The notes: generated by a model from the letters alone, not told the origin. Positions 1-64,000 are shown, counted from the first letter of the stretch. The stretch: DNA of 64,000 nt from Escherichia coli (GCF_017348835.2 NZ_CP071375.1); one strand, 5' to 3'. Numbers and translations: made by a program.

Positions 1-864
1 TGTTTGCGCGAAAACAGCATTGCCCATTTTCTTACCGGAAATATCCACTACCGCTTTCAGCACCTGATTGTTTTCCAGCTCCTGAGCAATTTCGGTTGTC
101 ATATCCGAACCGAAAACAGCAATTTTTCCGGCCTGATTTTGATTACGTACCGCTTTTACCGCGCCGAGTGTCGCACCGCCCGACTCCCCCATAATGGCGT
201 TGAGATCCGGCGTGGAGATAATCAGTTTTTCACCAACGGAAATCGCTTTATCTAAAACAGTCCCTTCCTGATTAGCGACAATTTGCGCGCCGGGAACGCG
301 GGATTTTAATACTTCTTCAAATCCTTTACGTCGCTGCACACAAACTTCAAAGGCTTCGCAATTGATGACGGCAATTTTTGGCTGGTCAATTTTATTGGCA
401 ATAAAATAATCGGCGGCAGCGTTACCCAGTTTTTTACCAAATTCCAGCGGGTCACCCACCAGATATGCCGAGACATATTTATCGACGCCCTTTTGATTAA
501 TACAGGTGTTGTAGCAAATCACCGGAATACCCGCTTCACTGGCGCGACGAACGGTACGGCTACTGCCATTTTCAGACACTGCCGATAAAATAATGGCATC
601 GACATTACGCGCCACGAGGGTATCAACAAAGGTACTTTCTTTCGAAATATCACCCTGGGCGTTAGTTTCAATTAACTGTACCTGTACTGAAGAATCTTTT
701 GCCGCATCCTGAACGCCCTGACGCACTCCAGCGTAATATCCCTGAGTATCAAGGTATATTGCGCCAATGGTCATTTCTTTTTCCGCAGCCCTGGCAAATA
801 AAGCGCTACCTAATAGCGTAGCCATTAATAATAGATTACGGGTTGTTCTCATTTTTTTAGGCAT
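1..864 (-). CDS. yphF: Sugar ABC transporter periplasmic binding protein, N-terminal part (3' end lies outside window)
   Basis: Reverse strand translates MPKKMRTTRNLLLMATLLGSALFARAAEKEMTIGAIYLDTQGYYAGV..., a signal peptide plus periplasmic-binding fold; AGGAGG precedes the ATG at 864 by only 4 nt, alternative ATG at 852; frame stays open to position 1. Confidence 0.75.
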   Translation of the reverse strand, partial: MPKKMRTTRNLLLMATLLGSALFARAAEKEMTIGAIYLDTQGYYAGVRQGVQDAAKDSSVQVQLIETNAQGDISKESTFVDTLVARNVDAIILSAVSENGSSRTVRRASEAGIPVICYNTCINQKGVDKYVSAYLVGDPLEFGKKLGNAAADYFIANKIDQPKIAVINCEAFEVCVQRRKGFEEVLKSRVPGAQIVANQEGTVLDKAISVGEKLIISTPDLNAIMGESGGATLGAVKAVRNQNQAGKIAVFGSDMTTEIAQELENNQVLKAVVDISGKKMGNAVFAQT

Positions 865-960
865 AGAGCCTCCTGTAGGGTTTTTATTAACAACGGCTTA
901 TTCTAATTATTTTGTGATGAGCGGCAGCGCGTGCCGCTCAAATATTACAGTTAATAGGGT

Positions 961-3900
961 TTAGTGAACGTAGTTAAAAATAAAAGGCATCACAGTGGTG
1001 AATAATGCCGCTTTCGGCCAGGCCGGATTAATCGCCGTCAATTCAGCGCGAGCAGACTCATATTGCGCAACCTCCCCGAGTCCCGCGGACGCCAGCATCG
1101 CCACCATCAGGCATTTTTCTTTATGCTGCTGTTGTAAATCGCCATACAGCGACAACAAGTCAGGTTGCGAGACGGCAAAGAAATCCGCTTCGATACTGGT
1201 TTTCGCCATCTCTTGCGCCCACTGTTTCATTTCACTAAACAGTTGCTGTGCGATTTGTTGTTCGCCCAGCAGTCGCAGCGCCATTCCTTGCCAGAAGAGA
1301 TAATCAACCGGCTGATCGTTGTAATAACTGTGAATGTTAATGGTGCGATCGCCAGTCGCCGCCAGACGTAAAAAACGCGTCGCTTCAGTTTCATCGCCCT
1401 GCGCGTTGGCGCATATCGCCTGCCAGAACCAGATGTCGTTATCAGTTTGCCCCGGTAAACGGCCTTCGCTTAAATTCTCCGGATAATGCAGCGCGGCATG
1501 AAGCAGTTCGCTGGCCTGCTGCGGCTGTCTGGCATCAAGATGCTGCCAGGCGCGTAATAACTGGTTGAGGATAAACTGACTGGTGACCTTCCCTTCCCCG
1601 CCTTCCCACGGGTGGAATTTGCGCGTGGCGAGAATGTCCGCCGCTTTGTCTGCCTGCCCCGTGAGATGCCACAAATTGAGCAGTTCTGCGGTCATGTCGT
1701 CGCGTTTCAGCGCAATTTCCAGATTATTTTCCAGACGCGCCAGTCGTTTCTCCGGTGTGGCTCCACTTAACTTATCAAGCAAATCCCGTTCGAAAAGCAG
1801 ACGTGCATCCTGCGGCGCAAGCTGATAAGCATTATCAAGATAACGCGCGGCCAGCTCATAATCGTGTTGCTTATTCCACGCATGGATCGCTAACCCGCGC
1901 CAGCCGTCGGCAAACTCCGGCGACATCTCTACGCAACGTTGCCATAAGGCAATGGCTTTGTTGTAGCTACGTTTGTTGTAGTAGAAGCAGGCCAGTAAAT
2001 GGCGAGCAAACCAGCACTCTTCAATCCTCTCCAGCGCCGCCACTTCTTCCAGCGTATTCGGGAAACGGACAAACTGCGGGAAGACATCAATGGCTTTTGC
2101 GACCAGTTCGCCACGTTCGGCTTTTGGCAGCAAGCTGGCTTGCAGGTAAAGCGGCAGCGTGCGCTGGCAGTCCAGTGCGTTCAGCATCTCTGCCGCCAGG
2201 GTGGGCATTCCCCAGTTAATCAGTTGCCCGGCGGTCATCAGGGCGTTAACGTCGCGTCCCTGACACAGACCGCGCCACTGCGCGAGAGCTGATTCGCTAC
2301 GACCATCGAACCAGTTCAGCCACCACAGAGTGGCGTTCAGCGGATAATCGCGCAGCAGTTTCTCGCGCTGCAAACGCGCGTTGTCCTGACGACCACTTAA
2401 CACCAGCAGCAGATTATGCAGGCAAAGCACTTCCTGATTGGTTGGGCAGGCGCGAAGACTTTGTTGGCAAAAATCCAGACCCGCGTCGAAGTTACCATTA
2501 CGCGCCGCCAGTCGTGCCAGACCATAATAGCCTCCGGCTTTACTGTTGCCGCTCCAGACCGCACGCCAGAAATCCTCTTCGGCTTGTTGATATTGTCCCT
2601 GACGTTCGTAAGCACTGGCGCGAATCAAACTGGCCTGTCCGCACTGCGGATTTTTGTTCAGCGCATGTGCGCGTTTCAGCGCCTGAGTGGCATACGCCAC
2701 CGCTTGCGGGAAATCTGCGCGGTTATACTCCAGCATCGCCAGCGCCAGATTACAGCGGTAATCCAGCGGATCCAGCGCCACGCCGCGCAGGTAGTAATCG
2801 AACGGTGAACGGCTAGCGTGATGATATTGCTCCAGATGCTGACCGATAAACCAGGCTTCATCTGTACTGGTAATGTCTTGTGCTGCCAGTGGCGCTTTGG
2901 CGACGTCCGGCAACGGCAACTCTTGCGGCTGATGTTCCTGATAACTCAGTACAATATTGCCGTCGGCATCGGAGAGCTCAATGGTCAGCCTTTCAGGATT
3001 GATACCTTGCAACACGCCCTGGATGGCGGTCGCAGGCATCAGTGCCACGGCATCATCAAGTAACGCGTTGCATTTGCCGATTTTGCGGATCGCCAGACGG
3101 TATCCGTTCAACGGAGAGATGGCATACAGCCCCCACTCAATCCCCCGCTCACTACGCTGGAGTTTGATTACCGCATCGCGGGAGGCGTTTTGCACCATGC
3201 CCAGAGAATGGTAAGGCAGGAAAAACTGCTCAAAACGCTTCTCTTCGTAAGCATCAAGCCAGGTAAAATCAGGCTGGTTATCGGCAAAAATACCGGTCAT
3301 CAGTTCGATATACGGGCCGTTATTATCAGTTAGGCTCTTATCCCACGCCTGGCCAAATTCACTGTGTCCCCAGCTCCACTGCTTTTTACCTGGCGCAATA
3401 TGGTGGTTGGCAACGTGTAGCAAACCACCATCTTCATCGTGACACCACGCGCCAACAAAATCGTACTGTGATTTTTCAGCCATATATGAGGTTGGAACGG
3501 GCACATTTTTATAGCGAGAAATGTCCACTCCAGCGGAGTAGTCCACTTTGTAGTAAGTGCCGGTGGCGATGGGGAAAGCGGAGACGGCCCGTTTGCCGTG
3601 ATCAAACACCGCAGTCACATCCGGCGGGAAAACGCTCTGATGCCCTTCACCCCCTTTCACTGCCGGGTTGGCCCACCACAAGAAATGACGCGGCGTGGCG
3701 TTGCCGTTATAGACGCGGCTGGCGATTTCCAACGCCGCCCGTTCAGGACGCAGTGTGAAACCTGTCATCACCTGTAAACCGTGCATCGGCTCCGTTTCGC
3801 CGACCCACACCGTCTGTGCGCCGTCTTCATGGGCTTCGAGGGTGAAATCAACGGGCATAAAGGTGGTCGGGCGATGGTGTTGCGGCCAGTTAAACTCAAT

Positions 3901-4335
3901 CCCGCCAGAGATCCACGGTCCCAGCAGCCCCACCAGCGCAGGTTTAATGACTTCATTGTGATAGACAAAATCGCGTTGTTTCACTTTATCCCATGCGCGA
4001 TGCACCCGACCGCCCAGTTCCGGCAGGATCATCACTTTGATGTAGTCGTTTTCCAGCCACACCGTCTGCCAGGATTTCAGGGTTTTCTGCTCGCTCAGCG
4101 TATCGGTCACGCCGTAGGGATAAACCGCGCCGGACGATCCCTGATAAACGCGATTTTCCAGGAACATGGGATGTATATCCTGCGGCCCGGTTTCATAGGT
4201 CGGGATCTCAACGCGCTCTTGCCACACTTTTACTGGAGTCATGGTGCCCTCAATATTAACAAGACATACTGAATTAAAAGATTTGTGGCAGTGTATTGAA
4301 CAATCTGGCAATGTTTTCGCGGAATAATCACGCAA
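961..4335 (-). CDS. yphG: Large TPR-repeat/DUF-containing protein YphG (1124 aa)
   Basis: Longest ORF in track; an in-frame ATG at 4242 (MTPVKVWQ...) is preceded by GAGGG and may be the true start. Confidence 0.85.
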   Translation of the reverse strand: MRDYSAKTLPDCSIHCHKSFNSVCLVNIEGTMTPVKVWQERVEIPTYETGPQDIHPMFLENRVYQGSSGAVYPYGVTDTLSEQKTLKSWQTVWLENDYIKVMILPELGGRVHRAWDKVKQRDFVYHNEVIKPALVGLLGPWISGGIEFNWPQHHRPTTFMPVDFTLEAHEDGAQTVWVGETEPMHGLQVMTGFTLRPERAALEIASRVYNGNATPRHFLWWANPAVKGGEGHQSVFPPDVTAVFDHGKRAVSAFPIATGTYYKVDYSAGVDISRYKNVPVPTSYMAEKSQYDFVGAWCHDEDGGLLHVANHHIAPGKKQWSWGHSEFGQAWDKSLTDNNGPYIELMTGIFADNQPDFTWLDAYEEKRFEQFFLPYHSLGMVQNASRDAVIKLQRSERGIEWGLYAISPLNGYRLAIRKIGKCNALLDDAVALMPATAIQGVLQGINPERLTIELSDADGNIVLSYQEHQPQELPLPDVAKAPLAAQDITSTDEAWFIGQHLEQYHHASRSPFDYYLRGVALDPLDYRCNLALAMLEYNRADFPQAVAYATQALKRAHALNKNPQCGQASLIRASAYERQGQYQQAEEDFWRAVWSGNSKAGGYYGLARLAARNGNFDAGLDFCQQSLRACPTNQEVLCLHNLLLVLSGRQDNARLQREKLLRDYPLNATLWWLNWFDGRSESALAQWRGLCQGRDVNALMTAGQLINWGMPTLAAEMLNALDCQRTLPLYLQASLLPKAERGELVAKAIDVFPQFVRFPNTLEEVAALERIEECWFARHLLACFYYNKRSYNKAIALWQRCVEMSPEFADGWRGLAIHAWNKQHDYELAARYLDNAYQLAPQDARLLFERDLLDKLSGATPEKRLARLENNLEIALKRDDMTAELLNLWHLTGQADKAADILATRKFHPWEGGEGKVTSQFILNQLLRAWQHLDARQPQQASELLHAALHYPENLSEGRLPGQTDNDIWFWQAICANAQGDETEATRFLRLAATGDRTINIHSYYNDQPVDYLFWQGMALRLLGEQQIAQQLFSEMKQWAQEMAKTSIEADFFAVSQPDLLSLYGDLQQQHKEKCLMVAMLASAGLGEVAQYESARAELTAINPAWPKAALFTTVMPFIFNYVH

Positions 4336-4353
4336 TTAACTAAACAAGGTTTA

Positions 4354-5553
4354 GTGAAGATGAGAGCCTGCATTAACAATCAACAGATTCGCCACCATAA
4401 CAAATGCGTGATTCTGGAACTGCTGTACCGGCAAAAGCGCGCCAATAAATCAACGCTGGCCCGGCTGGCGCAAATTTCGATTCCGGCAGTCAGTAATATT
4501 TTGCAGGAACTGGAAAGCGAAAAACGGGTGGTGAATATCGACGATGAAAGCCAGACGCGCGGGCATAGTAGCGGTACATGGCTGATTGCGCCGGAAGGTG
4601 ACTGGACGCTGTGTCTGAACGTGACGCCCACCAGTATTGAGTGTCAGGTTGCTAATACTTGTTTAAGTCCGAAAGGTGAATTTGAGTATTTACAGATTGA
4701 TGCACCGACGCCGCAGGCGCTGCTGTCCGAAATCGAAAAATGCTGGCATCGCCACCGTGAATTGTGGCCGGACCGCACCATCAATCTGGCGCTGGCAATC
4801 CACGGTCAGGTTGATCCTGTGACCGGAGTGTCGCAAACCATGCCGCAAGCGCCCTGGACAACGCCGGTTGAGGTGAAGTATCTGCTGGAAGAGAAGCTCG
4901 GCATTCGGGTGATGGTCGATAATGACTGCGTGATGCTGGCGCTGGCGGAGAAATGGCAAAATAATTCGCAGGAACGGGATTTCTGCGTGATCAACGTTGA
5001 TTACGGCATTGGCTCGTCGTTCGTGATTAACGAGCAAATTTATCGCGGCAGTTTGTATGGTAGCGGACAGATTGGTCACACCATCGTTAATCCGGATGGC
5101 GTCGTCTGCGACTGTGGACGTTATGGCTGCCTGGAAACCGTCGCCTCGTTAAGCGCATTAAAAAAACAGGCGCGGGTATGGCTAAAATCACAACCGGTTA
5201 GTACTCAACTTGATCCTGAAAAACTGACTACAGCGCAGTTAATCGCTGCCTGGCAGAGTGGAGAACCGTGGATCACCAGCTGGGTTGACCGCAGTGCCAA
5301 TGCCATTGGTTTGAGTCTGTATAACTTCCTCAACATCCTCAATATTAATCAGATTTGGTTGTACGGTCGCAGTTGTGCCTTTGGTGAGAACTGGCTTAAT
5401 ACTATTATTCGCCAGACAGGATTTAACCCGTTCGACCGCGACGAAGGACCGAGCGTGAAAGCGACGCAAATTGGCTTCGGGCAATTAAGCCGCGCACAAC
5501 AGGTGCTGGGAATTGGCTATTTGTATGTTGAGGCGCAGTTACGACAGATTTGA
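4354..5553 (+). CDS. yphH: ROK (NagC/Mlc-like) family transcriptional regulator
   Basis: N-terminal HTH (KSTLARLAQISIPAVSNILQELE) and ROK sugar-kinase-like body with CDCGRYGCLE zinc motif; start may be ATG at 4360. Confidence 0.85.
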   Translation: MKMRACINNQQIRHHNKCVILELLYRQKRANKSTLARLAQISIPAVSNILQELESEKRVVNIDDESQTRGHSSGTWLIAPEGDWTLCLNVTPTSIECQVANTCLSPKGEFEYLQIDAPTPQALLSEIEKCWHRHRELWPDRTINLALAIHGQVDPVTGVSQTMPQAPWTTPVEVKYLLEEKLGIRVMVDNDCVMLALAEKWQNNSQERDFCVINVDYGIGSSFVINEQIYRGSLYGSGQIGHTIVNPDGVVCDCGRYGCLETVASLSALKKQARVWLKSQPVSTQLDPEKLTTAQLIAAWQSGEPWITSWVDRSANAIGLSLYNFLNILNINQIWLYGRSCAFGENWLNTIIRQTGFNPFDRDEGPSVKATQIGFGQLSRAQQVLGIGYLYVEAQLRQI

Positions 5554-5616
5554 TGGCGCGATAACGTAGAAAGGCTTCCCGAAGGAAGCCTTTTTTCAAC
5601 AGATTAACCGTTTCGC

Positions 5617-6870
5617 TTATGCGTAAACCGGGTAACGTGCGCAGATGTCGAGAACTTTACCTTTGATACGCTCGATAACGGCTTCATCATTGATGCTGTC
5701 CAGCACGTCACACATCCAGCCAGCCAGTTCTTTCGCTTCTGCTTCTTTGAAGCCGCGACGCGTAATCGCCGGAGTACCCACGCGAATACCGGAGGTCACA
5801 AACGGGCTCTTCGGATCGTTCGGTACGCTGTTTTTGTTGACGGTGATGTTAGCACGGCCCAGAGCGGCGTCTGCTTCTTTACCGGTCAGGTTTTTATCTA
5901 CCAGATCAACCAGGAACAGATGGTTATCAGTACCGCCGGAAACCACTTTGTAGCCGCGTTCCAGGAACACTTCTACCATCGCTTTAGCGTTTTTAGCGAC
6001 CTGCTGCTGGTAAGTTTTGAACTCAGGCTCCATCGCTTCTTTCAGAGCAACCGCTTTACCGGCGATTACGTGCATCAACGGACCGCCCTGACCACCAGGG
6101 AAAACGGCAGAGTTCAGTTTTTTGTACAGCTCTTCGCTACCACCTTTCGCCAGGATCAGGCCGCCGCGCGGACCCGCCAGGGTTTTGTGAGTGGTGGTAG
6201 TAACAACGTGAGCATGAGGAACCGGGTTCGGGTAGACGCCAGCAGCAACCAGGCCCGCAACGTGCGCCATATCAACGAACAGGTAAGCACCGATGCTGTC
6301 AGCGATTTCACGCATTTTCGCCCAGTCAACCACGCCGGAATATGCAGAGAAGCCACCGATAATCATTTTCGGTTTGTGTTCTTTGGCTTGTTTTTCCAGA
6401 TCGGCGTAGTCGATATGACCGGTAGCATCAATACCGTAAGGAACGATGTTGTACAGTTTACCGGAGAAGTTAACCGGAGAACCGTGAGTCAGGTGACCGC
6501 CATGCGCCAGGTTCATACCCAGAACGGTATCACCTGGTTCCAGCAGCGCGGTGTAGACCGCAAAGTTAGCCTGGGAGCCGGAGTGCGGCTGGACGTTAGC
6601 GTAGTCAGCGCCGAACAGTTCTTTCGCACGATCGATCGCCAGTTGTTCAACGATATCAACATACTCGCAACCGCCGTAGTAGCGTTTGCCCGGATAACCT
6701 TCAGCATATTTGTTGGTCAGCTGAGAACCCTGCGCCTGCATTACGCGCGGGCTGGTGTAGTTTTCGGAGGCGATCAGTTCGATGTGCTCTTCCTGACGTA
6801 CTTTTTCCTGCTCCATAGCCTGCCACAGCTCGGCATCATAATCGGCAATGTTCATTTCACGCTTTAACAT
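5617..6870 (-). CDS. glyA: Serine hydroxymethyltransferase
   Basis: [23 protein letters not shown]... with PLP-lysine region [14 protein letters not shown]; start trimmed to the second ATG, which has proper SD spacing. Confidence 0.97.
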
Positions 6871-7148
6871 CCGCATCTCCTGACTCAGCTAACAATAAAA
6901 TTTTTGGCCTTTATAGGCGGTCCTGTTGGACAACGGCGAACAGTATAACCGAATCATTGTGCGATAACAGGTCTTGACAAAGGAATTTACGCAAACGATT
7001 ACCTTCAGGCTACGCAAGGCTTTGGAGAATAAAGAGCTTGCAACCGGAAACGGATTTCTTTTCAGGTTTGTGATGCAAATTTTTCACTTCATCACATTCT
7101 TTCTGAAAAACACCAAAGAACCATTTACATTGCAGGGCTATTTTTTAT

Positions 7149-7173
7149 AAGATGCATTTGAGATACATCAATT
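7149..7173 (+). promoter_or_regulatory. NsrR operator in hmp promoter
   Basis: AAGATGCATTTGAGATACATCAATT inverted-repeat-like site immediately upstream of hmp start. Confidence 0.6.
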
Positions 7174-7197
7174 AAGATGCAAAAAAAGGAAGACCAT

Positions 7198-8388
7198 ATG
7201 CTTGACGCTCAAACCATCGCTACAGTAAAAGCCACCATCCCTTTACTGGTGGAAACGGGGCCAAAGTTAACCGCCCATTTCTACGACCGTATGTTTACTC
7301 ATAACCCAGAACTCAAAGAAATTTTTAACATGAGTAACCAGCGTAATGGCGATCAACGTGAAGCCCTGTTTAACGCTATTGCCGCCTACGCCAGCAATAT
7401 TGAAAACCTGCCTGCGCTGCTGCCAGCGGTAGAAAAAATCGCGCAGAAGCACACCAGCTTCCAGATCAAACCGGAACAGTACAACATCGTCGGTGAACAC
7501 CTGTTGGCAACGCTGGACGAAATGTTCAGCCCGGGGCAGGAAGTGCTGGACGCGTGGGGTAAAGCCTATGGTGTACTGGCTAATGTATTTATCAATCGCG
7601 AGGCGGAAATCTATAACGAAAACGCCAGCAAAGCCGGTGGTTGGGAAGGTACTCGCGATTTCCGCATTGTGGCTAAAACACCGCGCAGCGCGCTTATCAC
7701 CAGCTTCGAACTGGAGCCGGTCGACGGTGGCGCAGTGGCAGAATACCGTCCGGGGCAATATCTCGGCGTCTGGCTGAAGCCGGAAGGTTTCCCGCATCAG
7801 GAAATTCGTCAGTACTCTTTGACTCGCAAACCGGATGGCAAAGGCTATCGTATTGCGGTGAAACGCGAAGAGGGTGGGCAGGTATCCAACTGGTTGCACA
7901 ATCACGCCAATGTTGGCGATGTCGTGAAACTGGTCGCTCCGGCAGGTGATTTCTTTATGGCTGTCGCAGATGACACACCAGTGACGTTAATCTCTGCCGG
8001 TGTTGGTCAAACGCCAATGCTGGCAATGCTCGACACGCTGGCAAAAGCAGGCCACACAGCACAAGTGAACTGGTTCCATGCGGCAGAAAATGGCGATGTT
8101 CACGCCTTTGCCGATGAAGTTAAGGAACTGGGGCAGTCACTGCCGCGTTTTACCGCGCACACCTGGTATCGTCAGCCGAGCGAAGCCGATCGCGCTAAAG
8201 GTCAGTTTGATAGCGAAGGTCTGATGGATTTGAGCAAACTGGAAGGTGCGTTCAGCGATCCGACAATGCAGTTCTATCTCTGCGGCCCGGTTGGCTTCAT
8301 GCAGTTTGCCGCGAAACAGTTAGTGGATCTGGGCGTGAAGCAGGAAAACATTCATTACGAATGCTTTGGCCCGCATAAGGTGCTGTGA
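7198..8388 (+). CDS. hmp: Flavohemoglobin (NO dioxygenase)
   Basis: [33 protein letters not shown]... globin domain plus FAD/NAD reductase domain; AAGGAAG SD. Confidence 0.97.
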
Positions 8389-8393
8389 TTTGA

Positions 8394-8419
8394 TGTTGCC
8401 GGATGGAAACATCCGGCAA
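8394..8419. terminator. REP-like hairpin between convergent hmp and glnB
   Basis: GTTGCCGGATG-GAAA-CATCCGGCAAC perfect hairpin; no obvious T-run. Confidence 0.4.
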
Positions 8420-8432
8420 CCCTTGACGCGGT

Positions 8433-8807
<375 letters not shown>

Positions 8808-8831
8808 CTAAACGTAACACATAACGCCAAT

Positions 8832-10166
8832 TCATTCCTTGAAATCGTTTGCATCCAGCTCGTGTCGGGAAAGCAGTTTATAAAATTCTGTCCGGTTGCG
8901 CCCCGCCATTCTCGCCGCGTGGGTGACGTTGCCTTTGGTAATTTGCAGCAGCTTACGCAAATAGTTGAGTTCAAACTGATTACGTGCCTCAACAAAGGTT
9001 GGCAGCGCCGTATTTTCGCCCTCCAGCGCCTGCTCTACTAATGCATCACTAATCACCGGAGATGAGGTCAGCGCCACGCACTGTTCAATCACGTTGACCA
9101 ACTGGCGCACATTACCCGGCCAGCTCGCGGTCATCAGGCGTTTCATTGCATCGGTGGAGAACGCGCGGACAAACGGTTTATGTCGCTCTGCCGCCTGGCG
9201 CAACAGGTGATTTGCCAGTAGCGGAATGTCTTCTGTGCGCTCTGCCAGAGCCGGAATTTTCAGGCTGACAACGTTAAGGCGGTAATAGAGATCTTCACGG
9301 AATTCCCCGCGCGCCATCGCTTTTGGCAGGTCGCGGTGAGTGGCGGAAATAATCCGCACGTCGATATCAATATCGCGGTTACTGCCCAGCGGGCGCACTT
9401 TACGCTCCTGCAACACGCGCAGCAGTTTGACCTGCAACGGTGCGGGCATATCGCCAATCTCATCGAGAAATAGCGTACCGCCTTCCGCCGCCTGGAATAA
9501 ACCTTCGCGATTGCTGACAGCGCCAGTAAACGCGCCACGCGCATGACCAAACAGCTCCGACTCCAGCAATTGCTCGGGCAATGCGCCACAGTTAATAGCA
9601 ATAAATGGTTTGCTATTGCGCGGGCTGGCGTTGTGGATAGCCTGGGCGAAAATCTCTTTCCCGGTGCCGCTCTGACCGTTAATCAAAACGCTAACGTCTG
9701 ATTGCGCCACCAGCCGCGCCTGTTCCAGCAAACGCAGCATCAGCGGGCTGCGGGTGACAATCGCCTCGCGCCAGCGTTCGTCGGTGGCTGGCGCGGATTG
9801 TTCCAGCGCATCATCAATTGCCTGATATAGCGCGTCTTTATCAACAGGCTTGGTGAGGAAACTAAAAACGCCCTGCTGTGTTGCAGCAACGGCATCGGGA
9901 ATAGAACCATGCGCGGTAAGAATAATTACCGGCATTCCCGGCTGCACTTTCTGGATTTCAGCAAACAGCTGCATACCGTCCATTTCATCCATCCGCAGGT
10001 CGCTGATGACTAAATCTACTTTTTCGCGATTCAGTACCCGTAATCCTTCAGCGCCACTTTCCGCCGTGACCACGCTGTAGCCTTCGCTGGTCAGGCGCAG
10101 GCCAAGCAGTTTCAGCAATCCCGGATCGTCATCGACCAATAATAAATGCGCAGGTTTATGGCTCAT
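8832..10166 (-). CDS. glrR: Sigma54-dependent response regulator GlrR (YfhA)
   Basis: Receiver domain ([11 protein letters not shown]...), AAA+ sigma54-activation domain (GESGTGKE, GAFTGA) and C-terminal HTH; start trimmed to [10 protein letters not shown]. Confidence 0.93.
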
Positions 10167-10869
10167 CAGGAGTGACCTCATGGGTGGATGGCGCGGGCTT
10201 TTCACCCTCGTGCGGCGTATCCGGCGAGAAATTTCCAGCCGGTTTGCGGGTCGAGAGCTGGCGTTCAATATCGGTCAGGTTTTCCAGCTTGCGGGTGGTG
10301 AGTTCCAGTTGCTGCTGTAGAACGTGATGTTGCTGGCGCAAAGTATCCAGCTCGCTGTCACTGGACTGCTGGAGTTTGCTGTAGCGTTGGCGCTCTTCCG
10401 CCAGTTGCAGTTGCAGCGCCTGACCGTCGCGCCAGAGTTGATACAGAGGGCGAACCTGTGCCGGGATCTCGGTACTTAACGCTTCAATACGCGCGACCAG
10501 CTGGCGGCGCTCATACGGCGTAATTTTGGCGTCGGCGAGCAAAATCCCTTGCTTAAAGGTATTTTGCCAGCTGCCGTCGTCATATTGGCGGGCTTGCTGA
10601 CGCGACTGCGCAGGCATTAAACGATCAGCACAATCCATCGCCCGCAGCCAGTAAAGCGGATTGGTTTCGGTTGATTTACCTTGCAGCGCCCAGATGTCGC
10701 TACATTCAGTAGAAAGATAGTCAGCCAGTTGATAAACCGGAATTTTTTCTTCTGCTGGCGTATCAATGGCTGGCTTATTGTGATTCTGCACGCAACCCAG
10801 CAATGCCAGACATGGCAGCCCTGCCAGCCACAGCCGTCGGGGCAATAATCGTTGAAAAATGTGTCGCAT
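10156..10869 (-). CDS. qseG: Lipoprotein QseG/YfhG
   Basis: MRHIFQRLLPRRLWLAGLPCLALLGCVQ lipobox; stop overlaps the glrR start by 11 nt. Confidence 0.9.
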   Translation of the reverse strand: MRHIFQRLLPRRLWLAGLPCLALLGCVQNHNKPAIDTPAEEKIPVYQLADYLSTECSDIWALQGKSTETNPLYWLRAMDCADRLMPAQSRQQARQYDDGSWQNTFKQGILLADAKITPYERRQLVARIEALSTEIPAQVRPLYQLWRDGQALQLQLAEERQRYSKLQQSSDSELDTLRQQHHVLQQQLELTTRKLENLTDIERQLSTRKPAGNFSPDTPHEGEKPAPSTHEVTPDEP

Positions 10870-11033
10870 ATTCACCAGACTTAAAGCCTATCCCAGTGGG
10901 CGTAATTGTTGCAGACAGTCTGGACATGGACAGCGCGGAGAAACCGGAGCGTACATGTCGTACGTGAGGATTTCGAGCACTGCCCGGGGCCGAACTGACA
11001 AATAAAATAGCCTGATGGGATAGGCTGTTAGCA

Positions 11034-12461
11034 TTATTTCGTGTTTTTCGACGACGGTAATTCAATGCGGAAACAAACGTCTTGCCCGCTCTCGTCGACC
11101 AGATACAGTTCCCCTTGCATACGGCGAATACAATCCCTGGCAATGCTTAATCCCAGACCGCTGCCCTTCACCGCCCCTTTTCGCTGGTGGCTTCCCTGAA
11201 AAAAGGGTTCGAAGATCATGGCGCGTTCCTCTTGCGGAATGGGCGTGCCTGTATTGATGACATCAATATAAACCCGCGCACCATGTAAACTGCTGCGAAG
11301 GCAAATGTTACCGGATTCAGCCCCGTAGTGCACCGCATTGGAGTAAAGATTATCCAGTACGCTCATCAGCAGCATTGGCTCCGCCAGGCAAGCTGTTGCT
11401 TTGAGATCGACGTCGGTATGCATCATTTTAGCCCGTGCGGGCAGGCTATGAGCAGAAACCACTGTCTCCACCAGCGGTGCTAATTCAACATTCTCCAGTT
11501 CCACCGCACTGTCCGCCTGTTTACGGTTGTAATCAAGCAGTTGTTCGATCAGTTTTTGCAAATTGCGGCTGCTGCTATCAAGAATGCTCACCACCTCTTT
11601 TTGCTCTGGCGTAAGCGGCCCGACAACCTGATCAGCCAGTAATTCAGTGCCCTCGCGCATACTCGCCAGTGGCGTTTTTAATTCATGAGATAAATGTCTT
11701 AAAAATTGATGGCGTTGGGATTCCAGCCATGACAGGCGCTCACTTAACCAAAGAATACGTTGCCCAACCGAGCGTAACTCGCTCGGTCCACTGAACGAAA
11801 CGCTATTGCCCAGAGAACGCCCTTCCCCCAACCGGTTGATCATCCTCTCGATATTTTTCACCGGACCAATAATCATACGCGTGAAAAGCAGTACCATTAC
11901 CAGACTCACCAGAAATAGCACCAGCGATTGCCAACCAAAATATTGCCCACGTTCGGCGATTTCACGCTGAAGTTGCTGCCCACGAGAGAACACCACTGTG
12001 CGCGTGGCCTGCACCATTTCGGTATTGGCACTGGCAAAGGCTTCAAGACGCGCGGCGGCAGCAGCATCGGGACCACTGTTGTTGCACTGAAGTTGGGCCA
12101 GATTGTTCAAGTCCTGACGCAATGCCTGGTAAAGTTTATCGTCTGGCAGTACGCCTGCGTGGGCATCGAGCATTTCGCTGTAACGCTTGCGCTGGCTTTG
12201 ATAAACCTTCGCAAGCGTAGGGTCGTCCAGCACGCAATACTGACGGTAGCTACGCTCCATCTCCAGCGCCGCGTTGGTCATCGCTTCACTGCGCCGGGCA
12301 TCGATAAGCGTAGTGCGGTTGACCAGCGCCGCCTGGTCGCTAAGCGCATTCAGGCTTTGCCAGGCTTGCCATGCCAGCACCAACAGGGGTAGCAGAATCA
12401 GCAAAAATGCCAGCATTACCAGTTGTCGTAATGAGCGGGGAAAAACGGGCCAGCGTTTCAA
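11034..12461 (-). CDS. glrK: Sensor histidine kinase GlrK (YfhK/QseE)
   Basis: HAMP and HisKA (HELKTPL) plus HATPase motifs; N-terminus MKRWPVFPRSL requires a TTG start at 12461. Confidence 0.88.
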   Translation of the reverse strand: MKRWPVFPRSLRQLVMLAFLLILLPLLVLAWQAWQSLNALSDQAALVNRTTLIDARRSEAMTNAALEMERSYRQYCVLDDPTLAKVYQSQRKRYSEMLDAHAGVLPDDKLYQALRQDLNNLAQLQCNNSGPDAAAAARLEAFASANTEMVQATRTVVFSRGQQLQREIAERGQYFGWQSLVLFLVSLVMVLLFTRMIIGPVKNIERMINRLGEGRSLGNSVSFSGPSELRSVGQRILWLSERLSWLESQRHQFLRHLSHELKTPLASMREGTELLADQVVGPLTPEQKEVVSILDSSSRNLQKLIEQLLDYNRKQADSAVELENVELAPLVETVVSAHSLPARAKMMHTDVDLKATACLAEPMLLMSVLDNLYSNAVHYGAESGNICLRSSLHGARVYIDVINTGTPIPQEERAMIFEPFFQGSHQRKGAVKGSGLGLSIARDCIRRMQGELYLVDESGQDVCFRIELPSSKNTK

Positions 12462-12517
12462 GGTGTTACTCTCGTCAGACGCGAATAGCCTGATGCTAAC
12501 CGAGGGGAAGTTCAGAT

Positions 12518-12703
12518 ACAACAAAGCCGGGAATTACCCGGCTTTGTTATGGAATAAGGCGGTGCCTAACTCGACGTTTCGCCCGATGGTTGATATAGCT
12601 ACGCTGATATCAGAAGTTGGACGGCAGGCACCTTGTTGTGCGTCATTCGAATTTTATGTAGCACGTCCCGAAGGGGCTGACATAAGTCGGTGAATGAGCC
12701 ACT
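12518..12703 (-). ncRNA. glmY: GlmY small RNA
   Basis: Reverse strand reads AGTGGCTCATTCACCGACTTATGTCAGCCCCTTCGGGACGTGC... ending in terminator AAAGCCGGGTAATTCCCGGCTTTGTTGT; ends approximate. Confidence 0.85.
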
Positions 12704-12713
12704 GGTTACTATT

Positions 12714-12731
12714 ATGCAGTAACTGTGCCAA
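12714..12731 (-). promoter_or_regulatory. Sigma54 (-24/-12) promoter of glmY
   Basis: Reverse strand TGGCAC-N5-CTGCA placed 12/24 nt upstream of the GlmY 5' end. Confidence 0.7.
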
Positions 12732-12819
12732 TAAAGAAAATAGTTTGGTAACGTACTGATTATACGTTGTTTTGAGGGATTTATGGCTTCTTCGCTATTT
12801 GAATGTAAATCAGCCACTG

Positions 12820-12933
12820 TGTCGCTAAAAAGAGACAACTTAAGATAAACTTATTAGATGACATTAAAATCAATGAGTTAAATGTCACCAAAAAGCGACA
12901 CAGCAAACCACCCATTGTCGTGATTTACAGACA
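12820..12933 (-). promoter_or_regulatory. Three GlrR binding sites upstream of glmY
   Basis: Three TGTC-N10-GACA motifs at 12820-12837, 12883-12900 and 12916-12933. Confidence 0.7.
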
Positions 12934-12934
12934 C

Positions 12935-12958
12935 AAAAAAGCTCCCGGAGTTGGGAGC
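12935..12958 (-). terminator. purL rho-independent terminator
   Basis: GCTCCC-loop-GGGAGC hairpin followed by TTTTTT on the reverse strand. Confidence 0.7.
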
Positions 12959-12982
12959 TTATAATAGCGGTTGGTATTTAAT

Positions 12983-13013
12983 GCCGGATGCGGCGTGAAT
13001 GCCTCATCCGGGC
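12983..13013. repeat. REP element
   Basis: GCCGGATGCGGCGTGAATGCCTCATCCGGGC matches the REP palindromic unit. Confidence 0.65.
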
Positions 13014-13036
13014 TGCAAAACCAATGGGCTGACGAC

Positions 13037-16000
13037 TTACCCCAACTGCTTACGTGCATTGCGGAAAATGCGCATCCATGGGCCATCCTCGCCCCAGTTT
13101 TCCGGATGCCAGGAGTTGCTGACAGTACGGAAAACACGTTCCGGGTGCGGCATCATAATGGTGACTCGACCGCTTTCAGTCGTGACCGCCGTAATACCGT
13201 TCGGAGAACCGTTCGGGTTAGCCGGGTAGGTTTCAGTGACTTTACCGAAGTTATCGACATAGCGCAGTGCCACCAGCCCTTTGCTTTCCAGCGCCGCCAG
13301 ATGCGCCGCATCACGCACTTCAACGCGCCCTTCACCGTGAGAGACAGCAATCGGCATCTGTGAGCCCACCATCCCCTGCAATAGCAGCGACGGGCTTTGG
13401 GTCACTTCAACCAGGCTGAAACGCGCTTCAAAGCGATCGGAGGTATTGCGCACAAAACGTGGCCACAACTCACTACCTGGGATCAGTTCACGCAGATTAG
13501 ACATCATCTGGCAACCGTTACATACCCCCAGCGCCAGCGTTTGCGGACGGTGGAAGAAGGTTGCAAACTCATCGCGTACACGGTCATTGAACAGGATAGA
13601 CTTCGCCCAACCTTCACCGGCACCCAGCACATCACCGTAGGAGAAACCACCGCACGCGACCAGGGCGTGGAAATCCTCCAGGCCCGTGCGTCCAGCCAGC
13701 AGGTCGCTCATATGCACGTCGATAGCATCGAAGCCTGCACGGTGGAAAGCTGCCGCCATTTCAACATGCGAGTTCACGCCCTGCTCACGCAGCACAGCAA
13801 CTTTCGGACGTGCGCCAGTGGCAATATACGGTGCTGCCACATCTTCGTTGATATCGAACGACAGTTTTACATTCAGGCCCGGATCGGCGTCGTTAGATTT
13901 CGCCTGGTGCTCCTGGTCGGCACACTCCGGGTTGTCACGCAGGCGCTGCATCTGCCAGGTAGTTTCTGCCCACCAGACACGCAACGTAGTGCGGCTTTCG
14001 CTGAATACAGTCTGCCCGTTGGCGGTAATCACAAAACGGTCACCGGAAACCGCCTGCCCAACATAATGGACGCAATCCGCAAGCCCATGCTGTGCCAGTA
14101 CGGATTCGACCGCTTCACGGTCAGCGGCACGAACCTGAATCACCGCACCCAGTTCTTCGTTAAACAACGCCGCCAGGCGATCGTCACCCAGAGTGGCTAT
14201 ATCCGCGTCAATGCCGCAATGACCAGCAAAGGCCATTTCCGCCAGCGTTACCAGCAGGCCGCCATCAGAGCGGTCGTGATACGCCAGCAGCTTACGCTGT
14301 GCAACCAGCGCCTGAATCGCGTCATAGAAGCCTTTCAGTTGCGCGACATCGCGTACATCTGCCGGTTTGTCGCCAAGCTGACGATAAACCTGCGCCAGCG
14401 CCGTTGCGCCCAGCGCGTTATTGCCTTTGCCCAAATCAATCAGCAGCAGTGCGTTATCTTCGGTAGAAAGCTGCGGCGTGATGGTGTGACGTACATCTTC
14501 CACGCGGGCAAATGCAGAAATCACCAGCGACAGCGGCGACGTCATTTCGCGCTCTTCGTTACCTTCCTGCCAGCGGGTTTTCATCGACATAGAGTCTTTA
14601 CCCACCGGGATCGTCAGGCCCAGCGCCGGACAAAGCTCTTCGCCCACGGCTTTAACGGCTTCATACAGGCCCGCATCTTCACCAGGGTGGCCTGCCGCCG
14701 CCATCCAGTTGGCGGAAAGTTTAATGCGTTTGATATCGCCAATCTGTGTTGCGGCAATATTGGTTAACGCTTCACCGACCGCCAGACGGGCAGAGGCGGC
14801 GAAATCCAGCAGCGCAACCGGCGCACGCTCGCCAATCGCCATCGCTTCACCGTAGTAGCTGTCGAGGCTGGCGGTAGTGACCGCGCAGTTAGCGACCGGC
14901 ACCTGCCACGGCCCCACCATCTGATCGCGCGCCACCATGCCGGTTACGCTGCGGTCACCGATGGTCACCAGGAAAGTTTTCTCCGCCACGGTCGGCAGAT
15001 GCAGTACGCGTTTCACCGCGTCTGCAATGGTGATCCCTTCACGGACCAGCGCATCGCCCTTCGCTTTCAGCGTTTGTACATCGCGGGTCATCTTCGGCGT
15101 TTTACCAAGCAGGACGTCCAGCGGCAGATCGATCGGCTGATTATCAAAATGACGATCGTGCAGAGAAAGATGCAGTTCTTCGGTCGCTTCACCAATCACC
15201 GCGTAGGGTGCGCGCTCACGCTTACACAGTTCGTCAAACAGCGGTAATTGATCGGCAGCAACCGCCAGCACGTAGCGTTCCTGGGATTCGTTACACCAGA
15301 TTTCCAGCGGGCTCATGCCCGGTTCGTCGCTTAGAATATCGCGCAGTTCAAATTTACCGCCGCGCCCGCCGTCGCTCACCAGTTCCGGCATCGCGTTAGA
15401 AAGACCGCCAGCGCCGACGTCGTGGATAAACAGGATTGGGTTGGCATCACCAAGCTGCCAGCAACGGTCGATCACTTCCTGGCAGCGACGCTCCATCTCC
15501 GGGTTGTCGCGCTGTACGGAAGCAAAGTCGAGGTCGGCATCAGACTGACCTGACGCCATGGAAGACGCCGCTCCGCCGCCAAGACCGATGTTCATTGCCG
15601 GGCCGCCGAGAACGACCAGTTTCGCACCGACGTTGATCTCGCCTTTTTGTACGTGATCGGCGCGAATGTTGCCGATCCCGCCCGCCAGCATGATCGGTTT
15701 GTGATAACCGCGCAGCTCTTCGCCATTGTGGCTGTTCACTTTTTCTTCATAAGTACGGAAGTAGCCGTTCAGTGCCGGACGACCAAATTCGTTGTTAAAC
15801 GCCGCACCGCCCAGCGGGCCTTCGGTCATGATGTCCAGCGCGGTGACAATGCGCTCAGGCTTACCGAAATCTTCTTCCCACGGCTGTTCGAAGCCAGGAA
15901 TTCGCAGGTTGGAAACGGAGAAACCAACCAAACCCGCTTTCGGCTTCGCGCCGCGCCCGGTGGCACCTTCATCGCGGATTTCACCGCCGGAACCGGTCGC

Positions 16001-16924
16001 CGCGCCCGGCCACGGAGAAATCGCCGTCGGGTGGTTGTGAGTTTCGACTTTCATCAGAATATGCGCCGGTTCCTGATGGAAATCGTAGCGGCCCGTTTCG
16101 TGGTCAGCAAAGTAGCGGCCCACTTCAGAACCTTCCATTACGGCGGCGTTATCTTTATAAGCAGAGAGAACGTGATCTGGCGTGGTTTCGAAAGTATTTT
16201 TGATCATCCTGAACAGCGATTTCGGCTGCTGTTCACCGTCGATAATCCAGTCGGCATTAAAAATTTTGTGGCGGCAGTGCTCAGAGTTCGCCTGAGCGAA
16301 CATATACAGCTCGATGTCGTTCGGGTTACGACCAAGCTTTGTGAAAGCATCCTGCAGATAGTCAATTTCATCTTCCGCCAGAGCCAGGCCAAGACGCAGG
16401 TTAGCGTCGATCAGCGCCTGACGGCCCTGCCCCAGCAAATCAACGCTGGTAACCGGAGTCGGTTGATGGTGGGCAAACAACTGCTCTGCATCATCTAACG
16501 CAAAAAAGACCGTTTCCATCATGCGGTCGTGCAGTTCAGCGGTAACCTGCTGCCATTGTTCATTGGTCAGCGTACCGGCTTCTATATAGTAAGCAACGCC
16601 GCGCTCAAGGCGGTTTACCTGTTGTAGCCCGCAGTTATGGGCAATATCGGTCGCTTTCGAAGACCAGGGAGAGATGGTGCCAGGACGCGGGGTCACCAGC
16701 AGGAGTTTGCCTTGCGGGGCGTGGCTGGCGAGTGCCGGGCCATATTTCAGCAGGCGTTCAAGTTGTGCGTGCTCATCATCGTTTAACGGCGCATTGAGGT
16801 CAGCAAAATGGACATACTCGGCGTAAATATTGTGAACCGGGAGCCTGGCAGCCTGAAAACGTGCCAGCAGTTTGTTGATTCGGAATGCCGACAATGCAGG
16901 CGAACCACGCAGAATTTCCATCAT
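13037..16924 (-). CDS. purL: Phosphoribosylformylglycinamidine synthase
   Basis: 1295 aa, [23 protein letters not shown]..., C-terminal glutaminase domain. Confidence 0.97.
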
Positions 16925-17000
16925 AAGTCTCTCGTCTTCTAAGCTTTCGGTGTACCCAAGGGGGGGAAACGGGCGTCATTATAAAGAATCTGATGCGCTG

Positions 17001-17016
17001 ACGAAACCGTTTGCGT
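17001..17016. promoter_or_regulatory. PurR operator in purL control region
   Basis: ACGAAACCGTTTGCGT palindrome matching the PurR box. Confidence 0.6.
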
Positions 17017-17181
17017 GGAAATAAAATCACCATCGTGAATTAGCAACGCGTGCCGCCAATGGCTGTAATAAGTTGCCATCTGGCGCAGGTTTACGCAAAA
17101 TGCCGCTCATTTATGAGTAAACCTTTCACTATTATTACGTTTTTTCAAGCTGGGACGCGCACGACACAGAGAATTAACTAA

Positions 17182-19283
<2,102 letters not shown>

Positions 19284-19295
19284 CTATGCTTTACT

Positions 19296-19931
19296 CTATT
19301 CCAGTTGCTGAAGTTCACCGCGCGGGGTTACTCGCCAACGATGCTGACAGAAATAAAGCAGCGGATTGTCCTGATTACTGTCGCTATAGCCACTGTACAG
19401 CCGCAGCGGCGTGCCGATTTTGCGCTCCAGTTGTGCGACCTTTTCATGTCCCAGACAACGCATCGTCAATACCCAACCACCATAGCCACGCTGAATTTGG
19501 CTGGCGATAAGATTAACCCGCGGCAGCCAGGGCGTATCGAAATAAACCGCTTCAACCAGCGGCTGCGGAGAGCCGGTAATCAACCAGATATCAGCATCGG
19601 AACTTAACAGGTAGGTGGTTAATCGCTCCTGAACCAGCGGAAAGGCGGTAACATTGTCACGAAACCAGCGTACGAAATCGGCCTGCAACGCCTGCAAACG
19701 CGCTTCATTGTGACCAAAAGTGCATCCCCACAGAAGCAGACTCATCGGCCAGCGTGCCGCACGACCTTTTATCAATAACGCAATGGCTATAATCGGCAAC
19801 AACGGCAGGACAAGTAACGCATTCAGCGGTTGGCGACGCAGTAAATAGCGCAGAAAACTGCCGAACATATCCTGCTGATGCAATGTTCCATCTAAGTCAA
19901 AAAACACCACACGACGCTCGTGAGTTGCCAA
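19296..19931 (-). CDS. pgpC: Phosphatidylglycerophosphatase C (HAD family)
   Basis: 211 aa, HAD motif VVFFDLDGTL. Confidence 0.88.
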   Translation of the reverse strand: MATHERRVVFFDLDGTLHQQDMFGSFLRYLLRRQPLNALLVLPLLPIIAIALLIKGRAARWPMSLLLWGCTFGHNEARLQALQADFVRWFRDNVTAFPLVQERLTTYLLSSDADIWLITGSPQPLVEAVYFDTPWLPRVNLIASQIQRGYGGWVLTMRCLGHEKVAQLERKIGTPLRLYSGYSDSNQDNPLLYFCQHRWRVTPRGELQQLE

Positions 19932-20139
19932 ACCATACTCCTCTGGACTGAAACATCCTGATTAATTTTCGCTACTACATAGCCTAACAGATAGATCATC
20001 ACTTTTCCGGCAACAATCGACCGCATCATGGCTAACTGGAATTTTTAATTCATGGCAATTAGCGGCAATGGAATATAAAATTCACTCGCGTGTGTCTCAT
20101 ATTGCCTGTTGTCGCCACTATTTCATCGCGAGGAAAGAT

Positions 20140-20988
20140 ATGAACGGCTTACTTCGTATCCGTCAGCGTTACCAGGGGCTTGCCCAGAGTGATAAAAAAC
20201 TGGCGGATTATCTGCTGCTACAACCTGATACGGCGCGCCATTTAAGCTCTCAGCAACTGGCCAACGAAGCCGGAGTCAGTCAGTCCAGCGTCGTGAAGTT
20301 CGCGCAAAAACTCGGCTATAAAGGTTTTCCGGCGCTTAAGTTGGCGTTGAGTGAAGCGCTGGCAAGCCAGCCGGAATCGCCCTCCGTGCCCATTCATAAC
20401 CAAATCCGCGGTGATGATCCGTTACGGCTGGTCGGCGAAAAACTGATTAAAGAAAATACTGCCGCTATGTACGCAACGCTAAACGTTAATAGTGAAGAGA
20501 AACTGCATGAATGCGTAACAATGTTGCGCTCTGCGCGGCGGATAATTCTGACCGGTATTGGCGCTTCGGGTCTGGTGGCGCAAAACTTTGCCTGGAAGCT
20601 GATGAAGATTGGCTTCAATGCTGCCGCAGTGCGCGATATGCATGCGCTACTCGCTACCGTACAGGCGTCGTCCCCTGACGATCTGTTATTAGCCATTTCT
20701 TACACCGGTGTACGACGCGAGTTAAACCTGGCGGCAGATGAGATGCTGCGAGTGGGCGGAAAAGTGCTGGCGATTACCGGCTTTACTCCCAATGCCCTGC
20801 AACAGCGTGCTTCTCATTGCCTGTATACCATTGCCGAAGAACAAGCGACAAACAGTGCTTCAATCTCTGCTTGTCACGCGCAGGGAATGTTAACGGATTT
20901 GCTGTTCATTGCGCTGATTCAGCAGGATCTGGAACTGGCACCAGAACGTATTCGTCATAGTGAAGCGCTGGTGAAAAAACTGGTCTGA
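20140..20988 (+). CDS. yfhH: RpiR/MurR-family transcriptional regulator with SIS domain
   Basis: N-terminal HTH (LANEAGVSQSSVVKFAQKLGYKGF) and SIS domain; start trimmed to ATG after AGGAAAG. Confidence 0.85.
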   Translation: MNGLLRIRQRYQGLAQSDKKLADYLLLQPDTARHLSSQQLANEAGVSQSSVVKFAQKLGYKGFPALKLALSEALASQPESPSVPIHNQIRGDDPLRLVGEKLIKENTAAMYATLNVNSEEKLHECVTMLRSARRIILTGIGASGLVAQNFAWKLMKIGFNAAAVRDMHALLATVQASSPDDLLLAISYTGVRRELNLAADEMLRVGGKVLAITGFTPNALQQRASHCLYTIAEEQATNSASISACHAQGMLTDLLFIALIQQDLELAPERIRHSEALVKKLV

Positions 20989-21007
20989 GTAAAGAATGCG
21001 CGTATAA

Positions 21008-21304
<297 letters not shown>

Positions 21305-21497
21305 TATTCTACTCTGGAAGTAGAGTATTAATTATTTTACTGGGAAGCCTTAACGCCATTATATTTATTTAATTGATGACATTAGCATAATCATTCACTA
21401 AGTTAATTTATATAGTATCTGCCCAGACACTTATTTATAGTTATTAAAGGCGCGTCCGATTGGTTCACCGGACGCACCTTAAGTACGTTTCCTTGTG

Positions 21498-21578
21498 TTA
21501 TAAGAACAGAAGGATCAGCTGTAAAACAGCAATGATGATTTTGATGACCCGTTTAATCAGGTATCGGCAATCAGTCAT
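21498..21578 (-). CDS. shoB: Type I toxin ShoB (26 aa membrane peptide)
   Basis: Reverse strand translates MTDCRYLIKRVIKIIIAVLQLILLFL*. Confidence 0.85.
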   Translation of the reverse strand: MTDCRYLIKRVIKIIIAVLQLILLFL

Positions 21579-21899
21579 TCGTTTTTCCTTAAACAAGGAA
21601 TGCAGCCGTTCAGATTAGCCCTTACATCTCCCCAAAACTGAACGTGCGAGTTATTGGAATCGAGTGCTGCACTCCACACCAGAGCTTTGACGACACCACT
21701 CGTTTCAATGGGGGAATTCAGTGGCATGGTGTAAAGCACAGCAAAATTGCCAATAACGAAACCGATTTTAATGTACTTATCAAAAAGCGGTCACGTTAAT
21801 CTTTTCATCAATGTCGATTTCTTCGTAAAGGCTCGCGTTTTTTATGTCAGAGATTGCAAGTTGCTTGTACAGGTCAACGAAATTGATCCATAATCATTT

Positions 21900-21977
21900 T
21901 CGTTGGAATCGTGTGCTGCACAAAATTAAAGTTAAAAAGTAAAACCCCCGTTCCTTACCAGTTCGGGGGTTTTACTT
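21900..21977 (+). ncRNA. ohsC: OhsC antisense sRNA (antitoxin of shoB), approximate
   Basis: Placement inferred from CATAAT -10 at 21888-21893, the 19-nt repeat at 21903-21921 and the terminator at 21945-21973; ends not verified. Confidence 0.4.
21941..21975. terminator. Bidirectional rho-independent terminator (acpS / ohsC)
   Basis: AAAACCCCCG-loop-CGGGGGTTTT with A/T runs on both sides. Confidence 0.7.
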
Positions 21978-21999
21978 TATAAAGAGAACGGTATTATTT

Positions 22000-22380
22000 T
22001 TAACTTTCAATAATTACCGTGGCACAAGCATAGTGGCGCTCATCGGCAAGCGTTACATGCATATTTATAACGCCGAGCTTTTCCGCCAGTTTTAATGCCT
22101 CACCCCATAGCCGTAGCCGTGGTTTGCCGAGCTCATCATTGAATACTTCAAACTGATTAAACGCCAGACCATTGCGGATCCCGGTGCCAAACGCTTTTGC
22201 CGCCGCTTCTTTCACAGCAAAACGCTTCGCCAGAAAACGCACCGGCTGGTGGTGCGTTTTCCAGATAGCCCATTCGTTATCGCTTAATACGCGGCGTGCC
22301 AGGCGATCACCGGATCGGGCGATCACTGCTTCTATGCGAGCGATCTCCACAATATCCATACCTAAACCTAATATTGCCAT
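22000..22380 (-). CDS. acpS: Holo-ACP synthase
   Basis: [17 protein letters not shown]..., 126 aa. Confidence 0.95.
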
Positions 22381-23111
22381 TAGCCACGCGCTTCCAGCAT
22401 CAGACGCTTCATTTCTGCCACCGCATCTTTCAGTCCGGTCATCACTGCACGACCAATAATGGCATGACCGATATTCAGTTCATGCATCTCAGGGATGGCA
22501 GCAATGGCTTTCACGTTGTGATAGGTCAGACCGTGTCCGGCGTTAACTTTCAGACCGAGACTAGCGGCAAAGGTCGCGGCTTTGACGATACGCGCCAGCT
22601 CTTGCGCCTGTTCGGCGTCAGTTTTGGCATCAGCATAGCAACCAGTGTGGATCTCGATAAACGGTGCGCCAACCTCTGCCGCAGCTTTGATCTGCTCTTC
22701 ATCGGCGTCGATAAACAGAGAAACCTGAATCCCGGCATCCGCCAGACGTTTGCAGGCATCTCGCATTTTGTCACGCTGCCCTGCGACGTCCAGGCCGCCT
22801 TCGGTCGTGACTTCCTGACGCTTTTCCGGTACCAGGCAGCAAAAATGTGGCTTCGTCTCAACGGCGATCGCCAGCATCTCTTCGGTCACTGCCATCTCCA
22901 GATTCATGCGGGTATCCAGCGTCTGACGCAGGATGCGCACATCGCGGTCAGTAATGTGGCGGCGATCTTCACGTAAATGCACGGTAATGCCGTCTGCTCC
23001 CGCCTGCTCAGCAATAAACGCCGCCTGCACCGGATCCGGGTAAGCAGTACCGCGTGCGTTACGCAGCGTTGCAATATGGTCAATGTTGACGCCTAACAGT
23101 AATTCAGCCAT
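22380..23111 (-). CDS. pdxJ: Pyridoxine 5'-phosphate synthase
   Basis: [21 protein letters not shown]...; start trimmed. Confidence 0.95.
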
Positions 23112-23122
23112 GACAATCCTCA

Positions 23123-23851
23123 TCATTCATAATGTGTTTTCACCGTTCGCTTAGGCATAAACTGCCGGAACAGTTCCCTGCTCTTTAATGGTTTACCGCC
23201 AAGATACGGCTTAAGCGCCATGCGGGTAAAGCGTTTCGCGGCGCGCAGTGTGTCTGCGTCAGGAAATTCCCGCGCGTTTAACGCTTTTAACTGCCTTCCG
23301 GTGAACGTTTTATTGTCGATAACGACGCTTGCGATAAACCCTTTTTCTTCGCGATAACGATACGTCATGGTGTCATCTACCGGCTCGCCGCTACCCGCAC
23401 AATGGGTAAAATTGACGCCATAACCCAGATGCCCGAGCAGTGCCAGTTCAAAGCGGCGCAGCGCGGGTTCTGGCGTACCAGTGACCCCTGCAAGAGACTG
23501 AATGCAGTGCAAGTAATCGAAAAAGAGTTCAGAGAAGCGCGTCTCGTATTCCAGTACGCGGGAGAGAAGTTCGTTGATGTACAGACCGCTGTAAAGCGTG
23601 ATACCGCTTAATGGCAGCGCCAGCGAGACGGCTTCAGCACTGCGCAGCGTTTTGACTTCGCCACGCCCGCCAAAACGTAGCAAGAGAGGGGTGAAAGGCT
23701 GTAATGCACCTTTCAGGGTAGAGCGTTTAGAGCGTGCGCCTTTGGCAACCAGACGCACGCGACCCGATTCCTCCGTGAAGACGTCCAGCATCAGGCTGGT
23801 TTCGCTCCACGGGCGACTATGCAGGACAAATGCGCGCTGCCAGCCTTCCAT
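23123..23851 (-). CDS. recO: DNA repair protein RecO
   Basis: [38 protein letters not shown]..., 242 aa. Confidence 0.95.
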
Positions 23852-23862
23852 CGGAGTTACTC

Positions 23863-25475
<1,613 letters not shown>

Positions 25476-25717
25476 TCAGCACACGAAACAGACCTGATAT
25501 ACATGGCTCTGCTAACTGCTTCGCTGCAGTTTCAGTTTAGCGGTATATGGGAACCAACGCTGTTTCGTGTGCCGTGGCAACCTGGAGGTGCCAACCTTAA
25601 ACTTCGGGGGAATATTCTATACACAACGACGGGGGATGTCGTTAGCCACGGGAGATTTATCTCATAAATAATTCACGTTGTCGCCGTAACGGCGACAACG
25701 TGAACGAAGATGAGCTA

Positions 25718-26692
25718 TTAATGGATGCCGCCAATGCGACTTAAGCGCACACCTGTCGGCCATTCGCCTTCTTGCTTATCGAAGCTCATCCAGATAGCCG
25801 TTGCCCGACCGACCAGATTCGCTTCAGGCACAAAGCCCCAGTAACGGCTGTCCGCGCTGTTGTCGCGGTTGTCGCCCATCATGAAGTATTGTCCCGGAGG
25901 AACAATCCAGGTTGCCAGTTGTTGCCCTGGCTGCTGGTAATACATCCCCACCTGATCCTGCGCAATCGGCACTGTCAGAATGCGGTGCGTCACATCACCC
26001 AGTGTCTCTTTACGCTCGGAAAGACGAATTCCATTTTCTTTGGTTTCGTTTTTCGGCACTTCAAAGAATCCGCTGGTCGCTTCCCCACCATTACGGCGTG
26101 AGAAGGTCTGAACGAAATCGCTCGGCTCCACGTTTGAGTAGGTGACCGGCAGCGCGTTTTCACACGCCTGGCCGGAACTGCATCCCGGTTGAATCGTCAG
26201 CTCTTTTGAGACCGGATCGTAAGTGACTTTATCGCCCGGTAAACCCACCGCGCGCTTGATGTAATCAAGCTTTGGATCTTCCGGATATTTAAAGACCACG
26301 ATATCGCCGCGTTTCGGATGACCGGTTTCGATCAGCGTTTTCTGGTAGATAGGATCTTTAATGCCATAAGCAAACTTCTCTACCAGAATAAAATCACCGA
26401 TTAACAGAGTCGGCATCATCGAACCTGACGGGATCTGGAACGGTTCATAAATAAACGAACGCACAATCAATACGATAGCCAGTACCGGAAAAACAGAAGC
26501 ACCGGTTTCCAGCCAGCCAGGCTTCGGCGCAACCTTTTTCAACGTTGCTTTATCCAGTGAGTCACCGGCAGCCGCCTGCGCCGCTGCCTGACGTTCCCGC
26601 CGTTTAGGTGCGAAAAAGAATTTATCCACGCACCATAAAATGCCCGTCACCAGTGTGGCAATCACCAGAATCAGGGCAAACATATTCGCCAT
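25718..26692 (-). CDS. lepB: Signal peptidase I
   Basis: 324 aa, catalytic region SGSMMPTL. Confidence 0.96.
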   Translation of the reverse strand: MANMFALILVIATLVTGILWCVDKFFFAPKRRERQAAAQAAAGDSLDKATLKKVAPKPGWLETGASVFPVLAIVLIVRSFIYEPFQIPSGSMMPTLLIGDFILVEKFAYGIKDPIYQKTLIETGHPKRGDIVVFKYPEDPKLDYIKRAVGLPGDKVTYDPVSKELTIQPGCSSGQACENALPVTYSNVEPSDFVQTFSRRNGGEATSGFFEVPKNETKENGIRLSERKETLGDVTHRILTVPIAQDQVGMYYQQPGQQLATWIVPPGQYFMMGDNRDNSADSRYWGFVPEANLVGRATAIWMSFDKQEGEWPTGVRLSRIGGIH

Positions 26693-26707
26693 GCCAACTC
26701 CTAAGGG

Positions 26708-28507
<1,800 letters not shown>

Positions 28508-28704
28508 AAAGTATGATTATTGTGCCTTAATGCCCGGTTAACCAGGCTTTTAGAAGTCGCTGTTCTGAGCTTAACGTCTGTATTAATAGAAACGCCGCAT
28601 TCTACACTACAACATTGAGGCGAGGAAATGTTCATACCGTATGGATTGTGGTATCTGGAAACGTCCTCGCATTTGTTATGCAAAATGCAACAAAGCCAGT
28701 GAAA

Positions 28705-29184
28705 TCACTGGCTCGCGTCTTCCGAAGATGTTTCAAATCGCACAAGGCCAGGCGGCAATGCCACGCTTAAGATGATCGGTTGCCATTCTGCCCGGGCAGC
28801 AAACTTACGCGAGTAGCCACGCGCAATCAGGAACCCGCCAATACCGCCGAGGACCGCACCACATAATGCTGCGACGTCAGAAGCAAAGAGTAGCTGAAAT
28901 AGCGAAGCGATGAGGAATAATCCCACCAGCGGCGACATATAAACCAGTAATGCGGAGCTAAGCAGGCTGCCTTCGGCGATCCCTAATTCCACTTTTTGCC
29001 CCGGCACTAACGGCTCATCACAGGGTACGACAATGGTATGCGTGGTTTGCGGGCCAAGTTTATTCAACACGCGGCTACCGCAACCGGCGCGTGAAGCGCA
29101 GCTGCTGCATGAGGCTTTAACATCACAACTGACCAGCGCCTGCCCGTTTTGCCAGGAGACGACGGTAGCCCACTCTTTGATCAT
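28705..29184 (-). CDS. rseC: SoxR-reducing / sigma-E regulatory protein RseC
   Basis: 159 aa, position in rpoE-rseABC operon. Confidence 0.9.
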   Translation of the reverse strand: MIKEWATVVSWQNGQALVSCDVKASCSSCASRAGCGSRVLNKLGPQTTHTIVVPCDEPLVPGQKVELGIAEGSLLSSALLVYMSPLVGLFLIASLFQLLFASDVAALCGAVLGGIGGFLIARGYSRKFAARAEWQPIILSVALPPGLVRFETSSEDASQ

Positions 29185-30137
29185 TGCGCTGCCCCGAACT
29201 TAATATTCTCGGCAATGCGTTTCGCCGTTTGCGGCGGCAGTTCACCGACAATGGTGATTTCGGCGTTATCACGTACGCTTGTACTGACGGTTCTGCGTCC
29301 GGTGCGCAACATCTGATCGGTGCTCGATGGCGTAGCGCGGTTAACGTTTACCGAGAAGCTGAATAATCCGTCGGAATAGAGACGTGATTCGATAGGCATG
29401 TTGTCCATCGTCGGTAGCGGACGTCGACTACTGGAAACTTCGCTAAAACCCTGTGGTAACCAGGTTGGCGTCCAGCTGAATTTAGCTTTTTCACCTACAG
29501 GAACAGAAAGCAACGGCGGCAAATTTGCCTTCGCCAGCGTCTGCATACTGCTGCTGATATCCTGATTGACGTTAAAAGCAATCACGCGAAATTGTTCCAG
29601 CGTTTCACCATCGCGATCAAGGAGATCAACCCTCATCGGTAATTTCGATTCGGTGTCCATCCACACGATGTAGCTGTAGCGTGTACCATCTCGGGCAACC
29701 ACGCGAATGACTTCGCAAAGACGATCAGCAATACGCGTGCGCCCGACGGAGATAAAGTCGTAGTAAGGAGAAAGGCGTTTGAAATCGGTATAGATGAGCG
29801 ATGGCAGAGAATCAACAATGTAATCGCCATTAAGCGTGAACGGTTCAAGTCCCGGTTCAAAATAGCTGATTTCATTGCCGCGCTGTACCACTTCCCGGCG
29901 CGGGCCATCCATTTGCAACAATTGTGCAAGAGGACGGTTATCGAGGCGTGCATGTCGATAACGCAGAGACTCAACACCCTGTTTATTGATGCTGATGAAT
30001 GACAGCTCGTAATTCAGTGACTGACTGGCCAGGTTCATCTGCTGTAATAACGCCCCGGACGCGGGAGTGGCCGAGGCGTTAGCAGAGAATAACAGGCTAC
30101 CTGTCACTAATGACATGGCAAACCAAAGTTGCTTCAT
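29181..30137 (-). CDS. rseB: Sigma-E regulatory protein RseB
   Basis: 318 aa periplasmic protein with signal peptide; start overlaps rseA stop. Confidence 0.93.
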   Translation of the reverse strand: MKQLWFAMSLVTGSLLFSANASATPASGALLQQMNLASQSLNYELSFISINKQGVESLRYRHARLDNRPLAQLLQMDGPRREVVQRGNEISYFEPGLEPFTLNGDYIVDSLPSLIYTDFKRLSPYYDFISVGRTRIADRLCEVIRVVARDGTRYSYIVWMDTESKLPMRVDLLDRDGETLEQFRVIAFNVNQDISSSMQTLAKANLPPLLSVPVGEKAKFSWTPTWLPQGFSEVSSSRRPLPTMDNMPIESRLYSDGLFSFSVNVNRATPSSTDQMLRTGRRTVSTSVRDNAEITIVGELPPQTAKRIAENIKFGAAQ

Positions 30138-30790
30138 TACTGCGATTGCGTTCCTAAAGTTTGAATTCCTGGCACCTGTACAGCGGCTTGCTGGGTTTGC
30201 GCCTGCTCAAACTGAAGCTGTTCAGAGTGGAGTCGGCGTTGCAGTTCGTAATCCTGCAACATTGCATTAATGCGACGACGCTGCTCCTGTACCTGCTGCT
30301 GTTGACCATTATTTGCGGTCGCTTCAGAAGGTACTCCCAGGCTAACCGGGCTGGCTTTACCCATCATCGGCAGTGTATTAAATACCGGCGTTTCGGGCTG
30401 CTGGGACGTTTCTTCAGATTGTCCATTATAGTGCTGGACGCCAACGATAACTGCAAGCGATACGCATGCGGCTACGCCCATTTGGGTAAGCTGTGCCGCC
30501 CACGGACGTACTTTCTGCCAGAATGGCATTTTCTGCCATTGATGCGGCGCAGGCTGGGCTTCCGGGATCAATGTCGCCGGTTGACGTACTGGCTCTTCTT
30601 CAATGGCGGCCATCACGCGTGAAGAGATATCGAAATGGAGTACCTCGGGAGTATCACCCCGCATTGAGTCACGGATTAAGTGATAGCTTTCCCAGGTTTT
30701 CTGCATTTCTGGGTTATGAGCCAGTTCGTTAAGCAGCTCACTATCCAGCGTTTCGCCATCCATTAAAGCGGAAAGTTGTTCTTTCTGCAT
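30137..30790 (-). CDS. rseA: Anti-sigma-E factor RseA
   Basis: MQKEQLSALMDGETLDSELLNELAHNPEMQ...; start trimmed to ATG at 30790. Confidence 0.93.
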   Translation of the reverse strand: MQKEQLSALMDGETLDSELLNELAHNPEMQKTWESYHLIRDSMRGDTPEVLHFDISSRVMAAIEEEPVRQPATLIPEAQPAPHQWQKMPFWQKVRPWAAQLTQMGVAACVSLAVIVGVQHYNGQSEETSQQPETPVFNTLPMMGKASPVSLGVPSEATANNGQQQQVQEQRRRINAMLQDYELQRRLHSEQLQFEQAQTQQAAVQVPGIQTLGTQSQ

Positions 30791-30822
30791 GCCTAATACC
30801 CTTATCCAGTATCCCGCTATCG

Positions 30823-31398
30823 TCAACGCCTGATAAGCGGTTGAACTTTGTTATCAATAGCTTCCCTCGCTCGGAAGATACGTGAACGCACCGTACCTAC
30901 CGGACAATCCATGATAGCGGCTATCTCTTCATAGCTCAGGCCATCCAGCTCCCGCAAGGTTATTGCCATGCGTAAATCTTCCGGGAGGGACTCAATAGTT
31001 CGGAAAACTATCTGTCTCAGTTCTTCTGACAACATTAAGTTCTCAGGGTTCGAAATTTCTTTCAACGCGCCGCCACTTTCGAAGTTTTCAGCTTCAATGG
31101 CATCCACATCACTGGAAGGTGGACGACGCCCCTGAGCAACCAGGTAATTTTTCGCTGTATTTACAGCAATCCGATACAGCCATGTATAAAAAGCGCTATC
31201 TCCCCGGAACGAATCCAGCGCACGATAGGCTTTAATAAAAGCTTCTTGTACCACATCGGGAACATCACCCGACGGCACATAGCGGGAAACCAGACTCGCC
31301 ACTTTATGCTGATAGCGCACTACCAGTAAGTTAAAGGCTTTCTGATCTCCCTTCTGGACCCGTTCAACCAGGACCTGGTCCGTTAACTGCTCGCTCAT
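30823..31398 (-). CDS. rpoE: RNA polymerase sigma-E (sigma-24)
   Basis: MSEQLTDQVLVERVQKGDQKAFNLLVVRYQHKV...; start trimmed. Confidence 0.96.
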   Translation of the reverse strand: MSEQLTDQVLVERVQKGDQKAFNLLVVRYQHKVASLVSRYVPSGDVPDVVQEAFIKAYRALDSFRGDSAFYTWLYRIAVNTAKNYLVAQGRRPPSSDVDAIEAENFESGGALKEISNPENLMLSEELRQIVFRTIESLPEDLRMAITLRELDGLSYEEIAAIMDCPVGTVRSRIFRAREAIDNKVQPLIRR

Positions 31399-31480
31399 CC
31401 GAGGTAAAGTCTCCCCAAACCAAATTTCCACGCGCTATCGAAACGCCACTCCATTAGCTGCAATTTGAGCAAGCAAAGGG

Positions 31481-31508
31481 TTAGAGTGTCTCGTTTTTGT
31501 AAAGTTCC
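31481..31508 (-). promoter_or_regulatory. Sigma-E-dependent rpoE P2 promoter
   Basis: Reverse strand GGAACTT-N16-TCTAA matches the sigma-E consensus. Confidence 0.7.
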
Positions 31509-31782
31509 GTAACGCATCTGTTTTTGTTTGTCATGCTGTAGACGGATCATTATCTATCATTATAAGTCTACAGAATCTGAACATCGCATTATCTGTGTAG
31601 AAATGCCCATTTAACTGCCTGAAGAGTAACCCAACGGCCTTTTTATTTCACCACCTAATCCTCCACCAGCCAGTAACTTCTCTTTTTCTCGCCGCCCTGC
31701 GTCAGCGTGTTTAGCCACTGTAACAAATATTAAAATAGCAGGTGTTTATTCGCACAACATGATGCTATGCTGACCAAACCGT

Positions 31783-34150
<2,368 letters not shown>

Positions 34151-34281
34151 GAAAATAAAACCTTGCAGGAAAAACGGCGATAGCACCGGGTGAGAACAAT
34201 ACCCGAGAAGCGATATCCATACAAACAGATGAAGATTGCAGCCGTAACGTCTATAATCAGCGCCCCACACAGAGGTAGAAC

Positions 34282-35616
34282 ATGACTGTAACGACTTTTT
34301 CCGAACTTGAACTCGACGAAAGCCTGCTGGAAGCCCTCCAGGATAAAGGTTTCACTCGCCCGACCGCCATTCAGGCTGCCGCCATTCCGCCTGCGCTCGA
34401 TGGCCGTGATGTACTCGGTTCTGCGCCGACAGGCACCGGTAAAACGGCGGCGTATCTGCTGCCAGCGTTGCAGCACCTGCTCGATTTCCCCCGTAAGAAA
34501 TCCGGTCCGCCGCGTATTTTGATCCTCACCCCAACTCGCGAGCTGGCGATGCAGGTGGCCGATCATGCCCGCGAACTGGCGAAACATACGCATCTGGATA
34601 TCGCCACCATCACCGGCGGCGTAGCCTATATGAACCACGCGGAAGTGTTCAGCGAAAATCAGGACATCGTGGTCGCCACGACCGGACGTCTGCTGCAATA
34701 CATAAAAGAAGAGAACTTCGATTGCCGCGCGGTTGAAACGCTGATCCTCGACGAAGCAGACCGTATGCTGGATATGGGCTTCGCTCAGGATATCGAACAT
34801 ATTGCTGGCGAAACGCGCTGGCGTAAACAGACCCTGCTCTTTTCGGCAACGCTGGAAGGCGATGCGATTCAGGACTTTGCCGAGCGTCTGCTGGAAGATC
34901 CGGTGGAGGTTTCTGCCAATCCGTCCACCCGTGAGCGCAAAAAAATTCATCAGTGGTATTACCGCGCCGATGACCTGGAACATAAAACCGCATTGCTGGT
35001 GCATCTGTTAAAACAGCCGGAAGCGACCCGCTCAATTGTGTTTGTGCGTAAGCGTGAGCGTGTGCATGAGCTGGCAAACTGGCTGCGCGAAGCGGGCATC
35101 AACAACTGCTATCTCGAAGGTGAGATGGTACAGGGCAAGCGTAACGAAGCGATCAAGCGTTTGACCGAAGGTCGCGTAAACGTACTGGTTGCAACCGATG
35201 TTGCCGCGCGCGGTATCGACATTCCTGACGTCAGCCACGTCTTTAACTTCGATATGCCGCGCAGTGGCGATACTTATTTGCACCGTATCGGACGTACCGC
35301 GCGCGCCGGTCGTAAAGGCACCGCAATTTCGCTGGTGGAAGCCCATGACCATTTGCTGCTGGGCAAAGTTGGTCGCTATATTGAAGAGCCAATTAAAGCT
35401 CGCGTAATTGATGAGTTACGCCCGAAAACGCGTGCACCAAGCGAGAAGCAGACCGGCAAGCCATCGAAGAAAGTACTGGCAAAACGCGCCGAGAAGAAAA
35501 AAGCTAAAGAGAAAGAGAAGCCGCGGGTGAAAAAACGCCATCGCGATACCAAAAATATTGGTAAGCGCCGTAAACCAAGCGGAACGGGCGTGCCACCGCA
35601 AACGACAGAAGAGTAA
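34282..35616 (+). CDS. srmB: ATP-dependent RNA helicase SrmB
   Basis: DEAD-box motifs [23 protein letters not shown]; 444 aa. Confidence 0.96.
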
Positions 35617-35620
35617 TCTC

Positions 35621-35650
35621 AATGCCGGGTTTAAGCCCGGCATTATTTTT
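35621..35650. terminator. Bidirectional terminator (srmB / yfiE)
   Basis: AATGCCGGGT-TTAA-GCCCGGCATT hairpin plus T-run. Confidence 0.7.
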
Positions 35651-36530
35651 ATCCCGGCAAAAAACAATCTTCAACACACTGAATAAAAATGTGCATCGCC
35701 GGGCTAACTGCTTTTCCGGCATGGTGAGCGCACATTGCCGTAATGGTCTGCGAGTGTTCGCCAAAAGGCAATTCAATTAATTCTCCGCTCTCAAGCTCTT
35801 TTTCCACCGCAAAGCGGGGCAAGTAACTGACACCGATATTCGCCGCGACACAACGTTTGATACTTTCAATGCTTAACAGCTCAATGGTGTTTTCCACCGT
35901 GATCCGCCGCTGGCGCAGCGTGCTCTCAAATATCTGCCGGAATACACATTGCGGTTCGTTGATAATAAAGCTACAGGCGTTATGTCTTCCCGGCTCAGTA
36001 AAATCGACATCTGCAATTTGCGGTGAAGCTACCAGCACCAGCGATTGCTCACCCAATTCTCGTCGGTTCAGGGCATCATCATTCCCTACGCGATAAAAAA
36101 CCCCGACATCGGCCTCATCATTCAGTAGCGCATCACGGATCACGTAACAGTTCAGAGACTGCAACGATAAACGCACTTTTGGGGCGCGTTGCCGAAAACG
36201 CTGCAACACCTGCGGCATTCGGTAAGAGAGCAACGTTTCGCCCGAAACAACGCGTAGTTCCCCGTCCGGATCCGACTCCTTTTTGGCAGCCTCACGAAGG
36301 GTATCCATCACTCTGGTGAGTTCATAAATGTGCGGCAGCAGCTTTTTACCTTCGCGAGTGAGGCACATCCGTCGGCCAATTTTCTCAAATAACTGTACCG
36401 AGAACTCCTGCTCAAGCTGCTGAATATGAAAAGTCACCGTCGATTGTGTACAGCACAATTTTTGCGAAGCTCGCAAAAAGGAACCCTCTTCCACCACGGT
36501 TTTAAGCGTAATAAAACGGCGCAAATCCAT
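35649..36530 (-). CDS. yfiE: LysR-family transcriptional regulator
   Basis: N-terminal LysR HTH (FLRASQKLCCTQSTVTFHIQQLEQEF); start trimmed to MDLRRF. Confidence 0.88.
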   Translation of the reverse strand: MDLRRFITLKTVVEEGSFLRASQKLCCTQSTVTFHIQQLEQEFSVQLFEKIGRRMCLTREGKKLLPHIYELTRVMDTLREAAKKESDPDGELRVVSGETLLSYRMPQVLQRFRQRAPKVRLSLQSLNCYVIRDALLNDEADVGVFYRVGNDDALNRRELGEQSLVLVASPQIADVDFTEPGRHNACSFIINEPQCVFRQIFESTLRQRRITVENTIELLSIESIKRCVAANIGVSYLPRFAVEKELESGELIELPFGEHSQTITAMCAHHAGKAVSPAMHIFIQCVEDCFLPG

Positions 36531-36632
36531 AACCCCAAACCTATCGAAAATATCGAATTTAGAATGTAAAAACATTCATTTTTTTAAATGTTCCGTGTCG
36601 GGTACTGTCTACCAAAACAGAGGAGATAACAA

Positions 36633-37220
36633 GTGACACCGACCCTTTTAAGTGCTTTTTGGACTTACACCCTGATTACCGCCATGACGCCAGGACCGAA
36701 CAATATTCTCGCCCTTAGCTCAGCCACAACGCACGGATTTCGTCAGAGTACCCGCGTGCTGGCAGGGATGAGTCTGGGATTTTTAATCGTCATGTTGCTG
36801 TGTGCGGGCATTTCGTTTTCACTGGCTGTTATCGACCCGGCAGCTGTGCATCTGTTGAGTTGGGCGGGGGCGGCATATATTGTCTGGCTGGCGTGGAAAA
36901 TCGCTACCAGTCCAACAAAGGAAGACGGGCTTCAGACAAAACCAATCAATTTTTGGGCCAGCTTTGCTTTGCAGTTTGTGAACGTCAAAATCATTTTGTA
37001 CGGTGTTACGGCACTGTCGACATTTGTTCTGCCGCAAACACAGGCGTTAAGCTGGGTAGTTGGCGTCAGTGTTTTGCTGGCGATGATTGGGACGTTTGGC
37101 AATGTGTGCTGGGCGCTGGCGGGGCATCTGTTTCAGCGATTGTTTCGCCAGTATGGTCGCCAGTTAAATATCGTGCTGGCGCTGCTGCTGATCTATTGCG
37201 CGGTACGCATTTTCTATTAA
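36633..37220 (+). CDS. eamB: Cysteine/O-acetylserine exporter (LysE/RhtB family)
   Basis: 195 aa, six hydrophobic segments; GTG start. Confidence 0.88.
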   Translation: MTPTLLSAFWTYTLITAMTPGPNNILALSSATTHGFRQSTRVLAGMSLGFLIVMLLCAGISFSLAVIDPAAVHLLSWAGAAYIVWLAWKIATSPTKEDGLQTKPINFWASFALQFVNVKIILYGVTALSTFVLPQTQALSWVVGVSVLLAMIGTFGNVCWALAGHLFQRLFRQYGRQLNIVLALLLIYCAVRIFY

Positions 37221-37228
37221 TGAAAAAA

Positions 37229-37254
37229 AGCGGAAGAGGTCGCCCTCTTCCGCT
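37229..37254. terminator. Bidirectional terminator (eamB / grcA)
   Basis: AGCGGAAGAGG-TCGC-CCTCTTCCGCT hairpin flanked by A/T runs. Confidence 0.7.
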
Positions 37255-37275
37255 TAGTAACTTGCTACTTAAGCC

Positions 37276-37659
37276 TTACAGGCTTTCAGTAAAGGTACGA
37301 GCGATAACGTCGCGCTGCTGTTCCGGAGTCAGAGAGTTAAAGCGAACTGCATAACCGGATACACGGATGGTCAGCTGCGGATATTTTTCCGGATGCTTAA
37401 CTGCATCTTCCAGAGTTTCACGACGCAGAACGTTAACGTTCAGGTGTTGACCACCTTCAACGCGAACTTCTGGTTTCACTTCTACTGGAACTTCACGGTA
37501 TTCAATGTCACCCAGTTTGCTTACTGCAACCACTTCATCTTCTGCATAACCTGCTTTTGCAACGATGCAACGCGCTTCGCCTTTTTCGCTGTCCAGCAGC
37601 CAGAAAGAGTTCAGCAGATCGTCGTTAGCGGCTTTAGTAATCTGGATACCTGTAATCAT
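37276..37659 (-). CDS. grcA: Autonomous glycyl radical cofactor GrcA (YfiD)
   Basis: [38 protein letters not shown]... with glycyl-radical motif RVSGYAV; start trimmed. Confidence 0.95.
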
Positions 37660-37766
37660 GTGATGCCTCCCCGGCAAAATTATTTGATTTGTTCAGCCTG
37701 TCGCGGCCAATTGGTAAAACCATTGTTGCTTGAGTGTATATATACTCCTCAACCACCCTTGATTCT

Positions 37767-37833
37767 TTGATTTAAATCAATAAAAACCACACATCGATTG
37801 TGGTTGTAAATGGATTTTATTGTTTTACATCAA
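37767..37833 (-). promoter_or_regulatory. Two FNR boxes in grcA promoter
   Basis: TTGATTTAAATCAA at 37767-37780 and TTGTTTTACATCAA at 37820-37833, spaced as for a dual-FNR promoter. Confidence 0.65.
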
Positions 37834-37963
37834 CTTATGCGGGTGTGAAATTTTACCAATTTACATTTTTTTGCACTCGTTTAAGTCTAAAAAATGAGCA
37901 TGATTTTGTTCTGTAGAAAGAAGCAGTTAAGCTAGGCGGATTGAAGATTCGCAGGAGAGCGAG

Positions 37964-38653
37964 ATGGCTAACGAATTAACCTGGCATGACGTGCTGGCTG
38001 AAGAGAAGCAGCAACCCTATTTTCTTAATACCCTTCAGACCGTCGCCAGCGAGCGGCAGTCCGGCGTCACTATCTATCCACCACAAAAAGATGTCTTTAA
38101 CGCGTTCCGCTTTACCGAGTTGGGTGACGTTAAAGTGGTGATTCTCGGCCAGGATCCTTATCACGGACCGGGACAGGCGCATGGTTTGGCATTTTCCGTT
38201 CGCCCCGGAATCGCCACTCCTCCGTCACTGCTGAATATGTATAAAGAGCTGGAAAATACTATTCCGGGCTTCACCCGCCCTAATCATGGTTATCTTGAAA
38301 GCTGGGCGCGTCAGGGCGTTCTGCTACTCAATACTGTGTTGACGGTACGCGCAGGTCAGGCGCATTCCCACGCCAGCCTCGGCTGGGAAACCTTCACCGA
38401 TAAAGTGATCAGCCTGATTAACCAGCATCGCGAAGGCGTGGTGTTTTTGTTGTGGGGATCGCATGCGCAAAAGAAAGGGGCGATTATAGATAAGCAACGC
38501 CATCACGTACTGAAAGCACCGCATCCGTCACCGCTTTCTGCGCATCGTGGATTCTTTGGCTGTAACCATTTTGTGCTGGCAAATCAGTGGCTGGAACAAC
38601 ATGGCGAGACGCCGATTGACTGGATGCCAGTATTACCGGCAGAGAGTGAGTAA
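37964..38653 (+). CDS. ung: Uracil-DNA glycosylase
   Basis: 229 aa, catalytic GQDPYH motif. Confidence 0.97.
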
Positions 38654-38700
38654 ATTTGCGGGAAAATGCCGGATGGCAGAGTTGCCACCCGGCTGATTTA

Positions 38701-39738
38701 TCAGGCTTTATTCTGACGCCACCATTCACCAAGCAAAACGCCTGTTGCAACAGAGATATTCAGCCCGGCAACGTTGCCCGTACCGTCAATCTTCACGCGC
38801 AGATCGTTCGGATCGCGTGCGGCATCCGGTAACCCTTCATATTCCTGACCCAGCACCAGTACCATTTTCGCTGGCAGGCTGGTTTTGAACAGCGGTTTCC
38901 CCTGCTCGCTGGAAGTTGTCACTACGGTGTAACCCGCCTGACGGAAATCATCCAGCACGTTAACAATGTTGTCGCCAGTAATCGGCTGAACGTGCTCTGC
39001 GCCGCCTTCTGCGGTACGGATAGCCGCACCCGACTCCAGCAGTGCCGCATCCTGCACCACAACGCCTTTCACGCCGAAGTGCGCACAGCTGCGCATCATG
39101 CCACCCAGGTTATGCGGGTTAGATTCGTTTTCCAGTGCCAGAACGCAATCCTGCGCACCTGCCTGGCTTACCCACTGCTGCACGGTTGTACCGTTACGCT
39201 TTTTGATCAGGAAGCAAACGCCGCCGTGATGTTCCGTGCCTGACGCTTTTGTCAATTCCGCTTCATCTACCACATGGTACGCTTTGCGGTTTGCTGCCAT
39301 CCAGCGCAAGGCTTCTTTAAAACGCGGCGTTACACTCTGGATAAACCAGGCGCGAACAATCGCTTCCGGACGGCTCTGGAACAGTGCCTGACAGGCGTTT
39401 TCGCCGTAGACGCGGGTTTCTTCCGCACGCTGACGACGCAAAACTTCCGGATCAATAAAACTTTTACCACTGATGCCACCGTGATCGGACTTTTCCGGCG
39501 TCTCATCACCCGGCGCGCGGGAAACCGTGCGCCACGGCGAATCTTCCCACTTGCGGTCACGGGGCTGACTCTGTTTGTCATCGCGGGCGGGGCGACGGCC
39601 ACCGTCAGCACGAGATTTTCCTGGACGCCCGCCCCCTTTCCCGGTACGCGGGTTGTGGGTACGTTTATCAGAATCATCATCACTGCGGACATACATCACT
39701 TTGACCTTGCCGCTTTTACCTTTCATTTCATCGTTCAT
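38701..39738 (-). CDS. yfiF: SpoU/TrmH-family RNA methyltransferase YfiF
   Basis: Arg/Gly-rich N-terminal region and C-terminal SPOUT methylase domain; start trimmed to MNDEMKGK. Confidence 0.85.
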
Positions 39739-39944
39739 GCTTTTCTCCACCAGCGCTGCGCGAAGCGCGCAGATTACCCGAAGTCCGCGCGGTTCGCCAT
39801 GATTTCGTACCAAAGCCTGCGACTATCATACCTATTGAATAAAACAGATTGTTGTCTGGAACAATGTCCCCGATAATATGTAACATATTAGAAACATACC
39901 GGCGTCGTTGCCGATAAGTCTCCTTACTCATCCCGAGGTTAGTT

Positions 39945-40364
39945 ATGAATACCGTTTGTACCCATTGTCAGGCCATCAATCGCATTCCCGACGATCGGAT
40001 CGAAGATGCGGCAAAATGCGGACGCTGCGGTCACGACTTGTTTGACGGAGAGGTGATTAATGCGACCGGTGAAACGCTCGACAAATTGCTGAAAGATGAT
40101 CTACCAGTGGTGATCGACTTCTGGGCACCGTGGTGCGGCCCCTGCCGTAATTTCGCACCAATTTTTGAAGATGTCGCGCAAGAGCGTAGCGGTAAAGTGC
40201 GCTTTGTGAAAGTGAATACCGAAGCTGAACGTGAATTAAGCAGCCGCTTTGGTATTCGCAGTATTCCGACGATCATGATTTTCAAAAACGGTCAGGTTGT
40301 CGACATGCTTAATGGCGCAGTACCGAAAGCGCCGTTCGACAGCTGGTTGAACGAATCTCTTTAA
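39945..40364 (+). CDS. trxC: Thioredoxin 2
   Basis: N-terminal zinc-finger Cys pairs (CTHC...CGRC) and WCGPC active site; 139 aa. Confidence 0.96.
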
Positions 40365-40370
40365 TCTTAC

Positions 40371-40396
40371 CGGGGCGCATCTTGTGCCCCGTTTTC
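40371..40396 (+). terminator. trxC rho-independent terminator
   Basis: CGGGGCGCA-loop-TGCCCCG hairpin followed by TTTT. Confidence 0.7.
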
Positions 40397-40432
40397 TCCT
40401 CTGCGACAATGGCGTTTTTTCGACGCTCTCTT

Positions 40433-41131
40433 ATGACCGAAAACGCTGTTCTCCAGTTACGCGCCGAGCGTATTGCGCGCGCAACACGTCCTTTTCTTGC
40501 CCGTGGTAATCGCGTTCGTCGCTGCCAACGCTGTCTTTTGCCAGAGAAATTATGTCTCTGTTCGACAATTACCCCAGCACAAGCAAAAAGTCGCTTCTGT
40601 TTGCTGATGTTCGACACCGAGCCAATGAAGCCCAGTAATACCGGGCGTCTGATTGCTGATATTTTGCCTGATACCGTTGCGTTTCAATGGTCGCGTACCG
40701 AACCCTCGCAAAATTTGCTGGATCTGGTACAAAACCCGGATTATCAGCCAATGGTGGTCTTTCCCGCCTCGTATGCTGATGAGCAACGGGAAGTGATCTT
40801 CACACCACCTGCCGGTAAGCCACCGCTGTTTATCATGCTCGATGGTACCTGGCCGGAAGCTCGCAAGATGTTTCGTAAAAGTCCGTATCTGGATAATCTT
40901 CCCGTCATTTCCGTCGATCTTTCCCGGCTTTCTGCCTATCGCCTGCGTGAAGCCCAGGCTGAAGGCCAATATTGTACTGCCGAGGTAGCCATCGCACTGT
41001 TAGATATGGCCGGCGATACCGGGGCGGCAGCAGGGTTAGGCGAGCATTTTACCCGCTTTAAAACACGCTATCTGGCAGGAAAAACGCAACATCTGGGTAG
41101 CATCACAGCAGAACAGTTAGAAAGCGTTTAA
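40433..41131 (+). CDS. yfiP: DTW-domain tRNA aminocarboxypropyltransferase (YfiP/TapT)
   Basis: Cys cluster CQRCLLPEKLCLC and DGTW motif; start trimmed to MTENAVLQLR. Confidence 0.85.
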   Translation: MTENAVLQLRAERIARATRPFLARGNRVRRCQRCLLPEKLCLCSTITPAQAKSRFCLLMFDTEPMKPSNTGRLIADILPDTVAFQWSRTEPSQNLLDLVQNPDYQPMVVFPASYADEQREVIFTPPAGKPPLFIMLDGTWPEARKMFRKSPYLDNLPVISVDLSRLSAYRLREAQAEGQYCTAEVAIALLDMAGDTGAAAGLGEHFTRFKTRYLAGKTQHLGSITAEQLESV

Positions 41132-41162
41132 AATCATTCGGTCACTTCTGCGGGAGACCGGT

Positions 41163-43823
41163 ATGAGTCAGCGAGGACTGGAAGCACTACTGCGACCAAA
41201 ATCGATAGCGGTAATTGGCGCGTCGATGAAACCCAATCGCGCAGGTTACCTGATGATGCGTAACCTGCTGGCGGGAGGCTTTAACGGACCGGTACTCCCG
41301 GTGACGCCAGCCTGGAAAGCGGTGTTGGGTGTGTTGGCCTGGCCGGATATTGCCAGCTTGCCCTTTACACCCGACCTTGCGGTTTTATGTACCAATGCCA
41401 GCCGTAATCTTGCTCTTCTGGAAGAGCTCGGCGAGAAAGGCTGTAAAACCTGCATTATTCTTTCCGCCCCGGCATCGCAACACGAAGATCTCCGCGCCTG
41501 CGCCCTGCGCCATAACATGCGCCTGCTTGGACCAAACAGTCTGGGTTTACTGGCTCCCTGGCAAGGTCTGAATGCCAGCTTTTCGCCGGTACCTATTAAA
41601 CGCGGCAAGCTGGCGTTTATTTCACAATCGGCTGCCGTCTCCAACACCATCCTCGACTGGGCGCAACAGCGTGAGATGGGCTTTTCCTACTTTATTGCGC
41701 TCGGCGACAGCCTGGATATCGACGTTGATGAATTGCTTGACTATCTGGCACGCGACAGTAAAACCAGCGCCATCCTGCTCTATCTCGAACAGTTAAGCGA
41801 CGCGCGACGCTTTGTTTCGGCGGCCCGTAGTGCCTCGCGTAATAAACCGATTCTGGTGATTAAAAGCGGACGTAGCCCGGCGGCACAGCGACTGCTCAAC
41901 ACGACGGCAGGAATGGACCCGGCATGGGATGCGGCTATTCAGCGTGCCGGTTTGTTGCGGGTACAGGACACCCACGAACTGTTTTCGGCGGTAGAAACCC
42001 TTAGCCATATGCGCCCGCTGCGTGGCGACCGGTTGATGATTATCAGCAACGGTGCTGCGCCTGCCGCGCTGGCGCTGGATGCCTTATGGTCACGCAATGG
42101 CAAGCAGGCAACACTAAGCGAAGAAACCTGCCAGAAACTGCGCGATGCACTGCCAGGACATGTGGCAATCTCTAACCCGCTCGATCTGCGCGATGACGCC
42201 AGCAGCGAGCATTATGTCAAAACGCTGGACATTCTGCTCCATAGCCAGGATTTTGATGCGCTGATGGTTATTCATTCGCCCAGCGCCGCTGCTCCCGCAA
42301 CAGAAAGTGCGCAAGCATTAATTGAAGCAGTAAAGCATCATCCCCGCAGCAAGTATGTTTCTCTGCTGACGAACTGGTGCGGCGAGCACTCCTCGCAAGA
42401 GGCACGACGTTTATTCAGCGAAGCCGGGCTGCCGACCTATCGTACCCCGGAAGGAACCATCACTGCTTTTATGCATATGGTGGAGTACCGGCGTAATCAG
42501 AAGCAACTACGCGAAACGCCGGCGTTGCCCAGCAATCTGACTTCCAATACCGCAAAAGCGCATCTTCTGTTGCAACAGGCGATTGCCGAAGGGGCTACGT
42601 CGCTCGATACCCATGAAGTTCAGCCCATCCTGCAAGCGTATGGCATGAACACGCTCCCTACCTGGATTGCCAGTGATAGCACGGAAGCGGTGCATATTGC
42701 CGAACAGATTGGTTATCCGGTGGCGCTGAAATTGCGTTCGCCGGATATTCCACATAAATCGGAAGTTCAGGGCGTCATGCTTTACTTGCGCACAGCCAAT
42801 GAAGTCCAGCAAGCGGCAAACGCTATTTTCGATCGCGTAAAAATGACCTGGCCGCAGGCGCGGGTCCACGGCCTGTTGGTGCAAAGTATGGCTAACCGTG
42901 CTGGCGCTCAGGAGTTGCGGGTTGTGGTTGAGCACGATCCGGTTTTTGGGCCGTTGATCATGCTGGGTGAAGGCGGTGTGGAGTGGCGTCCTGAAGATCA
43001 AGCCGTCGTCGCACTGCCGCCGCTGAATATGAACCTGGCCCGCTATCTGGTTATTCAGGGGATCAAAAGTAAAAAGATTCGTGCGCGCAGTGCGCTACGC
43101 CCATTGGATGTTGCAGGCTTGAGCCAGCTTCTGGTGCAGGTTTCCAACTTGATTGTCGATTGCCCGGAAATTCAGCGTCTGGATATTCATCCTTTGCTGG
43201 CTTCTGGCAGTGAATTTACCGCGCTGGATGTCACGCTGGATATCGCGCCGTTTGAAGGCGATAACGAGAGTCGGCTGGCAGTGCGCCCTTATCCGCATCA
43301 GCTGGAAGAATGGGTAGAATTGAAAAACGGTGAACGCTGCTTGTTCCGCCCGATTTTGCCAGAAGATGAGCCACAACTTCAGCAATTCATTTCGCGAGTC
43401 ACCAAAGAAGATCTTTATTACCGCTACTTTAGCGAGATCAACGAATTTACCCATGAAGATTTAGCCAACATGACGCAGATCGACTACGATCGGGAAATGG
43501 CGTTTGTAGCGGTACGACGTATTGATCAAACGGAAGAGATCCTCGGCGTCACGCGTGCGATCTCCGACCCTGATAACATCGATGCCGAATTTGCCGTGCT
43601 GGTTCGCTCGGATCTCAAAGGGTTAGGCTTAGGTCGACGCTTAATGGAAAAGTTGATTACCTATACGCGAGATCACGGACTACAACGTCTGAATGGTATT
43701 ACGATGCCAAATAATCGTGGCATGGTGGCGCTGGCCCGCAAGCTCGGGTTTAACGTTGATATCCAGCTCGAAGAGGGGATCGTTGGGCTTACGCTAAATC
43801 TTGCCCAACGCGAGGAATCATGA
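41163..43823 (+). CDS. patZ: Protein lysine acetyltransferase PatZ/Pka (YfiQ)
   Basis: 886 aa, N-terminal CoA-binding/acyl-CoA-synthetase-like domains and C-terminal GNAT domain. Confidence 0.93.
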   Translation: MSQRGLEALLRPKSIAVIGASMKPNRAGYLMMRNLLAGGFNGPVLPVTPAWKAVLGVLAWPDIASLPFTPDLAVLCTNASRNLALLEELGEKGCKTCIILSAPASQHEDLRACALRHNMRLLGPNSLGLLAPWQGLNASFSPVPIKRGKLAFISQSAAVSNTILDWAQQREMGFSYFIALGDSLDIDVDELLDYLARDSKTSAILLYLEQLSDARRFVSAARSASRNKPILVIKSGRSPAAQRLLNTTAGMDPAWDAAIQRAGLLRVQDTHELFSAVETLSHMRPLRGDRLMIISNGAAPAALALDALWSRNGKQATLSEETCQKLRDALPGHVAISNPLDLRDDASSEHYVKTLDILLHSQDFDALMVIHSPSAAAPATESAQALIEAVKHHPRSKYVSLLTNWCGEHSSQEARRLFSEAGLPTYRTPEGTITAFMHMVEYRRNQKQLRETPALPSNLTSNTAKAHLLLQQAIAEGATSLDTHEVQPILQAYGMNTLPTWIASDSTEAVHIAEQIGYPVALKLRSPDIPHKSEVQGVMLYLRTANEVQQAANAIFDRVKMTWPQARVHGLLVQSMANRAGAQELRVVVEHDPVFGPLIMLGEGGVEWRPEDQAVVALPPLNMNLARYLVIQGIKSKKIRARSALRPLDVAGLSQLLVQVSNLIVDCPEIQRLDIHPLLASGSEFTALDVTLDIAPFEGDNESRLAVRPYPHQLEEWVELKNGERCLFRPILPEDEPQLQQFISRVTKEDLYYRYFSEINEFTHEDLANMTQIDYDREMAFVAVRRIDQTEEILGVTRAISDPDNIDAEFAVLVRSDLKGLGLGRRLMEKLITYTRDHGLQRLNGITMPNNRGMVALARKLGFNVDIQLEEGIVGLTLNLAQREES

Positions 43824-43936
43824 GTAAGGTACTGGAAATGTTGACCACTTAATCGGGACTGGTGTTATTATTGCCCGCTTATGTCGTCTGCATTGCACAG
43901 AGGACCCTTCAATGAACAGAGAAGAAATGCACTGTG

Positions 43937-45292
43937 ATGTTGTCAAAATTTAAGCGTAATAAACATCAACAACACCTTGCCCAACTACCCAAGATTTCTC
44001 AATCAGTTGATGATGTCGATTTCTTTTACGCTCCCGCCGACTTCCGGGAGACGCTGCTGGAAAAAATAGCCAGCGCGAAGCAGCGCATTTGCATTGTCGC
44101 CCTGTATCTCGAACAGGATGACGGTGGCAAAGGCATTCTGAACGCGTTGTATGAAGCTAAAAGGCAGCGTCCGGAACTGGATGTGCGGGTGCTGGTCGAC
44201 TGGCATCGTGCACAACGTGGACGCATTGGCGCTGCGGCATCTAACACTAACGCTGACTGGTACTGCCGCATGGCGCAGGAAAATCCGGGCGTAGATGTTC
44301 CGGTTTATGGCGTTCCAATCAATACCCGTGAAGCCCTTGGTGTTCTGCACTTTAAAGGCTTTATCATCGACGATAGCGTACTTTATAGCGGTGCCAGCCT
44401 GAACGATGTTTACCTGCATCAGCACGATAAATATCGCTACGACCGTTATCATCTTATCCGTAACCGTAAGATGTCAGACATTATGTTTGAATGGGTTACA
44501 CAGAATATTATGAATGGCCGCGGCGTTAATCGTCTGGATGATGTTAATCGGCCAAAAAGCCCGGAAATCAAGAATGATATTCGTCTGTTCCGCCAGGAGC
44601 TGCGTGATGCCGCTTATCATTTCCAAGGCGATGCCGACAACGATCAGCTTTCCGTAACGCCGCTAGTGGGGCTGGGGAAATCGAGTCTGTTGAACAAGAC
44701 CATTTTCCATCTTATGCCTTGTGCCGAGCAGAAACTAACCATCTGTACGCCATACTTCAACCTGCCAGCAATCCTTGTGCGCAATATTATCCAGTTGCTG
44801 CGCGAAGGGAAAAAGGTCGAAATTATTGTTGGTGATAAAACCGCGAACGACTTCTACATTCCGGAAGATGAACCTTTCAAGATAATTGGCGCATTGCCTT
44901 ATCTCTATGAGATCAATCTGCGTCGTTTCCTGAGCCGTTTGCAGTATTACGTCAATACTGACCAGCTAGTGGTTCGGTTATGGAAAGATGACGACAACAC
45001 CTATCACCTAAAAGGGATGTGGGTTGATGATAAGTGGATGTTGATCACCGGTAATAACCTGAACCCGCGCGCCTGGCGTCTGGATCTGGAAAACGCCATT
45101 TTGATCCACGATCCACAACTGGAGCTTGCGCCGCAGCGAGAGAAAGAACTGGAGCTGATCCGCGAGCATACCACCATCGTTAAGCACTATCGCGATCTGC
45201 AAAGTATTGCCGATTATCCGGTGAAGGTTCGTAAACTCATCCGCCGTTTGCGCCGTATCCGCATCGACCGATTAATTAGCCGCATCCTGTAA
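43937..45292 (+). CDS. pssA: Phosphatidylserine synthase (PLD superfamily)
   Basis: MLSKFKRNKHQQHLAQLPK... with two HKD-type motifs; ATG at 43937 chosen over adjacent GTG. Confidence 0.95.
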   Translation: MLSKFKRNKHQQHLAQLPKISQSVDDVDFFYAPADFRETLLEKIASAKQRICIVALYLEQDDGGKGILNALYEAKRQRPELDVRVLVDWHRAQRGRIGAAASNTNADWYCRMAQENPGVDVPVYGVPINTREALGVLHFKGFIIDDSVLYSGASLNDVYLHQHDKYRYDRYHLIRNRKMSDIMFEWVTQNIMNGRGVNRLDDVNRPKSPEIKNDIRLFRQELRDAAYHFQGDADNDQLSVTPLVGLGKSSLLNKTIFHLMPCAEQKLTICTPYFNLPAILVRNIIQLLREGKKVEIIVGDKTANDFYIPEDEPFKIIGALPYLYEINLRRFLSRLQYYVNTDQLVVRLWKDDDNTYHLKGMWVDDKWMLITGNNLNPRAWRLDLENAILIHDPQLELAPQREKELELIREHTTIVKHYRDLQSIADYPVKVRKLIRRLRRIRIDRLISRIL

Positions 45293-45296
45293 TCAC

Positions 45297-45325
45297 AACC
45301 CCGTCCTGTACGGGGTTTGTTTTTT
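45297..45325 (+). terminator. pssA rho-independent terminator
   Basis: AACCCCGT-CCTGTA-CGGGGTT hairpin plus T-run. Confidence 0.7.
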
Positions 45326-45337
45326 GGAGGCCACGTT

Positions 45338-45661
45338 TTGCGTATTCTTTTTGTCTGTTCGCTATTGTTACTTTCTGGATGCAGCCATATGGCTAACGAT
45401 AGCTGGAGCGGGCAGGATAAAGCTCAACACTTTATCGCCTCGGCGATGCTTTCCGCCGCCGGAAATGAATATTCACAGCATCAGGGGATGAGCCGGGATC
45501 GCAGTGCCATGTTTGGATTGATGTTCTCTGTCAGTTTGGGGGCGTCAAAAGAGCTTTGGGATAGCCGCCCCGAAGGGAGCGGCTGGAGCTGGAAGGATTT
45601 GGCCTGGGATGTCGCCGGTGCAAGCACCGGCTATACCGTCTGGCAACTGACCCGTCACTAA
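45338..45661 (+). CDS. yfiM: Lipoprotein YfiM
   Basis: [15 protein letters not shown] lipobox; TTG start 7 nt after GGAGG; overlaps kgtP 3' end by 4 nt. Confidence 0.8.
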
Positions 45662-46956
45662 AGACGCATCCCCTTCCCTTTGCGATGTAGCATCAAAGAA
45701 ACCAGAAACGCCACCACGGCCATCAAGGTCACATACCAGAAGAAGGCTGTTTCCATTCCTATTGATTTCAGCGACAACGCTACGTACTCCGCCGAACCAC
45801 CAAATATAGCATTAGCGACCGCATATGACAGACCAACGCCTAATGCGCGAACCTGTGCCGGGAACATCTCAGCCTTCAGTATTCCACTGATTGATGTATA
45901 AAAACTCACTATCAGCAGGGCACACATCACCAGACCAAAAGCGGCATAAGGCGAGGAAACGTTTTGCAATGCTGAGAGAATAGGAACGGTAAAAATGGCT
46001 GCCAGCGAACCGAAACATAACATTGAGGTACGGCGACCAATCTTATCCGACAGCGCGCCAATGAGTGGTTGAATAAGCATGAATACAAACAATGCGGCAG
46101 TCATAATGCCACTCGCCACGTTGGCATGCATTCCCGCAGTATTTACCAGATACTTCTGCATATAAGTGGTGAAGGTATAGAAACAAAGGGAGCCCGCAGC
46201 GGTAAAACCGAGAACCATGATGAATGCACGGCGATTGCGCCATAATCCTTTCAGAGATCCAGCTTCTTTTAAAGCGCGCGTTTCTTGTTGCGAAGTTTCA
46301 TCTAACTGACGACGTAACCACAACGCCACAACAGCTAACACAGCTCCTAACGCGAAAGGAATACGCCATCCCCACTCTCTGAGTGCAGCGTCTTCCATGG
46401 TGTGTTGTAAAACCACGACAACCAGTAGGGCTAGCAGTTGTCCGCCGATCAACGTCACATACTGAAATGATGCGTAAAAACCTTTGCGCCCTTCAACGGC
46501 AACTTCACTCATATAGGTGGCGCTGGTGCCATATTCTCCGCCAACGGATAATCCCTGAAATAAACGCGCGAGAAGCAATAATGCCGGAGCCCACGTACCG
46601 ATTGTTTCATAACCAGGCAAACAGGCGATTACCAGTGAGCCGAAACACATCATACACACCGATAGCAGCATCGATTTTTTGCGACCATGTTTATCGGCTA
46701 TGCGGCCAAATAGCCAACCGCCTATTGGGCGCATCAGGAATCCCGCAGCAAAAACACCTGCTGTTTGTAGTAGTTGAGTCGTCGTGTTCCCGGAAGGGAA
46801 GAAGATGTGGGCAAAGTAGAGTGAACAGAACGAGTAGACATAGAAATCGAACCACTCGACCAGATTACCTGAAGAGGCCCCCACAATCGCCCAAATGCGG
46901 CGACGAGTATCACTACTTGTCAGTTTGCTGTCTGCCGTTACAGTACTTTCAGCCAT
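45658..46956 (-). CDS. kgtP: Alpha-ketoglutarate:H+ symporter (MFS)
   Basis: [41 protein letters not shown]..., 432 aa; start trimmed. Confidence 0.95.
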
Positions 46957-47240
46957 GCCATTATGTCTCCTGCCGTAATCCGATGCTTTTGTCGGTCGCT
47001 TTTGTTTATTTCTTTTGGTAAAGAAAATGTTATACATTTGTTGCGTATCATTATGCAACCTTAACCATGAATTTAGTTAGCAGGAAAATGGTTATTGAGG
47101 AGCTTAAGGATAAATTTCTGGTAAGGAGGACACGTATGGAAGTAGGCAAGTTGGGGAAACCGTATCCGTTGCTGAATCTGGCATATGTGGGAGTATAAGA
47201 CGCGCAGCGTCGCATCAGGCATTTTTTTCTGCGCCAATGC

Positions 47241-47266
47241 AAAAAGGCCATCCTGACGGATGACCT
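47241..47266 (-). terminator. rrnG operon terminator
   Basis: Reverse-strand hairpin AGGUCAUCC-GUCA-GGAUGGCCU followed by UUUUU, downstream of 5S. Confidence 0.65.
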
Positions 47267-47279
47267 TTCGCTTAATTTG

Positions 47280-47399
47280 ATGCCTGGCAGTTCCCTACTC
47301 TCGCATGGGGAGACCCCACACTACCATCGGCGCTACGGCGTTTCACTTCTGAGTTCGGCATGGGGTCAGGTGGGACCACCGCGCTACTGCCGCCAGGCA
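47280..47399 (-). rRNA. rrfG: 5S ribosomal RNA
   Basis: 120 nt matching E. coli 5S (TGCCTGGCGGCAGTAGCGCGGTGGTCCCACC...) on reverse strand. Confidence 0.97.
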
Positions 47400-47493
47400 A
47401 ATTCTGTCGTATTAACCCGCTTACCGCCGGTTAATCTAATCTGTATCAGGCTGAAAATCTTCTCTCAATCCGCCAAAACACCTTCGGCGTTGT

Positions 47494-50398
<2,905 letters not shown>

Positions 50399-50591
50399 TC
50401 ACAACCCGAAGATGTTTCTTGCGATCCATCATCTTGTTGCGAAAATTTGAGAGACTCACGAACAACTTTCGTTGTTCAGTGTTTCAATTTTCAGCTTGAT
50501 CCAGATTTTTAAAGAGCAAATATCTCAAACATCACCCGAAGATGAGTTTTGAGATATTAAGGCAGGTGACTTTCACTCACAAACCAGCAAG

Positions 50592-50667
50592 TGGCGTCCC
50601 CTAGGGGATTCGAACCCCTGTTACCGCCGTGAAAGGGCGGTGTCCTGGGCCTCTAGACGAAGGGGAC
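50592..50667 (-). tRNA. gltW: tRNA-Glu (UUC) in 16S-23S spacer
   Basis: Reverse strand GTCCCCTTCGTCTAGAGGCCCAGGACACCGCCCTTTCACGGCGGTAACAGGGGTTCGAATCCCCTAGGGGACGCCA. Confidence 0.96.
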
Positions 50668-50752
50668 GTATCAGTCTGCTTCGCAAGACGCCTTGCTTTT
50701 CACTTTCTATCAGACAATCTGTGTGAGCACTACAAAGAACGCTTCTTTAAGG

Positions 50753-52293
<1,541 letters not shown>

Positions 52294-52425
52294 TAAAAGT
52301 TTGATGCTCAAAGAATTAAACTTCGTAATGAATTACGTGTTCACTCTTGAGACTTGGTATTCATTTTTCGTCTTGCGACGTTAAGAATCCGTATCTTCGA
52401 GTGCCCACACAGATTGTCTGATAAA

Positions 52426-52438
52426 TTGTTAAAGAGCA
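52426..52438 (-). promoter_or_regulatory. rrn leader boxA antitermination element
   Basis: Reverse strand TGCTCTTTAACAA in the leader between P2 and 16S. Confidence 0.7.
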
Positions 52439-52475
52439 GTGCCGCTTCGCTTTTTCTCAGCGGCGCGAGGTGTGC

Positions 52476-52503
52476 ATAATACGCTTTCCCGCTACAGAGT
52501 CAA
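52476..52503 (-). promoter_or_regulatory. rrnG P2 promoter
   Basis: Reverse strand TTGACT-N16-TATTAT. Confidence 0.75.
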
Positions 52504-52594
52504 GCATTTATTTTTGCTTTCTCTGCCGGAATTCTCAGGAGAACCCCGCTGACCCGGCGGCGTGTTTGCCGTTGTTCCGTGTCAGTGGTGGCGC

Positions 52595-52645
52595 ATTATA
52601 GGGAGTTATTCCGGCCTGACAAGCGAAAAATATAAAAACTTTATC
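52595..52645 (-). promoter_or_regulatory. rrnG P1 promoter with UP element
   Basis: Reverse strand A/T-rich UP element, TTGTCA -35 and TATAAT -10. Confidence 0.8.
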
Positions 52646-52713
52646 GTTCGCTCATTTTTCAGACAAAACATCTTAAATATAGTCTTTTCCGTCTAACTTA
52701 TAGACAAAAACGA

Positions 52714-52737
52714 GCCCCGAAGGGCTCGTTTTATCAT
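52714..52737. terminator. clpB terminator hairpin
   Basis: ACGAGCCC-CGAA-GGGCTCGT with flanking T/A runs, directly after clpB stop. Confidence 0.7.
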
Positions 52738-55311
52738 TTACTGGACGGCGACAATCCGGTCTTCATTAACTTCCAGGCGAATCACTTTACCCGGAACCAA
52801 TTCACCAGACAGTATTTGCTGTGCCAGCGGGTTTTCGATCTGCTGCTGAATTGCACGTTTCAGAGGACGTGCACCATAGACCGGATCGTAACCGTTCTCG
52901 CTCAGCAGTTTCAGCGCCTCGTCAGAAATGTGGATTTCATAACCACGTTCTTCCAGACGTTTATACAGACGTTTCAATTGAATCTGCGCAATCGACGCAA
53001 TGTGCTGTTCACCCAGCGGATGGAAGACCACCACTTCATCGATACGGTTAATGAATTCCGGACGGAAGTTATGGCTAACCACACCGAGCACCAGCTCTTT
53101 CATGTGCGCATAATCCAGTTCACCGAAGCGTTCCTGAATCAGATCGGAACCGAGGTTAGAGGTCATAATGACAACCGTATTACGGAAGTCGACCGTTCTC
53201 CCCTGCCCGTCAGTCAGACGCCCATCATCCAGTACCTGCAACAGAATATTGAAGACATCCGGATGCGCTTTTTCCACTTCATCCAGCAGGATGACGGAAT
53301 ACGGACGACGACGCACCGCTTCGGTCAGGTAGCCACCTTCTTCATAACCGACATATCCCGGAGGCGCACCAACCAGACGAGACACCGAGTGTTTCTCCAT
53401 AAACTCGGACATATCGATACGGACCATCGCCTCGTCGCTATCAAACATAAAGTTCGCCAGCGCCTTACAAAGCTCTGTTTTCCCCACACCAGTTGGGCCG
53501 AGGAACAGGAATGAACCAATCGGGCGATTTGGATCCGCCAGCCCCGCACGGCTACGACGAATAGCGTTAGATACCGCATCAACCGCTTCGTTCTGACCAA
53601 TTACGCGATGGTGCAGTTCTTGCTCCATACGCAGCAGTTTTTCGCGCTCGCTTTCCATCATGCGAGAAACCGGAATCCCCGTCCAACGCGCCAGCACTTC
53701 AGCAATTTCAGCGTCGGTCACTTTATTACGCAACAGACGCATAGTTTTGCCTTCGAGCTGCGTTGCGGCTTCCAGTTGCTTTTCCAGTTCCGGGATTTTG
53801 CCGTATTGCAGTTCAGACATCCGCGCCAGGTCACCCACACGGCGAGCCTGTTCAATAGCGATTTTCGCCTGTTCCAGTTCCGCTTTAATGGTCTGCGTAC
53901 CAGAAAGCGATGCCTTCTCTGCTTTCCACTCTTCTTCTAACTCGGAGTACTGACGTTCTTTGTCGCTCAGTTCTTCGTTGAGCATATCCAGACGTTTTTT
54001 ACTGGCTTCATCAGACTCTTTCATTAACGCCTGTTGTTCCAGTTTGAGCTGGATGATACGGCGATCGAGTCGGTCGAGTTCTTCTGGTTTTGAGTCAATC
54101 TGCATACGAATGCTGGATGCTGCTTCATCGATCAGGTCGATGGCTTTATCCGGCAGCTGACGGTCAGCAATGTAGCGATGAGACAACGTCGCCGCTGCAA
54201 CAATTGCCGGGTCAGTAATTTGCACATGGTGGTGCAATTCGTAACGTTCTTTCAGGCCACGCAGAATCGCAATGGTATCTTCAACAGAAGGCTCGGCAAC
54301 AAACACTTTCTGGAAACGACGTTCCAGCGCAGCATCTTTTTCGATGTACTGGCGATATTCGTCAAGCGTCGTGGCACCTACGCAGTGCAATTCACCACGC
54401 GCCAGCGCCGGTTTCAGCATGTTTCCGGCGTCCATTGCGCCATCGGCTTTACCCGCGCCGACCATGGTATGTAATTCGTCGATAAACAGGATGACGTTGC
54501 CTTCCTGTTTGGCAAGGTCGTTAAGCACGCCTTTTAAACGTTCTTCAAACTCACCGCGATATTTCGCCCCAGCCACCAGCGCGCCCATATCCAGCGCCAG
54601 TACCCGGCGGCCTTTCAACCCTTCCGGCACTTCGCCGTTGATAATACGCTGCGCCAGACCTTCAACGATGGCAGTTTTACCGACGCCGGGTTCACCAATC
54701 AGTACCGGGTTATTTTTAGTACGACGTTGCAGCACCTGAATGGTACGGCGAATTTCTTCATCACGACCAATCACCGGATCGAGTTTGCCCTGTTCGGCTC
54801 GTTCGGTAAGGTCGATGGTATATTTTTTCAAAGCCTGACGTTGGTCTTCAGCACCTTGATCGTTCACGCTTTCACCTCCACGCATTTGTTCAATCGCTTG
54901 AGTAATGTTGGCGGTGGTCGCCCCTGCTGCTTTCAGGATGTCGGCCAGTGTGCCGCGAGACTCAAGTGCCGCCAGAACGAACAGTTCTGACGAGATAAAG
55001 TTATCACCACGTTTTTGCGCCAGCTTGTCGCAAAGATTAAGAACGCGCACCAGATCCTGTGATGGCTGGACATCACCACCAGTACCTTCAACCTGCGGTA
55101 AACGATTTAATGCCTGATTGATATCTGTGCGCAACTGGCCAGCATTTATGCCAGCGGATGTTAATAAAGGACTAACCGAACCCCCTTCCTGATTCAGCAG
55201 GGCGCTCATTAAATGAAGTGGTTCGATAAATTGGTTGTCGTGCCCGAGTGCAAGTGATTGGGCATCGGCAAGAGCAAGCTGGAATTTATTAGTAAGACGA
55301 TCCAGACGCAT
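52738..55311 (-). CDS. clpB: Disaggregase chaperone ClpB
   Basis: Two AAA+ modules (GEPGVGKT and GPTGVGKT Walker A); 857 aa; start trimmed to [10 protein letters not shown]. Confidence 0.97.
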
Positions 55312-55348
55312 AACTCCTCCCATAACGGATCAAAGTTGCTACTGGAGA

Positions 55349-55378
55349 TTAAATGAGGTCATCCCTCAATTATTCAAG
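55349..55378 (-). promoter_or_regulatory. Sigma32 heat-shock promoter of clpB
   Basis: Reverse strand CTTGAAT-N13-CCTCATTTA. Confidence 0.7.
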
Positions 55379-55440
55379 GTTATTGACCAGATTAATGTGA
55401 AAAGAAAATCACGCGTACCGGATCGTCTTGATTCTTTAGG

Positions 55441-56172
55441 TTATATCAGCCAAATGAAACTTGCCATACGACCGGTGGTCTTGTCGCGACGATAAGAGAA
55501 GAAAGTCTCATTTTCCGTATATGTACAACGGTCGCCGCCGAAAATTTGTTCAACACCAACGCTCGCCAGACGCTGCCGGGCAAGCTGATAAATGTCCGCC
55601 AGATACTTATCACCATGCTGAATGAAAGCTGTACTCGCTTCGGCGTCTACTGCCATAAACGCCTCGCGAACCTCCGCCCCCACTTCAAACGCGCGTGGAC
55701 CAATTGCCGGCCCTAACCAGGCGAGAATATTTTCTGGATTATCAGCAAAACAGGAAACTGTCTCTTCCAGCACGCCTGCGCACAGTCCACGCCAGCCAGC
55801 ATGAGCGGCGGCGACTTCCGTTCCCGCTCGATTGCAAAACAGCACAGGGAGGCAGTCGGCAGTCATCACTGCGCAAACCGTGCCGGGCGTATTGCTATAA
55901 GAGGCATCTGCTCGTTTTGAGGCATAAGGTTCGCCAGTAAGCTTAAGCACATCTTTGCCGTGTACCTGCTCAAGCCAGACCGGTTTAGAAGGCAAATTGC
56001 CCGCAGCAAAAAGTCGCTTGCGATTCTCCTCAACGTGATCCGGGTTATCGCCACAATGGGCACCGAGGTTGAGCGAGTCATACGGGGGCAAGCTCACGCC
56101 GCCGATACGAGTAGAGCTACAGGCCGCAACACCTTTTGGCAGCGGCCACTGCGGAACAATCAGCTTACTCAT
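55441..56172 (-). CDS. yfiH: Purine nucleoside phosphorylase/laccase-domain protein YfiH (PgeF)
   Basis: 243 aa, MSKLIVPQWPLPKGVAACSSTR... Confidence 0.9.
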   Translation of the reverse strand: MSKLIVPQWPLPKGVAACSSTRIGGVSLPPYDSLNLGAHCGDNPDHVEENRKRLFAAGNLPSKPVWLEQVHGKDVLKLTGEPYASKRADASYSNTPGTVCAVMTADCLPVLFCNRAGTEVAAAHAGWRGLCAGVLEETVSCFADNPENILAWLGPAIGPRAFEVGAEVREAFMAVDAEASTAFIQHGDKYLADIYQLARQRLASVGVEQIFGGDRCTYTENETFFSYRRDKTTGRMASFIWLI

Positions 56173-57149
56173 AACCAGTCCACTTCATCTTTATGCTCTT
56201 CGAAATCGGCGCGCATCACCTCAATCAGCTCCACCATATCTTGTGGAATAGGCGCATGCCATTCCATTTCGATACCGGAGATCGGGTGATAAAGACGCAG
56301 CATGGTTGCATGAAGCGCCTGGCGGTCAAATTTACGCAGCGTGGAGATAAACGCTTCCGAAGCACCTTTTGGCGGACGCGGACGGCCACCATAAACCGGA
56401 TCGCCCACCAGCGGATGAGTGATATGGGCCATATGCACGCGGATCTGGTGCGTACGTCCAGTTTCCAGACGCAACCGCAGACGCGTGTGCACACGGAAGT
56501 GTTCCATGATGCGATAGTGAGTCACCGCCGGTTTGCCCATCGGATGCACCGCCATGTGAGTACGTTTGGTCGGGTGGCGGCTGATTGGTTCATCTACTGT
56601 ACCGCCAGCGGTCATATGACCAATTGCCACCGCTTCATACTCACGAGTAATTTCACGCCTTTGCAAAGATTCGACTAAACGCGTCTGAGCCGGAACGGTT
56701 TTTGCCACAACCATCAGGCCAGTGGTGTCTTTATCCAGACGATGGACGATGCCCGCACGTGGTACATCGGCAATGGGCGGATAGTAATGAAGCAACGCAT
56801 TCAGTACCGTGCCATCCGGGTTACCCGCGCCAGGATGTACCACCAGATCGCGCGGTTTATTAATGACGATGATATATTCATCTTCATAGACGATATCCAG
56901 CGGGATATCCTGCGGTTCAAAACGCGCTTCTTCTTCAATCTCAGCATTGATGGCAACCTGCTCGCCACCCAATACTTTTTCTTTCGGCTTATCACAAACT
57001 TTGCCGTTTACCAGCACGCGCTGGTCGAGGATCCATTCTTTTATTCGCGAACGTGAATAATCCGGGAACATTTCGGCCAAAGCCTGATCTAAGCGTTGTC
57101 CGAGTTGGTTTTCGGACACCGTTGCAGTGAGCTGTACTCGTTGTGCCAT
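56169..57149 (-). CDS. rluD: 23S rRNA pseudouridine synthase D
   Basis: S4 domain plus RluA-family catalytic motif HRLDKDTTG; 326 aa. Confidence 0.95.
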   Translation of the reverse strand: MAQRVQLTATVSENQLGQRLDQALAEMFPDYSRSRIKEWILDQRVLVNGKVCDKPKEKVLGGEQVAINAEIEEEARFEPQDIPLDIVYEDEYIIVINKPRDLVVHPGAGNPDGTVLNALLHYYPPIADVPRAGIVHRLDKDTTGLMVVAKTVPAQTRLVESLQRREITREYEAVAIGHMTAGGTVDEPISRHPTKRTHMAVHPMGKPAVTHYRIMEHFRVHTRLRLRLETGRTHQIRVHMAHITHPLVGDPVYGGRPRPPKGASEAFISTLRKFDRQALHATMLRLYHPISGIEMEWHAPIPQDMVELIEVMRADFEEHKDEVDWL

Positions 57150-57283
57150 ATATACTGCTTCTTCGTTTATCGTTGGGGTTTTACGGCTTTGCCGTTTAAT
57201 ATAGTGTGCTATTGTAGCTGGTCTTAACCGGGAGCAGGAACAGAGAATCTCCCGTATTACATTTTGAGGAAAGTCAAAACGTC

Positions 57284-58021
57284 ATGACGCGCATGAAATA
57301 TCTGGTGGCAGCCGCCACACTAAGCCTGTTTTTGGCGGGTTGCTCGGGGTCAAAGGAAGAAGTACCTGATAATCCGCCAAATGAAATTTACGCGACTGCA
57401 CAACAAAAGCTGCAGGACGGTAACTGGAGACAGGCAATAACGCAACTGGAAGCGTTAGATAATCGCTATCCGTTTGGTCCGTATTCGCAGCAGGTGCAGC
57501 TGGATCTCATCTACGCCTACTATAAAAACGCCGATTTGCCGTTAGCGCAGGCTGCCATCGATCGTTTTATTCGCCTAAACCCGACCCATCCGAATATCGA
57601 TTATGTCATGTACATGCGTGGCCTGACCAATATGGCGCTGGATGACAGTGCGCTGCAAGGGTTCTTTGGCGTTGACCGTAGCGATCGCGATCCTCAACAT
57701 GCACGAGCTGCGTTTAGTGACTTTTCCAAACTGGTGCGCGGCTATCCAAACAGTCAGTACACCACCGATGCCACCAAACGTCTGGTATTCCTGAAAGATC
57801 GTCTGGCGAAATATGAATACTCCGTGGCCGAGTACTATACAGAACGTGGCGCATGGGTTGCCGTCGTTAACCGCGTAGAAGGCATGTTGCGCGACTACCC
57901 GGATACCCAGGCTACGCGTGATGCGCTGCCGCTGATGGAAAATGCATACCGTCAGATGCAGATGAATGCGCAAGCTGAAAAAGTAGCGAAAATCATCGCC
58001 GCAAACAGCAGCAATACATAA
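57284..58021 (+). CDS. bamD: Outer membrane assembly lipoprotein BamD
   Basis: [22 protein letters not shown] lipobox plus TPR-like repeats; 245 aa. Confidence 0.95.
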
Positions 58022-58058
58022 CAGAAACCTGAAACACAAAACGGCAGCCCTTGAGCTG

Positions 58059-59484
58059 TAATGCCAGTCAGTTAAGCAACTGACTGGCTCTTTTTCGGGG
58101 CTGTGGGGTATTTCCAGGGCCTCTCCTTTACCACTCTCGGGAAGGCCCTTTCCCTTCTTGTCGGTAATTTCACAAGTTGTCCCATACTTGCAAGATCGCG
58201 CATCAGCTCCGGTATACGTCCCGGTGAAGCGCCCTGCAATGTCATCAGCATTCTCATCACCATTCCGCATGATTCTGAGAAGCTCAGTTGATTTGGCCAG
58301 TAACCTTTCAGATGTTCCGCCATTTTAATCATCTGATATCTCACCAGATTATAAGCCAGTAAGACACCCCACAGCTCTTGCTCCACAAGCTCAGGCTTTT
58401 TACTTCTCAGCGTCAGCCTGCTCAGTTGCATCGTCTGTTTTATCTCCCTGTATCCCAGTTCGATTTCCCAGCGATGACTGTACAGATCCGCCATTTCTCC
58501 TCCGGGGAAGCGCATGGCGTCCGTCATCGACGTCAGCAGATGGCAGACTTTTCCTTTGCGCGTCACGGTCAGCAGGCGGGCTGTCACCTCATTTCCCAGT
58601 CCCGGCCACTTTTTTCGTGCCTGCGGGCTGGTTTTCAGCTTCACCAGATGATCGCCTTTACCCAGTTTTCTGATCTCTTCATATTGCGCTCCCTTTCTGA
58701 GAGGGATCATCCAGTGGCGGTGTTCTCCCGCCAGGCTCCAGGCATTTAACAATCCCAGTGAGTAATAACCTTTATCCATTAACGTCAGAGTGTTATCGCC
58801 GGTTTGTTCTATAAGTTGCTCAGCAAGCTCATTTTCGCTGTTCTTCATCGTGCCGAAGGCTGCAGCCGTCAGCAGATGGCTGGTCAGTTCCATCTGGCAG
58901 ACCATTTTGACCTGCGGGTAGAGCGCCGGGGTCCCGGCATGTGTCTGGCGAGGGAAGGCTGCATCGTTCTCTGGTGTATCCGGTGTGCGCCAGAACACAC
59001 CATCGATGGCCAGCAGGGTCAGGCCGCACCAGTGCGGATGCGGCGTGGCGTTATGCCAGAGCTGCGCTGTTTTCGTGAACACGCGGCGGACAGCCTCACT
59101 TCCCAGGCGCTGGCGGGCCTGAATAACAGCACTGGGGGCAACGAAGGTGCGATTGCCCGGCAGCATGATGTCCAGGCGATTCACAATCTGGTGAAGAGGT
59201 TCTTTACGCTCAAGCGCCATGCCAACAATACACCAGACCATCATTTCGAGGGGAAGACGGCGCTTGCGTAGCGTTACAGTACCTGATTCGGCAAGGCAAC
59301 GAGAGATGAGTTCGGGGTCGAGGTAATCTCCCAGAGAAGTCAGTGGGTTACGCAGAGAATCGTAACGGGATACCAGATCAAGAGCCTGTCCAATGTGCAT
59401 AAAAAAATCCGGAAACGAGTGAGCGTTTCCGGATTCTTACACAGCCACTGGATCGGTCAACTGATCCTTAACTGATCGGCATTA
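58059..59484 (-). mobile_element. IS4 insertion sequence, complete (1426 bp)
   Basis: Inverted termini TAATGCC...GGCATTA, single 442-aa transposase ORF, flanked by direct repeats CAGCCCTTGAGCTG at 58045-58058 and 59485-59498. Confidence 0.92.
58072..59400 (-). CDS. insG: IS4 transposase (DDE family)
   Basis: 442 aa, [50 protein letters not shown]..., recalled as IS4 InsG. Confidence 0.92.
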
Positions 59485-59677
59485 CAGCCCTTGAGCTGCC
59501 GTTTTTTTATTCTGTCAGTTGTGAAACTGAAGCGATTTAGTCGCTATCGATCTCATCAAATATGGCTCGCTTTGAGATATTCCTCAAGTAAAAAAACACC
59601 TCTTCCTGCGATTTCTCACAAAAAAGATTCGTTGACAAAAAGTGACAAAATTATGAGATTTCCATCACACATTTTGA

Positions 59678-60073
<396 letters not shown>

Positions 60074-60096
60074 TCCTTTATATTGAGTGTATCGCC

Positions 60097-60120
60097 AACG
60101 CGCCTTCGGGCGCGTTTTTT
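60097..60120 (+). terminator. raiA rho-independent terminator
   Basis: AACGCGCC-TTCG-GGCGCGTT hairpin followed by TTTTTT. Confidence 0.75.
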
Positions 60121-60121
60121 G

Positions 60122-60160
60122 TTGACAGCGTGAAAACAGTACGGGTACTGTACTAAAGTC
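60122..60160 (+). promoter_or_regulatory. pheL-pheA promoter
   Basis: TTGACA -35 at 60122-60127 and an A/T-rich -10 region upstream of pheL. Confidence 0.6.
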
Positions 60161-60176
60161 ACTTAAGGAAACAAAC

Positions 60177-60224
60177 ATGAAACACATACCGTTTTTCTTC
60201 GCATTCTTTTTTACCTTCCCCTGA
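60177..60224 (+). CDS. pheL: pheA leader peptide (15 aa, Phe-rich)
   Basis: ATG AAA CAC ATA CCG TTT TTC TTC GCA TTC TTT TTT ACC TTC CCC TGA = [15 protein letters not shown]. Confidence 0.93.
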
Positions 60225-60271
60225 ATGGGAGGCGTTTCGTCGTGTGAAACAGAATGCGAAGACGAACAATA

Positions 60272-60299
60272 AGGCCTCCCAAATCGGGGGGCCTTTTTT
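60272..60299 (+). terminator. pheA attenuator terminator
   Basis: GGCCTCCC-AAATC-GGGGGGCC hairpin followed by TTTTTT between pheL and pheA. Confidence 0.85.
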
Positions 60300-60322
60300 A
60301 TTGATAACAAAAAGGCAACACT

Positions 60323-61483
60323 ATGACATCGGAAAACCCATTACTGGCGCTGCGAGAGAAAATCAGCGCGCTGGATGAAAAATTATTAGCATTACTCGCA
60401 GAGCGGCGCGAACTGGCCGTCGAGGTGGGAAAAGCCAAACTGCTCTCGCATCGCCCGGTACGTGATATTGATCGTGAACGCGATTTACTGGAAAGATTAA
60501 TTACGCTCGGTAAAGCGCACCATCTGGACGCCCATTACATTACTCGCCTGTTCCAGCTCATCATTGAAGATTCCGTATTAACTCAGCAGGCTTTGCTCCA
60601 ACAACATCTCAATAAAATTAATCCGCACTCAGCACGCATCGCTTTTCTCGGCCCCAAAGGTTCTTATTCCCATCTTGCGGCGCGCCAGTATGCTGCCCGT
60701 CACTTTGAGCAATTCATTGAAAGTGGCTGCGCCAAATTTGCCGATATTTTTAATCAGGTGGAAACCGGCCAGGCCGACTATGCCGTCGTACCGATTGAAA
60801 ATACCAGCTCCGGTGCCATAAATGACGTTTACGATCTGCTGCAACATACCAGCTTGTCGATTGTTGGCGAGATGACGTTAACTATCGACCATTGTTTGTT
60901 AGTCTCCGGCACGACTGATTTATCCACCATCAATACGGTCTACAGCCATCCGCAGCCATTCCAGCAATGCAGCAAATTCCTTAATCGTTATCCGCACTGG
61001 AAGATTGAATATACCGAAAGTACGTCTGCGGCAATGGAAAAGGTTGCACAGGCAAAATCACCGCATGTTGCTGCGTTGGGAAGCGAAGCTGGCGGCACTT
61101 TGTACGGTTTGCAGGTACTGGAGCGGATTGAAGCGAATCAGCGACAAAACTTCACCCGATTTGTGGTGTTGGCGCGTAAAGCCATTAACGTGTCTGATCA
61201 AGTTCCGGCGAAAACGACGTTGTTAATGGCGACCGGGCAACAAGCCGGTGCGCTGGTTGAAGCGTTGCTGGTACTGCGCAACCACAATCTGATTATGACC
61301 CGTCTGGAATCACGCCCGATTCACGGTAATCCATGGGAAGAGATGTTTTATCTGGATATTCAGGCCAATCTTGAATCAGCGGAAATGCAAAAAGCATTGA
61401 AAGAGTTAGGGGAAATCACCCGTTCAATGAAGGTATTGGGCTGTTACCCAAGTGAGAACGTAGTGCCTGTTGATCCAACCTGA
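60323..61483 (+). CDS. pheA: Bifunctional chorismate mutase / prephenate dehydratase
   Basis: 386 aa, [39 protein letters not shown]... Confidence 0.97.
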
Positions 61484-61490
61484 TGAAAAG

Positions 61491-61518
61491 GTGCCGGATG
61501 ATGTGAATCATCCGGCAC
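61491..61518. terminator. Bidirectional terminator between convergent pheA and tyrA
   Basis: GTGCCGGATGAT-GTGAA-TCATCCGGCAC hairpin. Confidence 0.7.
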
Positions 61519-61525
61519 TGGATTA

Positions 61526-62647
61526 TTACTGGCGATTGTCATTCGCCTGACGCAATAACACGCGGCTTTCACTCTGAAAACGCTGTGCGTAATCGCCGAA
61601 CCAGTGCTCCACCTTGCGGAAACTGTCAATAAACGCCTGCTTATCGCCCTGCTCCAGCAACTCAATCGCCTCGCCGAAACGCTTATAGTAACGTTTGATT
61701 AACGCCAGATTACGCTCTGACGACATAATAATGTCGGCATAAAGCTGCGGATCCTGAGCAAACAGTCGCCCGACCATCGCCAGCTCAAGGCGGTAAATCG
61801 GCGAAGAGAGCGCCAGAAGTTGCTCAAGCTGAACATTTTCTTCTGCCAGGTGCAGCCCGTAAGCAAAAGTAGCAAAGTGGCGCAGTGCCTGAATAAACGC
61901 CATATTCTGATCGTGCTCGACGGCGCTAATACGATGCAACCGAGCGCCCCAGACCTGAATTTGCTCCAGAAACCATTGGTATGCTTCCGGTTTACGTCCA
62001 TCACACCAGACCACAACTTGCTTTGCCAGGCTACCGCTATCCGGACCAAACATCGGGTGTAACCCCAGCACCGGGCCATCATGCGCCGCCAGCATGGCCT
62101 GTAACGGCCCATTTTTCACTGATGCCAGATCGACCAGAATACAGTCTTGCGGTAAACGCGGTAATTTGCCGATAACTTGTTCTGTAACATGAATCGGCAC
62201 GCTGACAATCACCATACCGGCATCGGCAACAATCTCAGCCGCGCGATCCCAGTCATGTTGTTCAAGGATCCGCACCTGATAGCCAGAGAGCGTCAGCATC
62301 TTCTCGAACAAGCGCCCCATCTGTCCACCGCCACCAACAATGACTACCGGACGTAGTGAAGGACAAAGCGTTTTAAACCCTTTGTCGTTTTCACTGGAGT
62401 AGGACTCACGCATTACCCGACGCAGAACATCTTCAATCAGATCTGGCGGCACGCCGAGTGCTTCCGCCTCTGCACGCCGCGAGGCCAACATAGATGCCTC
62501 ACGCTCCGGAACATAAATAGGCAGTCCAAAGCGGCTTTTTACTTCGCCCACTTCGGCAACCAGTTCCAGACGCTTCGCTAATAAATTCAGCAGCTCTTTA
62601 TCGACTTCATCAATTTGATCGCGTAATGCGGTCAATTCAGCAACCAT
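61526..62647 (-). CDS. tyrA: Bifunctional chorismate mutase / prephenate dehydrogenase
   Basis: 373 aa, [37 protein letters not shown]...; NAD-binding IVGGGGQMG. Confidence 0.97.
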
Positions 62648-62657
62648 AATAAACCTC

Positions 62658-63728
62658 TTAAGCCACGCGCGCCGTCAGTTGCCCTTTGAGATCATGATGG
62701 ATCTCACGCAGCAAGGCATCAGTCATTTCCCAGCTAATGCAGGCATCGGTTACGGATACACCGTATTTCATTTCACTGCGCGGTTGCTCGGAAGACTGAT
62801 TGCCCTCGTGGATATTACTTTCGATCATCAGACCAATAATTGAGCGATTGCCATCTTTGATTTGAGCAACCACGGATTCTGCCACCGCAGGCTGACGGCG
62901 ATAATCTTTATTGGAATTACCGTGGCTGCAATCTACCATCAGAGACGGGCGCAGTCCCGCCTGTTCCATCTCTTTTTCACATTGCGCAACATCCGCAGGG
63001 CTATAGTTCGGCGCTTTACCACCGCGCAGGATCACATGCCCGTCCGGATTCCCCTGAGTTTGTAGCAACGCAACCTGCCCTGCCTGGTTAATGCCAACAA
63101 AACGGTGCGGCTGGGCGGCGGCGCGCATAGCGTTAATTGCCGTTGCCAGACTGCCATCGGTGCCGTTTTTAAAACCAACCGGCATGGAAAGCCCGGAGGC
63201 CATTTCACGGTGAGTTTGCGATTCCGTTGTACGAGCACCAATTGCTGACCAGCTAAACAGATCGCCCAGGTATTGCGGGCTATTCGGATCTAACGCTTCC
63301 GTCGCCAGTGGCAGTCCCATATTCACCAGCTCAAGCAGCAATTTACGCGCGATCTGCAGCCCGGCTTCTACATCAAAAGAGCCATCCATATGGGGATCGT
63401 TAATTAACCCTTTCCAGCCGACAGTGGTACGGGGTTTTTCAAAATAGACGCGCATTACCAGATAGAGGCTATCGCTGACCTCTGCGGCAAGGGCTTTAAA
63501 TCGACGAGCATATTCCAGAGCAGTTTCCGGATCATGAATGGAACAAGGACCACATACTACCAGCAGACGAGGATCGCGCCCGGCGATAATATCTGAAATG
63601 GTTTTACGCGAGTCAGCAATCTGGGCTTCTTGTTGCAGGCTTAATGGAAAAGCGGCCTTCAGTTGTGCCGGAGTCATTAAAACCTGTTCGTCGGTAATAT
63701 GTACGTTATTCAGCGCGTCTTTTTGCAT
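62658..63728 (-). CDS. aroF: DAHP synthase, Tyr-sensitive
   Basis: [20 protein letters not shown]...; start trimmed from 63797. Confidence 0.96.
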
Positions 63729-63822
63729 GATGGCGATCCTGTTTATGCTCGTTTGCGATAGTTGATCCTCAGCGAGGATGACGTAACGATAACACATAAA
63801 GTAAAGTTTTCAATCCATATTT

Positions 63823-63892
63823 CGTACATTTTTCTTTACATAAGCAATTTATTCGCGCTTTCAACCCTTGCCCCTGTATAGATAAATTTACA
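63823..63892 (-). promoter_or_regulatory. TyrR boxes in aroF control region
   Basis: Reverse-strand TGTAAA-N6-TGTACG at 63823-63840 and TGTATA-N6-TTTACA at 63875-63892. Confidence 0.65.
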
Positions 63893-63938
63893 CCACCTTT
63901 GAAAACAATCCGCTATGCTTTGAAAAAGGAGAAAGAAA

Positions 63939-64000
63939 TGATGAAAAAGTTTATCGCCCCCTTGTTGGCTTTACTGGTTAGCGGATGCCAGATTGATCCT
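63939..64000 (+). CDS. yfiL: Lipoprotein YfiL, N-terminal fragment (continues past window end)
   Basis: MMKKFIAPLLALLVSGCQIDP lipobox; AGGAGA SD upstream. Confidence 0.7.

What the first reader, a model, noticed from the sequence alone, without database searches (positions are those of the whole stretch)
58064..59436. Terminator-like hairpins just inside both IS4 ends
At the bamD-proximal end, CCAGTCAGTT-AAGC-AACTGACTGG (58064-58087) is a perfect 10-bp stem followed by CTCTTTTT in the direction of incoming bamD transcription. Directly upstream of the transposase ATG, ATCCGGAAACG-AGTGAG-CGTTTCCGGAT (59409-59436) is an 11-bp stem followed on the transposase strand by a T-run and the start codon. 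Both would block read-through from flanking genes, and the second could also occlude the transposase ribosome-binding region, consistent with IS self-insulation.
Basis: seen in the sequence. Interest (0 to 1): 0.25.

Follow-up and report, generated by a model that had tools for sequence, protein, structure and literature searches.

The report
Inward-facing terminators at both IS4 ends
The two hairpins are real, evolutionarily conserved transcription stop signals just inside each end of the mobile element IS4; they shield it from transcription coming in from neighbouring genes, a known kind of self-insulation shown here for the whole IS4 group.

Summary
Window 58059-59484 is a 1426-bp IS4 copy, 98.9% identical to the E. 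coli K-12 copy, inserted in the loop of the bamD terminator. Both hairpins exist. A is 58063-58088 followed by TCTTTTT on the + strand.

Neither is chance: about 0.25 perfect 10-bp hairpins are expected per shuffled 64-kb window. Both are kept in IS4 relatives down to 49% protein identity, with compensatory stem changes (A: 96% of cells paired, 4 pairs with double changes; B: 89%, 10 of 15 pairs).

Published K-12 data place an RNA 3' end one base after hairpin A's T-run. A 98-nt RNA enters the other end and stops at hairpin B.

New here: the conserved transposase promoter has its -10 hexamer ending at the base of hairpin B. The element's own mRNA should therefore start inside the 5' arm and escape both termination and masking of the Shine-Dalgarno-like sequence. 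That start site is predicted, not mapped.

The principle is known from IS200, IS10 and IS50, so this is a new member of a known kind. In passing: IS4 relatives insert at the apex of host terminators.

The parts
58059..59484 (-). IS4 element, 1426 bp, transposase on the minus strand
   Evidence: It is 100-95% identical to IS4 in 2769 E. coli records. It differs at 15 positions from the K-12 MG1655 copy at 4502090-4503515.
58072..59400 (-). Transposase ORF (insG homologue), 442 aa
   Evidence: ORF list. Pfam Nterm_IS4 at 6e-33 and DDE_Tnp_1 at 1e-31.
58045..58058 (.). Left copy of the target duplication CAGCCCTTGAGCTG (loop plus inner stem of the bamD terminator)
   Evidence: family D10.
59485..59498 (.). 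Right copy of the target duplication, followed by CCG and T7 (59502-59508), the 3' half of the bamD terminator
   Evidence: family D10.
58059..58076 (.). Terminal inverted repeat next to the transposase stop codon (TAATGCCAGTCAGTTAAG)
   Evidence: I1. It matches the other end at 16 of 18 positions.
59467..59484 (.). Terminal inverted repeat upstream of the transposase gene (TAATGCCGATCAGTTAAG on the minus strand)
58063..58088 (+). Hairpin A: 11-bp stem GCCAGTCAGTT/AACTGACTGGC, loop AAGC. The 5' arm lies in the terminal repeat, and the transposase stop codon (58074-58072) overlaps the loop and 5' arm.
   Evidence: I9. Conserved in 53 of 54 distinct ends of relatives. Covariation.
58089..58096 (+). 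T-rich tail TCTTTTT of hairpin A and the position equivalent to the mapped RNA 3' end (58096)
   Evidence: The Term-seq 3' end at MG1655 4502127(+) is IS position 38.
59407..59434 (-). Hairpin B: 11-bp stem ATCCGGAAACG/CGTTTCCGGAT, loop CTCACT, extendable by A-U/G-U pairs to 59403-59438. The 3' arm holds the Shine-Dalgarno-like GGA.
   Evidence: I5. Present in 39 of 39 distinct relatives. Covariation.
59401..59407 (-). Run of T (7, the first shared with the stem) between hairpin B and the ATG at 59400-59398
   Evidence: The same arrangement holds in all relatives but one.
59455..59460 (-). Predicted -35 hexamer TTGACC, with GATC sites at 59451-59454 and 59463-59466 on either side (a third at 59474-59477 in the terminal repeat)
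59433..59438 (-). Predicted -10 hexamer AAGAAT preceded by TG. It overlaps the base of hairpin B. Predicted start of the element's own mRNA is about 59428-59425, inside the 5' arm.
   Evidence: The same geometry holds in about 36 of 40 distinct relatives. The start site is inferred, not mapped.

Best explanation
Both hairpins are Rho-independent terminators that face inward from their own end of IS4. They stop RNA polymerase that enters the element from flanking genes.

Hairpin A uses the terminal inverted repeat as its 5' arm. It ends + strand transcripts, here from bamD, whose own terminator the insertion split. These transcripts stop about 37 nt inside the element, before they can run antisense through the transposase gene.

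Hairpin B ends transposase-sense transcripts that enter from the other side. They stop in the T-run that directly precedes the ATG, so terminated RNAs carry no start codon. Any RNA that escapes termination has its Shine-Dalgarno-like bases locked in the 3' arm.

The element's own promoter (TTGACC, 16 bp, TG-n-AAGAAT) is nested in hairpin B, with the -10 hexamer ending at the base of the stem. Its own mRNA is therefore predicted to begin near the top of the 5' arm. Such an mRNA cannot form the hairpin, is not terminated, and is open for translation.

Shown: the anatomy, the conservation and covariation, and in vivo RNA ends in K-12. Inferred: the start site of the element's own mRNA, the translational masking, and the efficiency of termination.
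For: Anatomy and stability.

Hairpin B:
- All 39 distinct 5' regions from relatives of 49-96% protein identity fold into a hairpin of -14.6 to -31.6 kcal/mol. In all but L025 it abuts a T-run and the start codon.
- On the model-fitted alignment, 89.4% of cells are paired and 10 of 15 pairs show changes on both sides. No shuffle of 500 reaches the covariation score, and slid controls are much lower.
- An independent RNAalifold run on a plain MAFFT alignment finds the same helix, with 7 of 11 pairs compensatory.

Hairpin A:
- It is present in 53 of 54 distinct ends, each followed by a T-rich run.
- 96.2% of cells are paired and 4 pairs show double changes in 29 cells. No shuffle of 500 reaches the score, and slid controls are near zero.
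- It is kept where the ORF stops 32-37 nt before the IS end (L004, L037, L054, L071, L075, L078), so it is not merely coding sequence.
- Its inner arm follows changes specific to this end rather than the other terminal repeat (L070).

In vivo data from K-12:
- A Term-seq 3' end at 4502127(+), labelled 'antisense insG', appears in three listings. It equals IS position 38, the base after CTCTTTTT.
- The 98-nt RNA ECS094 spans 4501450-4501548 (minus strand, U00096.2 coordinates). It runs from 10 nt outside the IS to 4-5 nt past the ATG. The coordinate offset of 1977 is fixed by the ECS094 sequence.

Promoter nesting: in about 36 of 40 distinct relatives the best sigma-70 match has a 16-bp spacer and a -10 hexamer that ends exactly at the GC core of the stem.

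Folding of the two RNA forms: read-through RNA folds to -45.8 kcal/mol (z -5.2). The predicted own leader folds to -7 to -8 kcal/mol (z about 0). The 3' arm is about 95% paired in read-through RNA in 39 of 39 relatives.
Against: - No mapped start site for the transposase mRNA was obtained, so the claim that it starts inside the hairpin rests on promoter geometry alone.
- No Term-seq 3' end is listed at hairpin B in K-12. The 98-nt RNA boundary comes from coverage and lies about 5 nt past the T-run.
- Hairpin A leaks. A Rho-dependent termination region is listed 49 nt further on, at 4502176(+).
- Hairpin A's stem is only about half G+C, and its tail is interrupted (TCTTTTTC).
- The alignment used for hairpin B's pair counts was fitted to the structure, and the sequences are related, so the shuffle counts overstate significance.
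- The strand bias of G-U pairs is weak once shared pairs are removed.
- A DNA-level role for the palindrome at the end of the element is not excluded.
Confidence: 0.75

Rival explanations
1. Hairpin B is an attenuator of the element's own transcript. On this view the transposase promoter starts upstream of the whole hairpin, so nearly all of the element's own transcripts terminate before the ATG. That would keep transposase very low, and insulation from outside transcription would be a side effect.
For: The only K-12 RNA found over this region (ECS094, 98 nt) spans the whole hairpin and ends at it. insG mRNA is barely detectable in those data sets. No start site inside the hairpin was found.
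Against: ECS094 starts outside the IS, 10 nt out in Romero et al. and 31 nt out in Shinhara et al., so it is a read-in transcript and not a product of the internal promoter. The conserved TTGAC(C)/16 bp/-10 match places the predicted start 7 nt past the -10, inside the 5' arm, in about 36 of 40 lineages. An element whose own mRNA always terminated would gain nothing from that fixed geometry.
Confidence: 0.15
2. Hairpin A is selected as a DNA palindrome. The inner arm would be an inverted copy of the terminal repeat used by the transposase, for example as a second binding site or for distinguishing the two ends. RNA termination there would be incidental.
For: The 5' arm is the terminal repeat itself, from IS position 2 to 13 in most relatives. 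Only this end has the palindrome, which could mark end asymmetry.
Against: The palindrome is always followed on the inward side by a T-rich run, which DNA binding does not require. A 3' end is mapped exactly there in vivo. The few non-Watson-Crick pairs in the core are mostly G-U on the incoming strand: 5 stem types against 1 with A-C.
Confidence: 0.12
3. Hairpin A mainly serves the transposase mRNA in the sense direction, as a 3' stem-loop that protects it from exonucleases.
For: The stop codon overlaps the hairpin in most relatives, so the sense transcript can form the same stem (-19 kcal/mol, z -4.4).
Against: On the sense strand there is no T-run after the stem, and no minus-strand 3' end is listed there in K-12 Term-seq. 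The conserved run of A upstream on the sense strand has no role in this model, but is the U-tract in the terminator model.
Confidence: 0.08
4. The hairpins are chance palindromes, or by-products of coding sequence and terminal repeats, with no function.
For: None beyond the fact that part of A is coding and part is the terminal repeat.
Against: About 0.25 such hairpins are expected per shuffled window. Both are conserved with compensatory changes down to 49% protein identity. A persists where it is non-coding.
Confidence: 0.01

Closest known systems
IS200 left-end terminator
   Same: IS200 has a Rho-independent terminator (nt 12-34) placed just inside one end, upstream of the transposase gene. 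It protects against impinging transcription, and a further structure sequesters the Shine-Dalgarno sequence. This is as described in Ellis et al. 2015, PMC4513863.
   Different: - In IS200 the terminator lies upstream of the transcription start (about nt 40), and Shine-Dalgarno masking uses a second, separate stem-loop.
- In IS4 one hairpin would do both jobs, and the promoter -10 hexamer and predicted start are nested in it.
- IS4 also has a second inward-facing terminator at the other end.
- IS200 belongs to an unrelated transposase family (IS200/IS605).
Fold-back inhibition in IS10 and IS50 (same IS4 family)
   Same: Transcripts from outside carry both halves of an inverted repeat and hide the translation start signals. 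The element's own transcript starts between the halves and stays open. IS10 also has Dam (GATC) control of its promoter. This description is from my own knowledge of Kleckner's and Reznikoff's work; I could not read the papers here.
   Different: In IS10 and IS50 the structure is not followed by a U-tract and acts on translation only. In IS4 the hairpin is a canonical terminator, and an in vivo RNA end lies beside it. The start site of IS4's own mRNA is predicted, not mapped.
ISPpu9 of Pseudomonas putida
   Same: This IS inserts into extragenic palindromes (REP sequences), and its transposase is controlled by 5' UTR secondary structure (PMC8450116; title and abstract seen).
   Different: It belongs to a different family and also uses two small RNAs. 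It targets REP elements rather than terminators. No pair of end terminators is described in the abstract; I did not read the full text.

Membership tests
IS4 (IS4 family, IS4 subgroup) | Single transposase with the IS4 N-terminal domain and a DDE domain | tested here: met
   Pfam Nterm_IS4 at 6e-33 and DDE_Tnp_1 at 1e-31.
IS4 (IS4 family, IS4 subgroup) | 1426 bp with 18-bp imperfect terminal inverted repeats starting TAATGCC | tested here: met
   The element spans 58059-59484, which is 1426 bp. The repeats match at 16 of 18 positions. It differs at 15 of 1426 positions from the annotated K-12 IS4.
IS4 (IS4 family, IS4 subgroup) | Target duplication of about one helical turn (about 10 bp for the family according to PMC2266710; 11-13 bp for IS4 from memory) | tested here: met
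   The window has 14 identical flanking bases, which may include 1-3 chance matches. K-12 has 12, and relatives have 9-14.
Rho-independent (intrinsic) terminator | Stable G+C-containing stem-loop immediately followed by a U-rich tract on the transcribed strand | tested here: met
   A has an 11-bp stem with 6 G-C pairs, then UCUUUUU. B has an 11-bp stem with 6 G-C pairs, then U6-7.
Rho-independent (intrinsic) terminator | RNA 3' end in vivo within or at the end of the U-tract | tested here: met
   Met for A: the K-12 Term-seq end lies one base after the T-run. For B the evidence is only approximate: the boundary of the 98-nt RNA lies about 5 nt past the T-run, and no Term-seq peak is listed.
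Rho-independent (intrinsic) terminator | Termination by purified RNA polymerase without Rho, and measured efficiency | not testable with these tools
   This needs in vitro transcription or reporter assays. A separate Rho-dependent region is listed 49 nt downstream of A.
Fold-back inhibition of IS transposase translation (IS10/IS50 type) | The inverted repeat includes the ribosome-binding signals | tested here: met
   GGA, AGG, AGGA or AGGAG lies 7-9 nt before the start codon, always in the 3' arm (read). The arm is about 95% paired in read-through RNA in 39 of 39 relatives. Pairing of the start codon itself is variable and not conserved.
Fold-back inhibition of IS transposase translation (IS10/IS50 type) | The element's own transcript starts between the two halves of the repeat | tested here: inconclusive
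   This is predicted from conserved promoter geometry. No start-site data were obtained.
Fold-back inhibition of IS transposase translation (IS10/IS50 type) | Read-through transcripts are translated less than the element's own transcripts | not testable with these tools
   This needs translational fusions.

The most novel reading that the evidence does not exclude
The IS4 subgroup is built as a 'terminator swap' element.

It inserts at the apex of host intrinsic terminators. Most of 47 reconstructed empty sites of relatives are A-run / GC stem / loop / stem / T-run hairpins. About 10 gave no clean target duplication, and the K-12 site is not a good hairpin.

It carries its own inward-facing terminator within 90 nt of each end. 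Whichever way it lands, the flanking genes would get a working terminator back. The transposase is then expressed only from a promoter nested inside one of these terminators, possibly under Dam control.

This would be a coherent design that lowers the cost of insertion to the host. I did not find it described in the papers I could read.
Probability: 0.45. Interest if true: 0.55.

Novelty: new member of a known kind. Interest (0 to 1): 0.38.

Why it matters
It explains how a widespread group of insertion sequences stays silent and does little damage when it lands behind expressed genes. Incoming transcription is stopped within tens of bases of either end, and only the element's own weak promoter can make transposase.

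For annotation, the 3' end of bamD mRNA in this strain is probably set by IS4 and not by the bamD terminator. The K-12 'small RNA' ECS094 and the 'antisense insG' 3' end are by-products of these terminators.

The nested promoter-terminator and the preference for inserting into terminators give simple, testable predictions. They may also be useful as compact insulating parts.

Tried and rejected
- **Rfam** at E up to 1 over 57000-60500: nothing inside IS4, only the pheL leader nearby.
- **MAFFT alignment including L025**: it wrecked the alignment. Even without L025, MAFFT shifts one clade by one column, so pair counts were made on a covariance-model alignment. That alignment leans towards the structure and includes 5 reverse-strand rows.
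- **First attempt to locate IS ends by a strict pattern**: it failed and was redone with a looser pattern.
- **Start-site data for insG**: not found in the supplements of PMC4782308 or PMC10301672. PMC11092163 has no held supplements. PMC4288677 and the 1998 IS review PMC98933 are not held.
- **Original IS4 sequence paper** (Klaer et al. 1981): it could not be read, so I cannot say whether it already noted these palindromes.
- **'IS4 family goes genomic'** (PMC2266710): it mentions neither terminators nor stem-loops.
- **Conserved extension of hairpin B over the start codon**: rejected. It forms in the E. coli element, but start-codon pairing is not consistent across relatives.
- **G-U versus A-C strand-bias test**: it gives only weak support once shared pairs are removed.

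Full report
**What is there.** Window 58059-59484 is a complete 1426-bp IS4.
- It carries one 442-aa ORF on the minus strand (59400-58072) with the Pfam domains Nterm_IS4 and DDE_Tnp_1.
- It has 18-bp terminal inverted repeats (TAATGCC...) that match at 16 of 18 positions.
- It is flanked by a direct repeat, CAGCCCTTGAGCTG, at 58045-58058 and 59485-59498.
- It is 100-95% identical to IS4 copies in 2769 E. coli records. It differs at 15 positions from the annotated K-12 MG1655 copy at 4502090-4503515.
- Removing the element and one repeat copy restores AAAACGGCAGC-CCTTGA-GCTGCCGTTTTTTT. This is a canonical terminator 17 nt after the bamD stop codon, so IS4 sits in the loop of the bamD terminator.
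- This junction occurs in 69 of 5426 complete E. coli genomes.

**The observation.** Hairpin A is as described. It is in fact 11 bp (58063-58073 with 58078-58088), has loop AAGC, and is followed by TCTTTTT on the + strand. Hairpin B has the stated sequence, but its arms are at 59407-59417 and 59424-59434, 2 nt lower than given. On the minus strand it is followed by a run of T and then the ATG at 59400.

The folds are -19 to -23.6 kcal/mol with z-scores of -2.9 to -6.7. Perfect hairpins of at least 10 bp occur at 11 places in the window, against 0.25 expected from shuffles. The terminator scan lists A. It misses B only because it extends B's stem into the T-run.

The 5' arm of A is the terminal inverted repeat itself, and the transposase stop codon overlaps A's loop and 5' arm. 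The promoter scan finds TTGACC, 16 bp, then TG-n-AAGAAT on the minus strand, with the -10 hexamer (59438-59433) overlapping the base of hairpin B.

**Comparison with relatives.** A scan of one genome per species returned 80 loci that encode transposases 49-96% identical to this one.

*Hairpin B.*
- All 39 distinct 5' regions fold into a hairpin of -14.6 to -31.6 kcal/mol. In all but one (L025) the hairpin is followed by a T-run and then directly by ATG or TTG.
- The stem sequences differ between lineages. Examples are ATCCGGAAACG, ATCCGATGCC, AAAGGCCTACAG, AAAGGTCCTAAC and ATCCGTACTTAG, each with a matching 3' arm.
- RNAalifold on a plain MAFFT alignment recovers the helix, with 7 of 11 pairs compensatory.
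- On a covariance-model alignment, 89.4% of cells pair and 10 of 15 pairs have changes on both sides. No shuffle of 500 reaches the covariation score, and slid controls are far lower. That alignment is fitted to the structure and contains five reverse-strand rows.

*Hairpin A.*
- It is present in 53 of 54 distinct ends (-15 to -22 kcal/mol). In most relatives it runs from IS position 2 to 13, and it is always followed on the inward side by a T-rich run.
- On an ungapped-stem MAFFT alignment, 96.2% of cells pair and 4 pairs show double changes in 29 cells. No shuffle of 500 reaches the score, and slid controls are near zero.
- The hairpin and the adjacent A/T run persist in six lineages whose ORF stops 32-37 nt before the IS end, so coding cannot explain them.
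- Where this end differs from the other terminal repeat (for example TAATGCCGTTCAC against TAATGCCGATCAG in L070), the inner arm follows this end.

**Experimental data from the K-12 copy.**
- Adams et al. 2021 (PMC7815308, supplementary file 1) list a Term-seq 3' end at 4502127(+), labelled 'antisense insG', with the sequence ...TAATGCCAGTCAGTTAAGCAACTGACTGGCTCTTTTT|C. It appears three times in a file that covers three growth conditions.
- With IS4 at 4502090-4503515, that end is IS position 38. It is the base after the T-run of hairpin A and equals window 58096.
- Their supplementary file 2 lists a Rho-dependent termination region at 4502176(+), so some polymerases pass A.
- Romero et al. 2014 (PMC4681348, supplementary sRNA table) list a 98-nt RNA, ECS094, at 4501450-4501548 on the minus strand in U00096.2 coordinates.
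- The ECS094 sequence in Shinhara et al. 2011 (PMC3175480) reads GAUAGUUUGUUACAAACACCAGAACCAAGAU|UAAUGCCGAUCAG.... This fixes the coordinate offset at 1977.
- The 98-nt RNA therefore runs from 10 nt outside the IS, through the terminal repeat and hairpin B, to 4-5 nt past the ATG. This is what a read-in transcript stopped at B should look like, although the boundary is based on coverage.
- No Term-seq peak is listed at B. No start site for insG could be found.

**How it most likely works.** Each hairpin is an intrinsic terminator for polymerase entering from its own end.

Hairpin A stops transcription that would otherwise run antisense through the transposase gene. In this window it most likely sets the 3' end of bamD mRNA.

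Hairpin B stops sense transcription immediately before the start codon. RNAs that escape have their only Shine-Dalgarno-like bases in the 3' arm: GGA here, and AGG, AGGA or AGGAG in other lineages, each 7-9 nt before the start. That arm is about 95% paired in read-through RNA in 39 of 39 relatives.

In about 36 of 40 distinct relatives the best sigma-70 match has a 16-bp spacer and a -10 hexamer that ends exactly at the GC core of the stem. This puts the predicted start at nt 10-13 of a 12-16-nt 5' arm. An RNA starting there folds no better than random (-7 to -8 kcal/mol, z about 0), whereas the read-through RNA folds to -45.8 kcal/mol (z -5.2). The element's own mRNA would therefore escape both termination and masking. 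This last step is inference from conserved geometry and is not shown.

**Rivals.**
- *Attenuator of the element's own transcript.* This fits the absence of start-site data. It does not fit the fixed promoter geometry, nor the fact that ECS094 starts outside the IS.
- *DNA-level role for the palindrome at hairpin A.* This cannot be excluded. It explains neither the conserved T-run nor the mapped 3' end.
- *G-U pair strand bias.* G-U pairs favour the incoming strand for A and the sense strand for B, but the signal is weak once shared pairs are removed.
- *Chance.* Excluded.

**Comparison with what is known.** The principle is established. [quoted passage not shown] IS10 and IS50 hide the translation start of read-through transcripts, as I recall from my own knowledge.

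IS4 differs in three ways. One hairpin would serve both purposes, the promoter appears to be nested in it, and a second terminator guards the other end. I found no description of this for IS4 in the papers I could read; 'IS4 family goes genomic' mentions neither terminators nor stem-loops. I could not read the 1981 IS4 sequence paper or the 1998 review. I therefore rate it a new member of a known kind, of modest interest.

**Seen in passing.** Most of 47 reconstructed empty sites of IS4 relatives are terminator-like hairpins, with the duplication covering the loop and inner stem. About 10 showed no clean duplication, and a few fold poorly. Together with the two end terminators this suggests a 'terminator swap' design, which I give as the most novel reading still open.

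Noticed in passing
Window 58036-58058 plus 59485-59508; loci L001-L081 (flanks of each IS): IS4 relatives insert at the apex of intrinsic-terminator-like hairpins. Most of 47 reconstructed empty sites read A-run / GC-rich stem / short loop / stem / T-run, with the 9-14 bp duplication covering the loop and inner stem. About 10 gave no clean duplication. The window site is the bamD terminator and fits AAA-N20-TTT. The K-12 site fits AAA-N20-TTT but is not a good hairpin.
   Followed up: partly
Window 59451-59454, 59463-59466, 59474-59477; and 52 listings: GATC (Dam) sites flank the predicted -35 hexamer (GATCaGTTGACCGATC). They are kept in enterobacterial, Vibrio and Alteromonas-type relatives. 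In a few others (L022, L026, L058, L070) a GATC sits at the -10 hexamer instead. They are absent from the promoter of the Pseudomonas and Halomonas lineages. From my own knowledge those hosts lack Dam, which would suggest methylation control as in IS10.
   Followed up: partly
Window 58042-58058 with 58097-58105: In the fold of 58030-58110, the left half of the split bamD terminator (GGCAGCCC) pairs with IS-internal GGGGCTGTG and encloses hairpin A (-35.9 kcal/mol, z -4.5). The K-12 flank cannot do this, so it is probably a coincidence of this insertion site.
   Followed up: no
Window 59417: This is the only difference from the K-12 copy that falls in either hairpin. The window has G and K-12 has A, which turns the apical G-C pair of hairpin B into G-U on the transposase strand.
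   Followed up: yes
L004 and L005 (Pectobacterium aroidearum): These two IS copies lack matching direct repeats. The left flank of L004 matches the right flank of L005, and the left flank of L005 matches the right flank of L004. This indicates a rearrangement by recombination between the two copies.
   Followed up: no
Window 60176-60301: The Phe leader (pheL attenuator, Rfam RF01859, 132 bits) lies upstream of pheA, as expected for the rluD-bamD-raiA-pheLA region.
   Followed up: no
Window 5570, 8395, 12521, 22234, 25675, 33503, 37228, 52707, 61491: Nine further places have perfect hairpins of at least 10 bp with 3-8 nt loops. They are presumably terminators or REP elements and were not examined.
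   Followed up: no
L052, L053, L056, L059, L066, L072, L074, L077: In one clade of relatives the position homologous to the ATG is TTG, directly after the T-rich tail (CTTTTCTT-TTG). The transposase there probably starts at TTG.
   Followed up: no
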